A program made the translations under genes and the position numbers. 64,000 nt of DNA from Kiritimatiellia bacterium (lineage in GTDB: Bacteria > Verrucomicrobiota > Kiritimatiellia > UBA8416 > JAWODU01), in NCBI GenBank assembly GCA_046483125.1, contig JAWODU010000085.1, positions 1,430 to 65,429 of the forward strand. The letters run 5' to 3'. The notes under the pieces were generated by a model. That model was not told where the DNA came from and searched no databases. It was given only the letters and a program-made list of their open reading frames with translations. This document shows, piece after piece, positions 1-64,000 of the stretch. Position 1 is the first letter of the stretch, and each line of letters opens with the position of its first letter.

Positions 1-1
1 G

Positions 2-520
2 GCACGCGGTCACGAGGTACGCCTCGTGTCCGGTCCGGTGAAGCTGACGGCGCCCTCGGGGGTTCATACAGTTGGGGTGATCACCGCCGGGGAAATGAAG
101 CGGGCTGTCCATGACAATATCGAGTGGTGCGACGTTCTGGTAATGGCCGCCGCGGTTTCAGACTGGCGGCCCGGTATGGTTTCGGGAACGAAGCTCAAAA
201 AAGACTCTGCACCCCTCACTCTCGCACTGGAACCGACTGAGGATATCCTCAAGAGTGTGGCCCAGCTGAAGGGGAACCGCGTATACATCGGGTTTGCCGC
301 GGAGACGGAAGACCTTATCGAAAACGGGACGGCCAAACTCAAAGAGAAAAACCTGGATCTGATCGCTGTGAATAATGTTCTGGCTGATGATTCGGGTTTT
401 GAATGCGATACCAACAGGGTGATCCTGATTTCAGCGGCCCGTACCGAGGAACTGCCGCTGATGCCCAAAAGAGAGGTTGCCGACAGGATTATCGAATGGG
501 CAGAACGCAGTCTGTCTTGA
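2..520 (+). CDS. coaBC: Phosphopantothenate--cysteine ligase (CoaB/CoaBC C-terminal domain), 5'-truncated by window edge
   Basis: Frame is open from position 2 (ARGHEVRLVSGPV). Motifs DVLVMAAAVSDW, IGFAAETEDL and KNLDLIAVNNV are typical of the DFP/CoaB domain. Confidence 0.9.
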   Translation, partial: ARGHEVRLVSGPVKLTAPSGVHTVGVITAGEMKRAVHDNIEWCDVLVMAAAVSDWRPGMVSGTKLKKDSAPLTLALEPTEDILKSVAQLKGNRVYIGFAAETEDLIENGTAKLKEKNLDLIAVNNVLADDSGFECDTNRVILISAARTEELPLMPKREVADRIIEWAERSLS

Positions 521-526
521 AACAGC

Positions 527-2602
527 TTATTCCCCTGCCGTTGCCGAATCTTCTTTTCCCGCTCCGCCGATGGCCCGGTAAAAACACCACGAGAATCCCA
601 CTATCATTACGGCTATGAATATGCCCAGCATCAGGTGCCCGGCACCGCTGAGGGAAGCTTCCGTTTCAACGGGGGAGGGCACCGCCTGCGGAACAGCCAG
701 CGCGCGGGCGCTCTGAAGCGCCAGGAGGAGACCGGCACCGCCGCCTATATCGATCGTCGCGAGCAGTCCGGACCATCTGGCGGACCAGGAGGGATTGGTT
801 TCGGAATTTCTTAACCGGCGCACGGTCTTCATGCCCAGTACAAGGGCGATAAGCGCGGCGACTGTCGCCGCACCGGCAACGGCCATGGGCATTGTCCAGG
901 CCGAGGCTTCCGGAACTCCGGATCTGAGAAGAGGCAGACCCGTTACAAGGGCCCATCCCGTGAGGGCGGCCCCGATAACCGCCAGTAGAAGAGCCGGCGC
1001 GCCTCCGCGGCTCGCAATTGGAAGATCCTGGACGGGATCCTTTTCACGCGGGCTTTTGACAAGACTTATGAGAAACGCAAGAACTGGCGCCGCGGCCACT
1101 ACAATCAGACCGACGACATTGTGCCAGAGGATTTTTCCCTCGCCTGTTACGATAAAACCGCCTTCAGTGGAAAAATCCTCCAGCAGATTCCAGAAAACGA
1201 GCGTCGAGAGTACTACCGGAATAACGGCCCGTACGAGAAAGTCCCACCAGCCTCCAAGCCGCCAGTCGCTCCGGTCGTTGGCATGGGCGCGGAGCTTCTC
1301 GACGCGGTAAAGCCAGCCGAGCACTACGCATTCCAGTAGCCCCATGAAAGCGATGCCCCATGTTCCGTTTATGAAGCCGTCTATTACACCGAGCCAGTTA
1401 AGACCCGAACCGGCGGTAACAAACACCAGCCCTGTACCCAGTCCCACAAGGCTCATCACGGGAAGGACGTACTTCCGGTGCCATCCGGTCTTATCGACAA
1501 TACTGGCCAGGACGGATTCGGTAATGGAAAAAGCCGAGTCAATGCCGAGGGTAAGAAGAGCGGCGAAGAAAATAAAACTGAACCACGCCGAGCCCGGCAA
1601 TTGGGCCAGGGCGTACGGGAAGGCGACGAAGGCCAGTCCTGGACCCTTGTCCACGACGTTGTCTACGGGGACGGGGTTTCCGGCCTGCTGTGTAGCGTAA
1701 GCCATTCCGCCGAGTGTGGCGAACACGGCCAGTCCGGCCACGAAACTGGTCGCCAGATCGGCCAGGCTTATGATGGCGGCGTTATTGTTTATGTCGCTTT
1801 TCCTGTGCAGAAAACTTGAATAAGTTATCATTACTCCGAAGGCGAGACTCAGCGAAAAGAACACCTGCCCGAACGCGTATCGCCACGTGGAAGGTTTAAC
1901 GAGTTCGGACCATTCGGGATTGAGATAAAACGCAAGGCCCTGGCCGCTTCCTTCAAGCGTAAGACCGCGCACGGCGAGGATAAGAATCATCGCCCACGGT
2001 ATGGGCACTGTCAGCCAGACTACTTTGCCGACGAGTTTTACTCCCTTGAAGATACATAAATACATGGCAATCCATGTCAGGAGAAGCGGCAGAGCGATAT
2101 GCCATTGGATTGCTCCCAGTCTGAAACAGCCGTCCGTGTGCTGGAGATAATCATTGAAGAAGAAGCCGGTGGCTTTCCGGACTCCTTCGATACCTTCCCC
2201 CGCCCAGGGAAGTTCTCCGCCCCGGCAGATGCCGACCAGACTGTGCCACAGGAATGTCCAGCACCACGCAAGAATCACGGGATAGTAGGTTACAATCACA
2301 AAGCCCAGTATCACGCCCCACCAGCCGACGGCTTCAAAACGCGGATGGACCTTGCCGAAGGCGTCCGGGGCCGCGCGCTGGGTATAATGGCCGAGGCTGA
2401 ACTCGAGGATCATAAGGGGTATTCCCACCACAAACAGCGCGATCAGATATGGTATCAGGAAAGCTCCCCCGCCGAAGCTGTACAGCTTGTACGGAAATCC
2501 CCAGAGATTTCCCAGGCCGACTGCGGAACCTACCGCGGCCAGAACGAAGCCGGGGCGTGTTCCCCATGATTCTCTCTGTTCTTCTCTGATTTCCAGGTTC
2601 AT
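527..2602 (-). CDS. Sodium-dependent transporter, NSS/SNF family, with extra C-terminal TM extension
   Basis: RESWGTRPGFVLAAVGSAVGLGNLWGFPY, GIPLMILEFSLG, AFGQVFFSLS, GPGLAFVAFP, FFAALLTLGIDSAF. Confidence 0.93.
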   Translation of the reverse strand: MNLEIREEQRESWGTRPGFVLAAVGSAVGLGNLWGFPYKLYSFGGGAFLIPYLIALFVVGIPLMILEFSLGHYTQRAAPDAFGKVHPRFEAVGWWGVILGFVIVTYYPVILAWCWTFLWHSLVGICRGGELPWAGEGIEGVRKATGFFFNDYLQHTDGCFRLGAIQWHIALPLLLTWIAMYLCIFKGVKLVGKVVWLTVPIPWAMILILAVRGLTLEGSGQGLAFYLNPEWSELVKPSTWRYAFGQVFFSLSLAFGVMITYSSFLHRKSDINNNAAIISLADLATSFVAGLAVFATLGGMAYATQQAGNPVPVDNVVDKGPGLAFVAFPYALAQLPGSAWFSFIFFAALLTLGIDSAFSITESVLASIVDKTGWHRKYVLPVMSLVGLGTGLVFVTAGSGLNWLGVIDGFINGTWGIAFMGLLECVVLGWLYRVEKLRAHANDRSDWRLGGWWDFLVRAVIPVVLSTLVFWNLLEDFSTEGGFIVTGEGKILWHNVVGLIVVAAAPVLAFLISLVKSPREKDPVQDLPIASRGGAPALLLAVIGAALTGWALVTGLPLLRSGVPEASAWTMPMAVAGAATVAALIALVLGMKTVRRLRNSETNPSWSARWSGLLATIDIGGGAGLLLALQSARALAVPQAVPSPVETEASLSGAGHLMLGIFIAVMIVGFSWCFYRAIGGAGKEDSATAGE

Positions 2603-2639
2603 ACGGCCTTCCTCATCTCTTGTCCGTCCGCCTCTTCAG

Positions 2640-2674
2640 CAAAGAACAACGAACAAGGAACAAAGAGCAACAAA
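2640..2674. repeat. Heptamer tandem array (CAAnGAA)x5
   Basis: caaagaa caacgaa caaggaa caaagag caacaaa. Confidence 0.75.
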
Positions 2675-2682
2675 CTCTTCCC

Positions 2683-3336
2683 TTACCCCCCTCCGCCGGT
2701 GGCTATCCACTCGCTGATGAAGTCTATCAGGTTTGCGCTCTTCCGGCCTGCCGCGACAAAGCAGTCCTGGCCCAAGCCCACCAGCAATCCGCCGATTATG
2801 GCCCGCAGGTAGAAATCGTCGCAGGTTGTAAACAGATAATACAAAGCGTACGGCGGAATCAGCAGGCAGAGAATGCCCTGGAACACGGAATCCTTGAAGG
2901 CTTTGAGAAGTATCATGAGATCCAGAACCACGGCAATCCACAAGGCGTATTCTCTTACCATGAAAATATAAGTCTGAGGCGCCAGCCCGCCGTAACGCAG
3001 CGCCCCCATGGTGCCTCCAAGAACCAGAAAAACGAGCCAGCTTCCCATGTTATGGGTAAACCGGAATTTTTTTCTGCGTCGCGGAGCCGGCCCCATCAGG
3101 TCCATCTGTGTGGGTTCAGGCGGAGCAGATGATGAAGTATCCGCGGAAGGAGGGGGAGCCGGAGCAGTTTGTCTGGTACGTAAACCAGGTTTTTTCTTTT
3201 GCTTCTGCGAACCGGCGTAGGCCGGTTTTTGCAGTTTCTGCCCGCAGTTGCGGCAAACCAGAGAAGAATCGTCTGCGAATTCGGATACTGTGGTAACCGC
3301 GGAACAATCAGGGCAGGTTATCTGTATATCGGCCAT
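2683..3336 (-). CDS. Hypothetical Zn-ribbon membrane protein
   Basis: N-terminal CPDC...CRNC pair, Pro-rich linker and several hydrophobic C-terminal helices. Confidence 0.75.
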   Translation of the reverse strand: MADIQITCPDCSAVTTVSEFADDSSLVCRNCGQKLQKPAYAGSQKQKKKPGLRTRQTAPAPPPSADTSSSAPPEPTQMDLMGPAPRRRKKFRFTHNMGSWLVFLVLGGTMGALRYGGLAPQTYIFMVREYALWIAVVLDLMILLKAFKDSVFQGILCLLIPPYALYYLFTTCDDFYLRAIIGGLLVGLGQDCFVAAGRKSANLIDFISEWIATGGGG

Positions 3337-3579
3337 AGAGATTTATACGCCTGGAATATTGCGTTCTCCTTGACGAATATTGATAATAGAGCTTTTTTAT
3401 CGTTTTACTCAAGCAGAATCAGCGGGAGCTCTTTTGCTTTCCGGCGGGGAACCGTGAACAGTAAACTGTGAACCTTCTCCCATGATAAGCAGGAAGAAAA
3501 ACCTTTTGATAACGTTCAAATGTTGACGCCTGCAAGGTAAAACGCCTGGTCCCAATTTACGCGCATCGAAGACCAAACT

Positions 3580-3720
3580 CTTAATCGAGCCCTTAACCGA
3601 CCCGCTTAATCGCTAACGCATTGCCTATTAACGGTTAAGTATATCGAGTGTATCCGAGTAAGGGCATCCGTCCGCCGCGGCGGAAAGGGTGGCGGTTAAG
3701 AATGCGAGTAAGGGTATCAA
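3580..3720. repeat. TTAA-periodic repeat module with GTCCGCCGCGGCGGAAAGGGTGGCGGTTAAG core
   Basis: The same core occurs at about 11120-11160, 22331-22361 and (reverse) 30498-30530. Confidence 0.8.
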
Positions 3721-3807
3721 TGTGTCGTCATCCTTCGATACAAATCAGTAATTCTCCCGCCAGGCTTCAACATTTGAACGATACCAATCCTTTGCCTTTT
3801 CCAGGGG

Positions 3808-4392
3808 TTACGGGAGTGTTCCGAAAAGGAGTATGCCTTCTTTTTCAACGCGCCGCCAGAGCGGCGTGTATTCTTCTCTGTCCATGGTGTTGGTGTCTAG
3901 AAGATGATGCTCGAGCGTCATGCCGTATCGCTCTTTTATTGCCTCACCGAGTTTATTTATCGTGCCGAGTGATTTGATTCGGGCTCTGCCGGTGGTAAAG
4001 AGCATCGTGACAATCAGACGTCCTCCGTAGTCGGTTTCCTCGCGCGCAAGCGGGCCGGTTGCCACCGCGGCCATAGGCCTGGGGCGCACGACACGCCGAA
4101 CGGTTTTCCGGAGGTCATCCCAGAAAAGCTCTTCTGCTTCAAAAGCTCCCTTCAGTGCTTTCGACACCAGGTAATGTCCGTGGTTGAGGCTGTAAAGATA
4201 GGAATTGCCGGTTTCGGCACGGGTAACTGCTCTGGCCTCAACCAGGAATTCAAGGGCGAGCATTGTGGACCTGTTCGAAAGCCCGCAGGCGCGTTCCACG
4301 CCCCTGCCGGTAAGCGATTCATTCGCTTTGTACAGGGCGCGCAAAACCATGACCTGACTGCGGTTTGCCAGTATGTAATTCAGGCCATCCAT
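3808..4392 (-). CDS. Winged-HTH plus degenerate minimal nucleotidyltransferase (MntA-like) protein
   Basis: N-terminal HTH (LTGRGVERACGLSNRSTMLALEFLVEARAV) followed by GPLAREETDYGGRLIV at the position of the GS-x-ARG...D-x-D motif. C-terminal REGILL-like end (EKEGILLFG). Confidence 0.65.
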   Translation of the reverse strand: MDGLNYILANRSQVMVLRALYKANESLTGRGVERACGLSNRSTMLALEFLVEARAVTRAETGNSYLYSLNHGHYLVSKALKGAFEAEELFWDDLRKTVRRVVRPRPMAAVATGPLAREETDYGGRLIVTMLFTTGRARIKSLGTINKLGEAIKERYGMTLEHHLLDTNTMDREEYTPLWRRVEKEGILLFGTLP

Positions 4393-4443
4393 TCGTATCT
4401 AAATCTTAATCTCCCCAAATCTTAATCCCAAGCTTAATCTTGT

Positions 4444-4803
4444 ATCCCCCGCGCCACGCAGGCCGGCGTGTGGCGGAGGGGTTCGGCTCTGCCTCTGCGC
4501 TCCGTGTGTGCCCTGTAGCCCTGCGTCACGCATTTCGTTCGCAAATCGAACCGCGATCTCACCGCTTCTGCTTCGTTTCCGCCCTCCTCGGGTATATGTA
4601 TACACGCTCGGAGGGCGGGGCCTTGCAGAAGCGGCAAGCTTGCGATCCGATTTGCGAATCCTACGGAAGCGAAATGCGTGACGCAACAGCCCGCATCGCG
4701 GGCGGCGTACTGGAGGTTTCACAGCGCCGCTTATCCGCGATGCAAGAAGAGTAGACCTCCCACCATCCTGTAGATCCGGTAGATCCTGTCTAAACATCTT
4801 CTC
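4444..4803. repeat. ~360-nt structured repeat element, copy A
   Basis: Reverse complement aligns to 14681-15048 and partly to 11214-11348. Contains a 164-nt hairpin (4522-4685) and a second hairpin (about 4694-4743). Confidence 0.88.
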
Positions 4804-4813
4804 CCCTTCTCCC

Positions 4814-4855
4814 ATTTCTGCTTTCTGCTTTCAACTTTCAGCTTTCAGCTTTTCT
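4814..4855. repeat. Heptamer tandem array (CTTTCnG)x5-6
   Basis: atttctg ctttctg ctttcaa ctttcag ctttcag cttttct. Confidence 0.75.
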
Positions 4856-5045
4856 TTTTGCGGCTATTCCAGTTCCGGACTTTCGGCGAACACATCCGTG
4901 AAATCGGTGGTTCTTACCTTCTTCAATGCCGAAAAGGCGGCATTTTTGCAATAGTGCAAATTCCTTCTTGACGGCAATTAACAAAATGGCGCAAATTAGG
5001 CAATGTTAAAGCTGGCGCAACCCGGTTGCCTGAAAAGATATGAAT

Positions 5046-6077
5046 ATGTGGAATGCTTTTTTGGGGATGTTCTCGAATGATATCGGGATCGATCTGGGCA
5101 CCGCGAACACGCTGGTTTACGTAAAAGAGCGGGGCATTGTGCTTCGCGAGCCTTCCGTAGTGGCCATTCAGGCCGGCACCAAACGCATTCTTGCCGTCGG
5201 TGAGGAAGCCAAACGCATGCTCGGCCGGACTCCCGGAAACATTGTCGCCGTAAGGCCGATGAAGGCCGGCGTAATTGCGGATTTCGAGATTACGGAGGCA
5301 ATGCTGAGGTACTTCATAAAGAAGGTCCATAACCGCCGCAAGATGGTTCGCCCCAGAATAATTATCGCGGTGCCCAGCGACATAACCGAAGTGGAAAAGC
5401 GGGCGGTTAAGGATTCGGCCACGCACGCCGGCGCGAGGGAAGTGTTCCTCATTGAAGAACCCATGGCCGCGGCCATAGGCGTGGGTCTTCCCGTTCAGGA
5501 ACCGGCGGGCAACATGGTTGTGGATATCGGCGGAGGCACAACGGAAGTGGCACTCATATCTCTTGCCGGTATCGTGTTCAGCCGCACGGTACGTGTCGGC
5601 GGTGATCAGATGGACGAGTGCATAGCCCAGTATATGAAACGCGTTTACAATTTGATGATAGGAGATCGAACGTCGGAAGATGTAAAGATGACAATGGGGT
5701 CGGCCTATCCGGTCGGGGATGAAACAAGTATTGAAGTTAAAGGGCGCGATTTGGTTGCAGGTTTGCCCAAGACCCTTTCCATAACGTCGGAAGAAATCCG
5801 CGAGGCTCTTCAGGAGCCCGTTTCTTCCATTATTGACGCCATAAGGATTACATTGGAGCGGTGTCCTCCGGAATTGTCGGCCGATCTTGTCGATAGAGGC
5901 ATGATCCTGGCCGGCGGAGGGTCGCTTTTGACGGGCATAGACAAGCTTATAGCCGAACAGACGGGTCTGCCCGTTCACGTGGCCGACGATCCGCTGAGCG
6001 CGGTGGCCGAAGGGACGGGAGTGGTTCTTAACGAGCTTAAATTCCTGCGTAAAACGGCCCACGCGGACCGTTTGTAA
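5046..6077 (+). CDS. mreB: Rod shape-determining protein MreB (start may be 5040 or 5046)
   Basis: [43 protein letters not shown]. Confidence 0.97.
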
Positions 6078-6213
6078 GTCCTTTTCCCGCTATTATTCCC
6101 CACTGAATTCGCCGCATTGCGACTGCCGGCATTCCGGCGATATGCATGCAAAGCCTGCCCCGAAACACCTCGAATCCTGCGCAATTTGAAGCCGCGCAAC
6201 GGACAGGTAAGCC

Positions 6214-7059
6214 ATGAGAAGAGAGAGAAAAGTTATTGTTTGCGTTGTCTGTCTGGCCATCGTGCTTGTGCTGAACCTTCCTGCGAGCTGTGTACGGGAA
6301 ATCAAGGGGGAAACGCGGGACAGTTTCGTTCCCTTCCAGAACGTAATGTGGCTTGTGATCCGCGGCGGAGGTGATTTTCTGTCTTCGGTGACCAACGCCC
6401 GCGGGGAACTTGAAGAAAAAAAGGAAATGGAAAGAGAGATCGCGTTCCTTAACGAGAAGATTGTGAGTCTGGAAAATGCGGCGCGGGAAAACGAAATCCT
6501 GCGCGACAAACTGGGTTTCGCCAGCCGTGATGAAAGAAGCCTGAGACTCTGCGAGGTAGTGGGGCGGGACATAAGCGGATGGTGGCAGACGCTTACATTG
6601 AACGCGGGAGCTCATGAAGGCGTAAAAGAAAACATGGCGGTGATAACATCCGAGGGCCTGGTGGGGCACGTTAAATCGGTTTCCAGACATACGGCTACGG
6701 TATTGCTGATTACCGATCAGACATCGCGGGCGGCCTGCAGGCTGTCCCGGAGCGGCGCCTTCGGCGTAATTCGGGGCGCCGGTGTCGCCCTTAGCGGCAA
6801 GCACCGGCTGGAGATGCTTTATTCGGTAAGACCCTGTGTAATGGACTATATACCGAGTGATAGCGATGTAAAACCCAACGATCAAGTTTTGACTTCGGGT
6901 CTTGGAGGCGTTTACCCGTCGGGTCTTCTTGTGGGTTACGTGACCGCTATTCGGCCTTCGCCCTCGGCTCTATACCAGAGAGCCGAAGTAGTACCGGCGG
7001 CGGAACTCAGGTCTCTGAAATACGTTTTTGTGGTGATGGAGGAGGACGGAGAGGGATGA
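6214..7059 (+). CDS. mreC: Rod shape-determining protein MreC
   Basis: TM plus coiled coil (ENEILRDKL), GLVGHV, VLTSGLGGVYPSGLLVG. Follows mreB. Confidence 0.93.
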   Translation: MRRERKVIVCVVCLAIVLVLNLPASCVREIKGETRDSFVPFQNVMWLVIRGGGDFLSSVTNARGELEEKKEMEREIAFLNEKIVSLENAARENEILRDKLGFASRDERSLRLCEVVGRDISGWWQTLTLNAGAHEGVKENMAVITSEGLVGHVKSVSRHTATVLLITDQTSRAACRLSRSGAFGVIRGAGVALSGKHRLEMLYSVRPCVMDYIPSDSDVKPNDQVLTSGLGGVYPSGLLVGYVTAIRPSPSALYQRAEVVPAAELRSLKYVFVVMEEDGEG

Positions 7060-7150
7060 CGGATGACAGATGACAGATGACGGAGGACAGATGACAGACG
7101 ACGGAGGAAGGAGGACAGAGGGAGAGATTAAGATTGGGATTAAGATGGGC
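7054..7150. repeat. Mosaic repeat: (RGAYGAC)x9 followed by GATTAA/GATTGG hexamer tract
   Basis: ggatgac ggatgac agatgac agatgac ggaggac... then agggagagattaagattgggattaagatggg. Same module order at 10886 and 14554. Confidence 0.85.
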
Positions 7151-7184
7151 AGGCAAAGGTTATGCGAGACCATAGGGATATGAA

Positions 7185-7706
7185 ATGACTACGGCGGTAT
7201 CCATGATATTTCTGGTAATCGGCGCGGGGGTAATGCAGATGCTGTTCCCTGCTCCGGCCGCGTTCGGCGGGGCTCAGTTTCCTTTTCTGGCCTGTGTTGT
7301 CATTTATTACGCTCTCAACAGAAGCACCGCTCTCGCCCTGGCGGCCGCGTTTACCGCCGGTTTTCTGCACGATACACTGAGTGAAATACCGCTTGGTTAT
7401 TCGGCGGTGTGCCTGGGGATAATCGGATGGCTTATGGGATTGACCCGGGACCTGGTGGTGACCGAATCCTTCATTACGCAGGTGTTTTTCGGCGCCGTCG
7501 GGGCCATGGCGTTTACGTTCGGCCTCTACGCCCTGCTGGCGGGAGCCGATCTGGTGCAGTGCGGCTTCGGCCGGCTGTTTCTGAAGATGATAGGCAGTGG
7601 AATTTTCGGCGCTGTCTCGGCTCCGCCGGTCTTTCTGGCCGGGGCCGGCCTGGACAGGCTCCTGGGAAATATAGAAACGAGGAAAACACTGGAAGATGTT
7701 GAGTAA
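7185..7706 (+). CDS. mreD: Rod shape-determining protein MreD
   Basis: Very hydrophobic 173 aa with GFLHDTLS...LG motif, lying between mreC and mrdA. Confidence 0.85.
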   Translation: MTTAVSMIFLVIGAGVMQMLFPAPAAFGGAQFPFLACVVIYYALNRSTALALAAAFTAGFLHDTLSEIPLGYSAVCLGIIGWLMGLTRDLVVTESFITQVFFGAVGAMAFTFGLYALLAGADLVQCGFGRLFLKMIGSGIFGAVSAPPVFLAGAGLDRLLGNIETRKTLEDVE

Positions 7707-9522
7707 CCCGATTTCTGAAGCCCCCGGCCGTGTACATGTAATACTCCTTGGTGTTGCGGGGACGCTGATCTTTCTGACGGCGGCACTGTGGCACCTGCAG
7801 GTGGTAGAAGGCGGAGAGTACCGTGAGACGGGTCTGAGACAGAGTATCCGGGGCATACGTCTGCCTTCGGTACGAGGAAGAATTCTGGACCGGAACGGAG
7901 TTCGCCTCGCGGGAAGCAGGCCGAGTTACTGTATTGCCGTCTATATCGAAGAACTGAGACAGCCGGGCGGATGGTCGAACACCATAGATAGAGTTGAGCG
8001 GACCATAACGGAAGTTGAAGATGTCATAAACCTTACTTCGCCCCTGACTCGAGAGGGCATTGCCGCACATGTAAAAAGGAGACTGCCTCTGCCCCTTACA
8101 GCGTTTCGCGACATAGGAGAAAAAGGACTGGCTCGATGGTCGGAACTCGGCGGCGACAGGCCGGGCGTGGGCATACAGGTTGAAGCTCTTCGAATCTATC
8201 CGCACGGGAAGCTTGCGGGTCACTTGCTCGGGTATGTGGGCAGATCCAAACCCGCGCAAAACCCGGATGACCCGTATCACTATTACCTTCCTCAGATGGG
8301 GGGAAGAAGGGGAATTGAAGCGGTAAAGAATCGAAAGCTCACCGGCAAGGCCGGAGGCAGGCTGGTACAGGTCGACGCGTCCGGATTTGTACGGCGAGTG
8401 TTCCGCCGGAGAGACCCAGTGCCCGGCGAAGACGTAATGCTTACGATAGACGCGGATATACAGCGTCTTGCGGAAGAAGCGCTGGCATTTCAGCCGGAAT
8501 GGGAAAGCGGAAGCGTGAAGGGCGCCATAGTGGCGATGGATCCCCGCAACGGCGATGTACTTGCCATGGCGGGCGCGCCTTCTTTCGATCCCAACGTTTT
8601 CAGTCCAAGCGTATCTCCGGAGCAGTGGGAAGCGCTTATGCAGGACGAGGGCAAACCTCTGCTGAACAGGCCGGTTGCAGCGGTCTATGCTCCGGGGAGC
8701 ACGTTTAAACCTGTCGTGGCGATAGCGGCCCTTGAGAACGGAAAGGCGGACGCCGGCACGAAATTCGACTGTCCCGGGTATTTCAGGGTGGGAAACGCCA
8801 CGTTTAACTGCTGGAGCACCAGGGGGCACGGCACAATCGGCATGAGAAAGGCCCTGGAGCAGTCGTGCAACGCCTTCTTCTGCCAGCTGGGACTGCAATG
8901 CGGTTATGAATACATATACCACATGGCTTCCGCTCTGGGTTTCGGAAAGAGAACGGGAATAGCGCTTGTTTCCGAACAGCCGGGGCTTCTTCCCGACGAG
9001 GGATGGAAGAGACGACGCTACAGGGACGCGTGGCGGCCGGGTGATACGTGCAACGCATCGATAGGCCAGGGGGCGCTGTGTGTAACCCCTCTGCAGATGT
9101 GCGTAATGGTTTCGGTCCTGGCCAACGGCGGATACGTCTACCGGCCGCGGCTGATACACAGCGGAGTAAGGGCGGGGAATCTTGTGAATGCCATGGAATG
9201 GTCGGCCGACACGCTGGAATTGGTCCGGGGCGGGATGCGCGACGTTATTCAGGCTCCGCACGGAACGGGCAAGCGCGCGAAGGTGGACGGAGTGGAAATG
9301 GCGGGTAAGACGGGAACCGCGGAATACGGGGTTCCGGAAGAGAATAAAAAGCACGCGTGGATGATAGCCTTTGCGCCTTTTGGAAATCCGCGTTACGCGG
9401 TCTCGGTTGTGATTGAAGACGCTCTGTCCGGCGGAAGAAACGCTGCTCCGCGCATACAGCATCTGATGGAAGGCATTTTCGCTTTGGAGCGTTACAGAAC
9501 AGATCACGTGAAAGTAGAATGA
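7696..9522 (+). CDS. mrdA: Penicillin-binding protein 2
   Basis: RGRILDRNG, RIYPHG, PGSTFK (SxxK), SCN (SxN), GKTGTAE (KTG). Confidence 0.95.
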   Translation: MLSNPISEAPGRVHVILLGVAGTLIFLTAALWHLQVVEGGEYRETGLRQSIRGIRLPSVRGRILDRNGVRLAGSRPSYCIAVYIEELRQPGGWSNTIDRVERTITEVEDVINLTSPLTREGIAAHVKRRLPLPLTAFRDIGEKGLARWSELGGDRPGVGIQVEALRIYPHGKLAGHLLGYVGRSKPAQNPDDPYHYYLPQMGGRRGIEAVKNRKLTGKAGGRLVQVDASGFVRRVFRRRDPVPGEDVMLTIDADIQRLAEEALAFQPEWESGSVKGAIVAMDPRNGDVLAMAGAPSFDPNVFSPSVSPEQWEALMQDEGKPLLNRPVAAVYAPGSTFKPVVAIAALENGKADAGTKFDCPGYFRVGNATFNCWSTRGHGTIGMRKALEQSCNAFFCQLGLQCGYEYIYHMASALGFGKRTGIALVSEQPGLLPDEGWKRRRYRDAWRPGDTCNASIGQGALCVTPLQMCVMVSVLANGGYVYRPRLIHSGVRAGNLVNAMEWSADTLELVRGGMRDVIQAPHGTGKRAKVDGVEMAGKTGTAEYGVPEENKKHAWMIAFAPFGNPRYAVSVVIEDALSGGRNAAPRIQHLMEGIFALERYRTDHVKVE

Positions 9523-9550
9523 AGAATTGAAGAAAAAATCGAGAGAGTCT

Positions 9551-9670
9551 TTAGGCAGGATCAATCCGCAGAATCAACAGGATAGTTTTCCGTCAATTAT
9601 GCGGCGACAGCCGCATGATTGGCGGCTTATGATGCATCTCAGATCCTGTAAATCCTGTCAGAAAATTCCC
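9551..9670. repeat. GACAGGAT...ATCCTGTC inverted-end mini-element with internal CAATTATGCGGC hairpin
   Basis: Ends ttaggcaggatc / gatcctgtaaatcctgtca. Homologous to 54310-54426. Right end matches the reverse complement of 56671-56699. Confidence 0.8.
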
Positions 9671-9684
9671 AGTGGAGAGAGCTA

Positions 9685-10878
9685 GTGAACCGGTTTACAG
9701 GGGAATTCAGAAAGTTCAGAGATTCAAGCTGGTCTTTGACGACAGCGGTGTTTCTGCTGGTTATTCTCGGAGTCATGTTCGTATCCAGCGCGTCCGAAGC
9801 GGCGGGCGAAAGTTACAGCGGACTCTGGCGGCGTCATCTGCTGAGGATCGCTCTGGGGATATGCTTCTACGGCTTTTTCTCCCTTTTTGATTACCGGAAT
9901 TTGAGAAAGGCGGCATGGGGACTGTATGCGCTGGCAATTGCGCTTCTGGTTCTCGTCCTTATGGTCGGCAAAGTTGTCAATAACGCGAAGAGCTGGCTCA
10001 TGATTTTCGGTTTCGGCCTTCAGCCCGCGGAAGTGGCCAAATTCGCGGTAATTGTGCTTCTTGCCGCGGTTCTGAGCCGTCCGAATTTTTCCGTGAACAG
10101 CGCGGGAGGGCTTGCGCTTACGGTATCGGCGGGGCTTCTGCCGTTTATTCTGATAGTGATACAGCCCGATATCGGCACCGCGGCGGTTTTCATACCCCTG
10201 ACGCTGGTCATGGCGTTCGCCGGAGGCGTGTCTCTGAGAGCGCTCGGTTACGGTCTCGGCATGATGTTACTGGCGGTTGTTCTGTTGCTTTCGGCCCTGT
10301 TTTTACCCCGAAAACTTGGAATGGAGGAAGAAACCTGCCGCCGAATCGCGCGGTATACTCTGCTGAGCGAATACCAGAGGGACAGAATAGTGGCCTTCTT
10401 CAGGCCGGAGCAGGATCCGCTGGGAGTGGGATGGAGCAAAATGCAGTCCAAGATAGCCGTCGGGTCCGGCGGATGGACGGGGAAAGGCTACGGCAAAGGC
10501 ACTCAGAGCGCTTTGGGTTACCTGCCCAGCACCGTGGCCCCCACGGATTTCATCTATTCCGTTATTGCCGAAGAGACGGGGTTTGCGGGGGCTTTTGCCG
10601 TACTGCTGTTGTTCGGAGCGGCGGCGGGGAAAGGCCTGTTGATAGCTGTCAACACCAGGAACAGAATGGGCCGGCTTCTGTGCGTGGGGGTAGTGACGGT
10701 GATTTTTACTCACGTGTTCATAAACACGGCCATGACGATAGGACTGATACCGATTACGGGACTGCCCCTGCCGTTAATAAGTTACGGTGGTACATTTACT
10801 GTAGTTACGATGGCTGGTCTCGGTGTGATACAGAGCGTTTGCATTTATTCGCGCAGAAGCTACGGGATGGAAAGGTGA
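9685..10878 (+). CDS. rodA: Rod shape-determining protein RodA (SEDS family)
   Basis: QPAEVAK, QPDIGTA, QSKIAVGSGGWTGKG, TDFIYSVIAEETGF, GLPLPLISYGG. Confidence 0.95.
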   Translation: MNRFTGEFRKFRDSSWSLTTAVFLLVILGVMFVSSASEAAGESYSGLWRRHLLRIALGICFYGFFSLFDYRNLRKAAWGLYALAIALLVLVLMVGKVVNNAKSWLMIFGFGLQPAEVAKFAVIVLLAAVLSRPNFSVNSAGGLALTVSAGLLPFILIVIQPDIGTAAVFIPLTLVMAFAGGVSLRALGYGLGMMLLAVVLLLSALFLPRKLGMEEETCRRIARYTLLSEYQRDRIVAFFRPEQDPLGVGWSKMQSKIAVGSGGWTGKGYGKGTQSALGYLPSTVAPTDFIYSVIAEETGFAGAFAVLLLFGAAAGKGLLIAVNTRNRMGRLLCVGVVTVIFTHVFINTAMTIGLIPITGLPLPLISYGGTFTVVTMAGLGVIQSVCIYSRRSYGMER

Positions 10879-10885
10879 GTAGCAC

Positions 10886-11348
10886 GGAGGACGGATGACG
10901 GACGACAGAGGACGGAGGGAGAGATTAAGATTGCGATTAAGATTATGAATAAGATGTGGGGAGATAAAGATAAAGATAAAGATTGGGATTAAGATGGGGA
11001 GAGGGGAGGGACACTTAGTCCATAGACTTAGTCGCAACACTTGGTCCTTTACGCTTACTCGACCCGCTTTGCCCGTAGTTGTTGAGAAGGAATCGGTCAA
11101 GTTTGGCGGTTAAGTGTAACCGTCCGCCGCGGCCGCGGCGGAAAGGGTGGCGACTAAGCGAGTCGATTAAGAGTGATAGATTAAGATTAAGATTGGGATT
11201 AAGATGGGGAGGAGAGAAGATGTTTAGACAGGATCAACAGGATGCTTGGGGCTCTGCTCCCCTTGCATCGCGTCCGGCGGCACTACAGTACCTCCGATAC
11301 GCCGCCAGCGATGCGGGCTGTTGCGTCACGCATTTCGCTTCCGCAGGA
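10886..11348. repeat. Composite repeat mosaic (heptamers, GATTAA tract, CCGCCGCGGCGG module, partial structured element copy C at 11214-11348)
   Basis: Segments match 7054-7150, 3580-3720 and the reverse complement of 4665-4803. Confidence 0.85.
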
Positions 11349-11416
11349 GACTCTCCGCATTTGGCCTTGCGGGACTGGCCCGCCGCACCTATACTGCGTG
11401 CTCAGGAAGGCGAACT

Positions 11417-11863
11417 ATGGCCAAGCACGTATTCGACATCGGCGCTGACGGAATCGACAGCGAAAAAATCATTCGCGAAATTCGCGCCGCGGTAACGGAA
11501 AAAATGCGTTCCGGGACTTATTCCGACAGCGTCCGCGAGACAATCGCCAAACGTACAAACCTTGACGAACTCAAGAACGAGGAAAACTTTCTCCTGCATT
11601 ATCTCGATTGTCTCCGCGAAGCGGTCTTTGTCGATATTAACGACTTTCAGATCCACGAACGCCGCTCCAGATTCCCCGGTCTTTTCGTTCTACTCAAGCG
11701 TGTCATCTGGAAACTGCTCAAATTCTACACTTACCGCCTCTGGTCTCAACAGAACCAGACCAACGGATTACTACTGTCCGCCATTGAAGGAGTGGAAAGC
11801 CGTTATCGGACCAGGATCGAGGAACTGGAAGAGCGCATTCGGGAACTTGAATCGCGGAAGTGA
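11417..11863 (+). CDS. Hypothetical helical/coiled-coil protein (148 aa)
   Basis: ATG at 11417 after AGGAAGG. KRVIWKLLKFY...QQN..N plus a C-terminal coiled coil, a pattern seen in glycan-locus hypotheticals. Confidence 0.7.
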   Translation: MAKHVFDIGADGIDSEKIIREIRAAVTEKMRSGTYSDSVRETIAKRTNLDELKNEENFLLHYLDCLREAVFVDINDFQIHERRSRFPGLFVLLKRVIWKLLKFYTYRLWSQQNQTNGLLLSAIEGVESRYRTRIEELEERIRELESRK

Positions 11864-11997
11864 CGCTCCTGCCGGGCATGTTTACTGTAAGATCGGGCAA
11901 GAGTCTTTCAGGAAGGTCGAGAAGGACGGAAAGAGGTTCTTATATCTGCCGAAAAATCTTTCCGAACTTCCCGATCTTCCTGTGAAATCTCCCGTAT

Positions 11998-12441
11998 CTA
12001 CTTGCTTTCTTCGGCCCTTGCAAGAGCGTTGATCTTTTCCAGGGCGCGGGATATCTCGCTTATTGACGCGCGGATGCGATTCACCTGTTGCAGGACTTCA
12101 CTGAACCTGTGTTCACCGCCGGAATGAGATTTCTCAAGTTCGCCGCGTCTTTCATTTAATTCTTCCAGCTCGCTCTGAAGCTGTTTTGCCTTGAGTTCCG
12201 AAGCGGCCAGAGAACGACGCAGATTCAGAATCCGGATTTCTTTTTCCTCTTCAGTGCTGTCTATATCGGTAAGTTCCATTCCCTCGGGTATGGGCACCTG
12301 AACGTGCCTGCCGCAGTCCGTACACGGTATGGTTAGACCCGCGCCGCGATAATCTATGGCGAGACTTTTACCGCAATGCGGGCAGTCAAACACGATGTCC
12401 GTGTCTTTAATCTCCGAGGAATCGTCCAAGGGTTCTTCCAT
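11998..12441 (-). CDS. Hypothetical Zn-ribbon plus coiled-coil protein
   Basis: FDCPHCGKSLAID...IPCTDCGRHVQVP followed by a heptad-rich helix. Directly downstream of rpmB. Confidence 0.8.
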   Translation of the reverse strand: MEEPLDDSSEIKDTDIVFDCPHCGKSLAIDYRGAGLTIPCTDCGRHVQVPIPEGMELTDIDSTEEEKEIRILNLRRSLAASELKAKQLQSELEELNERRGELEKSHSGGEHRFSEVLQQVNRIRASISEISRALEKINALARAEESK

Positions 12442-12452
12442 GACATTAGGGG

Positions 12453-12680
12453 TTACGCCTTAGTAACCTTGCCCTGCCGAATACAGGAAGCGCAAACCAG
12501 CCGTCGAACAACCCGCCCGTTTTCGACAACGCGTATCTTCTGAAGGTTAGGCTGAAACTTACGCTTGTTAACGGCCGTTGTATGCAGGCCGATACCGCCC
12601 TTTTTCTTGGCCATACCGCGGCGGATGATCCTGTTGCCCGTAGCGGACCCTTTGCCGCAAATACTGCAGATTCTTGACAT
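12453..12680 (-). CDS. rpmB: 50S ribosomal protein L28 (Zn-binding C+ form)
   Basis: MSRICSICGK...GN...KRKFQPNLQ...CASCIR. Confidence 0.96.
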   Translation of the reverse strand: MSRICSICGKGSATGNRIIRRGMAKKKGGIGLHTTAVNKRKFQPNLQKIRVVENGRVVRRLVCASCIRQGKVTKA

Positions 12681-13216
12681 TTCTTACACCTCCAACCCTT
12701 TCTGCCAACGCCCTCAACTCTCAAGCATAGTAAACCCGGCTCCTGCAAACAAGCAGGAAAACCCGGAAACGGCAATTGTAATTACGGCCTGCGCCCCCTG
12801 CCGCCTCGCGCGGCAGGACTCATCGGCCATTATGCGAATTGCCGCCTCAGAAAAGAGAAGGTTTCTCAATCCCGATTCTTGCTTATGCGAGACGCAAGCC
12901 CCGCTGAAACCCCTTTGGAGCCCGCTTCTTATGACAATGTCGGGTGAATGTCAACATTTTGCAAATTCCTTTTCACCGCCCGCCGCATCGGTGCCGGTTC
13001 TCGTTTCTGGCACATCTATTGCTCAAATTACAGACAGCCCGCAGTCGGCCCGGTACGAGAGGATGACAGTGGTTCGGCAGAGCCTACGAGGCTATTGTTG
13101 TGCAAACATCCAAAGAAACCAGGCTGACTGCAGGGCTTCTTTTTATCCGGGTTTTTGCAGCACCTGCTTTTTGCCAATTGCAATCCGGTTCCCGACAACC
13201 TAGTATACGGGCCGGT

Positions 13217-14362
13217 ATGAGAAACCGAGCGTTCACTATCTGTGCCGTTATTCTGCTTGCCGCCGGGCAGGTAGAAGCCGAAACCCGCCCCATTACTGAA
13301 ATCCATACGGCCGTAAAGGAAAGAAGTATCGCTCAGCTCTCGTTACTGCTCGCCGAGGCCACAATCAGGGAAGCAAACACCCCCAGCAAGGGCGGCTCCA
13401 CGCCTCTCCACTGGGCCGCGGTTTACAACTTTCCTCAAGCGGTTCCCATGCTCGTCGACAAAGGCGCTGAGGTCAACGTCAGGGCGGATAACGGTTCCAC
13501 GCCTCTCCACTGGGCCGCGAAAAAGAACAACATGGAAGTTCTGAAAACACTTTTACGCCACGGCGCCAGGGTGGACGCCAGGTCCAATGTCGGGTACACG
13601 CCTCTGCACTGGGCGGCCATAGGTCAAGCCCCTGACACTGCGGCCGAACTCGTGGCAAAGGGAGCTGATGTCAATGCGGAGGGCAGAAGCGGCATCACGC
13701 CGCTTCACTGGGCCGTTCGTAATGACACTCACACCATAATAGAACTACTGGTAAAAAACGACGCCGACCTTTACTCCGAAGCTCAGGACGGATCGACTCC
13801 GCTTTCCTGGGTCCGCAGTAAAGAAACCAGAGAATTACTGGAAAAGCTGATACAGGAAAAGATCCGCAGGGACGACGAAAAACCGGTACAGGTTGTCGAG
13901 CCGTTATCTCCTTCGAAGGGTGTTATCGATTTTCGCGATGGAGCGGTTTATTCTGGAGAAATACGTAACGGGGAAATGCATGGTGAGGGAACTCTTTCCT
14001 TTCCGAACGGGGAGAAATACACGGGGACATGGGTCAAAGGTAAAAAACACGGTAAGGGCATTTATACATTTCCCGGCGGAGAACGGTACCAGGGCGGCTG
14101 GAAAAGGGGACGGATTCATGGTCGCGGTGTATATACTTTTTCCAATGGAGATCAAATCAAGGGCCGCTGGGAAGACGGCATTCTGGCCGAAGGCACGGGA
14201 ACATACCGTTTCGCCGACGGCGCGTCGTACAACGGGGAATGGGAAAACGACAAAATGTGGGGAACCGGTACCTATACCACCGACAAAGACAAAGCCTTTG
14301 AAGGCTACTGGGTCGCCAACAGGTATGCCGGAACAAAACCGCCCCCCTCCGAATCCGAATGA
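13217..14362 (+). CDS. Secreted ankyrin-repeat plus MORN-repeat protein
   Basis: Signal peptide MRNRAFTICAVILLAAGQVEA, five TPLHWAA-type ankyrin repeats and about six YxGxWxxGxxHGxG MORN repeats. Confidence 0.9.
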   Translation: MRNRAFTICAVILLAAGQVEAETRPITEIHTAVKERSIAQLSLLLAEATIREANTPSKGGSTPLHWAAVYNFPQAVPMLVDKGAEVNVRADNGSTPLHWAAKKNNMEVLKTLLRHGARVDARSNVGYTPLHWAAIGQAPDTAAELVAKGADVNAEGRSGITPLHWAVRNDTHTIIELLVKNDADLYSEAQDGSTPLSWVRSKETRELLEKLIQEKIRRDDEKPVQVVEPLSPSKGVIDFRDGAVYSGEIRNGEMHGEGTLSFPNGEKYTGTWVKGKKHGKGIYTFPGGERYQGGWKRGRIHGRGVYTFSNGDQIKGRWEDGILAEGTGTYRFADGASYNGEWENDKMWGTGTYTTDKDKAFEGYWVANRYAGTKPPPSESE

Positions 14363-14414
14363 CCCGCCGCCCGCGATGCGGGCTGGGAGCAACCACGGAT
14401 TTCAGGCATGTTCG

Positions 14415-14534
14415 CCGATCGGGGGATCGGCTCCTACAAAAGCCCTGCGGGTGAGACACCCGCTACTACAACGCCCGGAAGGTGTAATAACTCGTGTCCT
14501 CACGCGTGCATGTAGGAGGCGAACCATGTTCGCC
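14415..14534. repeat. Cluster of three GTAG-type REP-like palindromes
   Basis: Minus strand GTAG-GAG-CCGATC-CCCC-GATCGG (14415-14437). Minus strand GTAG-TA-GCGGGTG-TCT-CACCCGC (14447-14469). Plus strand GTAG-GA-GGCGAA-CCATG-TTCGCC (14512-14534). Confidence 0.7.
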
Positions 14535-14553
14535 GAAGGTCGGAACTGAGGGC

Positions 14554-14680
14554 AGATAACGGATGACGGACGACAGAAGACAGACTACGGACTACGGACT
14601 ACGGACTACTAAGGGAGAGATTATGATTAAGATGTGGGGAGATAAAGATAAAGATTAAGATTGGGATTAAGATGTGAGGC
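14554..14680. repeat. (RGAYNAC)x8 heptamers plus GATTAA/GATAAA tract
   Basis: agataac ggatgac ggacgac agaagac agactac ggactac x3, then agggagagattatgattaagatgtggggagataaagataaag, as at 10914-11000. Confidence 0.85.
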
Positions 14681-15048
14681 GAGAAGGCTTTTAGACAGGA
14701 TCTACAGGATCCTAAGAGCACTGCCCACACTGTCTCTACTGCTTTGCTCTTCTTGCATCGCGGATAAGCGGCGCTACAAAACCTCCAGTACGCCGCCCGC
14801 GATGCGGCAAACCGCGTGATGAATTCCGCTTCCGTAGGATTCGCAAATCGGATCGCAAGCTTGCCGCTTCTACAAGGCCCCGCGGGCTGAGCTGTATTCG
14901 TATACGCGAAGCCCGCGGAAACGAAGCAGAAGCGGTGAGATCGCGGTTCGATTTGCGAACGAAATGCGTGACGCAGGGTGGAGGGCAAGAACAGAGCCCA
15001 AAGACGCCGAACCCCTCCCCCACACGCCGGCCTGCGTGGCGCGGGGGG
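14681..15048. repeat. ~360-nt structured repeat element, copy B (inverted relative to copy A)
   Basis: Long near-identical blocks with the reverse complement of 4444-4803, e.g. ggaaacgaagcagaagcggtgagatcgcggttcgatttgcgaacgaaatgcgtgacgcaggg. Confidence 0.88.
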
Positions 15049-15102
15049 AGGACACACTCCCCTTGACACGAACCTCATTCTCCCACACATTTCTCTGCAT
15101 CC

Positions 15103-17610
15103 ATGAAAGACGAGTACCCATACGCCGAAATCGAAAAAAAATGGCAGGATTACTGGCGCGAGCAGGGCACTTTCAAAACCGACATCTCGCAATTTCAGAA
15201 CAAGTACTACTGCCTCACCATGTTCCCCTACCCCTCGGGGACCATGCACGTCGGCCACGGACGTAACTACATCATCGCCGACGCGCTTGCCCGCTACAAG
15301 AAGATGAAGGGGCTGAACGTCCTTGCGCCGATGGGCTGGGACTCGTTCGGGCTTCCAGCGGAAAACGCAGCCAAGGACAAGGGAGTGCATCCCCGGGAAT
15401 CCACAAAGGCCAATATCGCCCGGATGAAGCAACAGCTTAACGAATGGGGTGTCGGCTACGACTGGGATCGCGAAATATCAACGTCGCATCCGGAATACTA
15501 CAAATGGACACAGTGGATATTCCTCAAACTGTACGAGCGGGGTCTGGCTTACCAGAAAACCGCGCCCGTGAACTGGTGCGATTTCTGCACAACCCTGGCA
15601 AACGAAGAGGTTCTGCCTGACGGCACCTGCGAACGCTGCGGCAGGGGAGTGCGGAAACGCGACCTGAAGCAGTGGTTTTTTAAAATCACCGAATACGCTC
15701 AGCGCCTGCTGGACGATCTGGACCTCCTGGACCGATGGCCGGAAAAGGTGCGCCACATGCAGACCAACTGGATAGGCCGGTCTGAAGGATGCAGGGTCGA
15801 TTTCAGGATCACTGAAACCGGCGATTCCTGCCCGATTTTCACAACCCGTCCCGACACCATCTACGGTGTGACTTTCATGGCTATAGCTCCGGAGCACCCT
15901 CTCGTCGCCGGACTCATGGCCGGACATGAACGTGAAAAAGAAGTTATGGAATTCGTAAACCGCCAGCTCGTGATTTCTTCAGCCGTGCGGTCCGACGAAG
16001 CCACGGAGAAGGAAGGCGTGTTCACGGGTTATCACGTTACTAATCCTTACAACGGTGAAACCTCCGAGCTCTGGGTAACGAACTATGTCCTTATGGAATA
16101 CGGAACCGGCATTGTTATGGCGGTTCCCGCCCATGATCAGCGGGATTTTGAATTCGCGAAAAAATATTCCCTGCCGGTCAAAGTCGTGATCCAGAACCCG
16201 GACCGGAATCCGGACGTTTCGGCAATGACCGAAGCTTACGCGGACGACGGCATTCTGGTTGAATCGGGTCCTTTCACGGATCTCAACAACCGCGAAGCAG
16301 TAAGGAAGATGACGGAATATGCCTCTGAAAAGGGATTCGGCGGATTTGAAGTCACTTACCGGATCCGTGACTGGCTTATCAGCCGCCAGAGATACTGGGG
16401 CGCCCCGATCCCCGTGGTGCATTGCAAAAAGTGCGGCACGGTCCCGGTTCCGGAAAAAGATCTGCCAGTACTGCTTCCGGAAGACGTTGATTTCACCGTG
16501 ACAAAGGGCAATCCCCTGGCCTGTCGCGAAAATTTCGTGAACACCGCCTGCCCCGAATGCGGGGGGGCGGCCAGGCGTGAGACCGACACCATAGCGCAAT
16601 GGCTTTGTTCATGCTGGTATTTCATGCGTTACGTCAATCCCAGGCTTAAGGACCGGCCTTTCAATAAAGAAGACGTGGACCGCTGGCTCCCCGTGGACCA
16701 GTACATCGGAGGAGTCGAGCACGCCGTCCTGCACCTCCTGTACTCCCGCTTCATAGTCAAGGTCCTTTACGACGCGGGATACTGCTCTTTCAGCGAACCC
16801 TTCGCCGCCCTGTTCACCCAGGGGATGATCTGCAAAAAAAATGACAAAGACGGCAAGCTGTACAAAATGTCCAAATCCAAAGGCAACGTGGTCAGCCCCG
16901 ATGAACTCGTGAAGAATTACGGGGCCGATACCCTGCGGCTGTACACGCTGTTTATAGGGCCGCCGGAAAAAGACGCGGAATGGAACGATCAGGCTATAGA
17001 AGGCGCGTCGCGTTTCCTACGCCGCGTCTGGCGCCGGGTCCGGCAGAATGTCGAAAGTATCCGCGCCGCAAAAGGCGGGGAAAGCCGTCTTCAGGACATG
17101 CGGGAACCGGAACGCGAACTGTATCGTAAAATCAACGAAACGGTAGAACGGGTAACCAGAGATATGGAAGGCGCGTTCCACTTCAATTCGGCCATAGCCC
17201 GCGTGATGGAACTCGCTAATGCCGTGGACGATTCCGGTATTGACCCAAAAGGGGAAGGACAGGCCGCGGCGGTATATCGCAAAGCCGTCGAAACGCTGTT
17301 GCTCCTTCTTTCACCCTTCACTCCACACCTTGCCGAGGAGCTTTGGGAACAGATCGGGTTCCAGCCTGCTATTCTCGATGCCCGGTGGCCCTCGGTCGAC
17401 ACCGACGGCCTCCGGAGCGAAGAGGTTGAGATTGTTCTCCAGGTAAACGGCAAAGTCCGGGGCAGGATCACGGTTCCGGCCGGGTCCGACCGCAAGGTCC
17501 TGCAGGAAAAGGCCCTGAATAACGAAGGGGTAAGCAGGCATCTTCAGGGCAAAACGGTACGCAAGGTGGTAGTGGTACCCGATAAAATCGTCAACATCGC
17601 GGCAAGCTGA
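15103..17610 (+). CDS. leuS: Leucine--tRNA ligase
   Basis: MFPYPSG, HVGH (HIGH-like), [34 protein letters not shown]. Confidence 0.98.
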
Positions 17611-17618
17611 CCGCACTC

Positions 17619-17759
17619 ATGCGCGATATTCTGAAACAACTCGTCGCATCCTGGTTCAAGCTCACCCCCGACGAGCAGAAAGCGGTATGCGTAATAGCGG
17701 CAATCTTCCTGCTCGGAGTCATCGTCCGCTTCTGGGACGTGGTATTCGTCAGAACGTGA
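17619..17759 (+). CDS. Small single-TM protein (46 aa), absent from the ORF track
   Basis: MRDILKQLVASWFKLTPDEQKAVCVIAAIFLLGVIVRFWDVVFVRT*, starting 8 nt after the leuS stop. Confidence 0.6.
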   Translation: MRDILKQLVASWFKLTPDEQKAVCVIAAIFLLGVIVRFWDVVFVRT

Positions 17760-18420
17760 CAGAAAAACCGAACGCAATGACAGGATAAAACTTGAACCAC
17801 GAGAAATCGTCTTCCAGGTCCTGCGCTTCCTGGTCGAGATCGGCGTTAAGTTCCTCCTGCACCTGGGGATCGCTGGCGGTCGCCTCAATAGAGACTTTCG
17901 GAGGACCCTGATACAACGCGCCGAAATCAAGAGAAAAGTGTATGCGGCTGTTCCTGTCCGCGGCGTTTCCCACCCCTATACCCAGGTAAGGCGCAAAACT
18001 GTCAAAAGTCACGGCCCCGTCAACGCGCTCCACGGTATAAGCGGCGTCTCCGATATCAACCGTCGCGCCCGGCCTCGCCGTTAAAGTGATCTCATTGTCA
18101 TTCACCATACCTCCCGCCGTAAAACGGAAACCACTGGCCCCGGGGTGCCAGTCAAGCAGCGCCGCGATCGTCTTGAGGTTAAGTTCCGCTTCAAGTTCCG
18201 CGACTTCTTCGCCTTCCTCTTCTTCGGTGTCTTCTATTTTGTAACTGAAAGTATTATAGCCCAACCGGCCGTTCACGGTCGGAAGGACCCCTACGGTCAG
18301 GTCGGCCCCGTACCCGAGTGTGCCTATCTTGGGGCTTATGCCTACGCCCGCGTGGACTGCCGGCGTCATGCCGGCCGCAATCAAAACGACAACCGTCAGC
18401 AAACCGGTTCCGCGCATCAT
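17749..18420 (-). CDS. Outer-membrane beta-barrel protein
   Basis: Signal peptide (AVHA), GTLGYGAD, APYLGIG, C-terminal YPVIAFGFSVTF ending in Phe. Confidence 0.8.
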   Translation of the reverse strand: MMRGTGLLTVVVLIAAGMTPAVHAGVGISPKIGTLGYGADLTVGVLPTVNGRLGYNTFSYKIEDTEEEEGEEVAELEAELNLKTIAALLDWHPGASGFRFTAGGMVNDNEITLTARPGATVDIGDAAYTVERVDGAVTFDSFAPYLGIGVGNAADRNSRIHFSLDFGALYQGPPKVSIEATASDPQVQEELNADLDQEAQDLEDDFSWFKFYPVIAFGFSVTF

Positions 18421-18544
18421 GATTTCGCCTCCTTGTTTGAGTATTTGCCTTGAATCCCGCCGAGAATTTTTTCTTTCCTTTGAAATACCGCTGAGTTTAG
18501 TATACCCGTCCGTATTTACAATACAAAAATAGCGTGGATCACAT

Positions 18545-18964
18545 ATGAATAAAGACTGTATTTTCTGCAAAATCGTCCAGGGCGCCGTTCCAGCTTCAAA
18601 AGTATACGAGGACGAAAACACCGTCGCCTTCATGGATGTTCAGCCCGTTGTGAAAGGACACGTGCTGGTCGTACCCAGAGAACACTGCGATCCAATAACC
18701 GAGACGCCGCCGGAAGTCCTTTCAAAACTCATTGCAGTTGTCCGTAAAGTAGCCCGTTCGCTTACGGAGGGACTGGGCGCCGACGGCATAAACGTGAGCC
18801 AGGCCAACGGCAAAGTGGCCGGGCAGGTTGTGCCGCATATACACTTTCATGTCATACCCCGGTTCTCAAACGACGGGCATTCCTGGAACTGGGACCCGAA
18901 GGAGTACGACTCCACCGAGGAAATGGACTCGTACGCGGACAAAATCAGAAAAGCCCTGCAATAG
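18545..18964 (+). CDS. HIT family hydrolase
   Basis: DCIFCKIV, GHVLVVP, HIHFHVIPR. Confidence 0.95.
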   Translation: MNKDCIFCKIVQGAVPASKVYEDENTVAFMDVQPVVKGHVLVVPREHCDPITETPPEVLSKLIAVVRKVARSLTEGLGADGINVSQANGKVAGQVVPHIHFHVIPRFSNDGHSWNWDPKEYDSTEEMDSYADKIRKALQ

Positions 18965-18968
18965 ACCA

Positions 18969-19025
18969 GGAGACTTTTTGACAGGATCAACCCGCCCCGG
19001 CGGATTAATCCCGTCAAATAGTCCC
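18969..19025. repeat. Compact GACAGGAT-type inverted repeat enclosing a CCGCC-NN-GGCGG palindrome
   Basis: ggagactttttgacaggatcaa-cccgccccggcgg-attaatcccgtcaaatagtccc. Confidence 0.7.
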
Positions 19026-19066
19026 GGGGTAAAAAGGGCAAACGAAAAGAACTGAGGAGTGTTCAA

Positions 19067-19546
19067 GTGCAGGAAAATGATTTTGAACAGGCTGTAAAGC
19101 GTCTTTCCGGACGTGACCCCCGGTACAAGGGCCCGGCGTATTTTTTCGTTAAAGACGCCCTGGCCTATACGGCTAAAGCGCTTGAAAAACCCGTTGAAGA
19201 AGTTCCGGAAAGGCACGTCAGCGCCGCCGAACTGCTGGAGGGGATTAAATCCTACACGCTTCAGGAATTCGGTCCGATAAGCATGAGAATACTGAATTCA
19301 TGGGGCATCTCCCGCACGGAAGATTTCGGCGAAATAGTCTACAATCTCATTAAAGCCGGCTGGCTGAAGCGGTCCGATAAAGACAGCAAAGAAGATTTCG
19401 CGGAAGGTTATGATTTCTATTCCGCTTTCGCCAAACCTTTCAAACCGGCTCACGGACCGGACGACGGAACCGCCGGGTCCCGGCCCCGCGCCGATCCGGC
19501 GCGCAGCCGGGGAAAACGCAATAAGCCGGGAGACCAGCATCGATGA
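19067..19546 (+). CDS. Minf_1886-family protein (PVC-associated hypothetical)
   Basis: RDPRY...AYFFV..AL, HVSAAELLEG, FGP....L..WGI..TEDFGEIVYNLI. Confidence 0.85.
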   Translation: MQENDFEQAVKRLSGRDPRYKGPAYFFVKDALAYTAKALEKPVEEVPERHVSAAELLEGIKSYTLQEFGPISMRILNSWGISRTEDFGEIVYNLIKAGWLKRSDKDSKEDFAEGYDFYSAFAKPFKPAHGPDDGTAGSRPRADPARSRGKRNKPGDQHR

Positions 19547-22179
19547 AGAGAACCGCTCTCCTCCCCGTTCTCGCGGGCCTGTCTTTTCTCTGGGGATGCT
19601 CCGCGGGCCTGCCCAGGCGTTCCGGAATCGCCGAAGAATCCCTGTCTCTCATCAGGAAAACAAATGCGGAGCTTCAGCGATTCTGTCTCACCAACGGTAT
19701 GACGTGCCTCGTCCGCGAAGATCACTCAGCGCCCGTGGTGTCCATCCAGATATGGGCCGGAACGGGTTCGATACACGAAGGCCGCTGCATGGGGGCCGGA
19801 ATGTCGCACGCCGTGGAGCACATGATATTCAAGGGCACCCCGACCCGTCCGCCGGGACGGATTACCGAAGAAATAAACAACGCCGGCGGTAACATCAACG
19901 CATACACCACTCTCGACCGTACCGTCTTTCTCGTTGATATCCCCTCCAGGAACTGGCAAGTAGGACTCGATGTGCTCGCCGACGCGGTGGCAAACGCCTC
20001 CTTCCCGAAGAACGAATGGATCAAGGAACGCGACGTAATCCTGAGAGAATTTGCCATGGGAAAAGACGACCCGGACAGGGTAATCAACAAGCTTCTCTGG
20101 AGAACCGCTTATCGCGTACATCCTTACCGGTTCCCGGTCATAGGCCGCGAATACCTGTTCCGGAAGATCAGCCGTGACGATCTCTCGTCGTATTTTGCGC
20201 GGCGCTATGTGCCGGATCGCATGATAACAAGCGTGGCAGGCGATATCGACGCCGATAAAATACAAAAAGCCCTCGAAAAGGCCTTTGCCGGCTTCGACCG
20301 GGGACCCGGAGAGCCTGCCGTGGTTCCGGCGGAACCTTCCCAGGTTTCGCCCCGCCATGCTCGCCGGACCGGTTCGTATAACGTTTCCAGGCTTGAATGC
20401 GCCTGGCACACGGTCTCTCTCGATCATCCCGACGCTCCGGCGCTGGATGTCCTGGCAATCGCGGCGGGACGCGGAAAAAGTTCCAGGCTTCGGGAAACAC
20501 TTCGCGAGGAACAACAGCTTGTCGACACCATAAACGCGTGGTCATTCACGCCGAGAGACGCGGGGCTGTTCGGGATAAGCGCTTCCTTTCCCCCTGAAAA
20601 GGAACAGGACGTGATCCGGGCTCTTGAAAAAGAAACGGCCGTGTGGCGGAACTCGCTGTTTTCCGAAGCGGAAATTGAAAAAGCAAAACGCATGGTGCTC
20701 AGTTCGGAACTCTCCGACCTGCAGACAATGAAAGGCCAGGCCCGGTCATACGCCATGGGAGAGTTCTACGCGCATGATCCCCGGTTCTCCGCCGCGTATA
20801 TCGACCGCATTTCTTCGGTCACTCCCGATTCCGTGCGGAAAGCGGCGCGCAAGTACCTGATCCCTTCGAACCGCACGCTTGTCCTGCTCGCGCCGGAAGA
20901 AGAAACGGAAGAAGCTGACGTCAAGGAAACGACAATATCATGCACGGATAAGGTGGAGAAAATCGAACTGGAATGCGGCTTTCCTCTCCTGGTGCGTGAA
21001 GACCATCGTCTTCCATTTGTCTATTTCTGCGCGGCCGTCCGCGGCGGATCCATGGCCGAGACTGAATCGGACTGCGGCATAAGCAGACTTACAGCCGACA
21101 TGCTTGTGCGCGGCACGCATTCCCGTTCCAGGCGGGAAATAGCCGAACTCGTTGATGTCCGCGGGGCTAAACTCGTATCGTTTTCCGGTTATAACAGCTT
21201 CGGGCTTAAAGGACGCTGTTTTGCGGCCGACCTGCCTCTCTTTCTTGAACTGCTCAGTGACTGTCTTCTTAATCCCGCTTTCGAACCCGAAGAATTCCGG
21301 AATCAGGTGCGACTGCAGACCTCGGCTATAGACCGACAGTCCGAACAGCCCTTCCTGATGGCCCGCAAAGCCTTGAGAAAACTGCTTTTCAGCCCCCATC
21401 CCTATGCCTGGCTTCCCGTCGGCAGGAAAGAAATACTGCATGAATTGAGCGTAACCGACATCAGGCGCCATCATCACCGGCTCATCAGGTCACCCAATTT
21501 TGTCCTCTCGGTATTCGGGCACGTGGAACCGGCAGAGGTTAAAACTCTTGTCGAGAAATCATTCAGCGGTATTCCGCGCGGTAACGCTCCGCGGATAAGC
21601 CCTCTTCCTCCCGAACCCGATCTGCCGGCGCGCACAAAATCCCGTCTTCCCAGAGAACAGGCCATAGTGCTCGCCGGATTTCCGGGTATAGACGTCGCGG
21701 ATCCCCGGCGCGATGCGCTCGCGGTACTGGAAACGGCAATGAGCGGCCTTTCATCCGACCTCGCCGTTGCCATCAGAGTAAAAGAGGGTTTGGCGTATTA
21801 CGCTGGCGCGTACCAGCGGCCCGGGCTGGACCCTGGCCTGTTCGTTTTGTACGCGGGTACGCGCGAGGAAACCGTGGACAGAGTTCAGGACCTGTTCGCT
21901 GCGGAAATAGAGCGGGTAACTACCGAAGGCATCCGACAGGAAGAATTCGACAGGGCCGTAAACCGCGTGATAGCCGATTACGAAATGGGCCTCCAGAACA
22001 ACCTTGCCCTGGCCATGGATTGCGCCCTCAACGAACTTTACGGGCTGGGGTGTTCCTATAAATTTTCGACGGAAGAACGCATGCGGGCCCTGACGCCGGA
22101 AGATATCAAACAGGCGGCCTCTTCGATCCTCGCGAAAGACAGGATGGCCGTCTCTATCGTGCTTCCGGAAAGGGACTAA
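19543..22179 (+). CDS. M16 (pitrilysin-family) zinc metallopeptidase, lipoprotein
   Basis: Lipobox LWGC, HAVEH (HxxEH), NAYTT, ERDVILRE, two-lobed M16 architecture. Confidence 0.93.
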   Translation: MKRTALLPVLAGLSFLWGCSAGLPRRSGIAEESLSLIRKTNAELQRFCLTNGMTCLVREDHSAPVVSIQIWAGTGSIHEGRCMGAGMSHAVEHMIFKGTPTRPPGRITEEINNAGGNINAYTTLDRTVFLVDIPSRNWQVGLDVLADAVANASFPKNEWIKERDVILREFAMGKDDPDRVINKLLWRTAYRVHPYRFPVIGREYLFRKISRDDLSSYFARRYVPDRMITSVAGDIDADKIQKALEKAFAGFDRGPGEPAVVPAEPSQVSPRHARRTGSYNVSRLECAWHTVSLDHPDAPALDVLAIAAGRGKSSRLRETLREEQQLVDTINAWSFTPRDAGLFGISASFPPEKEQDVIRALEKETAVWRNSLFSEAEIEKAKRMVLSSELSDLQTMKGQARSYAMGEFYAHDPRFSAAYIDRISSVTPDSVRKAARKYLIPSNRTLVLLAPEEETEEADVKETTISCTDKVEKIELECGFPLLVREDHRLPFVYFCAAVRGGSMAETESDCGISRLTADMLVRGTHSRSRREIAELVDVRGAKLVSFSGYNSFGLKGRCFAADLPLFLELLSDCLLNPAFEPEEFRNQVRLQTSAIDRQSEQPFLMARKALRKLLFSPHPYAWLPVGRKEILHELSVTDIRRHHHRLIRSPNFVLSVFGHVEPAEVKTLVEKSFSGIPRGNAPRISPLPPEPDLPARTKSRLPREQAIVLAGFPGIDVADPRRDALAVLETAMSGLSSDLAVAIRVKEGLAYYAGAYQRPGLDPGLFVLYAGTREETVDRVQDLFAAEIERVTTEGIRQEEFDRAVNRVIADYEMGLQNNLALAMDCALNELYGLGCSYKFSTEERMRALTPEDIKQAASSILAKDRMAVSIVLPERD

Positions 22180-22186
22180 CCGGTAG

Positions 22187-22463
22187 TGTCAAAAGTTCCA
22201 TGAACACGGACGAATGACGAGTTGGAACACTTAATCGCACACTTAACTGCTACCCTTTGTCGTATACGCTTAAACGACTCTGTTGCAACGGCTGGCACAT
22301 GACGAGTAAGCAGGTCGGTTAAGGGTGTGCGTCCGCCGCGGCGGAAAGGGTGGCGGTTAAGAAAGCGTTTAAGTGTATTGGGAAAAGGGGGAGAGAGTCG
22401 AAAAACGGCTAATGACCTGAAACAAGGACAGTTACACAGATAAACGTGCTGTCAGCTTTGACA
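22187..22463 (+). mobile_element. MITE-like element copy 1 (TGTCAAA...TTTGACA ends)
   Basis: Positions 22216-22463 are about 97% identical by hand alignment to the reverse complement of 30396-30644. No ORF and no clear TSD. Confidence 0.6.
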
Positions 22464-22491
22464 ATACTGCGACTACAAGGAGGGAAAAATT

Positions 22492-22911
22492 ATGAACGAC
22501 AAACCGGAAAACAAGGAAAACATGGATAAGGCGCTTTTTGCCAACCTGATCATGATGCTGTCATCCTCCGCGATGCAGCAGATGGGCAATACCCCGAATC
22601 CCATAACCCAAAAAACGGAAATCAACCTCGAGGGAGCCCAGCTCACCATAGATATGCTGGAAATGCTGAAAAACCGGACCGAGGGCAATCTTGACGCCGA
22701 AGAGAGCAAAATGACCACCGACATCCTGTCCTCCCTGCAGATGGCCTACGTTCAGGCTTCTCAAACAGAGGGGGAAAAGCAGAACGAAAAAGGAGATGAG
22801 GCGGAAACGGTTCAAGAACCCGCGGACAGCGAAAAGAAGCCCGAAGAAGATTCTTCCGGCGAAGAAAAGGACTCCGGCAAAGACCCAAAATATCACAAAT
22901 CCTACGGTTAA
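22492..22911 (+). CDS. DUF1844 domain protein
   Basis: F..LIMML.SSAMQQMG..PNP......NLE.A...ID.L.ML..RT.GNL..EE. Confidence 0.85.
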   Translation: MNDKPENKENMDKALFANLIMMLSSSAMQQMGNTPNPITQKTEINLEGAQLTIDMLEMLKNRTEGNLDAEESKMTTDILSSLQMAYVQASQTEGEKQNEKGDEAETVQEPADSEKKPEEDSSGEEKDSGKDPKYHKSYG

Positions 22912-23058
22912 TTTCTTTTTCTTGTTGCCCCCCGGCTCCGCCCAACGTATTATCTGCCGCAAATCGTCCGCGGCCGTCGGCGTCCGCGGATCGGGATTCC
23001 CCCGGAAAGGAACCCTTTGCGGAGGGGTTGTGTTAACACATCAACGTGAGGAGCCATT

Positions 23059-23397
23059 ATGGGTATTGCAGCTCTCATTATCGGTATTGTGGCCGTAGTA
23101 CTGGGTTTTATTCCTTTTTGCGGCTGGTTTGCCCTGTTGCCCGCTGTAGTAGGACTTGCCCTCGGCATAGCTGAAATCTCGGTTAAGTCAAAAAAGGAAC
23201 AGCCTAAGGGCATGGGAATCGCGGGTCTTGTTCTTAACGGCGTGGCTATAGTGGTAATTCTCGTTTGGACGCTGGTTATTGCCGCGGGTGCAACAAAGGC
23301 GGCAAAAGAAGCCAAAGCGGAAATGGAAGCCGCCGGGGTCACAAACCTCCAGCAGATGATCGAAGAGGCGCAGGAAGTCTCAACGGCGACCAACTGA
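23059..23397 (+). CDS. DUF4190-like small membrane protein
   Basis: GIAALIIGIVA...GLALG.....K...KGMGIAGLVL. Confidence 0.75.
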   Translation: MGIAALIIGIVAVVLGFIPFCGWFALLPAVVGLALGIAEISVKSKKEQPKGMGIAGLVLNGVAIVVILVWTLVIAAGATKAAKEAKAEMEAAGVTNLQQMIEEAQEVSTATN

Positions 23398-23400
23398 CTC

Positions 23401-23811
23401 TTGTCTCGATCTTACAGGTCGGCAAACATGACAGTGCTGGGCCTGGTTCTCTATTGCCTGGCACTGCCTTTTTTATCGCCCTTCTTCTCGCGAATACTTC
23501 CCGACTGCCTTACGGCCTGCCCCTTTAGAACTCTCACGGGAAATCCCTGCGCCCTCTGCGGACTTACGCGCGGATTAAGGGCGCTGATAAACGGAAACGT
23601 AAAGGAGGCGGTGTCTCTTAACCCCCTGTGCGTACCGATAGCGGTATTGCTTTTTTTCGAAGCAGTGTTCAGATCGACAATGCTGATTCTTTCGCGCTAT
23701 CGGGAAATACCCGGCCGTGTGATACGACTGGACCTGTTGTTTCATATCGCGCTTCTGGCGACATACCTCGCCTATACCTCGGCATTCGCTCTCAGTACTT
23801 ACGCGTACTAA
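23401..23811 (+). CDS. DUF2752-family membrane protein (start 23401 or 23428)
   Basis: CPFRTLTGNPCALCGLTRG...A..LNP. Confidence 0.85.
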   Translation: MSRSYRSANMTVLGLVLYCLALPFLSPFFSRILPDCLTACPFRTLTGNPCALCGLTRGLRALINGNVKEAVSLNPLCVPIAVLLFFEAVFRSTMLILSRYREIPGRVIRLDLLFHIALLATYLAYTSAFALSTYAY

Positions 23812-26800
23812 GGGCCCGGTACGCCACAGTCAGCACCAGCGCGATCAACAGGCCCGCACCCCACCTCAGCATTCTGCCGCCGCTCATTTTGAAACTTACA
23901 ACCATGTCCGCTTCCGGATCCGTCTGCATGCTTCGCCTGAACATGAGTTTCCGGCCGTGAGTGGGAATTGTTATTTTTATGGCCTGCGCGCTCCTTTCGG
24001 CCGCCGCCTGCTGATCCATTATGCGTTCAGAAAGCTTCAGAAGGCTCGTATTGTCCCTCTCGGAAAGCGACTGCTGGATTCTGTTGGCGTACTCGGCGGT
24101 GAAGTTGCCCTGCCTGAAGTCCTCTATCCTGGCCACCTGGCCGGCCTGCTGTATGTTCTTGTCGAACCGCATCTTGTCGCGTCTTTGAACAAGTCCCACC
24201 AGCGCCTGCTGTTTGGCAAGGTTGCGGAACTGGATCCTGGCGTCCTCGTTAAAGGCCAAGTCGTTTTGGGACCAGTTTACGGCCGACTCCAGGGCCTTGC
24301 GCGCCAGTTTCTGCTGTCCCTGTTGTGCGTACTTCTCCCCCTTGGCCAGCACAGATTTAGCCTTTTCCTGTTCCTCTGCAATCTTGCGCAGATTGCTGAT
24401 ATTGTATTGCTGTCTGGTAAAAGCCTGGAGGACCGGTTCTTTGTCTTCGACAGGGTTCATGGTGCCGCCGAACCCATAATACAGCCTTCCCGGCACTACG
24501 TAAAACGTCCATTCTATGTCCTTCTTGAGCGGCAAACCGAACTTCGGCGCCTTGTACGAAAGCCTGCTGGAATACCATTTCCCCGGCGAAGGACTGACGT
24601 AGACCATTTCCACTTCGGTTTTCTCACCCGGCACCGGTTCTTCCAGAGGGATCCTGTACACCCCGCCCTCCTCCGAAACCGAAGCCGCCTTGCCGTTTAC
24701 GAAGGCCGACCACAGTTCCGAACCTTCTTCCGGCAGTTCTATCTCCAGGAAGCGCAGGTCCCCCACCGTCATCTCCATGCTGACCCTGGTCAGTATATCT
24801 CCCTGGCCGGATACCACCGACGTCAGTCTTGTACTGCTTACTTCGGCGGGAAGCACCTCAGCCGCTCCATGCCGTATGACCGAAAGGTCCAGTTCATACT
24901 CGCCGCCTATTGTACGGAAACAGTATACGGCGTCCGACAGGTCCCCTGCCCCGAAATACCCGGGGACGGACCGGGAATCCTCCCTCTTAAGGCCCGCCGG
25001 CGTTCCCGCCGGACGAACCTCAGCTCTCCCTTCGGACATGACCGCGAGGTAGCCTTTGCGGCTTTCCACATCAAGCGGCACGATCGCCCGGATTTTTCCC
25101 GCCTGTGTCGTCTGGTACCGGGCCTCAAGCTGGTAGTCGTTCAGGACCTTGTTGTGAAGTTCCACCTCCCATATTCCCTTTTCCCTGTCGGCTTCATGCA
25201 CTTTCGCGATGTCGCGCCCGGTCATTGCAAGGGAAATACCGGGAGCCGGGGCCTTCAGCCGGAAAGTCTTACAGCCGGCGTGCTCAATCCTGTAACGGAC
25301 ATAGGCCGTGCCCCGCATCTTTCCCTCGGACAGATCCACCCTGTGAAGGACTTCGGTCCTTATTGTCGGCTCCACCGTTTCGGCCTTCAGTTGAATCATC
25401 CATTCCGGCCGAAGCAGTTTGAAAGCGAGCGCGCCGGTCTCCCTTATTCCCAGGTCCCGCGGATTCATCTCGCTCACGCCTTTGCGCATAACCGTACTCA
25501 TGCGCACCCCGCGCTCTCCCCTTACAACCATCTGTCCGGTGTGCTTGAGAGCGTCCTGTACTGCTATACGCGGCACGTATATCGTCTCCTCCAGTCCCTT
25601 CTCAGTCCGCGCGGCCACGACGTTAAGCGTCCGGTCGCCCAGCGCCTTTTTCCTGAAATGGACGATGACTTCCCTGGGGGTCCTGCCGTCGGCTTCACCT
25701 CCCACTTCATCCCAGTGACTCACGTCCTGGCCGGTCAGACTCTCCACGTCATATTCGTCCGGTATCCCGAGGCGTACCGAGAATATCCCGGCTTTACTTA
25801 TGCCGACCTTCAGGTGGGTGGAGAGGACTATCCGTTCGTCGGACACCGACATACTGCCGTTTTCCGCCACTCTCAGTTCCGGAAGCACCCTTTCGGCTGT
25901 CACCTTCCCCGAAGCGGGCGTTTTGTGATAGCGGAAAGCTCTTTTGATTTCCGGCACTTCCTTCATTCGCGCCGCTGTGCCGACCTCACGAACCAGCCGC
26001 TCCGAAACGTCCTCGATATTCATCGGGTGCAGTCCCTCTGTTTCACTGACAAGTATTTTCACGTTGCCCGGCACAGCCAGGGCCATCGAGCCTCTCTGCC
26101 TGACCGCGTCTTTCACCTTCAATATTCCGGCCTGAACTTTATACGGAAGACCCTCGCATCCGACCTGGCTTACCACGTGAAGCGTGAAGTCACCCGTAAC
26201 GGGTTTATCCACGATAGCCTCCAGCAGGCGTGTTTCCGGATCGAAGCGCCATGTACTCAGGCCCGGGGCTTTCACCGCCGTTACCGTCATATTCTCGGGC
26301 ACCTCAACGTTCATTGATTTCAGTTCGCCCTGGGCAATCTGGTATTTCACCAGGTTCGTAAGCTCGACTACCCCCGGCTGAAACACCGCCATGGTGTTCA
26401 GTTCAGAGAAGAAAACGACCTTTTCCAGCCTGGTTTTGCGCGCACGCGGCCGCCATGAGATAAATGCCTGTCTTGACATACCGTACACGGCAATAGCCTC
26501 CGTTACGTCTTCCTTCTCCGTAGTCTTGAACAGAACCGCGTCCGGCGATTCGACTTCAAGCTCGTTTTCCGGAATCTCGAGTTTCACCCTGTTTTTCAGA
26601 TTAGGAGGAATCCTCAAGCCGAGAAACCACGCACCCTCTTTTTCCACAAGGGGCAGAGAATACTTCAGATTGATTTCGTAATCTCCCCTTTCCTCAACCG
26701 TAAGCACGTACCCGTTCACGTCCGTGCGGAGCTGGAGGGCGGAAGAATTCAGATCGTAATCCGTAAGCACGGCCGGCGGTCTCAGGACGACAAACTCACT

Positions 26801-29800
26801 GCCCTTACGCCCTTCGAATTCATATACAGCGTCCACCCTCGCGCTCTTTTCCGCTTCTTCAGTCATTTCAGGCGCCTTCACCTGTATGTTCACTTCTTTC
26901 ATCGCGGGAAGTACGTCCGTTTCAGCCTTGTCTAAGGGCTCTCCAGCCGCCCAGCCCAGCGAGGCACCGATAATACCGATGGCCACAAGGCATGATATGG
27001 TGCCGTGACCTTGCTGGTGCCGGTCCGGTTCTTCCGGCTCGTCGAACCGGTCCGGCTCCACGGTGTCTTCCGTTTCCTCCTCAAAAGGCATCCCATCAAG
27101 AGGCGCTTCTTCGGAAGGCATTTCAGGAGGCCCGGCGGGAGCCGGTCCCGCCGGAACGGGGCGCCGTGTCCCGGCCGCGTATGCCGCCTTTACAAGGCGC
27201 AACACAACCGCGACAGCCACACCCACAGCGAACATGATCGTTATCAGGTTGCGGCCTGTTTCCAGTTGCGCCAGCCCGAATGTAAGAAGCGTAAAACCAA
27301 GTGCCGTGCACCAGGCCCTGCGCTTCCGGCCGGACCTCCCCTTCAGAATAAGCCAGAGAGAAAGCACGACGGCGACAACCGCCCAGAGGAGCGAGCTGTC
27401 CGCTCCTATCCATTCCGGTACCAGGCGCAGATCCACGGCAAGCGGTTCTGCTCCTTCGAGATTAACTGTCCTTGAAACGGAAAAACTGCTGCCGGCCGCC
27501 GGCCCGCGAAAAACGTCCACGGTTCTCTCAAGGCCGCTCCACATCCGGCCCAACTGCCACAACCCTCCCGCGAACAACACGGTTATCAGCGCGACCACGC
27601 CGAGGGCTCCCTGCCATCCGAACCCTCTGCCCCGGCCGGTATTGAAGGCCACAAGGCATGTAAACAGGACTGCCGCCAGCGCGACAACCGTCCACCCCGC
27701 GAAGTCTGTCAGGGCAATTCCGTACAGCTTCAGCATATTGCGCAGGGCTTCCACTATGCCGCCGGTCCATATCGACATCGCTCTGCTCATGTTTCCCCCC
27801 GCCGTACCTACGGTGTATCCTTCGGGAAGGAAAAACTCCCATTTCGCGAAGGTATTCGGTGTATTTCCCGTTACGGGGGCAAGAAACCTCATGCTTTTCC
27901 CCAGAGCCCCGATTTCGTCCCTGCTCCGCGCGTATACCACCTCGACCCGTACAGGCTCGTTAGGGTTCCTCAGCCGCCGCACCGGAATAAGAATGCGGCC
28001 GTCTTCCTTGAGTGCCGTTACTTCCGTCTTTTCTTCATTTGCATTTATAAGAGAGGTCGACCACAGGTTCGCCTCCTCGGGAATTGAGACAATCAGGTAC
28101 TGACGCGAAAGGTTCTTGACCGAATATTCCGCCGTAGTCACCGCCTCGCCGTCTTTGCTGATTCTCGTTGACAGCATTGTCAGATCCACCACGGCGTCAA
28201 GAAGGCGTTCTGTTTCGTAGCGCTTGATGCCGATTTTCGCGGTATGCGGATGCCCGGTGTACTTGTAAGCGTCGAGAATCGGATCGTTCACCAGAAGAGT
28301 GTAGGCCTCGGGCACTTCATCACGATCGACCTTTATTATGGATTTGTCGCGTTCCTGAAGCGTCAGGTTCAGCGCCGCGGCCCCCGCAAGCATGATATAC
28401 CCCGTCTCGGTGGTGGTCTCCACGGTACTGACCCCTCCCACTGTCACCTCGTCGGCCCTGTAAGCGAATTTTCTGTCGTAGGTAACTCCAAGCGTATAGT
28501 CTCCCATTACCTTTTCCTGGAGAGATATCTCCCACACTTCGCCGTCGTGTTTCCAGCCGCGCACGTCTCTGCCCGTAAATTCCACGTTCTGAAACTCTTC
28601 CGGTATTCTTATCCTGAAAGTCTTAACGGGCGCCCCGGCAATGTGATATGTGGCCGCGGAACTGCAGTAGAGCACTCCTTCCCCTATGGACACCAGGTGG
28701 AACAATTCGGAGTGTATGGTTGGTTTTGTTCTTTCGAACTTCACGTCAAGCGACCACTCGCCCTCCTTGTACCGGTAAGCGAGCTGGGCCCCGGGCACTT
28801 TCACGGGGACCGATCCGGTTTGAACTTCCCGCAGTTTCCCGGTTTCGCACTTTTCTATCCTGAGGCCCTTTTCCACCGACAGAACCAGGTAGCCGCGCTG
28901 TGATTCAGAGTCCCTGATCACGAAAGCCGGCGCCTGAAACCGCGTCTTGTCCCCCGGAAGCGACTTTTCAAGCCGCACGTTTACCAGTGTCCGTCCTGTT
29001 ACGGCGTCCCGGAAAAACACGCTTATTTCACGTTTGCCGTTCCTGGTACGAACGTTGTAATCCGAAAGCGCCGCTCCGCTCACGTTGGCCACGATCCAGT
29101 CGGGGTCCGTCTCTATAACGATCTCCCTCGCCGGTGCGTCACGCACGTCAAGTTCCACCGAAGCCGCCAGTACCAGGTCGCTGTCCTTCACGGACAGTAC
29201 AAGCTGTTCGTTACTGCTGTATTCCGAGACAATATCGTCGATGGAAAGTTTGAGTGTATAAGGCACGTTGGCGTACTGGTAGGCGAACCTGCTCCTGGAC
29301 GGCAGTGTTCTCCCGCTTTGTTTCTTTCCCTCCAGGGCCACTTCCGGAAACGACGTCTGGTCCACCTGAGTCAGTCCGAGCGCCTTGTCCACGAGCAGTT
29401 TAATCGCGCTGTCAGTGCCCAGCATGAGGAACCCACTGCTCCGGATTACCCGCCGGGGAATAATCACCGGGAGTTCCAGTTCGCAGGGAAACTTGGGCAG
29501 AACCGTTTCGCTTTCCACCCTCAGCATATAGTCCTTTTCCTTCGGACGGCTCAGAGTCACCAGGAGCGTGCGCGCCGCCTCGCCTTCCTTTTCCTGTATT
29601 ACCCAGTCCTGTATATCCTCGCCGCGCACCTGAGTGACGCTCAGTTCCTCCGGAAGCCTCAGAGGAATCTCTTTAAGACTGCCCTGCACGACACGGTATG
29701 TGAATACGTTGTCTATTTTGAGCGCTCCCACGCTCGCCGACGCTATTGTGTTGGCGTCGCACGCCACCACCAGGTCGGCCGCGAGTTTCTTCACTTCCGG

Positions 29801-30367
29801 CTTCCATTTCACGTTGAAACTGCCCGCCAGCCCCAGAAACGCGGTTACTTCCATGTCCCCCTTGTCCGTTTTGACGCGCTCGACGTTCAGCGCGCCCGGA
29901 AAGCGGATTTCGAGGTCATCCCGGTCGCACAGAATGGACACTTTTCTTATGTCGGCGCCCGGAATGGAGAAACTGGCAGAGCGCCAATCGCCTTCCCTGG
30001 CGGCCCTTCCCGCGAATTTGAACTCTACCGTCCGTTTTCCCGAATCGAAGCTCCAGAAACCGCCCTTACGCTTCATTTTGAGAATATACCGGTCCGACCC
30101 GCGGATAAGCTCGGAATTCGAAGGAAGATCTCCTTCCAGGTAGGCCACATCTCCTATTAAAAGCGGCAGGCTCACGGCGTCCTGCTCAAGCTCTGCCGTA
30201 AACGAAAGCGTGAAAGTGATATTCTCGCCTTCTATCCTGCCGTCGAGCTTCAGCCCCGATATTTCCACTCCTTCGGTCCGTGGAAGCGCTTCCTTTTGCC
30301 CGCGAGCCCAAGCACCCGCCGGCGCCATTAACCCCGCCAACGCTATTACCGTAATCAGTCTTTTCAT
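23792..30367 (-). CDS. Giant (2191 aa) secreted/membrane protein of two homologous halves with repeated beta-sandwich-like units
   Basis: Uninterrupted ORF with N-terminal signal (AWA), SD AGGGAG, a central multi-TM block, a C-terminal TM and an internal duplication. Confidence 0.9.
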   Translation of the reverse strand: MKRLITVIALAGLMAPAGAWARGQKEALPRTEGVEISGLKLDGRIEGENITFTLSFTAELEQDAVSLPLLIGDVAYLEGDLPSNSELIRGSDRYILKMKRKGGFWSFDSGKRTVEFKFAGRAAREGDWRSASFSIPGADIRKVSILCDRDDLEIRFPGALNVERVKTDKGDMEVTAFLGLAGSFNVKWKPEVKKLAADLVVACDANTIASASVGALKIDNVFTYRVVQGSLKEIPLRLPEELSVTQVRGEDIQDWVIQEKEGEAARTLLVTLSRPKEKDYMLRVESETVLPKFPCELELPVIIPRRVIRSSGFLMLGTDSAIKLLVDKALGLTQVDQTSFPEVALEGKKQSGRTLPSRSRFAYQYANVPYTLKLSIDDIVSEYSSNEQLVLSVKDSDLVLAASVELDVRDAPAREIVIETDPDWIVANVSGAALSDYNVRTRNGKREISVFFRDAVTGRTLVNVRLEKSLPGDKTRFQAPAFVIRDSESQRGYLVLSVEKGLRIEKCETGKLREVQTGSVPVKVPGAQLAYRYKEGEWSLDVKFERTKPTIHSELFHLVSIGEGVLYCSSAATYHIAGAPVKTFRIRIPEEFQNVEFTGRDVRGWKHDGEVWEISLQEKVMGDYTLGVTYDRKFAYRADEVTVGGVSTVETTTETGYIMLAGAAALNLTLQERDKSIIKVDRDEVPEAYTLLVNDPILDAYKYTGHPHTAKIGIKRYETERLLDAVVDLTMLSTRISKDGEAVTTAEYSVKNLSRQYLIVSIPEEANLWSTSLINANEEKTEVTALKEDGRILIPVRRLRNPNEPVRVEVVYARSRDEIGALGKSMRFLAPVTGNTPNTFAKWEFFLPEGYTVGTAGGNMSRAMSIWTGGIVEALRNMLKLYGIALTDFAGWTVVALAAVLFTCLVAFNTGRGRGFGWQGALGVVALITVLFAGGLWQLGRMWSGLERTVDVFRGPAAGSSFSVSRTVNLEGAEPLAVDLRLVPEWIGADSSLLWAVVAVVLSLWLILKGRSGRKRRAWCTALGFTLLTFGLAQLETGRNLITIMFAVGVAVAVVLRLVKAAYAAGTRRPVPAGPAPAGPPEMPSEEAPLDGMPFEEETEDTVEPDRFDEPEEPDRHQQGHGTISCLVAIGIIGASLGWAAGEPLDKAETDVLPAMKEVNIQVKAPEMTEEAEKSARVDAVYEFEGRKGSEFVVLRPPAVLTDYDLNSSALQLRTDVNGYVLTVEERGDYEINLKYSLPLVEKEGAWFLGLRIPPNLKNRVKLEIPENELEVESPDAVLFKTTEKEDVTEAIAVYGMSRQAFISWRPRARKTRLEKVVFFSELNTMAVFQPGVVELTNLVKYQIAQGELKSMNVEVPENMTVTAVKAPGLSTWRFDPETRLLEAIVDKPVTGDFTLHVVSQVGCEGLPYKVQAGILKVKDAVRQRGSMALAVPGNVKILVSETEGLHPMNIEDVSERLVREVGTAARMKEVPEIKRAFRYHKTPASGKVTAERVLPELRVAENGSMSVSDERIVLSTHLKVGISKAGIFSVRLGIPDEYDVESLTGQDVSHWDEVGGEADGRTPREVIVHFRKKALGDRTLNVVAARTEKGLEETIYVPRIAVQDALKHTGQMVVRGERGVRMSTVMRKGVSEMNPRDLGIRETGALAFKLLRPEWMIQLKAETVEPTIRTEVLHRVDLSEGKMRGTAYVRYRIEHAGCKTFRLKAPAPGISLAMTGRDIAKVHEADREKGIWEVELHNKVLNDYQLEARYQTTQAGKIRAIVPLDVESRKGYLAVMSEGRAEVRPAGTPAGLKREDSRSVPGYFGAGDLSDAVYCFRTIGGEYELDLSVIRHGAAEVLPAEVSSTRLTSVVSGQGDILTRVSMEMTVGDLRFLEIELPEEGSELWSAFVNGKAASVSEEGGVYRIPLEEPVPGEKTEVEMVYVSPSPGKWYSSRLSYKAPKFGLPLKKDIEWTFYVVPGRLYYGFGGTMNPVEDKEPVLQAFTRQQYNISNLRKIAEEQEKAKSVLAKGEKYAQQGQQKLARKALESAVNWSQNDLAFNEDARIQFRNLAKQQALVGLVQRRDKMRFDKNIQQAGQVARIEDFRQGNFTAEYANRIQQSLSERDNTSLLKLSERIMDQQAAAERSAQAIKITIPTHGRKLMFRRSMQTDPEADMVVSFKMSGGRMLRWGAGLLIALVLTVAYRALSTRKY

Positions 30368-30395
30368 ATCGGCCTTTCTCCCTTTATCTTCGTAC

Positions 30396-30679
30396 TGTCA
30401 AACCTGACAGCACGTTTTTCTGTGTAACTGTCCCTTTTTTCAGGTCATTAGCCGTTTTTCGACTCTCTCCCCCTTTTCCCAATACACTTAAACGCTTTCT
30501 TAACCGCCACCCTTTCCGCCGCGGCGGACGCACACCCTTAACCGACCTGCTTACTCGTCACGTGCCGGCCGTTGCAACAGAGTCGTTTAAGCGTATACGA
30601 CAAAGGGTAGCGGTTAAGTGTGCGATTAAGTGTTCCAACTCGTCCTACATCCGTTTTTGTCGCGGTAGAACTTTTGACA
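30396..30679 (-). mobile_element. MITE-like element copy 2 (inverted copy of 22187-22463)
   Basis: Near-identical reverse complement with the same TGTCAAA termini. Confidence 0.6.
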
Positions 30680-30736
30680 ATGCCTTTATCTCTTTCCGAT
30701 TTCCGGCTTAGTGCGAATAGCCGCATCTAAATCCCG

Positions 30737-33496
30737 TCAAAACTCCCCTCTCGCCATCCCGTTCGCTCCCTCTACCATCCTCACAAGCTCCTGCACCCTT
30801 TTATCCAGATGAAGTTCAAGCGACACCGGTCTCAGCACCCTGGCAACATCCTCATATGTGCTTCCCGCCGCGTGAGGACACCCCCGCAGTATTTCCGCGA
30901 ACTCCGCGACCCCCGCCGCAAGCTTGAAACGCGCGTCCATCCTGTTGAAATCGCCGGCCACGTCCGCGCCTCGCAGGGCCTTTTCTATTTCCTCCACTTC
31001 GCCGGTATCCATTCTTCTGTATCTTACACGCACCGTGGCAATAGCGTCCGCGTCGCTGCCCTTGAGTTTTCCATCCCGGAATTCCATCTCGTAGAGAGCC
31101 GTAACCGACTGGCCCGAACCCACTTCCCCGGCGTCAACCGTGTCGTCCCGGAACTGCTCCTTCCTGAGCTGGCGGTTTTCATATCCAAGCTGGCGGTAAC
31201 GCTTTACTTTCCGCGGGTTGAATTCCACCTGTATTTTCACGTCCGACGCGATCGTATTCAGGGTGGCGGCCATGTTGTCCACCAGCACACGTTTCGCTTC
31301 TTCTTTCGAATCGATAAAGCTGTAGGTTCCGTCGCCCTTGTTGGCCAGCTTCTCCAGCATCTCGTCGTTGTAAGTCCCGATACCGAACCCGAAGACCGAA
31401 CAGTAAATGCCCTGTTTCCTGTAATCGCTGATCTGCTCCAGTATGTCCTCGGCCGCGCCCGTACCCAGGTTCGCCGCCCCGTCCGACATGACCAGCACCC
31501 GGTTCGCCGCCCCGCCTTCGAAAGCCCTGGCCGCCTCAGCATAAGCCGTCCTCATGCCTTCTTCCAGGTTCGTGGAGCCCGTTGCGCGCAGGCGGTCCAG
31601 CGCCCCGAATATTCTTTCCTTTTCCGAAGCCGGGATGTGCGGAAGAACCAGCCTCGAATCAGAGCCGAAACGTACAATGCCCACCCTGTCGGAAGGCGCC
31701 AGTTCCGACACCAGCATCCTGACCGATTTCCTGACAAGCTCCATTCTGTCCGGCGTGTTCATGGAACCCGACGAATCTATAACCAGAGTCAGTACCGCCT
31801 TCTGCTGTTCTTCTCTGCCGAGGCGCTTGCCCTTGACACCGATTTTCATCAGGTACAGCCCACGCCCGAACTCCGAAGGAGCGCACTGGAGGTACACCCT
31901 GAACGTGTCCCTTTGCGGCGGATCGTATGCGTAATCGAAGAAGTTCACGAACTCCTCGGTGCGAACGGACTCAGCGGGAGGAAGAAAACCCCGCGTCATG
32001 TAATTCCGCGACAACGTGTACGAGGCGGTGTCGACATCAATGGCAAAAGTCGAAAAAGCCCGCTCCGAAGCATAGTAGAAAGGATTAACCCCGACAGCCC
32101 TGAACCGCGCCCCCGTTTCTTCCGGTTCCTTCGGTTTTGCTTTTGGCTCCTGTCTTTTGTAGAAATCAATACCTACTTCAATGTCTCCGGAATCCGAAAA
32201 GTCGACTTTTTCATTACCCTTGTTCACAATAACCGGGCTTTTGACTAAAGCCACCGAGTTGAAATCCGCGGGCTTGGGGCTGAAATCCGTAGCCGGGCCC
32301 GCGAACCTGGTCGGCGGCGATTCTTTTCCTGCCTTCTCACGGGATTCCGTCTCCGTGCGCTTCTTCTCTTCGAATAATCTGCCCTGAATCGGTATACCAC
32401 TGATCGCGGAAGCATGTTCGCCGTCCCCAGGCCGTCCTCCTGCTTCTCCCGACATGCGGCCCGTAACTTCTTCTCTCCTTCCATCCCTCTCAAGCCGGTC
32501 TGCATCCATCCGACGATAAATCTGCTCGGAAGCCCCATCCATGGTTTCCGCCAGCTCTGCCTCAGCCGGTGTCCCTGCATGCCAGAAGAAATCCTTCTTT
32601 TCGGCCTTTTGCGCCGATTCACCGCCTTCTGTGACTTCCTTCTGTTGTACGCCCGAATCAGCATTGGCTCTCTTCTTTTTTCCCGCAACGGCACTTCCCC
32701 GCGCGCCCGAGCTTCTTGATCCGAAAATGCCCTTCATTATCACCGGACTCTTAACGATGCTGTCCTCCAGGTCCGGGAATTCTTCCATCTCTTCAGCCGG
32801 CGCGGGCTCGCTCGGTAACGCCGCGCCTTCCTGCGCCGGCGCTTCCCGCTCCGGCCGCGATGCGTCCAGCTCGAAGGAAACAGACATATCCGCGCCCGCC
32901 GGTGCGCCTCCCCCGCCGCCGCCGAATCCTGTTTCCCTGTCATCTTCCCGCACTTCATGCGCTTCGCGTAAGGCCCTACGCTTCCGATGCCTTGCCTTCT
33001 CACTTCCTTCAGCTTTCCTGCCTGTATCGGGGCCTTGCAGTGTTGCCCGCGCGGATTTTGGAGCCCTGTATCCGGCCGTACTGCTGTCTGCTACCACTTC
33101 ACCCATCTTGAAAGTAGCTTTCATCATCGACGGAACCAGAATCCCCGCGAATACAAATGTCAGGAGCAGACATGCGGCGGCGGCAGTCAGGACGGGATGC
33201 GACGAAAACAACCAGTACACAACCCTGCTCCCGCCCTTCCGTCGGGCTCCTGCCTTCGCCCCGGGCAAGGCATTTGTTATTTTCTGCCGGCGGGAAACGG
33301 ACAGATGCTCCGGTGCTTTGGAAGGCGGCTGTGCCAGGGCATCACGCAACAGATCGAGGGTCGGCTCGATTTCCCGCATGTATGCCCGGCAGTCGCCGCA
33401 CTTATCCAGATGCGCCTTCACCTCCGCGGCGGTCTTCCCGTCAAGATCCCCCAGCAGATACGCCGTCAACTTTTCTCTTATTTCTTCACACTTCAT
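30737..33496 (-). CDS. ZAS (zf-HC2) anti-sigma domain - TM - long linker - YfbK-type vWA module (vWF_A + vWA + DUF3520)
   Basis: HLDKCGDC (HxxxCxxC), TM helix, STFAIDVDTASY, MIDAS DSSGS...TN...SDG, IASDVKIQVEFNP, AGEVGSGQSVTALYE. Confidence 0.9.
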   Translation of the reverse strand: MKCEEIREKLTAYLLGDLDGKTAAEVKAHLDKCGDCRAYMREIEPTLDLLRDALAQPPSKAPEHLSVSRRQKITNALPGAKAGARRKGGSRVVYWLFSSHPVLTAAAACLLLTFVFAGILVPSMMKATFKMGEVVADSSTAGYRAPKSARATLQGPDTGRKAEGSEKARHRKRRALREAHEVREDDRETGFGGGGGGAPAGADMSVSFELDASRPEREAPAQEGAALPSEPAPAEEMEEFPDLEDSIVKSPVIMKGIFGSRSSGARGSAVAGKKKRANADSGVQQKEVTEGGESAQKAEKKDFFWHAGTPAEAELAETMDGASEQIYRRMDADRLERDGRREEVTGRMSGEAGGRPGDGEHASAISGIPIQGRLFEEKKRTETESREKAGKESPPTRFAGPATDFSPKPADFNSVALVKSPVIVNKGNEKVDFSDSGDIEVGIDFYKRQEPKAKPKEPEETGARFRAVGVNPFYYASERAFSTFAIDVDTASYTLSRNYMTRGFLPPAESVRTEEFVNFFDYAYDPPQRDTFRVYLQCAPSEFGRGLYLMKIGVKGKRLGREEQQKAVLTLVIDSSGSMNTPDRMELVRKSVRMLVSELAPSDRVGIVRFGSDSRLVLPHIPASEKERIFGALDRLRATGSTNLEEGMRTAYAEAARAFEGGAANRVLVMSDGAANLGTGAAEDILEQISDYRKQGIYCSVFGFGIGTYNDEMLEKLANKGDGTYSFIDSKEEAKRVLVDNMAATLNTIASDVKIQVEFNPRKVKRYRQLGYENRQLRKEQFRDDTVDAGEVGSGQSVTALYEMEFRDGKLKGSDADAIATVRVRYRRMDTGEVEEIEKALRGADVAGDFNRMDARFKLAAGVAEFAEILRGCPHAAGSTYEDVARVLRPVSLELHLDKRVQELVRMVEGANGMARGEF

Positions 33497-33567
33497 AAAT
33501 CACCAGCGCCCCGGCCCTGTTATACCCCGTCTTTTCCGGCCTTCCTGTAAAATCTTTCCCTTTCGCG

Positions 33568-34125
33568 TTATTTCGCGCCTTTCGCAGTTCCTTCGGCTCC
33601 CTGCACTTTCTCCGCCATCTTTCTCACTGCGTGATGCAGTATATTCCCCACGTTGCCCTCGCTCCTGCCCGTCACCTCGCTTATTTCCCTGTACGACATT
33701 CCGTGCTCAAGACGCAGAAGCAGAACCTGCTGTTCTCTCGGCAACAGCGCCTTCAGATGTTCCAGCACCAGCGCCTTCCGCTCGTCTTTGCCGGGACAGT
33801 TCCTTCCGTCCGGACAGTCATCCTTTTTTTCCTCGGCGTGCCCTCTGTACAGTTTCTGAAGCCGCGATTCCCGCCTGATAAAATCCACCGCCTCGTTATG
33901 CGTAACCCGGTAAAGCCAGCTTTTCAGCCCGGCCGAAGGCCGAAGACCTGGTTTCCAGGCCCTGAAAAGCTTGATGAACACGTTCTGAACCACGTCTTCG
34001 GCAATGAAAGGGTTGTTGGTGATTCGCGACGCGTAACGAAGAAGCGGCGTTTCGTGCCGGGCCACAATCGCCTCCATGCGGGCCGCCCTGCCCGCGGCAT
34101 CTTCACCTCGTTTCGTACCTTGCAT
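33568..34125 (-). CDS. ECF RNA polymerase sigma factor
   Basis: AEDVVQNVF, KSWLYRVTHNEAVD, region 4 LLPREQQVLLLR...SYREIS. Confidence 0.93.
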   Translation of the reverse strand: MQGTKRGEDAAGRAARMEAIVARHETPLLRYASRITNNPFIAEDVVQNVFIKLFRAWKPGLRPSAGLKSWLYRVTHNEAVDFIRRESRLQKLYRGHAEEKKDDCPDGRNCPGKDERKALVLEHLKALLPREQQVLLLRLEHGMSYREISEVTGRSEGNVGNILHHAVRKMAEKVQGAEGTAKGAK

Positions 34126-34445
34126 CAGCGACCCTCGATCATGTCATTCCAACAGTGATAACGTATGTGACCCCCCGCTTCCTTCAGGATATTTGCCGAT
34201 TTTTTCTCCGAAAGCCAGAAAAATGCTGATCCGCCCCCCGCGCCGGCCCCTGAAACAGCCCCGAAACCCTCATCCTCCCAACATTAGAATTGCACATCGC
34301 CTGTTCCCTATTCTCAAGCGCACCTTCTCAAGCGCAAGCTTACCTCCAAAAGTCTCAATATCGATTACAGCTTAATATCGATCTCTATTGACCCTGAGGC
34401 CTCCTTCTTTTATCCCTTGGTAGTGAAAGGGTCTGAACTCTAATC

Positions 34446-36167
34446 ATGGATAACCGCAACCACCTGATTCAAATGCTCCAGCGCATCGACGGCCGCGGAT
34501 ACCCGGCCTACAGGGATATCCGCGGAGCTTACGATTTCGGGAATTTCACCCTGTTCGTAGACCACGTACAGGGAGATCCTTATGCCGCCCCCAGCAGACT
34601 CAGGATCTCCGTGCCGATGGAAATCGCGGCCTTTCCGGAACATTGCCTGAACAGCAGGATACGGCAAATCGCATTGCGCGATTTTCTCGCGCGCCGCTTC
34701 TCGCGGGCCTGCAGGGACGCGTGCTCGCGTCTCGGCTCGGGTAAAAGCGGAATGATCGCAATGGACGCGCCGGGACAGGAAATCCTGGAACGGTCGGCCG
34801 TCATGCTGTCGGATAATTCCGTTGAAGCGCGTTTTACAGTCGGGCTTCCGGCGCGGGGCAGAAGAATACTTGGGCGCCGCGCGGCCGATCTGCTTTGCGA
34901 TACTTTGCCGGCCATTGCCGGCTCATCGCTTCGTTTTTCGTCACTTGACCCCGATGAAGTTCGCGTCCATCTGGATACGGCGGAAGACGCGGAAAAACTG
35001 CGTCTTGCTCTCAAAGACCACGGCCTGGCCGCCTTTATCGCCGAGGGCAGTATACTGCCCAGACGCTCCGGCGTGGACGAGCGCCCCCTCAAGGGAAAGA
35101 CTGTAGTGCCCTTTGAAAGCCCCGAAAGCCTGGCGGTAACCATCGATATCCCGCACGCCGGACGGGTAACCGGGATGGGCATTCCCGAGGGCGTGACTCT
35201 GATCGCAGGGGGCGGTTATCACGGGAAAAGCACCCTGCTGTCCGCTGTCGAGGCCGGAGTCTATAATCACTTACCCGGAGACGGGCGCGAAAAAGCGGTG
35301 ACCGATCCCTCGGCCGTAAAGATCAGGGCTGAAGACGGCCGTAGTGTGGCAGGCGTCAACATACATCCCTTCGTAAGCAATCTTCCCGACGGAGGCAATA
35401 CGGAATGCTTCAGCACCGAAAACGCCAGCGGCAGTACCAGCCAGGCGGCCAATATAATGGAGGCTATGGAAACGGGTTGCCGCCTTCTCCTGCTCGACGA
35501 GGATACCTGCGCTACGAATCTGCTGATCAGGGACGCGCGCATGCAGAAACTTGTGGAAAAAGCGGGCGAACCGATTACACCCTTCGTGGACCGCGTAGGC
35601 CCACTGTTCAGGGAGAATAATGTAAGCAGTATTCTGGTTCTCGGCGGCAGTGGCGACTATTTTGACAGGGCCGATACGGTTATCCGCATGGAAGCATATC
35701 GTCCCCGAAACGTCACCGAAGACGCCAGGAAGATCGCCGCTCAACAGCCCACGGGCAGGGCCGCCGAATCCGTCGGGGAGTGGCCCGGATCATTACGCGG
35801 CAGGATTCCCGATCCGCGCAGTCTCAGCCCTCGCAAAGGAAAACGAGAGGTCAGCATCAAGACACGCGGCGTGAGATACCTTCTGTACGGCACGGAGGAA
35901 ATAGATCTGAGTTTCGTTTCGCAGTTAGCGGACCCCGGTCAGGTACGGGCCATAGGCCGGGCGATTTATGCGGCCGGGAAACGACTGGAGGCGCAGGGCC
36001 GGAAGGAAAGCGTTGCCGAGCTGGCCCATGCGCTGGCCGCCGAAATCGCGCAAAAAGGTCTCGACACACTGGATGACCGTCAGTTCGGCGATTATGCCGC
36101 ATTCCGTCCCTGCGAATTTGCCGCGGCCATGAACAGGCTGAGGACATTGCGAATGGCCGCGCCTTGA
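34446..36167 (+). CDS. ABC-class ATPase domain protein (ABC_ATPase/PF09818-like, non-transporter)
   Basis: HVQGDPYAAPSR, GGGYHGKSTLL, IRAEDGRSV, STENASGSTSQAANI, LLLDEDTCATN. Confidence 0.9.
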   Translation: MDNRNHLIQMLQRIDGRGYPAYRDIRGAYDFGNFTLFVDHVQGDPYAAPSRLRISVPMEIAAFPEHCLNSRIRQIALRDFLARRFSRACRDACSRLGSGKSGMIAMDAPGQEILERSAVMLSDNSVEARFTVGLPARGRRILGRRAADLLCDTLPAIAGSSLRFSSLDPDEVRVHLDTAEDAEKLRLALKDHGLAAFIAEGSILPRRSGVDERPLKGKTVVPFESPESLAVTIDIPHAGRVTGMGIPEGVTLIAGGGYHGKSTLLSAVEAGVYNHLPGDGREKAVTDPSAVKIRAEDGRSVAGVNIHPFVSNLPDGGNTECFSTENASGSTSQAANIMEAMETGCRLLLLDEDTCATNLLIRDARMQKLVEKAGEPITPFVDRVGPLFRENNVSSILVLGGSGDYFDRADTVIRMEAYRPRNVTEDARKIAAQQPTGRAAESVGEWPGSLRGRIPDPRSLSPRKGKREVSIKTRGVRYLLYGTEEIDLSFVSQLADPGQVRAIGRAIYAAGKRLEAQGRKESVAELAHALAAEIAQKGLDTLDDRQFGDYAAFRPCEFAAAMNRLRTLRMAAP

Positions 36168-36296
36168 CCGTCACGCGCCTCGACACCCGAATCTGTGAAT
36201 TTATTCCTGCGTGAATCCTGAATCATTGGTTGATTTTCAGCGGGAACAGCGCCATGATATATGGCAGTTCGCAGAACTCCGGATAAGGAAACAGAT

Positions 36297-37442
36297 ATGT
36301 CCCCCGATCCGCTTACGCCTTACGGTAACCGTCCCATGGTTACGCCGATCGTTAACGCGGTGAACTACGAGTACCGTGACTTCGAGGTCCTTCGCCGGAT
36401 CACAGACGGCGAAATTGACGGATACACCTATCACCGCGATGACAATCCAACGGTGCGCGCCGTGGAAAAGAAAATCGCGGCCATGGAAAACGCCGAAGAC
36501 TGCGTCATCTGCACCACCGGCATGGCGGCCTGCACGATGACTTTCTTCACCTATCTCAAGGCCGGCGACAACCTGGCTATTTTCCATGACGTTTACGGCG
36601 CTCATTACAAAGTTCACCTGATACTGAAGAAATTCGGCGTAGACGTGACATGGATAAAAGCTTCAGAAAGCGCGAACCTGGGCGAATACATCAAGCCGAA
36701 CACGACAATGGTATTTCTCGAAACACCCAGCAACCCGCTGTGTAAAGTTATCGATATTGCCGCCGCCCGCAAAGCGGCTGACAAGGTCGGGGCAATGCTG
36801 GTGGTGGACAACACGTTCGCGACGCCTTATCATCAGAAACCTCTTGAACTCGGAGCCGACCTGGTGGTGCACAGCGTTACCAAGGGACTCGGTGGTCACA
36901 ACGACCTTATGGCCGGCGCTATAGCGGGTTCAAAAGAACACTACGAGAACCTGTGGTTTACACGGCAGGCTATCGGAACAACGCAGGACGCTTACTCCGC
37001 CTCCCTGATCGAAAGGGGACTGAAAACTTTTGATTTGAGGGCCGAAAGAATGGCGTCCAACGCCATGGCCATGGCCGAATACCTTGAAGGCCATCCGAAA
37101 GTACCGAGAGTGTCCTATCCCGGCCTGAAAGCAGATCCCGGGCATGAAACGGCTTCGATGCAGATGGAAAACGGATACGGCGGGGTTCTGGCCTTTGAAG
37201 CGGGACAGACCCAGGAAGACGCCAGGAAATTCATAAGCGCTCTGAATGTAATATATCATACGGTTAGTCTTGGCGCCACTGAATCACTGATATGCATACC
37301 GTATCTTACGACTATGCTCTATCTTCCGCCGGAACGCAGAGTCAGTTTCGGTGTCAGGGAAAACACCGTACGCCTGTCAGCGGGCATCGAAGAACCCGGC
37401 CGGCTTATACGGGACCTTGAACAGGGTCTGCGGGCTGTATGA
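36297..37442 (+). CDS. PLP-dependent Cys/Met metabolism enzyme (cystathionine gamma-synthase/lyase or methionine gamma-lyase family)
   Basis: YHRDDNPT, LETPSNP, VVDNTFATP, HSVTKGLGGHND (PLP Lys), VSLG..ESL, RLSAGIE. ATG 36297 follows AAGGAA (alternative start 36261). Confidence 0.92.
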   Translation: MSPDPLTPYGNRPMVTPIVNAVNYEYRDFEVLRRITDGEIDGYTYHRDDNPTVRAVEKKIAAMENAEDCVICTTGMAACTMTFFTYLKAGDNLAIFHDVYGAHYKVHLILKKFGVDVTWIKASESANLGEYIKPNTTMVFLETPSNPLCKVIDIAAARKAADKVGAMLVVDNTFATPYHQKPLELGADLVVHSVTKGLGGHNDLMAGAIAGSKEHYENLWFTRQAIGTTQDAYSASLIERGLKTFDLRAERMASNAMAMAEYLEGHPKVPRVSYPGLKADPGHETASMQMENGYGGVLAFEAGQTQEDARKFISALNVIYHTVSLGATESLICIPYLTTMLYLPPERRVSFGVRENTVRLSAGIEEPGRLIRDLEQGLRAV

Positions 37443-40400
37443 AGAAACGCGCCATCGCGCCTCTTTTAGCATTAATCCTCTTTGCCCCATTCTGCTCGCA
37501 CGCTTCGTCCATATCTCTGAATATTGCGCCGTCAGTAGAAGTCGGAACTCAGCATGCGCGCGTTACCATAAATATCAGGAACCGGGGTACCAGTCCCGCG
37601 TTCGGAGTTCACGCAAAAGCCGCCCTGCAGGGCTCGGACCTGACCGAATCGGCCTGCGGTACGCTGAAAGCGGGAGATGAATGGTCAACCTCATCCCGAA
37701 TAGAGCAACTGCCGTCCCGCGAGGGCACTTATACGATTGTGATAACGGTTCGCTACAGGGATTCTGCGGGGCGGCCCTTTTCCGCGCTGGCCTGGATTCC
37801 GCTGAATATATGGGAACCGTCGATTGAAGACCCCGTCAAGGCATCGCTCACTTCAACCGATATTGCCCGTGAAGGCAAAATAACGCTTGCTTTGGAACAT
37901 ACGGGCAGAAAATCGTCCTTGCCCGCGGCACCGCTGAAGGCCGCGGTAAAGCTTGTGCTTCCCGATGAACTCGAATGTGCCGACGCGGCCCGAAGCGCGT
38001 CCGTACTCCCCGGCAGCAAGACCGAACTGAAGTTCCACGTCCGTAATGCCTCGGCGCTTGAGGGAAGCGCGTACCGCGTGTTCGCCGTCGTGGACAGTGA
38101 GACCGGAGAACGCCATGAAAGCGTGGTAACTGCGGCCGTACTGAAAATACCGGAAAGACAGTTGCCCTTTTTTCTCCGCAAGCCCTTCTGCCTGACGCTT
38201 TTCCTGCTGTTTGTCCTTTCGTCCGCCCTAATGCAGGTCCCCTCCCTGAGACGCAAGTCACTGCGCGTACTGCCGGAAAGAGCTCCCCGAATCCTGAAGA
38301 CAGCTTTTCCCTTCCTGGTTTTTTCGGTACTGTTCGCAACTCTTTTTTTCTTTATCCCCCCGTCATATCTCCTGCTCGACACCATGACCACCGGCGGGGA
38401 TACGCCTGCGCACAACTACATTGCCGGACACCTGAAAACGCAATTGTTCCAGCACGGCAGAATCCTGTCCTGGGCGAACGGATGGTGGTGCGGTTTTCCC
38501 GCGTTTCAATATTATTTCCCCCTGCCCTATCTTCTGATTGCACTGCTGAGCCTTATTGTTCCTTTCAACATAGCCTTTAAACTGGTGAGTGTTTCGGGAA
38601 TATTCCTCCTGCCCGCCGCCGCGTACTTCTCGGGCAGAATCATGCGCATGCCCAGGCCTGTGCCAACGGTTCTTGCCGCATTCACACTGCCTTTCCTGTT
38701 TGATTCCTCACATGTAATGTGGGGCGGCAACATCCACAGCACTCTGGCGGGTATGATTGCCAACAGTGTCGGTTTCCCCCTTATGCTGGTTTTCATGGCC
38801 CGGATATGCCGCGACTCCGAGGACGGCGTGTTCAGGTTAAGGACGGCTCTTCTTCTGGCCGCGCTTATTGCATCCCATTTCTTCACTTCACTGCTGGCCG
38901 TAATCTGCGCGGCTTTCCTTCCCTTTGCGTACTTGCGGAGGCGCTTTGTCAGGACCGCCGTTATAGTCGCTTCCGAATGCCTTCTGGGCGCTCTCGTGAT
39001 GTCATGGTGGCTTATACCCCTGATAGCAAAGAGAGGACTCGCCGTGGACTTCGGATACAACTGGGATGTTTCTCTTGTTCAACATACTTTCGCGAGTTTT
39101 CCCGGCTGGATGGTTATCACGGTGTTTGCGCTCGCGCTGATTCCGCCGGCCGTTCTGTTTTTCCGCCGGCATTTCTTCCCGTACACGGTTCTCCTGCTGT
39201 GTATGATAATTGTATCCGCTTTTCTGTTTACCGCCGGTTACAGTCTCAGCCGCGTTTTTGTAAACGTCCGATTCTGGCCCTTTATCATGTATTCCGTGCT
39301 GTGTCTGGCGGCAATCGGAACCGGCATCCTGCTGAAGCGGCTTAAAGCGCCTCGCCTCGCGGCGGGCGCGGTACTCATGGTAATTATCATGTTATGCTCG
39401 GCGGATTCCCTGAACCTTCGCCGCTTCGCGGAATGGAATTACGAAGGCCTGGAAAGCAAGCATGGTTATCCGGTATTCCGGGAACTTGTTTTTCCGCTCG
39501 ACGGTTCCCCCGGAAGGCTGGCAAACGACCTCCACCCGGCCAATGAATCCATGGGGTCATCGCGGGCGTTCGAGTGCGTTCCCCACCTGATAGACAAACC
39601 GATACTCGAAGGCGGCATAGTTAACTCGGCTTTCGGGTCGATGTTTTCATATTACATTCAGGGGTTGACCTCGGAGAACACGGCCGGGTTTCCCAATGTG
39701 GTGATTCCCGCCACATTTGACTTTGCCAACGCCGCAAAGTACCTTGAGCTTTTCAACGTCAAGCACTTTATAGCGCGCGGCGCCGCTCCCCGCGCGTATC
39801 TCGCCCGTTCCAACGCATGGCGCCCGCTTCGCCGGTTCCGGGAATGGGAGCTTTACGAACTTACCACTCACGACGGCGGTTACGTGTTTGTGCCTAATAA
39901 AACCCCCGTTGCCGTTTTGTCCGACTTCGGTACGCGGCAATGGAAAGAGAACGCGCTCGCCTGGATGTATGTTCCCGCCGCCCTTGACTATCCCTTTGTA
40001 TTCATCGGCCGTTCCCGGAGTAATCAATTACCGTCATCCATTCCCGTTCTCACCGAAGCGGAATACCGGTATTTTCTTACAACTCTCATGGACAACGACG
40101 GCAGTATCCGCACGTGGCTCCTTCTGGGCCCTTTTGACCTGGTTTCAGAAACACATGACGAGGAACCGCCAGGCCGTTTACATCTTGACCCTGGTACGGT
40201 CGATCCCGTGTGCGGCAAGATAACTTCCGGGCGCCAATGGCGGCGGGCCCCCCTGCGCCTCCCTGTAAGACCGGACAGGTTCTACCGCCGCAATAACGGC
40301 CTGATTTACTTCACCAACAGAACAACGTACGCATTTGCGAACATCTTTTCGCGCGAGCATCGTGACGGAATACTGCACTACTCCGGAGACGATTCTCTTA

Positions 40401-40969
40401 CGATCTGGCTCAACGGCAAACAGATCACGGCAAGCCGCATAACCGGGCCGGGTAACTTCAAAAAACAACCCGTAAGCCTGCGGGAAGGTCGAAACCGCCT
40501 CCTGGTGAAAACCGATCAGACCCTCGGGGGTAATTTTTTCCATCTGAAAATTACCGGAAGCAACGATGTCCCTCTCCCCGGAATTTCCTTTTCGACGGCC
40601 CGCGCCAAACCCCATTCACCCCGGGATCTCAGGCAGAAGACGCACCGTGCAGTTATCACAGAAGAAAACGTTACCGATAACGTGATAGAATTCACGACTG
40701 ATTCACCCGGCTCTCCGCATATAATAAAATGCACGTGGTACCCGAACTGGAAACTCCGGGGAGGAGGAGAGGTTTACATGGTAACACCGGATTTCATGCT
40801 GGTTTATCCCCGCACAAAGCATGTAAAACTCTACTTTGGACGCACGGCATCAAATGCCTTCGGTGGGGCGCTTTCGATCCTGGCTTTGGGCGCGGCAGTA
40901 ACCGGTGCCGTATTACGGAAAAGGAGAAAGACGTTAAGCAATGGGCCTGAGACTGCTGAAGTTTGTTGA
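37439..40969 (+). CDS. Large GT-C-type membrane glycosyltransferase ('6-pyruvoyl-tetrahydropterin synthase-related' family) with extra extracytoplasmic domains
   Basis: GGDTPAH...W...W.CGFP.FQYYFPL, about 12 TM helices, YLELFNVKHFI, PA14-like WLLLGPF...DDSLTIWLNG...GRNRLLVK, C-terminal WYPNW..TM. Confidence 0.75.
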   Translation: MKKRAIAPLLALILFAPFCSHASSISLNIAPSVEVGTQHARVTINIRNRGTSPAFGVHAKAALQGSDLTESACGTLKAGDEWSTSSRIEQLPSREGTYTIVITVRYRDSAGRPFSALAWIPLNIWEPSIEDPVKASLTSTDIAREGKITLALEHTGRKSSLPAAPLKAAVKLVLPDELECADAARSASVLPGSKTELKFHVRNASALEGSAYRVFAVVDSETGERHESVVTAAVLKIPERQLPFFLRKPFCLTLFLLFVLSSALMQVPSLRRKSLRVLPERAPRILKTAFPFLVFSVLFATLFFFIPPSYLLLDTMTTGGDTPAHNYIAGHLKTQLFQHGRILSWANGWWCGFPAFQYYFPLPYLLIALLSLIVPFNIAFKLVSVSGIFLLPAAAYFSGRIMRMPRPVPTVLAAFTLPFLFDSSHVMWGGNIHSTLAGMIANSVGFPLMLVFMARICRDSEDGVFRLRTALLLAALIASHFFTSLLAVICAAFLPFAYLRRRFVRTAVIVASECLLGALVMSWWLIPLIAKRGLAVDFGYNWDVSLVQHTFASFPGWMVITVFALALIPPAVLFFRRHFFPYTVLLLCMIIVSAFLFTAGYSLSRVFVNVRFWPFIMYSVLCLAAIGTGILLKRLKAPRLAAGAVLMVIIMLCSADSLNLRRFAEWNYEGLESKHGYPVFRELVFPLDGSPGRLANDLHPANESMGSSRAFECVPHLIDKPILEGGIVNSAFGSMFSYYIQGLTSENTAGFPNVVIPATFDFANAAKYLELFNVKHFIARGAAPRAYLARSNAWRPLRRFREWELYELTTHDGGYVFVPNKTPVAVLSDFGTRQWKENALAWMYVPAALDYPFVFIGRSRSNQLPSSIPVLTEAEYRYFLTTLMDNDGSIRTWLLLGPFDLVSETHDEEPPGRLHLDPGTVDPVCGKITSGRQWRRAPLRLPVRPDRFYRRNNGLIYFTNRTTYAFANIFSREHRDGILHYSGDDSLTIWLNGKQITASRITGPGNFKKQPVSLREGRNRLLVKTDQTLGGNFFHLKITGSNDVPLPGISFSTARAKPHSPRDLRQKTHRAVITEENVTDNVIEFTTDSPGSPHIIKCTWYPNWKLRGGGEVYMVTPDFMLVYPRTKHVKLYFGRTASNAFGGALSILALGAAVTGAVLRKRRKTLSNGPETAEVC

Positions 40970-42098
40970 CGCCACCCTGGGTGCCTTTTCGTGCCGGATA
41001 CTGTCCTTTTTCGGCTACCGGCTCGGGCGAGGTAATGACCCGTTTTCCCCGCCCCCTTCAGATCCCCGTCGAATACTGGTTATAAGGCCGGGCGGAATGG
41101 GCGATATGATTCTGTTCCTGCCGGTTCTGAAGGAACTCGCCGCCGCGTACCCGAAAGCCGCTATCGACGTGGTATGCGAGAAACGAAACGTAAATGTCCT
41201 GCGGCTCTCGGGCTTAAACTGCAGTGCCCTCACCTACGATGCCGATCCCGTTTCCTTCTTCGCCGCACTGCTGTCCCGACACTACGATTTCGCCATTGAC
41301 ACAGAACAGTTTCACAACATCTCCGCCGTCTTCGCATTCCTCAGCGGAGCGGCAGTGCGCATCGGCTTCAATATAAATCCGCGGAGAAACTCTCTTTACA
41401 CCCATCTGGTACCCTATGCTCCGGACGGGCCGGAAATTCTGCAATTCATGAAACTTACGCATCCGCTGGGGCTTTCCCCGCCGGAACCCGATATCGACGG
41501 CCTGCTCGCGGACGCTCCCATCGAGCCGTCCCCTCCGATCAGCGTACAAATTCAGTCTCTCGGAAGTTCCGGAGGTTACGCGACTATTCACACCGGCGCC
41601 AGTACTCGCTACAAGCGGTGGGGAACGGATAATTTTCTGGCCTTGATCGGCGCTCTACGCAAAGAACACGGATTTGACGTTGCCCTGGCTGGCGGCCGTC
41701 CGGACATGCGTCTGGACAAATCCATTGTCCGGACCCTTAAGGAGCGGGGAGAACGAGTTGTTTCGTTTTCCGGAGAGTGCGATTTGAAGGATACGGCCGC
41801 GATAATCAGGAACTCCAGGATTTTTATCAGCGGAGATTCCGGTCTCGCTCATCTGGCCGCGGCTCTCGGAACGCCTGCGGTCGCCGTATTCGGTCCGACC
41901 GATCATCGTAAATGGGGTATAGAAACAAAACAACACGCTGTTGTCAGAAAAAGCCTCCCCTGTTCTCCGTGTTTTATTTTCGGCTACCACAAGCCATGCC
42001 GTACCATAACCTGCATGAAGCAGATTTCCGTTGAACAGGTGCTTGAGGCGTGCAGGCGGGTTATACGGGAAACACACTCTGCTTACTCGGAAACCTGA
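40941..42098 (+). CDS. Glycosyltransferase family 9 (heptosyltransferase-like)
   Basis: ILVIRPGGMGDMIL, KRW...F, FISGDSGLAHLAAALGTPAVAVFGPT. Confidence 0.92.
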   Translation: MGLRLLKFVDATLGAFSCRILSFFGYRLGRGNDPFSPPPSDPRRILVIRPGGMGDMILFLPVLKELAAAYPKAAIDVVCEKRNVNVLRLSGLNCSALTYDADPVSFFAALLSRHYDFAIDTEQFHNISAVFAFLSGAAVRIGFNINPRRNSLYTHLVPYAPDGPEILQFMKLTHPLGLSPPEPDIDGLLADAPIEPSPPISVQIQSLGSSGGYATIHTGASTRYKRWGTDNFLALIGALRKEHGFDVALAGGRPDMRLDKSIVRTLKERGERVVSFSGECDLKDTAAIIRNSRIFISGDSGLAHLAAALGTPAVAVFGPTDHRKWGIETKQHAVVRKSLPCSPCFIFGYHKPCRTITCMKQISVEQVLEACRRVIRETHSAYSET

Positions 42099-42718
42099 AA
42101 TGGAAGCGTTCTCTCTTTCTCCCACGCAGAATCAATCTGTTCCGCCGCGGGATCATGATACTTCGTTCCTTCCAGCCATTTGAGGGACCTTGCCGCTTCA
42201 GCCAGTTTGCCGGCCTGCACGTAGAGGTCAACGAGTATAGCGTGATTTGAAGGCCGCCAGAAATCCCACTGGACAAACTCGTCCCAGTAACGCGCGGCAC
42301 GCTCAGGAGACTCGATTGCAAGGAGCCGCGCCTTCAGACTTCTCAGCTTTCTCTTATATGGATTGAGGTCCAGGCCCTCTTCGCACCAGAAACGGGCAAG
42401 CTCTATTCTATCCGCCAGCACGCTGCCGTCTGCTCCAGACCTCTCACGGTAAAGACGTTCAGCCGTGAAAGCGCAGAAATAGTAATTGTACGGATACAGC
42501 CGGTGCGCCGATCTGCACCTTCTGACAATACCCCGGACGTCCCTGACCCGTGTGCCGTACTTGGCGTTCAGGTACATGAACTGGGCGAGCGAAGACCTGC
42601 ACGCATGCGCGGCACCGGCCAGGCCGATAACCGAGAGCAGAACCCCCGCTGTCCATAAGTTGAATTTGTTTCTGCGATATAAAGGCTTCACGCGAAAATA
42701 CCTGGTACCGTTAGACAC
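42083..42718 (-). CDS. Hypothetical membrane-anchored helical (TPR-like) protein
   Basis: N-terminal TM followed by helical repeats (LYPYNY, LDLNPY). Co-oriented with wza. Confidence 0.65.
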   Translation of the reverse strand: MSNGTRYFRVKPLYRRNKFNLWTAGVLLSVIGLAGAAHACRSSLAQFMYLNAKYGTRVRDVRGIVRRCRSAHRLYPYNYYFCAFTAERLYRERSGADGSVLADRIELARFWCEEGLDLNPYKRKLRSLKARLLAIESPERAARYWDEFVQWDFWRPSNHAILVDLYVQAGKLAEAARSLKWLEGTKYHDPAAEQIDSAWEKERTLPFQVSE

Positions 42719-42786
42719 GGATTACGAGTAAGACCGGCGCAATCAGTGTAATCTGCGGTTTCACCATACTGTATCAACAGGTCGGG

Positions 42787-43428
42787 TTAAAAAGGCGTCT
42801 CGGGCACGAAAACTATATCGCCCGACCTGACAACCGGGTCGTCAATCACCCCGTCCTTTATCGCGCCGGTATCGAACGTCTCGGTCTTCCTGCCCTGAAT
42901 CTGTACTCTGGAGCGCCAGGCAAACTCCGTAAAGCCGCCCGCCTGGGCTATGGCTTTCATGAGCGTGGTTTGGCCTGTCAGTTCGTATTTACCGGGTTTC
43001 CTGATCTCGCCCGTTACAAAAAACACATCGGACTGCTTCAGAACACTGACGTTGACACTCGGATAAATCCCGCCCTCCACATAGCGCTGTTCGATAAATC
43101 TTGCGGCTTCCGAAGCCGCCATGCCGTTGACGGAAACTCTTCCTATAAGATGCAGGTTGATCTCGCCGTTCTGATCTACTACGGCCTGCTTGGATCTTGC
43201 CCCCTGCGGTGTTTCAATCTGCACAACCACCTTGTCGCCGAAACCCAGCGGACTCCATCTTTGCTCGGGCAGATCCACATCCGCGCTTGCCGGCCTCCAG
43301 CCCCCGAACCTCAAGTCAGACGGCCCGCCAGGCAGACAGCCCGCTCCCGCCAAAGACGCAATGACGGCCGCAATAGCTGTGCCGCGAACAAGCTTACCGA
43401 ACAAAATATGCGCGGCGCCTTTTTTCAT
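42787..43428 (-). CDS. Polysaccharide export lipoprotein (Wza/Poly_export + SLBB)
   Basis: Lipobox AGAGC, GD.V....VDQNGEINLHLIG.V, VTGEIRKPG, AIAQAGGFT, GDIVFVPE. Confidence 0.9.
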   Translation of the reverse strand: MKKGAAHILFGKLVRGTAIAAVIASLAGAGCLPGGPSDLRFGGWRPASADVDLPEQRWSPLGFGDKVVVQIETPQGARSKQAVVDQNGEINLHLIGRVSVNGMAASEAARFIEQRYVEGGIYPSVNVSVLKQSDVFFVTGEIRKPGKYELTGQTTLMKAIAQAGGFTEFAWRSRVQIQGRKTETFDTGAIKDGVIDDPVVRSGDIVFVPETPF

Positions 43429-45557
43429 CCCTTGCGCTCTGCCTTCCGTCTGCGTCTATCCGCTTTGCCGTACACGTGGTAAGTCTGCTGTTCGTAATAA
43501 TATGAATAGTCCTTCGAAATATTGATGTTATTCATTACTATGCCCACCAGGTTTCCGCCGACGCCTTCAATAGTCTTTCTGGCCCGTGTAGAAACGGACT
43601 TCGGATATTTCCTGTGCTGAATTACCATTAATATGCCGTCCATTTCTCTGCCGAGCAAAGAAGCGTCGCTTACGCCGACTATCGGCGGCGAATCGAACAG
43701 CACCATATCATACGCTTCCCTGAGCCTCTTGACCACTTCCTTCATGCGGATCGTGGCCATCAGGCCGTGCGTACCGCCGGAAAGACTGCCGGCGGGCAGA
43801 AAATACAGATTTGAAATTCCGGTGGATCTTACGGCGTCTTCCAGTTCTACTTCTCCCACGAGCACGTTTGCAAGCCCGTTTTCTCTTGATACTCCGAGAA
43901 GTTTGTGAAGCCTCGGGCGGTGAAGGTCCGAATCAACCATAAGCACGCGGTCTCCCAGTTCCGCGCAAACGCAGGAGAGATTAAACAGTGTAAGGGACTT
44001 GCCTTCACCCACACTCCCGCTGGTTACCGAAAGCGCCTTCTTTTCTTTCAGTTTCTTGGAGAATATTATGTTTGTCCGCAGAACCCTGTAGGCCTCCCCG
44101 TGGGTAGTACGGGAGTTTTCGTCCGTGAACGGCTTTACTTTCTGCGGTACCACGCCGAGGACGGGCACTCCCATGTACTGTTCGATTTCTTCTATTGTTT
44201 TGACGGAAGTATCCAGATACTCCACGAAGTAAGCCATGCCGATGCCGAGGGCCAGCCCCAGTATCACGCTTAAAGCGATATTGATTGCCTTGTTCGGCCG
44301 CACGTTCTCGTCCGGGCGCGGCACCCTGGCCGATTCAATTATTTCAATGTTCCGGGACGGAATTCCCAGGTCGATTCTCTCTTCCTCGTACCGCGCCAGA
44401 AGAGTGTCTCTTACGGCTTTCTGCCTGCGCAGTTCGTCCTGAGCTTCCTCGAATTTTCTGTAACCCTCGCTTTCCGCGAGTCTTAACTGTTGTTTCTTCT
44501 CTTCAAGTTCGCTGTCCAGTATGCTGAGTTTTTCCCTGGCCGCTTCGTACTCGGCTTTGATGCCGTTCTTAAGCCCGGAAATAGCTTCCGCGATCTTCTC
44601 GTTCAGCTCCTCCAGCTCCACAGTCTTGGTCAGTACTTCGGGGTGTTTGGGGCCGTAGTTCACGCGAAGCCGGGAAAGGTCAATTTCAACGTCTCTTTTT
44701 CTGGAAACCAGCGAAGCAAGCGCGCGGTCGTCCACAACGTACATAACCGCGTCGCGCAGTTCCTCGGGTTTCAGACCCGTAACGGTTTTGTGTTTCGATT
44801 CTTTGTCCGCCAGTTCCATCCTGACATTTGTCCTGATTGAATCGAGGTTGCGAATACTGGCGTTAAGATCCGTTACTTCCCCGCCCGCCCCTTTTCCCAA
44901 CACGGAAATTTTGTATTCTTTTCTGATTTCGTTCACCCATTCCTGGGCCTCCCTCACCCTTTTCTCCTGCTCGGCCAGACGAGTTTCCATGGCGTCAAGA
45001 GCCGACTGGATCTTACTGCGATGCCTTTCTTCTCTCTGGCCGCGAAAGGCTTCAGCTATGCTGTCGGCTATCCGCGCCGCGAGCTCCGGAGCGGCGCGAG
45101 AGTCCCCATCTATCTCTTTCAGGTACATCTGAACCTGTATCAGATTGGTGTCTCTGTATTGCTGAACCTCCATTCCGCCGGTCACTATGCCGCACGTGAT
45201 TTCAAAACTCCTGTTTCCTGCCGTTTCAAGATAACCGTAGCCTCTCCCGAGTTTCTCGGTAAGGCCGAGGTCGCGTACGACTGCTTCGACAATGTTTCGC
45301 GACTGAATGATTTCAAACTGCGTGCGCAGAAAGAGAGGATCGTATCGAACGTAGCGGCTGGGAAACACCTGCACTTCCTGCTCGGACTCCGGTTTGACCT
45401 GTATGAGGACCGACGATCTGTAAACCTTCGGCATCGTGTAGGTAATCACAATACCGGCCAGAACAACCAGCAGAAAGACGGCTATTATGACTTCCTTGCG
45501 CGTTCGTATCACGCGCCAGTAGTCAAGAAAGTGAAGGTTTTCCTGAGTTTCTGTCAT
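43425..45557 (-). CDS. Polysaccharide co-polymerase/BY-kinase (Wzc/GumC-like)
   Basis: Wzz-like N-terminus, coiled coil, EAYRVLRTN, Walker A GEGKS, VLMVDSDL, DSPP, C-terminal Tyr cluster DYSYYY. Confidence 0.93.
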   Translation of the reverse strand: MTETQENLHFLDYWRVIRTRKEVIIAVFLLVVLAGIVITYTMPKVYRSSVLIQVKPESEQEVQVFPSRYVRYDPLFLRTQFEIIQSRNIVEAVVRDLGLTEKLGRGYGYLETAGNRSFEITCGIVTGGMEVQQYRDTNLIQVQMYLKEIDGDSRAAPELAARIADSIAEAFRGQREERHRSKIQSALDAMETRLAEQEKRVREAQEWVNEIRKEYKISVLGKGAGGEVTDLNASIRNLDSIRTNVRMELADKESKHKTVTGLKPEELRDAVMYVVDDRALASLVSRKRDVEIDLSRLRVNYGPKHPEVLTKTVELEELNEKIAEAISGLKNGIKAEYEAAREKLSILDSELEEKKQQLRLAESEGYRKFEEAQDELRRQKAVRDTLLARYEEERIDLGIPSRNIEIIESARVPRPDENVRPNKAINIALSVILGLALGIGMAYFVEYLDTSVKTIEEIEQYMGVPVLGVVPQKVKPFTDENSRTTHGEAYRVLRTNIIFSKKLKEKKALSVTSGSVGEGKSLTLFNLSCVCAELGDRVLMVDSDLHRPRLHKLLGVSRENGLANVLVGEVELEDAVRSTGISNLYFLPAGSLSGGTHGLMATIRMKEVVKRLREAYDMVLFDSPPIVGVSDASLLGREMDGILMVIQHRKYPKSVSTRARKTIEGVGGNLVGIVMNNINISKDYSYYYEQQTYHVYGKADRRRRKAERKG

Positions 45558-45664
45558 CCAGGCACCGAAGGGTCAGAAAAAAAGTCCTCCGCAGAAAAGT
45601 AAGAGGGATCGGCCATGCTTTCAGCGGCTTTCCGGATGCCCTCGCGCCCCCTGATTCCTCAAGA

Positions 45665-46870
45665 CTAGAATTCGGTAGAGAAGGCCAATACGGTGTCGTT
45701 TCTTGTAAACGACACATCCACATCGGAATCTACGTCCTCCAGTCTCTGGGTCAGTTTCAGACTGTTTCTCCGGCTGAATCTGTACGCCGCCCGCACGCTT
45801 GCCGTGATTGTTTTCTCGTCACCGCTCTTGACTCCCTGGGAATAAGCCGAATCGGGCGCGGAAGCCGGGGCGTAATCTTCTTCGTATCTGCCGAGGCTGT
45901 ACTTGCCGGACGCACCGAAAGACAGACTGCGGCCGACTTTCCAGTCAACACCGACGCCCGCGGAAGCGTTTGCCTGCGAGGCAAACGGATACACGTCCGA
46001 ATCCCTCAGTTCGTATTTGCCGAAAGCGGAAATACTCGTTTTGCGTCCTGTTTCGGTTTCCAGGGAAAGGCTCACAAAGGGGGCGCCTTCCGTGCCGAGC
46101 GAGCTGTCCGCGTAGTTCAGCGCCGTCATTCCAGCCTGCACGCTTGCCAGCGAGTTCCTGCTCACGGCCCGGTCCAGACCGAGCGCTCCCATCAGAGAAA
46201 CAAAACCTCTTTCTATGCCCTGAGAACTGTCGTAATTGTAATCCCCCCCCCGAACCAGTGCCGTAAGTCTCACTTTACGGCGGGGATGGCCCCAGAGGGA
46301 CAGCCCGCCGCTCAAGCTGTCTTCATCGGACTCCAAAGCTCTCTCATCATCGTCGTAGCGCTTGATTCTGTGCGCGCCGTCAACTTTCATTGTCAGGCGA
46401 CGGCTTACCTTGTATATGGCGTCGAGTTGTGCGCGGTTCAGAACAAAACTGCTGTCACGTCTCAGGGTCGTCCCGCCTTCCTGAACCGAGGGATCATCCG
46501 TGTAGCTGAAGTGTTCGTCAAGTTTGAACTGCAGATTCTGGTTTACGGCCCGTGACAGCTTTACGCCTAAATCGTGAAAAAGCTGAGATTCGTTCTGAGT
46601 AGCGCTGGGATCCGTTCTGTAGCGGTATGCGGGCGCGTAAAAAATGTTCCCCGCAAAGGGACCTCCTCGCAGGGAAAAATCCGCCCTGGGTTCGACGTAA
46701 AAGTCCAGGTTGCTTTCTTCCCGGGTATCCGAATCGCGGTTGTCGGTAATATCAGCCCTGAGATCGACTTTGAATGACACCGGCCCCGACTGTTCGCCTC
46801 TGACTTCGTAAAACCCCGTAATCAGCAAAAAAGCCGGCACCAGCCTCAGTATTCGTGAAACTCCTGTCAT
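45665..46870 (-). CDS. Outer-membrane beta-barrel protein of polysaccharide export loci (EpsL/GumB-like)
   Basis: Signal peptide, amphipathic beta pattern, C-terminal Phe. First gene of the barrel-wzc-wza operon. Confidence 0.75.
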   Translation of the reverse strand: MTGVSRILRLVPAFLLITGFYEVRGEQSGPVSFKVDLRADITDNRDSDTREESNLDFYVEPRADFSLRGGPFAGNIFYAPAYRYRTDPSATQNESQLFHDLGVKLSRAVNQNLQFKLDEHFSYTDDPSVQEGGTTLRRDSSFVLNRAQLDAIYKVSRRLTMKVDGAHRIKRYDDDERALESDEDSLSGGLSLWGHPRRKVRLTALVRGGDYNYDSSQGIERGFVSLMGALGLDRAVSRNSLASVQAGMTALNYADSSLGTEGAPFVSLSLETETGRKTSISAFGKYELRDSDVYPFASQANASAGVGVDWKVGRSLSFGASGKYSLGRYEEDYAPASAPDSAYSQGVKSGDEKTITASVRAAYRFSRRNSLKLTQRLEDVDSDVDVSFTRNDTVLAFSTEF

Positions 46871-47003
46871 CAGTTTCCTCCTTTTAGCCCGCCGCTTTCT
46901 CCGTGCACCCGCGGGCGATTACAAGAACCGTCCAAAGTGCCGCGTATATTAACCTTGAAAAGCCGGACCCGTCAATACGAAAACTTCAGGTCCGAACAGC
47001 TTC

Positions 47004-47032
47004 TTGAATGTTAATACCCGCTTTGCTAAGTT
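47004..47032 (+). promoter_or_regulatory. Sigma70-type promoter of rnhC
   Basis: TTGAAT-N17-TAAGTT with a TG extension, ending 6 nt before the ATG (possibly a near-leaderless mRNA). Confidence 0.45.
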
Positions 47033-47038
47033 AAGGAT

Positions 47039-48046
47039 ATGGTTAAGCGTAATTCTTTCACTTATAAGCTGGATTCCCTACAGCAAGAGGTACTGAGCGG
47101 CATCCTGAGACAGGGCAACTACAGGCTTGCGGAAGTTCCTTACGCCAGTATTGCCGCCAAGACCGAGGACTGCGTCATAGCCCTGTACAAAAGCGGCAAA
47201 TGCGTCGCCCAGGGAAAAGGGGCGGAGGATTTCGTTACTTTCGTGCTCGAGCCTCTTGTTCTGAAACAGGCGGCCCTGGGGTATGAAGACGTTCTCGATC
47301 CGGATATTTCGCGTCCTCATCTGGGCGTGGATGAAAGCGGAAAAGGCGACTTTTTCGGTCCCATGGTCACTGCCGCGGCCTACGTGGACAAAACACTGGT
47401 GGATGCCATGCGTGAAATGAACGTCCGTGACAGTAAGTCCGTTTCCACCGACAAAAAGGCCATGGATATGGGGCGCGATATCCGCAAGCTTCTGGACAGG
47501 AGATTCAGCGTCGTGCGGATAGGACCGAGGTCGTATAACGCCCTGTACGCGAAAATGCGGAGCGTAAACGCCATGCTTGCCTGGGCCCATGCAAGGGCAA
47601 TTGAAAATCTCCTTGAAATTGTTCCTGAATGCCCGCGGGCCGTAGCCGATCAATTCGGCGTTAAATCCCAGGTCCGGAACGCGCTTATGAGGAAAGGCCG
47701 TGAAATCGAACTTGTCCAGAAGCACAGAGCCGAATCGGACATAGCCGTTGCGGCGGCGTCAATACTGGCAAGGGCGGAATTCGTACATTCACTGAAAAAA
47801 ATGGAAAAGGAATACGAACTCCCGTTTCCCAAAGGCGCCTCTTCCGCGGTGAAAGACAGCGCTTCAAAGTTGATAGAAAAAATGGGGGCGGAGATTCTTC
47901 TGGAAACGTCAAAGTGCCACTTTAAAACGACAGACGACGTTCTGCGGAGACAGGGTCTTTCAAGGCAGGATCTCCCCCCCGACGGCCAGGTAGTGAGCAA
48001 GGCGGCAAGAAACAGCGGTGATCCAGCCGGCAATGTTCAAGGCTGA
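47039..48046 (+). CDS. rnhC: Ribonuclease HIII
   Basis: N-terminal TBP-like domain (LYKSGKCVAQGKG), GVDESGKGDFFGP, VRDSK, ADQFG, VAAASILAR. Confidence 0.95.
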   Translation: MVKRNSFTYKLDSLQQEVLSGILRQGNYRLAEVPYASIAAKTEDCVIALYKSGKCVAQGKGAEDFVTFVLEPLVLKQAALGYEDVLDPDISRPHLGVDESGKGDFFGPMVTAAAYVDKTLVDAMREMNVRDSKSVSTDKKAMDMGRDIRKLLDRRFSVVRIGPRSYNALYAKMRSVNAMLAWAHARAIENLLEIVPECPRAVADQFGVKSQVRNALMRKGREIELVQKHRAESDIAVAAASILARAEFVHSLKKMEKEYELPFPKGASSAVKDSASKLIEKMGAEILLETSKCHFKTTDDVLRRQGLSRQDLPPDGQVVSKAARNSGDPAGNVQG

Positions 48047-48047
48047 T

Positions 48048-49139
48048 TCAGCCGCGAATGAATTTTCCGTCCCGCTGGAATTTTCGACCGTCCACTTTTA
48101 TGGACCCGCCCTTGCGAAGGTCTTTTATGAGATCCCAGTGGATAGCCGAAGAGTTGCGTCCCCCGGTCCCAGAAGGAGACTTGCCGAGCGCCAGATGCAC
48201 CGTTCCTCCGGTTTTCTCATCAAAAAGAATATTCCGTGTGCATTTGTTGATTGAATAATTCGTGCCTATCCCTATTTCTCCCAGACGTTGCGCGCCCCGA
48301 TCGGTTTTCAGCATTGTTTTCAGGAATTTTTCGTTCTTCTCAGCCGAAGCGTTTACCACCGCGCCCTTCCTGAAGGTCAGCCTGACACCCGCGATTTCCC
48401 GCCCGTACCGGCATGAAGGTAAATCAAATGTGATATGTCCTTCAGCCGATGATTCCAGCGGCGCGGCGAAAATTTCGCCGCTCGGCATGTTGTTATGACC
48501 GTCTGAATTCACAAACTTTCTGCCTTTAACCGACAGGTTTAAATCCGTGTCGGGGGCTTCAATTCTGATATTGCCGGCCCCGCGCAGTCCGGCAATCAGC
48601 CTTTCCTGTCTCTTTCCCAGCCGCCGCCACGCCCCTATGGGGTCCCGTCTGTCCGCAAATGCGGCCGCGAACACGAAATCTTCAAACTCTCTCAGACTCA
48701 TCTCCGCGTCCTGAGCGTAGGCGCGTGTGGGATAAAGGGTTAATACCCATGGCTTTTTTCGCAAAGTGTTCCAGACCGGTTTCATAAGACGGGCCATGCG
48801 CATCTGTTTGCGCGGAACAGTGCCGGACAGTGATTTCGTGTTGCCGCTGGACAGAATGTTTATTGTTGAATCCACTACGCGGGAGAAGGCGCGCTCGTAA
48901 GGAGAAAGAGTTTTCAGGTGATATTCCCGGGCCAGGGTATAGAATGAATCCATTACGGCGTCCGGTGTCATACGGATCACGGGAAATGCGCCGCACCGGA
49001 GCAGTTCTTCATATACCGCCACGATCAGGCTTTCGCTTTCGGTTCCGCCGCTTATACCGACGCACTGGCCGCGGGACGCTGAGACGCAGTATCTGACCAG
49101 TACACGCGCAAGATTCCTGATTCGGGGGTCAAAGGCCAT
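48048..49139 (-). CDS. M29 (AmpS/AmpT-like) aminopeptidase
   Basis: NMPSGEIF, LGEIGIG, LFDEK..GTVHLALG, SAIHWD. Start MAFDPRI overlaps the trpA stop. Confidence 0.88.
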   Translation of the reverse strand: MAFDPRIRNLARVLVRYCVSASRGQCVGISGGTESESLIVAVYEELLRCGAFPVIRMTPDAVMDSFYTLAREYHLKTLSPYERAFSRVVDSTINILSSGNTKSLSGTVPRKQMRMARLMKPVWNTLRKKPWVLTLYPTRAYAQDAEMSLREFEDFVFAAAFADRRDPIGAWRRLGKRQERLIAGLRGAGNIRIEAPDTDLNLSVKGRKFVNSDGHNNMPSGEIFAAPLESSAEGHITFDLPSCRYGREIAGVRLTFRKGAVVNASAEKNEKFLKTMLKTDRGAQRLGEIGIGTNYSINKCTRNILFDEKTGGTVHLALGKSPSGTGGRNSSAIHWDLIKDLRKGGSIKVDGRKFQRDGKFIRG

Positions 49140-49918
49140 TATCTCTTTCCCCGCAGTGACCGGCTCAAATCCGCCACAAGTGTTTTGAGTCTGTTTTCCC
49201 TCGCCGCCTCGACAAGAGCGCTTCCCACCACAACGGCGTCGGCCATCCGCGAAAGAGAACGTGCCTGCTCGGAATTCCTTACACCGAACCCAACGGCAAC
49301 CGGAAGGTCCGAACACCCGCGCAGTATCGCGATATGTTTGTCTATATCCGAAGCAGTACGTTCCCTCATGCCGGTTACTCCGGTCACCATAATATAGTAG
49401 ACGAAACCGCCCCCCTTCTCGAGCATCCGCCGCGCCCTCCCGCCGTCCGTAGTCGGCGCCGCAAGAGGGATAAGGTAAAGACCGTTTTGCCCCGCCAGTC
49501 CGCGTATCTCGGAGGATTCTTCAAAGGCAAGGTCCACAATGAGCAGGCCGTCGGCCCCTGCTTCCGCCGCATTTGAACAGAGAGACTCAAATCCATACCG
49601 GAAAAAAGGATTGCAGTAGCCGAAAAGCACAATCGGCTGATCAAAATCACGCCGCAGACGCTTGACCATCTCCAGCGCTTTGGACACGGTCATCCCGCCG
49701 GCCAGAGCTCTTTGCGACGCCTCCTGGATTGTCGGACCGTCCGCCGTGGCATCAGAGAAAGGAACTCCCAATTCCAGAATGTCCACCCCGTTCTCAAGGG
49801 CGGTACGAATGTTCTGCTCAGACGTTTTCTCATCGGGATCTCCGGCGGTGAGGTATCCCACAAATCCGGTCCTTTTTTCCCGTTTCAAATCCGCAAACTT
49901 TTTATCAATGCGATTCAT
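49139..49918 (-). CDS. trpA: Tryptophan synthase alpha chain
   Basis: YLTAGDP, LELGVPFSDATADGPTIQ, GVTG, VAVGFG, VVVGSA. Confidence 0.97.
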   Translation of the reverse strand: MNRIDKKFADLKREKRTGFVGYLTAGDPDEKTSEQNIRTALENGVDILELGVPFSDATADGPTIQEASQRALAGGMTVSKALEMVKRLRRDFDQPIVLFGYCNPFFRYGFESLCSNAAEAGADGLLIVDLAFEESSEIRGLAGQNGLYLIPLAAPTTDGGRARRMLEKGGGFVYYIMVTGVTGMRERTASDIDKHIAILRGCSDLPVAVGFGVRNSEQARSLSRMADAVVVGSALVEAARENRLKTLVADLSRSLRGKR

Positions 49919-49942
49919 GTCGAATGTCCGCGTGAGCGGGGC

Positions 49943-51127
49943 TCACGTCCGGGTGTCGAGAACGCTGTCCACATCCTTGTCTCCTCTACCGGAAAGATTA
50001 ATGACAACGACGTCTTCCGCGGACATGTTTCCCGCCCTCTTTTTCGCTTCGGCAACGGCGTGTGCCGGCTCCAGCGCAGGCAGAATTCCCTCCAGCCTCG
50101 ATAAATCGTGGAATCCTTCCAGGGCCTCACTGTCCGTGACACTGCAGTATTCCACCCGGCCTTCGTCCGCCCAGAGAGAATGCTCAGGTCCTACGCCGGG
50201 ATAATCGAGGCCGGCGCTGACGGAATGAGCGTTCAGTATCTGGCCGTTTTCGTCCTGCAACACGTAACTCTTGCTGCCGTGAAGTATCCCTATCCTGCCG
50301 GCTCCGATACTCGCTGCATGCTTGCCCGTGGCAATCCCGAGTCCTCCCGCCTCAACACCGACAAGCCTTACGCTTTCATCTTCAATAAAGGGTATGAATA
50401 TTCCCGCGGCGTTACTGCCCCCTCCCACGCAGGCAATAATCATGTCCGGGAATCTCTTTTCTTTTTTCAAAATCTGTTCACGTGTTTCGCGCCCGATCAC
50501 GGTCTGAAAATCGCGCACCATAAGCGGATAAGGATGCGGGCCCGCGACTGAACCGATAACGTAAAATGTGGTTCTGATCTCCGCTACCCAGGCTCGCAGA
50601 GCTTCGCTCATCGCGTCTTTCAGTGTCCGGGTCCCGGTACTTACGGGAACTATCTCGGCGTTCAGCAGTTCCATGCGTTTTACGTTCGGAGCCTGTCTGC
50701 GTATATCTTCTTCTCCCATGTAAACCACGCATTCCATGCCGAAAAGCGCCGCGGCCGTGGCCGCAGCCACCCCGTGCTGGCCGGCCCCCGTCTCCGCCAT
50801 CAGCCTTTTTTTGCCCATTCGCCGCGCCAGCAAAGCCTGTCCGATAGTATTGTTAATTTTGTGCGCGCCGGTATGATCCAGGTCCTCGCGTTTGAGATAT
50901 ATCCGCGGGCCGCCGTATTCCCCGGTCAGCTTTTCCGCGAAATACAGAGGGGACGGACGTCCCACGTAGTCCTCGAGCAACCGCCGCAGTTCAGCTTGAA
51001 AAGCCTTGTCGGAACGGGCCTCTTCATACGCTTTCTCTATTTCCGTCAAAGCCGGCATCAGGGTTTCGGCCACGTATCTGCCGCCGTACACCCCGAAGTG
51101 CCCCTTTTTATCGGGCCCCTGTTTCAT
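49943..51127 (-). CDS. trpB: Tryptophan synthase beta chain
   Basis: [51 protein letters not shown]. Confidence 0.98.
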
Positions 51128-51761
51128 GAGTGTCTGAATCCTTTCTTTCACATGCCTGCGCGTTCCGAATGAACGACCGAACCATATTAAGATCTTTTTT
51201 GCCCGGCCTGGCCTCAACACCGCTGGCCACGTCCACCGCCTGGGGGCGCACCTTCCTGACGGCTTCCGCTACGTTGTCCGGATTCAGACCTCCGGCAAGA
51301 ACAACGGGAAATTCAGCCGCCAGTTCGGATGCCTTCCGCCAGTCAGCCGTTACTCCGGTCCCGCCGTAAATGCCGGGGACTACAGCGTCCGCCACGTATC
51401 TCGCCGCCGGCCATTCACGGGGCCGTGGATGCCAGTCATTTCCCCGAAGTCTGAGCGCGCGCCACAGCGGCACTTCCATGGCTTCGAAATCTTTCCTGGT
51501 TTCATCCCCGTGCAATTGAACGGCGTACAGCCCGCAGTCCCGGGCCACGCTTTCAATGAAGTCCCTTTTTTCATTCACAAAGACACCGATCGTTTGCGTG
51601 TCGGCGGGCAGTTCGGCCGCGATCTCTCCGAGCTTTCGTGCCGATATACTCCTGGGCGATTTCCCATACAGGACAAACCCGAGGTAATCCGCACCGTATT
51701 CCAACGCGGCCCTGGAATCTTCCAGATTCGTAAGGCCGCAAATTTTGACCTCAGTGCTCAT
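51108..51761 (-). CDS. trpF: Phosphoribosylanthranilate isomerase
   Basis: [36 protein letters not shown]. Confidence 0.96.
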
Positions 51762-53013
51762 CGCCTCGGCCGTTGTCATGCCCGGGCGGATTCCCGGGCC
51801 CGGTATCCCGTCCGATATTCAGACGCTCTCCCGCCTTATCGACGATTTCCGCCATTGTTACAGGTTTCTTGAGCCATGTGTGAATCCTGCCGTCCCCGAC
51901 GATTTCCTTCAGACCGTCGGTAACATCAAAAGCCGTGCAGAATATGAACCGCGGACACTCGCGGCCTTCGCTTTCACACATCTCGCGGATCTTGTAGAAG
52001 GCCTCCTCGCCATCCAGCTCCGGCAACAGTATATCCATCAATATAACGCCGTAGTGGTTATCCTTGAATCTGTACAAGGCCTCCAGTCCGTCTCCGGCTT
52101 CGTCGACGCTTACGTCAGGAAACGCAGATTTCAGGGCCTCAACAAAAATCTGCCGGATTTTTTCTTCGTCGTCGACCACCAGCATTCTGGAAGAATCACA
52201 GCCCCTCAGCGGTTCGGATGAAACCGGACTGCTTTCAGCGGTTTTATGTTCAATTTTCTCTTCATCGGTCTGTTCTCTCTTGATCCGGTTTAGAATTGAA
52301 TTGATGCGCTCAACCTGCTCGAGATAATCGCTTCTCTTATCCAGTTCGGCCAGGCACGTCAATATCTGCAGTGGATCGTTGAGTTCCTGCGTGACCGCGG
52401 ACACGGTCTCCAATGCCGTCTGGGCTTTTTCCGCTTCCAGAAGTTTTTCCTGCGCGGCCGCCAGATCCTGTTCCGCCTGTTTTCTGCCTGTAGCGTCTCT
52501 TATAAAGAAACAGAACAGGCGGTTTTCTTTCCGCATCATCTGGTTTACAACTATTTCAGCGTAAAAACGTGAATTATCCGACCGAAGACATACCGCTTCC
52601 AGAACCGTATATTTATTCTGCCCCACATTCTCGCCCAACACGTCCAGGACTCTCTTGTCCGCGCCCGAAACCAGATCAAGAATGTTCCTATCGCAAAGTT
52701 CGGCCCTTTCGAGGCCGAATTTGTGTTCCGCGCGGGCGTTTACCTCCAGAATCGAACCGTCGAGAGATGTAATGAACACGGCGTCATATATTGTGTGAAA
52801 AAGCTGGTCGTATTTCGTTTCCTCGGAATCGTCCGCCCTGCTCTGCCGGACGGCCGGATGCTGTATCACCTGCTGAGTGATATTCATCCTGTCGGTACCG
52901 AACTCGGCGCTTTCCTCCTCGCCGTAGACACGGACCGGCTCTTTCCTGGTAGTCGGTTTGTAAGAAGATGCCTTCTCGGATCGCCTGATTATTCTTTTGG
53001 GCTTTTTCCCCAT
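51751..53013 (-). CDS. PAS domain + degenerate HisKA-like helix + receiver domain protein
   Basis: PAS (DAVFITSLDGSILEVN), TQELNDPL, REC (VVDDE...MDILLPELDG...CTA...KKP). No HATPase domain. Confidence 0.85.
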   Translation of the reverse strand: MGKKPKRIIRRSEKASSYKPTTRKEPVRVYGEEESAEFGTDRMNITQQVIQHPAVRQSRADDSEETKYDQLFHTIYDAVFITSLDGSILEVNARAEHKFGLERAELCDRNILDLVSGADKRVLDVLGENVGQNKYTVLEAVCLRSDNSRFYAEIVVNQMMRKENRLFCFFIRDATGRKQAEQDLAAAQEKLLEAEKAQTALETVSAVTQELNDPLQILTCLAELDKRSDYLEQVERINSILNRIKREQTDEEKIEHKTAESSPVSSEPLRGCDSSRMLVVDDEEKIRQIFVEALKSAFPDVSVDEAGDGLEALYRFKDNHYGVILMDILLPELDGEEAFYKIREMCESEGRECPRFIFCTAFDVTDGLKEIVGDGRIHTWLKKPVTMAEIVDKAGERLNIGRDTGPGNPPGHDNGRGDEH

Positions 53014-53035
53014 GGCTCATTCATCTCTTTATGAG

Positions 53036-53188
53036 TTAACGGCCGGTCAATTCCCGCAATTGTTTCTCCGGATTGTCATTGCGCATCAGGGTCTCTCCAA
53101 TGAGAAAGCCATCATAACCCGCCGCTTCAAGTTTTTCAACATCCATCCTCGTGCCGATACCGCTTTCGGTAATCGACAGGCGGGAAGC
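53036..53188 (-). pseudogene. trpC: 3' remnant of indole-3-glycerol phosphate synthase
   Basis: Translates ASRLSITESGIGTRMDVEKLEAAGYDGFLIGETLMRNDNPEKQLRELTGR*, the TrpC ESGI and L(I/V)GE.LMR motifs, at the canonical trpD-trpC-trpF position. The N-terminal ~200 codons are absent. Confidence 0.88.
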
Positions 53189-53277
53189 GTGGACGTCCCC
53201 TCTCCTCCTCAACCAATTACCATCCGTGTAATCCGTGGTTCTCCCATGCGGTATGCGTCTATCACTCTCTTAATTGA

Positions 53278-54285
53278 TCACGAAGCCGTGGCCTTGATCA
53301 GCTCTTCGAGCTTTCGCTCTGCCGATCCGCTGTCCACCGATTCCTGCGCCAGTTTCCACCCCTCGCTTATATCGTCACACTTCCCTCCCGCAGAGATTGC
53401 CGCGGCGGCATTCAGGCACACAATGTCGCGGGCCGGTCCTTTCTCTCCTGAAAGCACGCCCCGGCTGATGCCGGCGTTAACGGACGCCTCTCCTCCCCGC
53501 AGATCGTCGCTCCCGGAGTAATCGCCGATCAGGTTTACCGGATCGAAGTCGTAGGTCCGTATTCTCCCGTCGCGAAGCTCACTTATTCGCGTGGTCGTTG
53601 TCGTGGTTATCTCATCCATCCCGTCGTGCCCGTGGACGACAAACGCCTTCCTGCTCCCCAGCAGTTTCAACACCTCCGCGAACGGTTCCGTCAAATCGGG
53701 AGAGAAGACTCCTATTATCTGGCTTCTGGCGCCGGCCGGGTTTGTAAGAGGACCAAGCATATTAAATATGGTTCTTATGCCCAGTTCCCGTCTTGGCGTC
53801 ATCGCGTATTTCATTGCCGGATGCAGTCTGGGCGCATAAAGAAAGCCTATTCCTGTTTCCTGTACACATTCTTCCACGGTGGCCTGATCGGCCTCTATAT
53901 TTACTCCCAGTTCAGCCAGCAGGTCCGCTGAACCGCATTTACTGCTGATCGCCCGGTTGCCGTGTTTCGCCACCGGAACGCCCGCGCCCGCAGCCACGAA
54001 AGCCGCCGTGGTGGATACGTTGAAAGTATCGCATTTGTCCCCTCCCGTGCCGCACGTGTCGATTACCGGGGCCCCGGCCGCGTCGATAAAAACCGCGTGA
54101 CGCCGCATTGAGGACGCCGCTCCCGCGATTTCCTCCGCGGTTTCGCCCTTTACGCGCAAAGACGCTATAAAAGCCCCTATCTGCGCGGGCGTGGCTTCTC
54201 CGGACATGATCAGGTCAAACGCCTCGCCCATGGCGCTCTGAGAAAGATCCCGGCCTTCAACAATTTCCGAGAGATACTGTTTCAT
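53278..54285 (-). CDS. trpD: Anthranilate phosphoribosyltransferase
   Basis: DTCGTGGD, FNVST, KHGNRAISSKCGSAD, RTIFNMLGPLTNP, HGHDGMDE. Confidence 0.97.
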   Translation of the reverse strand: MKQYLSEIVEGRDLSQSAMGEAFDLIMSGEATPAQIGAFIASLRVKGETAEEIAGAASSMRRHAVFIDAAGAPVIDTCGTGGDKCDTFNVSTTAAFVAAGAGVPVAKHGNRAISSKCGSADLLAELGVNIEADQATVEECVQETGIGFLYAPRLHPAMKYAMTPRRELGIRTIFNMLGPLTNPAGARSQIIGVFSPDLTEPFAEVLKLLGSRKAFVVHGHDGMDEITTTTTTRISELRDGRIRTYDFDPVNLIGDYSGSDDLRGGEASVNAGISRGVLSGEKGPARDIVCLNAAAAISAGGKCDDISEGWKLAQESVDSGSAERKLEELIKATAS

Positions 54286-54309
54286 GTTTGTTTTCCCCTT
54301 TCCCGGAGA

Positions 54310-54519
54310 TTTTTTTGACAGGATTTACAGGATCCGGGAGACCCCAGCACGCCGGCAATTATGCAAACACAGCCGCATAATTGCCGACCGGCTATCCTGT
54401 TGATCTTGTTGATCCCGTCTAATCCCTTTTTCGATCCAATAAAGAACTCTCGTTTCCCTGGACTCTCCGAATCCGCGCCATCAGTGGACGTCCCCTCCCC
54501 CATCCCGCATCCCGTATTC
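54310..54519. repeat. GACAGGAT-type mini-element plus GTGGACGTCCCCTC motif and heptamers between trpG and trpD
   Basis: ttttgacaggatttacaggatc...ggcaattatgc..gcataattgcc...atcctgttgatcttgttgatcccgtctaa. gtggacgtcccctc at 54484-54497 is identical to 53189-53202. Confidence 0.82.
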
Positions 54520-54523
54520 ATCC

Positions 54524-55111
54524 TCAGGAACCGGAATACTCGCCCACGATCCCCAGGAAATTCCTAATCAGCTTCTTACCGCTCGGGGTAAGCACCGACT
54601 CAGGGTGAAACTGAACGCCGTAAGTAGGATGGCTTTGATGGCGCAAGCCCATTATTTCGCCGTCGTCGTCGCTCTCCGCGTCAATTGTCAATTCCGCCGG
54701 AACACTTGAACGCTCCACGGCCAGGGAGTGGTAACGTCCGGCGGTAAACGGGTTCTTAATTCCTCGATACAGCCGTGATCCGTCGTGCCTGACCGCGGAA
54801 GTTTTGCCGTGCATTATCCTGCCCGCGTTCCCTACCGCTCCCCCGAACGCGGCGCCCACGCACTGGAGTCCGAGACACACGCCCAGTATCGGTGTTGTGC
54901 CGGAAAGCAGACGGATCAAATCGACCGAAATGCCCGCGTCGCCGGGCGTGCCCGGGCCCGGCGATATCACTATCCCCTCGGCCTTCATTCCGGCTATCTC
55001 CTCGGGAGTTACGACGTCGTTGCGGAAGACTCTGACATCGGCGCCCATCCCAGCAAGCGCCTGCACGAGATTGTAACTGAATGAATCGTAGTTATCGATG
55101 AGTATCAGCAT
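54524..55111 (-). CDS. trpG: Anthranilate synthase component II (glutamine amidotransferase)
   Basis: IDNYDSF, ISPGPG, LGVCLGLQ, RYHSL, QFHPES. Confidence 0.95.
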   Translation of the reverse strand: MLILIDNYDSFSYNLVQALAGMGADVRVFRNDVVTPEEIAGMKAEGIVISPGPGTPGDAGISVDLIRLLSGTTPILGVCLGLQCVGAAFGGAVGNAGRIMHGKTSAVRHDGSRLYRGIKNPFTAGRYHSLAVERSSVPAELTIDAESDDDGEIMGLRHQSHPTYGVQFHPESVLTPSGKKLIRNFLGIVGEYSGS

Positions 55112-55114
55112 GGT

Positions 55115-56578
55115 TCACGGTCCGCCGGGTACTTCAAGGCCCCCGACAGCCATCTGCACGGCTTTCTGCATTCCCCGCGCTTTGTGGCACGTTTCGTCGA
55201 ATTCCCTTTCAGGCACGGAGTCGTATACTATACCCGCCCCCGCCTGGACGGAAACAGAACCGGGAGAAATATCCAGAGTCCTGATCGTAATAGCCATGTC
55301 CATATTCCCGTTGTACCCCACGTATCCCATGGCTCCGCCGTAGGCGCCCCTGGTTCCGGGCTCAAGTTCATTAATGATTTCCATGGCCCGGATCTTCGGA
55401 GCGCCGGTCAATGTTCCCGCGGGAAACGTCGCCCCTATAACGTCATAAGCGTCAAGCCTTTTTCTGAGAATACCCTGGACGTGCGACACCAGGTGCATAA
55501 CGTGGCTGTACCTTTCTATCACCATATATTCAGGGACCTGTACACTGCCGGCTTCCGCGACCCTGCCGATATCGTTTCGTCCCAGATCCACCAGCATCAC
55601 GTGTTCGGCTTTCTCCTTGTCATCCTTCAACAGCTCATCCGCCAGTTTTCTGTCTTCCTGCGGGGTCGCGCCCCTGGGCCTGGTTCCGGCTATCGGCCGA
55701 AGCTCCACCTTACTGCCGGTCAGCCGCACCATTATCTCCGGCGAAGAGCCTACCAGCACGTGTTCGCCTGTTTTGAAGAAAAACATGTAAGGCGAGGGAT
55801 TCAGCAGGCGCAGTGCCCGGTAAAGCTGTATCGCAGGCACGTCGGTGCGGGCGCTGAAGCGCTGACTCAGCACGGCCTGGATTATGTCTCCGGCGTATAT
55901 GTATTCCTTTGCCTTGTTTACGATCCGTGCAAAGTCTTCACGGCTCATGTTCGACTCGAAATGAGCCGGCGGATACGACTGAGCCGTTCGTTCCGGAGCA
56001 GGCGACTGAATCGTGCCGACGATTTCCGACACCTTCTCGATTCCGCGCTGATAGGCCTGTTGGGCCGAACCTTCACGGTCCGGCCTGGTACATACCACGA
56101 TTTTCATCGTGTGCCTGACATTGTCGAAAACGATCAGACTGTCTGCGCTCAGAAAACGGCTCACGGGTCCCGGGTCTTCCGGCCCCTTCCGCGGCGCCGG
56201 TACCCGTTCGAACTCCGATATCGCCTCGTAGCCTATAAATCCCACTGCTCCCCCGAAAAACCGCGGCAGGCCTTCAAGCTCGGCCACGCGGACATTATCG
56301 TATATCCGGCGCAGTGCTTCCAGCGTACGGCCGGAAGCCTGCGAGTGATCGGCTTCAAGGAAAAGGTCGGGGTTCACACCGACAAAGGAATACCTGCCCC
56401 ATGTTTCTCCTCCTTCCACGCTTTCCAGGAGAAAACAGTTCGGCATGTCGGCGAATCGCTGAAGAACTGAAACCGGCGTTTCCATGTCGGCGAGCAATTC
56501 CCTGTAGACGGGAATTACGTCGTGGTTCTCCGCGAGACGAAGGTACTCCTCTTTGCCTGGGTATACGTTGTTTGACAT
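55115..56578 (-). CDS. trpE: Anthranilate synthase component I (start 56578 or 56590)
   Basis: LLESVEGGETWGRYS, AGDIIQAVLS, NPSPYM, SSPE, PIAGTRPRG, KEKAEHVMLVDLGRND, ERYSHVMH. Confidence 0.96.
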   Translation of the reverse strand: MSNNVYPGKEEYLRLAENHDVIPVYRELLADMETPVSVLQRFADMPNCFLLESVEGGETWGRYSFVGVNPDLFLEADHSQASGRTLEALRRIYDNVRVAELEGLPRFFGGAVGFIGYEAISEFERVPAPRKGPEDPGPVSRFLSADSLIVFDNVRHTMKIVVCTRPDREGSAQQAYQRGIEKVSEIVGTIQSPAPERTAQSYPPAHFESNMSREDFARIVNKAKEYIYAGDIIQAVLSQRFSARTDVPAIQLYRALRLLNPSPYMFFFKTGEHVLVGSSPEIMVRLTGSKVELRPIAGTRPRGATPQEDRKLADELLKDDKEKAEHVMLVDLGRNDIGRVAEAGSVQVPEYMVIERYSHVMHLVSHVQGILRKRLDAYDVIGATFPAGTLTGAPKIRAMEIINELEPGTRGAYGGAMGYVGYNGNMDMAITIRTLDISPGSVSVQAGAGIVYDSVPEREFDETCHKARGMQKAVQMAVGGLEVPGGP

Positions 56579-56647
56579 ACTGCGCTCCATCGGGCACTGA
56601 CCCTTCAGGCCCGCTGAGCATCCTATATCCCGCTCCCCCCCGAATCA

Positions 56648-56722
56648 AGCGCTTCCGTAAGAAAGGCCGGGGGAATTTTCTGACAGGATCTACGGGATCT
56701 ACGGGATTATAAGAGCGCTTCC
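56648..56722. repeat. Half GACAGGAT element flanked by a 9-bp direct repeat AGCGCTTCC
   Basis: gggaattttctgacaggatctacgggatc (56671-56699) matches the reverse complement of the right end of 9551-9670. agcgcttcc at 56648-56656 and 56714-56722. Confidence 0.6.
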
Positions 56723-56976
56723 ACAACGTCTCTACTGCCCTCTGAGGTCTTACCAAACCGCCACACCTGGATTTCTGCGGTCGCAAGTTGATTGTGGGTC
56801 AACCCCGGCATGAGTGTCCAGTCGACGAGGATCTCGACGAGGATCGAGACGAAGATGAGCCCCCTCGCGATAAACCCCATAAAACTTGGTCTTTCTGAAA
56901 GCCCGTTTCAGGGGTGGCGTTTGCTAAGACGTCAGTACCCTTGACGAAGGGATTCGAACCGTTGAATATAGCCCCC

Positions 56977-57840
56977 ATGCAGACGGGAACCTGGGACACC
57001 CTGATAAACGCGGCATTGCTCGTATTCTGGATTAGAATCTGGGCTGAGGAAAGCGATCTGCTTTTCAATCCTTATCTGGCCGGTCCGGAGCGCATCGCCG
57101 GAAAATTGCTTATGTTTCTCGGGTCCTTTGCCCGGCCTCTGCCGCTCAGGGCCGCCGCGGCCGTCCTCGTATCGGCCGTACTGCTCCTGCGCGGTTTTCT
57201 GGTCCCGGCGCGCGCCGCCTGGAGTGTGCAATGGGGACTGTATCAGTTTTCCTGCACCGGGGGCGGCGTCGCGCTCCGTTCACTGTTCAGTTTCTTTTCC
57301 TTCGCCGTATTCCTGCTGAAACTATGGTCCATTTCGTTGATTTATACCTTCTTCAATCCCGGCGATCATGCTTCCAGTCCCGGCAGTGCCCTCCACGGGG
57401 CCTCCCAGCCGTTCACATGGTTCAGAGCGGAATTCCGTCCTCTGCTTCTTCTTATCTGTTCGGGCGCGGTAATTCTGGGACTGCATCTTGTCGAACGTTC
57501 CGCCGGAGGAACGGGCATACAGACCTCTGCCGGTACTCCTTCGGCTTTCGTCATGCTCGTTGTGATGCTTTCCGCAGCCGGTATAATCAATGTTCTGCCG
57601 GTAATATCCAGCGCTCTTTTTTTATTTGTAATAGGATCGCTTCTATCGACCGTGACCGCTTCCGGCCGCCTGCTTTACGTTTGCCGTGAATGGACGGATT
57701 TCATTCTCGGCCCGCTGAAAAGGTACCCCCTGCGCGTGGGAATGTTCGATCTCACTCCCTTAATCGTCTTTTTCGCCATAGGTTTCATACACCTGGCTCT
57801 CATCAGCATCATATCCGTGCCATTACGCGCTCTGCTGTGA
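56977..57840 (+). CDS. YggT-family membrane protein (extended)
   Basis: Multi-TM. C-terminal EWTDFILGPLKR...GMFDLTPL is YGGT-like. Start could be 56914. Confidence 0.65.
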   Translation: MQTGTWDTLINAALLVFWIRIWAEESDLLFNPYLAGPERIAGKLLMFLGSFARPLPLRAAAAVLVSAVLLLRGFLVPARAAWSVQWGLYQFSCTGGGVALRSLFSFFSFAVFLLKLWSISLIYTFFNPGDHASSPGSALHGASQPFTWFRAEFRPLLLLICSGAVILGLHLVERSAGGTGIQTSAGTPSAFVMLVVMLSAAGIINVLPVISSALFLFVIGSLLSTVTASGRLLYVCREWTDFILGPLKRYPLRVGMFDLTPLIVFFAIGFIHLALISIISVPLRALL

Positions 57841-57845
57841 GAACG

Positions 57846-58658
57846 TTATCGGGCTTTGAAAAGCCTCGCCGCGTTTGCCGCGGTAATTTCGGCTAACTCC
57901 TCAACCGCGCACCCTCTCAATTCGGCTATTGTCTCCGCGATACATTTAAGGTGCGCCGGCTCGTTCCTTTTCCCCCGGTGCGGCTCGGGCGCCAGGCGGG
58001 GAGTATCCGTTTCTATCAGCAGGCGGTCGTCCGGGACCTCGCGGACCGCCCTGTGCAACCCGCCGGCACCGCGAAAGGTTACGATCCCGCTGAAGCTCAC
58101 GTACATCCCCAGTTCCACAATCTGCCCGGCGAAAGAAATACTGCCGGTGAAACAATGAAGCACACCCCCTCTTCCCTCAGACACTAATTCCCGGTCGATA
58201 CACGCGTCTATTATTTCGACAGTGTCATCTTCGGCTTCCCTGCTGTGTATTATCGCAGGCACACGCGCCTGCGCGGCAATTTCAAGCTGGCGCCTGAAAA
58301 GATCCCTCTGTGCAGGCGCGGTTTCCCCGCTGTAATGGTAATCGAGGCCGATTTCGCCAAGAGCGACTGCCCGGTTCGGCCCGCTTTCACTCCCGCTCAA
58401 TAAGCCGGCCAACTCGTCCAGGTCGCTTTCGCGTTCCCCTTTCCCGAACGAAGCCGCCTCGTCCCGGTCGTACCCCACGGCCGCGCGGACCGTCTCCGGA
58501 CACAACCGCGCGGCGTTCAGGGCGGCCGCGTTTTCCGCCGGTGAGCCGCCCACGGCGATAATACCCGACAGACCCGCTTCTTTCGCCCGCTCGACTACGG
58601 AAACAATGTCTTCATCGGAGGCAAAGCTCCCGAAATGCGCATGTGAATCGTAAAACAT
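57846..58658 (-). CDS. TatD family hydrolase
   Basis: DSHAH, GEIGLDY, IHSREA, LHCFTG, LIETDTP, NEPA. Confidence 0.95.
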   Translation of the reverse strand: MFYDSHAHFGSFASDEDIVSVVERAKEAGLSGIIAVGGSPAENAAALNAARLCPETVRAAVGYDRDEAASFGKGERESDLDELAGLLSGSESGPNRAVALGEIGLDYHYSGETAPAQRDLFRRQLEIAAQARVPAIIHSREAEDDTVEIIDACIDRELVSEGRGGVLHCFTGSISFAGQIVELGMYVSFSGIVTFRGAGGLHRAVREVPDDRLLIETDTPRLAPEPHRGKRNEPAHLKCIAETIAELRGCAVEELAEITAANAARLFKAR

Positions 58659-58770
58659 CTACCCTGCGCCCTCTACTGTCCCAATCCGTGCCATCAGTAT
58701 ATGCCTCCTCCCGCACTTGCCCCGTCTTCGTCCCGTCCGCCTAAGACGGACGTAACTATGCCGAGGCAAG

Positions 58771-58798
58771 CACTCGACACTCGACACGCGGCACCTCA
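58771..58798. repeat. Heptamer tandem array (CACTCGA-like)x4
   Basis: cactcga cactcga cacgcgg cacctca. Confidence 0.55.
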
Positions 58799-58816
58799 CT
58801 CCATACTATCATCCCC

Positions 58817-59824
58817 ATGACCGGTACGATAGGCGCTTTTCTCAACGGGCATGTCTGGATGGCATGGATCACGCTTCTCGTTTCTTTCGCGGTCCTGGCG
58901 AAATCGGCCGACATGTTTGTCGACGCTTCGGTCGCTCTTGCTGAAAAATTCAGAATACCCCGTCTTGTCATAGGCATTGTTCTCGTTTCCCTGGCAACCA
59001 CCGCCCCCGAACTCTCCGTGTCTCTTACCGCCGCGCTCCGTGGAAGTCCGGAAATGGCCCTGGGCAACGCTATCGGCTCGGTGATCTGCGACGACGGCCT
59101 CGCACTGCCTCTCCTGGCGATAATTTCGCCGGCGGCAATAGCTGTGATTCCCGCCGTTCTCAACAGTTCATTTCTCTTTCTCATCTCTATGGAAGTTCTC
59201 GCGTTCGCCTTCGTTATAGGCGACCACACCCTGGACCGGTGGGAAGGAGCCGCCCTCCTGATGCTTTTTGTGGTGTACATGGGTGTGCTTTTCAACAAAC
59301 ACAAACGCGGAGAACTCACCGAAACGCTTGATATTGATGAACTCACGGACATAGAACACGCTTCGTGCACGAAGATGTTTTCTTTCTTCGGCATCGGCCT
59401 TGCCGGTATCGTGGTATCGAGCCAGGCTATAGTTCTTTCGGCCCAGTCCGTGGCGCTCTCTTTCGGAATTCCCGAAGGTATCGTGGCCCTCACGCTTGTC
59501 GCCCTGGGCACGTCCATACCCGAAGTGGCAACCTGTGTGACAGCCGCCCGCAAACGCGAAGGCGCCGTGGCCGTGGGCAATATCATCGGGGCCGATGTTA
59601 TGAATATCTGCTGGGTGGCCGGCGCCTCGGCCGTGGCCAACCCCCTTACACTCACCGGAAAAGAACTGTTTTTCATGTTTCCCTCGATGTTCATAATAGT
59701 CGGGACAATGCTGGTTCTTCTGAGAACGGGTTACAGGCTGACCAGGGCCAAAGGGCTGGTCCTTCTCTCGCTTTACCTGCTTTACCTGGCTAGTTTCTTC
59801 GCCGTATTCAGACCCGAAACGTAG
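58817..59824 (+). CDS. Calcium/sodium antiporter (CaCA, YrbG-like)
   Basis: Two alpha repeats: VSLATTAPELSVS...GNAIGS and VALGTSIPEVAT...GNIIGAD. Confidence 0.92.
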   Translation: MTGTIGAFLNGHVWMAWITLLVSFAVLAKSADMFVDASVALAEKFRIPRLVIGIVLVSLATTAPELSVSLTAALRGSPEMALGNAIGSVICDDGLALPLLAIISPAAIAVIPAVLNSSFLFLISMEVLAFAFVIGDHTLDRWEGAALLMLFVVYMGVLFNKHKRGELTETLDIDELTDIEHASCTKMFSFFGIGLAGIVVSSQAIVLSAQSVALSFGIPEGIVALTLVALGTSIPEVATCVTAARKREGAVAVGNIIGADVMNICWVAGASAVANPLTLTGKELFFMFPSMFIIVGTMLVLLRTGYRLTRAKGLVLLSLYLLYLASFFAVFRPET

Positions 59825-59828
59825 CTCG

Positions 59829-60599
59829 CTACACTTCTATTTCCAAGCCGTCGTACGAAACGGAAATTCCGCCAGGAAGACTTTTTCCCGTCTCTTCATG
59901 GTCCAGGTCATGGCACATATGCGTAATGAATGAACGGCCGGCGCCGATTTCCTCAAGCAGTTTCACACTGGCTTCAAGGGTCAAGTGTGTTTTGTGCGGC
60001 CTGTGCCTCAACGCGTCCAGCACCATTACGTCGATGCCCCTGAACTTCGCCACTGTTTCCTCCGACATTTCGCGGCAATCCGGCACGTAGCCGAAACGCC
60101 GCCCCTCGGCGGAAAACAGAAAACCGAAAGTCGGCTTTGAGCCGTGATTCACGGGCAGGGGCTCGACGCCGATATTCCCGATACAAAACGAAGAAGACAC
60201 TTCCATGAACTCAAGCTGGGGGCGGTACATTCCTTCGACCTTGTCCAGTTCCACGTAATCAAAAACACGGCGCAGGTCTTCAGTCGCGGACAAGGAAGCG
60301 TATACCGGAATGGCGCAATTCTGAATAGTGTTGAACCTGCGAATGTCGTCCAGACCGAAAATATGGTCCGCGTGCGAGTGAGTAATCAGCACCGCGTCAA
60401 CGTGCCGAATTCCATATTCAAGCGCCTGCTCGCGGAAATCCGGCGGGGTATCAACTACCAGGTCCCGTTCTCCGGAAGTCAGGTATACGGCAGCCCGCCG
60501 CCGTCTGTTGCGCGGGTCGCAAGAAGTACAGACCGGGCAGTCACAGCCTATCATGGGCACTCCCACCGAAGTGCCGGTACCGAGAAAAAGCACTTTCAT
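59829..60599 (-). CDS. MBL-fold metallo-hydrolase (PhnP/YycJ-like)
   Basis: [35 protein letters not shown]. Confidence 0.93.
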
Positions 60600-60623
60600 A
60601 CCGGTATCCGCACGGCATGCCCG

Positions 60624-62741
60624 TCAAGCGGCGATCAGGGCCAGCATCGGCGCAATCACCAGTGAGACAACGCTCATCAGCTTGATGAGGATATTGAGCG
60701 ATGGACCGGCGGTGTCCTTGAACGGATCGCCCACCGTGTCGCCGGTAACGGCCGCGGCGTGCGCGTCGGAGCCTTTGCCCCCGAAGGCGCCGCCTTCGAT
60801 ATACTTCTTGGCGTTGTCCCACGCGCCTCCCGCGTTGGCCATGAAGAGCGCCATCACCACGCCGGAAACAGTCACTCCGGCAAGCACCCCTCCCAGCATC
60901 TGCACGCCGGCCCTGGCGCCCCAGATGTAACTCCCTCCGAAGCCCACGATCACCGGCGTCAGAACGGCCAGGAGACCCGGCATGATCATCTGCTTGATTG
61001 CCGCGGCGGCGGATATGTCCACGCACCTGGCGTATTCGGCCTTGGTTTCGCCCTCAAGAAGTCCCCGGATTTCTCGGAACTGACGGCGAACCTCTTCTAT
61101 CATGGCGAAAGCGGCCCGTCCAACCGCCTGCATCGCGAAAGAAGAAAACAGGAAAGGCAGCATCGCCCCTATGAACAGGCCTGCCATCACAATCGGGTCC
61201 GTCACGTCGATGTTTACGACCGCAGCCGCCTCCGCCCAGCCCTCGTTAACGCGGATATTGTAGACCGTCTCGCGAAAAGCCGAAAACAGCGCCAGGGCGG
61301 TGAGCGCCGCCGAACCGATCGCGAAACCCTTGCCGATGGCGGCGGTAGTATTTCCTACCGCGTCCAGCTTGTCGGTTCGTTTTCTCACTTCCGGCCCGAG
61401 CTCGGCCATTTCCGCCAGGCCTCCCGCGTTGTCCGCTATGGGCCCGTAGGCGTCCACCGCAAGCTGTATGCCCGTTGTGGCAAGCATACCCAGGGCGGCG
61501 ATCGCTATGCCGTACAGACCCGCGAAATGAAATGCCACCAGAATCGCGGCGGCAATGCAAAGCACCGGCATTGCCGTAGAAGCCATTCCGTTGCCCAGCC
61601 CGGCAATGATATTAGTGGCCGCCCCGGTCTTCGAAGCCTCGGCTATTTTATGGGCCGGGGTGCGGTTTTCCGCGGTGTAATATTCCGTAAGCATGCCGAT
61701 GGCAACGCCGGCGGCAAGTCCGGCAATTGTGGCGAAGAAGATGCCGATCGGTTTGTAAACGGTACCGGCCAGCGTAAACTCTTCAGGCGCGAATCTCATT
61801 ACCAGCGGGTAGGTCAATCCCGCCATTACGACGGCCGCGGTGAACGTTCCAGCGTTCAGGGCCGTCTGCGGATTACCCCCTTCTCTTGTCCTGACCAGGA
61901 AAGAACCACCGATCGAAACGACGATTCCGATGCCGGCGAGCAGAAGCGGCAGCAAAACCAGGTTCAGGCTCCCGGCCGAGGCCCCAAGCACCATGGAAGC
62001 CACAATTGATCCGACATAAGACTCAAAGAGATCGGCTCCCATGCCGGCAACGTCGCCCACGTTATCGCCGACGTTGTCCGCTATGGTCGCCGGATTGCGA
62101 GGATCGTCCTCGGGTATTCCCGCCTCGACCTTGCCCACAAGATCCGCTCCCACGTCCGCGGCCTTTGTATAAATGCCGCCGCCGACGCGTGCGAACAGCG
62201 CGATTGATGAAGCGCCCATTGCGAAACCGTTCACTATCGGCAGAACCGTCCCCTTCAGCGCCTCTATCGTGTATCCGAACATGTGCGTATAGACCAGAAG
62301 CAGCGTCGCCAGCCCCACGATACCCAGTCCCACGACGCTCAGCCCCATCACCAGGCCGCCGGAAAAGGCAACCTTTAAAGCCTGCGTGAGTCCCTCGCGC
62401 GCCCGGTGCGTTGTTCTCATGTTGGCGCTTGTCGCCACGCGCATGCCGAAGAAACCCGCCGCTCCGGAGCACAGCGCTCCCGCGACAAACGACACGGCCA
62501 CCAGGCGCAGGTTGCCTTCGTTGCCGACCACCAGAAGCCCGGCCACGGCTATTACAAAAATGGCGAGCACCTTGTACTCGCGCGTCAGGAAAGCCATCGC
62601 GCCTTCTTTTATGGCCGCCCCGATCTCCTGCATTTTCTCCGTTCCAGGGTCCTGCCGCTTGATCCAGAACGATTTCCACACTGCAAAAACCAGCCCCAGA
62701 ACGCCGGCTCCGATTGCGCCGTACAATATCCACTCGTTCAC
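60624..62741 (-). CDS. hppA: K+-dependent membrane pyrophosphatase, probably Na+-translocating
   Basis: [49 protein letters not shown] (Ala, K+-dependent type), [14 protein letters not shown]. Confidence 0.95.
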
Positions 62742-62809
62742 TTCAGTCCTTCCTTTCCATGCGTTTACCGAATAAACGCATAATTACCTGTTCACACCTT
62801 CGGAATCAA

Positions 62810-63772
62810 TCATAAACCCGCCATGGCCGCGACATGACGCCCCGCCGCCGAGGCCATCGCCTCCAGATCGTAACCTCCCTCCAGCACCGAAATCAACCGG
62901 CCGCCGCAGTGCGTTTCGGCCGTTTTCAGAACAATCCGGGTCAATTCCGCAAAATCCTTCTCGTCCAGCACGAACCCGCCGATAGGATCTCTCTTCAGGC
63001 AGTCAAATCCGACGGACACAAATATGAAATCGGGTCTGAACTCTTCAGCCGCGGGCACGAGTTTTTCATTGAAAATCCGTATTATTTCACTGCCCCCACT
63101 GCCGGCTCCCAGGGGACAATTCAGCGTTGTGCCTTTTCCCCTGCCCGCTCCCGTCTCAGCCGCCGCTCCCGTGCCGGGGTATTGCGGCCACTGGTGCACG
63201 CTGAAATAAAACACGCTTTCGTCTTCGTAAAATATGTCCTGTGTCCCGTTGCCGTGGTGTACGTCCCAGTCCGCGATCATGACCTTTTCAACACCGTGTT
63301 TTTTCCGTGCGTAACGAGCCCCGATTGCCGCGTTGTTGAAAATGCAGAACCCCATGCCCCTGTTTCTCGTGGCGTGATGTCCCGGAGGACGCACGGCGCA
63401 GAACGCGTTACTCACGCGCCGGGCGATCACTGAATCCACCGCCTCGAGCACCCCGCCCGCGGCCAGAAGAGCTGTCTCAAAGGACTTTCCCGAAATCTCC
63501 GTGTCGCCTGTGCTGAGGACGCGCGCTCCCGCTTTGACGTCCCGTTTGACAATTTCCAGGTACGGGCCGGTATGGCAAAGCAGTATGTCGGACTCTTCGG
63601 CTTTTCTCGGCTCAATCAAGGTTCTTCTGTCCGCAGGCACGGCGGACTCGATTCCCCGCATAATCGCGCCGCATCTTGAGGGCGATTCCGGATGCCAGGG
63701 AGTCGGCGTGTGAAGCTTATAGGCCGGGCTGTAGACAATGCCGGTTTTATGATGTGGCAGTGGATATGTCAT
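62810..63772 (-). CDS. Histone deacetylase-family protein
   Basis: HPESPSR, RPPGHHA, GFCIFNN, DWDVHHGNGTQDIF, LEGGY. Start placed at ATG 63772, below the tRNA. Confidence 0.93.
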   Translation of the reverse strand: MTYPLPHHKTGIVYSPAYKLHTPTPWHPESPSRCGAIMRGIESAVPADRRTLIEPRKAEESDILLCHTGPYLEIVKRDVKAGARVLSTGDTEISGKSFETALLAAGGVLEAVDSVIARRVSNAFCAVRPPGHHATRNRGMGFCIFNNAAIGARYARKKHGVEKVMIADWDVHHGNGTQDIFYEDESVFYFSVHQWPQYPGTGAAAETGAGRGKGTTLNCPLGAGSGGSEIIRIFNEKLVPAAEEFRPDFIFVSVGFDCLKRDPIGGFVLDEKDFAELTRIVLKTAETHCGGRLISVLEGGYDLEAMASAAGRHVAAMAGL

Positions 63773-63781
63773 ACCGACGAA

Positions 63782-63855
63782 TGGCGGCGCAGGGATTCGA
63801 ACCCCGGACACGTGGATTATGATTCCACTGCTCTGACCGACTGAGCTACGCCGCC
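63782..63855 (-). tRNA. tRNA-Met (CAT), elongator type, CCA not encoded
   Basis: GGCGGCG acceptor stem, TAGCTCAGTCGGTCAGAGC D arm, GTGGA-ATCATAA-TCCAC anticodon arm, GTTCGAATC T loop. G1-C72 pair argues against initiator. Confidence 0.93.
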
Positions 63856-63964
63856 GTAAGCCTTTAGTTAAAGGGCTTTATGCAGTTTCCTGCATTTTCC
63901 GTTTGCGTGTTTGCTACGCATTTGCTACATTTTTCTCCCAAAGGCAAAGAAAGAGAAGTGAATT

Positions 63965-64000
63965 ATGCCCCGCACACGCAAGAAAACAAAAATGCAAACA
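63965..64000 (+). CDS. Start of an ORF running off the window (MPRTRKKTKMQT...), possibly an integrase
   Basis: ATG after a purine-rich SD-like tract, next to att-like sequence. Only 12 codons are visible. Confidence 0.3.
   Translation, partial: MPRTRKKTKMQT

Follow-up and report, generated by a model that had tools for sequence, protein, structure and literature searches.

A probable recent deletion pseudogene of trpC in the trp operon of an uncultured Kiritimatiellae lineage

Introduction

What became of the IGPS gene in the trp operon of an uncultured Kiritimatiellae lineage? Between trpD and a gene encoding PAS and receiver domains (PAS-REC), where a complete trpC might be looked for, the operon holds a short stub of the gene next to repeated DNA. 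Such a stub could be a genuine remnant or an artefact of assembly, and the answer bears on whether the lineage can make Trp. We analyzed the whole 64,000-nt stretch of contig surrounding this site (the window) and compared it with syntenic loci of relatives. Our main reading, to which we assign a probability of about 0.8, is that the stub is a genuine pseudogene: the operon trpC recently lost ~615–625 nt from its 5' part, and its last 50 codons remain. On this reading, the genome is rich in repeats and trpC is one more case of a gene lost to a recent deletion, not a new kind of system.

Results

The trp locus

The trp genes lie on the minus strand in the order trpE, trpG, a 238-nt repeat-rich spacer, trpD, 264 nt of non-genic DNA, the PAS-REC gene, trpF, trpB, and trpA (Table 1). 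The six genes other than trpC had been considered intact in an initial annotation of this DNA, and all six indeed span their NCBIfam or Pfam profiles end to end. Alignment with relatives places the probable start of trpF at 51761, and the true start of trpB is probably at ~51127. The best database matches to TrpD are proteins from Kiritimatiellae MAGs (up to 76% identity), which places the organism in this class. The gap between the trpC stub and the PAS-REC gene that follows it is 22 nt. A search of the window for known RNA families returned one tRNA only.

Table 1. Coordinates of features at the trp locus, of intergenic repeats in the window, and of trpC in a sister lineage.
Feature	Coordinates	Strand	Remarks
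trpE, intact	55115..56590	-	TIGR00564, 521.5 bits (cut-off 517.7), positions 1–454/455
trpG, intact	54524..55111	-	TIGR00566, 219.5 bits, full length
trpG–trpD mosaic spacer	54286..54523	-	second 14-mer copy (54484–54497), nonamer and heptamer repeats
trpD, intact	53278..54285	-	TIGR01245, 409 bits, positions 2–329/330
rest of spacer after trpD stop	53203..53277	-	includes 22-nt module AGAACCACGGATTACACGGATG (53221–53242)
junction 14-mer GTGGACGTCCCCTC	53189..53202	.	holds 8-nt palindrome GGACGTCC
trpC (IGPS) 3' remnant	53036..53188	-	50 sense codons (ASRLSITESGI...LRELTGR) and stop
candidate sigma-70-like promoter TTGAAA-17-TATGAT in stub	53111..53139	-	10/12 consensus positions
PAS / DHp-like / receiver gene (PAS-REC)	51751..53013	-	Pfam PAS and Response_reg
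trpF, intact	51108..51779	-	PRAI 142.8 bits; NF002298 212 bits, full length
trpB, intact	49943..51220	-	TIGR00263, 619.5 bits, positions 1–383/385
trpA, intact	49139..49918	-	TIGR00262, 237.6 bits
mosaic examples (intergenic)	4760–4990, 7041–7154, 10884–11245, 14390–14760, 54286–54523, 56591–56913		
L022 trpC, full-length with nonsense codon	L022 4133–4909 (GCA_964618835.1, CAZUCL010000162.1)		codon 69 is an in-frame TAA (L023: TAC)

The trpC remnant

The stub was called by the gene caller as a 58-amino acid ORF (P0154), and the minus-strand translation of 53036–53212 reads MRRRGDVHASRLSITESGIGTRMDVEKLEAAGYDGFLIGETLMRNDNPEKQLRELTGR, followed by a stop codon. Residues 7–55 correspond to positions 206–254 of the 254-position Pfam IGPS profile PF00218 (43.9 bits, E = 2.2e-11), and the NCBIfam TrpC equivalog models are matched over their last ~50 positions only (27–47 bits, against cut-offs of 258–380). 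When aligned to IGPS chains of known structure, the stub covers residues ~205–242 of the S. solfataricus enzyme (1A53/1IGS) and residues 208–253 of 6Y88; we take it to be the β7–α8 part of the barrel. Homology to trpC may continue two codons beyond the 5' edge of the stub, to 53194. A resemblance further upstream (T..TD, compared with KTLKTD in relatives) falls within a dispersed 22-nt module and was therefore treated as chance.

The C-terminal phosphate-binding motifs of IGPS, E-S-G-I and L-(I/V)-G-E-x-L-M, are kept in the stub as TESGI, which also occurs in 6Y88, and LIGETLM. The catalytic residues of IGPS are the Glu and Lys within the β1 motif E-x-K-(K/R)-A-S-P-S along with the Lys, Glu, and Asn of β3, β5, and β6. 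The region carrying them is absent: alignment with five relatives begins at their residue ~206–209, and three-frame translation revealed no IGPS similarity upstream of the stub in the other two frames. Codons 1 to ~205–208 of trpC, corresponding to the β1–β6 part of the barrel with the catalytic Lys and Glu, thus appear to be gone. What remains does not span the full profile of the ~250-residue (β/α)8 barrel of a functional IGPS. As the stub is unable to form this barrel, the operon copy of trpC is dead.

A second IGPS was not found in the 64-kb window, with tblastn searches using the full-length TrpC of two relatives yielding one significant HSP only, that of the stub. The Pfam, NCBIfam, and tblastn results bear out the initial annotation, which had stated that the C-terminus of TrpC alone is left between trpD and PAS-REC. 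For annotation, this means that the 58-amino acid ‘IGPS’ ORF should not be counted as a functional TrpC; in metabolic reconstruction, the IGPS step should be scored as missing unless a second IGPS turns up.

The ancestral trpC site in relatives

Collinearity with the window extends, in a Kiritimatiellae contig (L020), across the whole neighbourhood between the genes for H+-PPase and Wzz. Its gene order is H+-PPase, metallo-β-lactamase, Na/Ca exchanger, TatD, YggT-like, trpE, trpG, trpD, trpC, PAS-REC, FHA, trpF, trpB, trpA, peptidase M29, RNase HII, BBP2, and Wzz, and its trpD is followed by a 33-nt spacer, a 257-amino acid trpC, 66 nt, and PAS-REC. Four other relatives (L010, L013, L014, and L021) have an intact 258–262-amino acid trpC directly upstream of the PAS-REC orthologue. 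The PAS-REC orthologues next to intact trpC in these five loci show 42–47% identity. About 30 orthologues of the PAS-REC protein were found, and those with a source name are from Kiritimatiellae. The comparison with sister genomes that had been proposed for this locus therefore finds a trpC of 257–262 amino acids between trpD and PAS-REC at orthologous positions, and the site of the stub is the ancestral position of trpC.

Between the stop codon of trpD and the start of PAS-REC, the window has 264 nt and L020 has 873 nt. Because the stub aligns from residue ~206–209 of the relatives to their end, 615–625 nt are missing, in agreement with the deletion of ~600 bp proposed initially. The relatives thus have an intact syntenic orthologue and the missing part is not nearby in any frame or on either strand, as would be expected of a unitary truncated pseudogene.

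The order of trp genes is fluid in the class. L004, which has the common upstream synteny, is without trpC after trpD, and in GCA_028716365.1 trpEGD...trpC and PAS-REC-FHA-trpFBA are on different contigs. This last genome also has a 23S_rRNA_IVP (four-helix-bundle) gene between trpE and trpG (L006, 5915–6298), another sign of insertion tolerance at the gene boundaries of this operon.

The junction and the 89-nt spacer

The 14-mer that the stub abuts had been described as identical to a sequence in the trpG–trpD spacer, and this proved correct: GTGGACGTCCCCTC occurs exactly twice in the window, at the junction and at 54484–54497, in the same orientation. The match between the two copies extends to 16/17 nt. 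Local alignment of the two spacers bearing the 14-mer gave a score of 29, as compared to 16.5 ± 2.0 (maximum 24) for 300 shuffles. About 1.5% of positions in the window begin a 14-mer that recurs in the window, so the exact 14-mer repeat alone is only modestly unusual.

The deletion breakpoint would lie at or within this 14-mer. Translation of the DNA immediately upstream of the junction gives GNWLRRRGD(VH), which does not correspond to residues ~190–205 of TrpC. GTCCAC, the final 6 nt of the 14-mer, codes for V-H and could represent altered I-P codons of trpC, which would amount to microhomology at the join.

The remaining 75 nt up to the trpD stop had been assigned to the repeat family in their entirety. 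This assignment stands for ACCACGGATTACACGGAT, which has three approximate relatives against 0.04 expected, but not for TTAAGAGAGTGATAG, whose recurrence in the window is not above chance, and the rest of the spacer is unique. The 22-nt module matches intergenic positions 4893–4914 at 20 of 22 nucleotides and has related copies at 14392 and 42742; for the 18-mer the count is 4 matches against 0.04 expected. E is 0.016 for each of the 22-nt and 14-nt modules. The recurring modules (22 nt and 14–17 nt) cover only about 40% of the 89-nt spacer. No RNA structure or terminator was detected in this spacer (z = +1.35). The edge of the deletion appears to coincide with lineage-specific repeat DNA. Compared with the spacers of L023, the closest relative with an intact trpC, those of the window show no significant homology, and the pre-deletion state of the lineage is therefore not recoverable from L023.

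The deletion had also been called repeat-mediated. The junction does abut a recurring short motif, but the copy at 54484 was ruled out as the deletion partner because trpD, which lies between the two copies, is intact. One copy of the 14–17-nt module is at the junction and the only other one is beyond intact trpD, and so we can only infer the mechanism. We suggest that the upstream edge of the deletion lies in the 89-nt spacer, which would be built partly from the genome's own intergenic repeat modules. The deletion would most likely have arisen by illegitimate or microhomology recombination at a repeat module, or have accompanied the insertion or expansion of the mosaic. Readthrough from the trpE promoter into PAS-REC and trpFBA would still be possible.

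Intergenic repeat mosaics

Short repeats are common in the window (GATTAAGAT, 13 copies; ACAGGATC, 11 copies) and nearly absent from the syntenic loci of relatives. They form lineage-specific intergenic mosaics (Table 1) of tandem heptamers or hexamers (GGATGAC, GATTAAG, and GACTACG) and nonamers (ATCCTGTAG), in which the motif TTTTTGACAGGATnTACAGGATC has 5 copies. The modules recur intergenically above chance, as in a dispersed, REP/BIME-like family of mosaic repeats. The REP/BIME elements of E. coli and the STRR heptamer arrays of cyanobacteria are mosaic intergenic repeats as well. Like these, the modules of the window are short or arranged as tandem heptamers, are confined to spacers, including those between operon genes, and are potential substrates for illegitimate recombination. 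Unlike REP/BIME and STRR, to which they have no sequence relationship, they are lineage-specific, and their mobility and any role in the deletion are only putative. The proliferating intergenic repeats of this lineage thus sit at gene boundaries inside operons.

The trpG and trpD genes overlap in L001 and L020, whereas in the window they are split by the 238-nt mosaic. This spacer has the motif TTTTTGACAGGATTTACAGGATC at 54312–54334 and a perfect 16-bp hairpin (CGGCAATTATGC...GCATAATTGCCG) at ~54350–54391, of which a related copy occurs at 9564–9605. The whole spacer folds with z = -3.25. L023 has repeats of its own that cannot be aligned to the spacers of the window: an array of GATTGGT heptamers directly behind the trpD stop (2845–2938) and a long hairpin in the trpG–trpD spacer (1614–1824). 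Ten small ORFs in the window, several of which are in or near larger repeat-rich gaps, showed no gene remnants.

Larger repeats are present elsewhere in the window. Inverted repeats of ~265 nt at 22203–22467 and 30392–30657 flank an 8-kb segment that includes a gene for a 2191-amino acid protein. They consist of a 225-nt arm with 96% complementarity and a 48-nt arm with 90%, and one arm folds with z = -5.5; no Rfam match to them was found. Their core, GTCCGCCGCGGCGGAAAGGGTGGCGGTTAAG, has four copies (3659, 11117, 22320, and 30499). A second set of inverted repeats (4401–4810 and 14650–15050) brackets a ~10-kb segment and has blocks of 86–146 nt with 88–98% identity and an internal hairpin in each.

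Age of the loss

Scored against the Pfam IGPS profile, the stub (43.7 bits) is comparable to the equivalent segment of four intact relatives (36–42.5 bits). Its identity to relatives of 45–55% fits the trend seen between intact proteins at equal TrpD distance, and its identity to L022 is about 61% by hand count. The sequence of the stub appears to bear no sign of relaxed selection. Since the stub scores like intact relatives and the other six trp genes are intact, the loss is recent, and by these comparisons the deletion appears recent when set against how far these lineages have diverged. The locus would show a Trp pathway very soon after one step was broken, with all its other steps complete.

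Parallel inactivation of trpC in a sister lineage

L023 and L022 are the two closest relatives by TrpD, each with 76% identity. The trpC of L023 (260 amino acids) is intact, and the full-length trpC of L022 is interrupted by a nonsense codon (Table 1). In L022 TrpC the conserved KKASPS is also changed to KTATPS, and the protein scores 260 bits with the stop codon masked. The trpE, trpG, and trpD genes of L022 are intact. If the TAA codon is not a base-calling error, the operon trpC would have been inactivated twice, independently and recently, in a small clade. This independent nonsense mutation makes a biological loss of trpC credible. The recurrent inactivation in sister lineages is the most interesting residue of the case, and it is the kind of pattern that would be expected either from gene redundancy or from incipient auxotrophy, with Trp or indole supplied by the community.

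Discussion

Could the stub be an artefact? The initial annotation had held a mis-assembly collapsing two repeats to be as probable as a deletion, which was too generous. The sequence 5' of the junction is not trpC-like, and therefore the collapse of two repeats of at least k-mer length could not have hidden an intact trpC; the nonsense codon in L022 also argues for a biological loss. The routes to an artefact that are left are a chimeric join and a rare deletion variant, with intact trpC in the dominant genome, and we consider this unlikely. An undecayed stub and intact trp genes are what would be expected if nothing had been lost, and the genome is rich in short repeats, but the repeats at the junction (14–22 nt) are shorter than the k-mers that we assume metagenome assemblers to use for final contigs. 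Both flanks are syntenic with relatives. An exact look-up with TrpD returned no same-species contig with an intact locus, and when GTDB genomes and JGI metagenomes were scanned with PAS-REC for such a contig, only unrelated response regulators came back.

Taking the pseudogene to be genuine, Trp auxotrophy, in which TrpBA might salvage indole, and the presence of another IGPS elsewhere are roughly equally likely. A deletion that is real but harmless, with a relocated, duplicated, or horizontally acquired trpC elsewhere and the stub as the fossil of the displaced copy, has in our estimate a substantial chance, though one short of even. The fluid gene order seen in L004 and GCA_028716365.1 makes relocation plausible, and the six intact pathway genes argue for a pathway still in use. 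No second IGPS is present within the 64 kb, and no known relative has been shown to have two trpC genes. When a collection of 5.8 billion protein sequences was searched by shared 5-residue words, the stub retrieved only itself, which speaks against a recent duplicate, although a divergent copy could escape such a search. Inactivation of the operon trpC in two sister lineages independently would fit relaxed selection on the operon copy. The same inactivation, with trpE, trpG, and trpD intact in both lineages and trpF, trpB, and trpA intact here, could also mean that the clade has a non-orthologous, unrecognised IGPS enzyme, or that the upper pathway is retained to make some other product, with TrpBA serving indole salvage; this strikes us as very improbable. 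Also improbable, if a little less so, is that the stub was kept as regulatory DNA that provides PAS-REC-trpFBA with a 5' leader or a promoter inside the operon. The candidate promoter within it is ~98 nt upstream of the PAS-REC start, and relatives have spacers of 33–128 nt between trpC and PAS-REC, roomy enough for a promoter of their own, as compared to 22 nt here. However, this promoter sequence is not conserved in the 3' ends of the relatives' trpC, and the scan that identified it has low specificity (10 sites in 8 kb against 3.6 expected, with a Kiritimatiellae consensus not established). A recent deletion, moreover, needs no selective reason for the keeping of 150 nt.

The deletion pseudogene that we favor has partial counterparts in known systems. 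The trpC2 allele of Bacillus subtilis 168 is reportedly a 3-bp in-frame deletion that arose in a laboratory lineage, and the trpC2 strain requires Trp or indole. As in trpC2, IGPS alone has been hit by a deletion here and the rest of the trp operon is intact; unlike trpC2, ~620 bp or four fifths of the gene is gone, and this in an environmental lineage and as known from sequence alone. Chlamydia have an incomplete Trp pathway, with TrpBA still usable for indole salvage. The lineage studied here likewise belongs to the PVC bacteria, and its Trp pathway too is incomplete, with indole salvage by TrpBA possible. Chlamydia, also of the PVC superphylum, have partial or decayed trp operons (for background, PMC8670374). 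In contrast to Chlamydia, in which most of the pathway was lost over long times, a single gene has been lost recently here, with no hint of host dependence. Trp auxotrophy is predicted to be widespread in gut bacteria (PMC10689445). As in that work, biosynthetic steps are lost in community-living bacteria that may obtain the amino acid from neighbours; unlike there, where auxotrophy was deduced from absent genes, a gene remnant is visible in place here. We found nothing specific in the literature on Trp auxotrophy in Kiritimatiellae.

The PAS-REC gene deserves separate mention. A gene combining PAS, DHp-like, and receiver domains is conserved between trpC and trpF in the trp operon of many Kiritimatiellae. 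In its DHp-like part, the phospho-accepting His is replaced by Q or Y, and there is no ATPase domain. Its residence in the operon is seen from gene order, and a tie to Trp synthesis is so far unexplained. In relatives, PAS-REC is usually followed by an FHA / Yop-YscD_cpl protein of 584–1427 amino acids. Unlike in most relatives, no FHA gene lies between PAS-REC and trpF in the window (51751–51830), and no remnants of the relatives' FHA gene or PF1765-like gene were found in the window. L021 and L004 are without these genes as well, so that their absence from the window may be ancestral. The PAS-REC protein of the window has a C-terminal extension of ~15 residues that reaches into the start of trpF.
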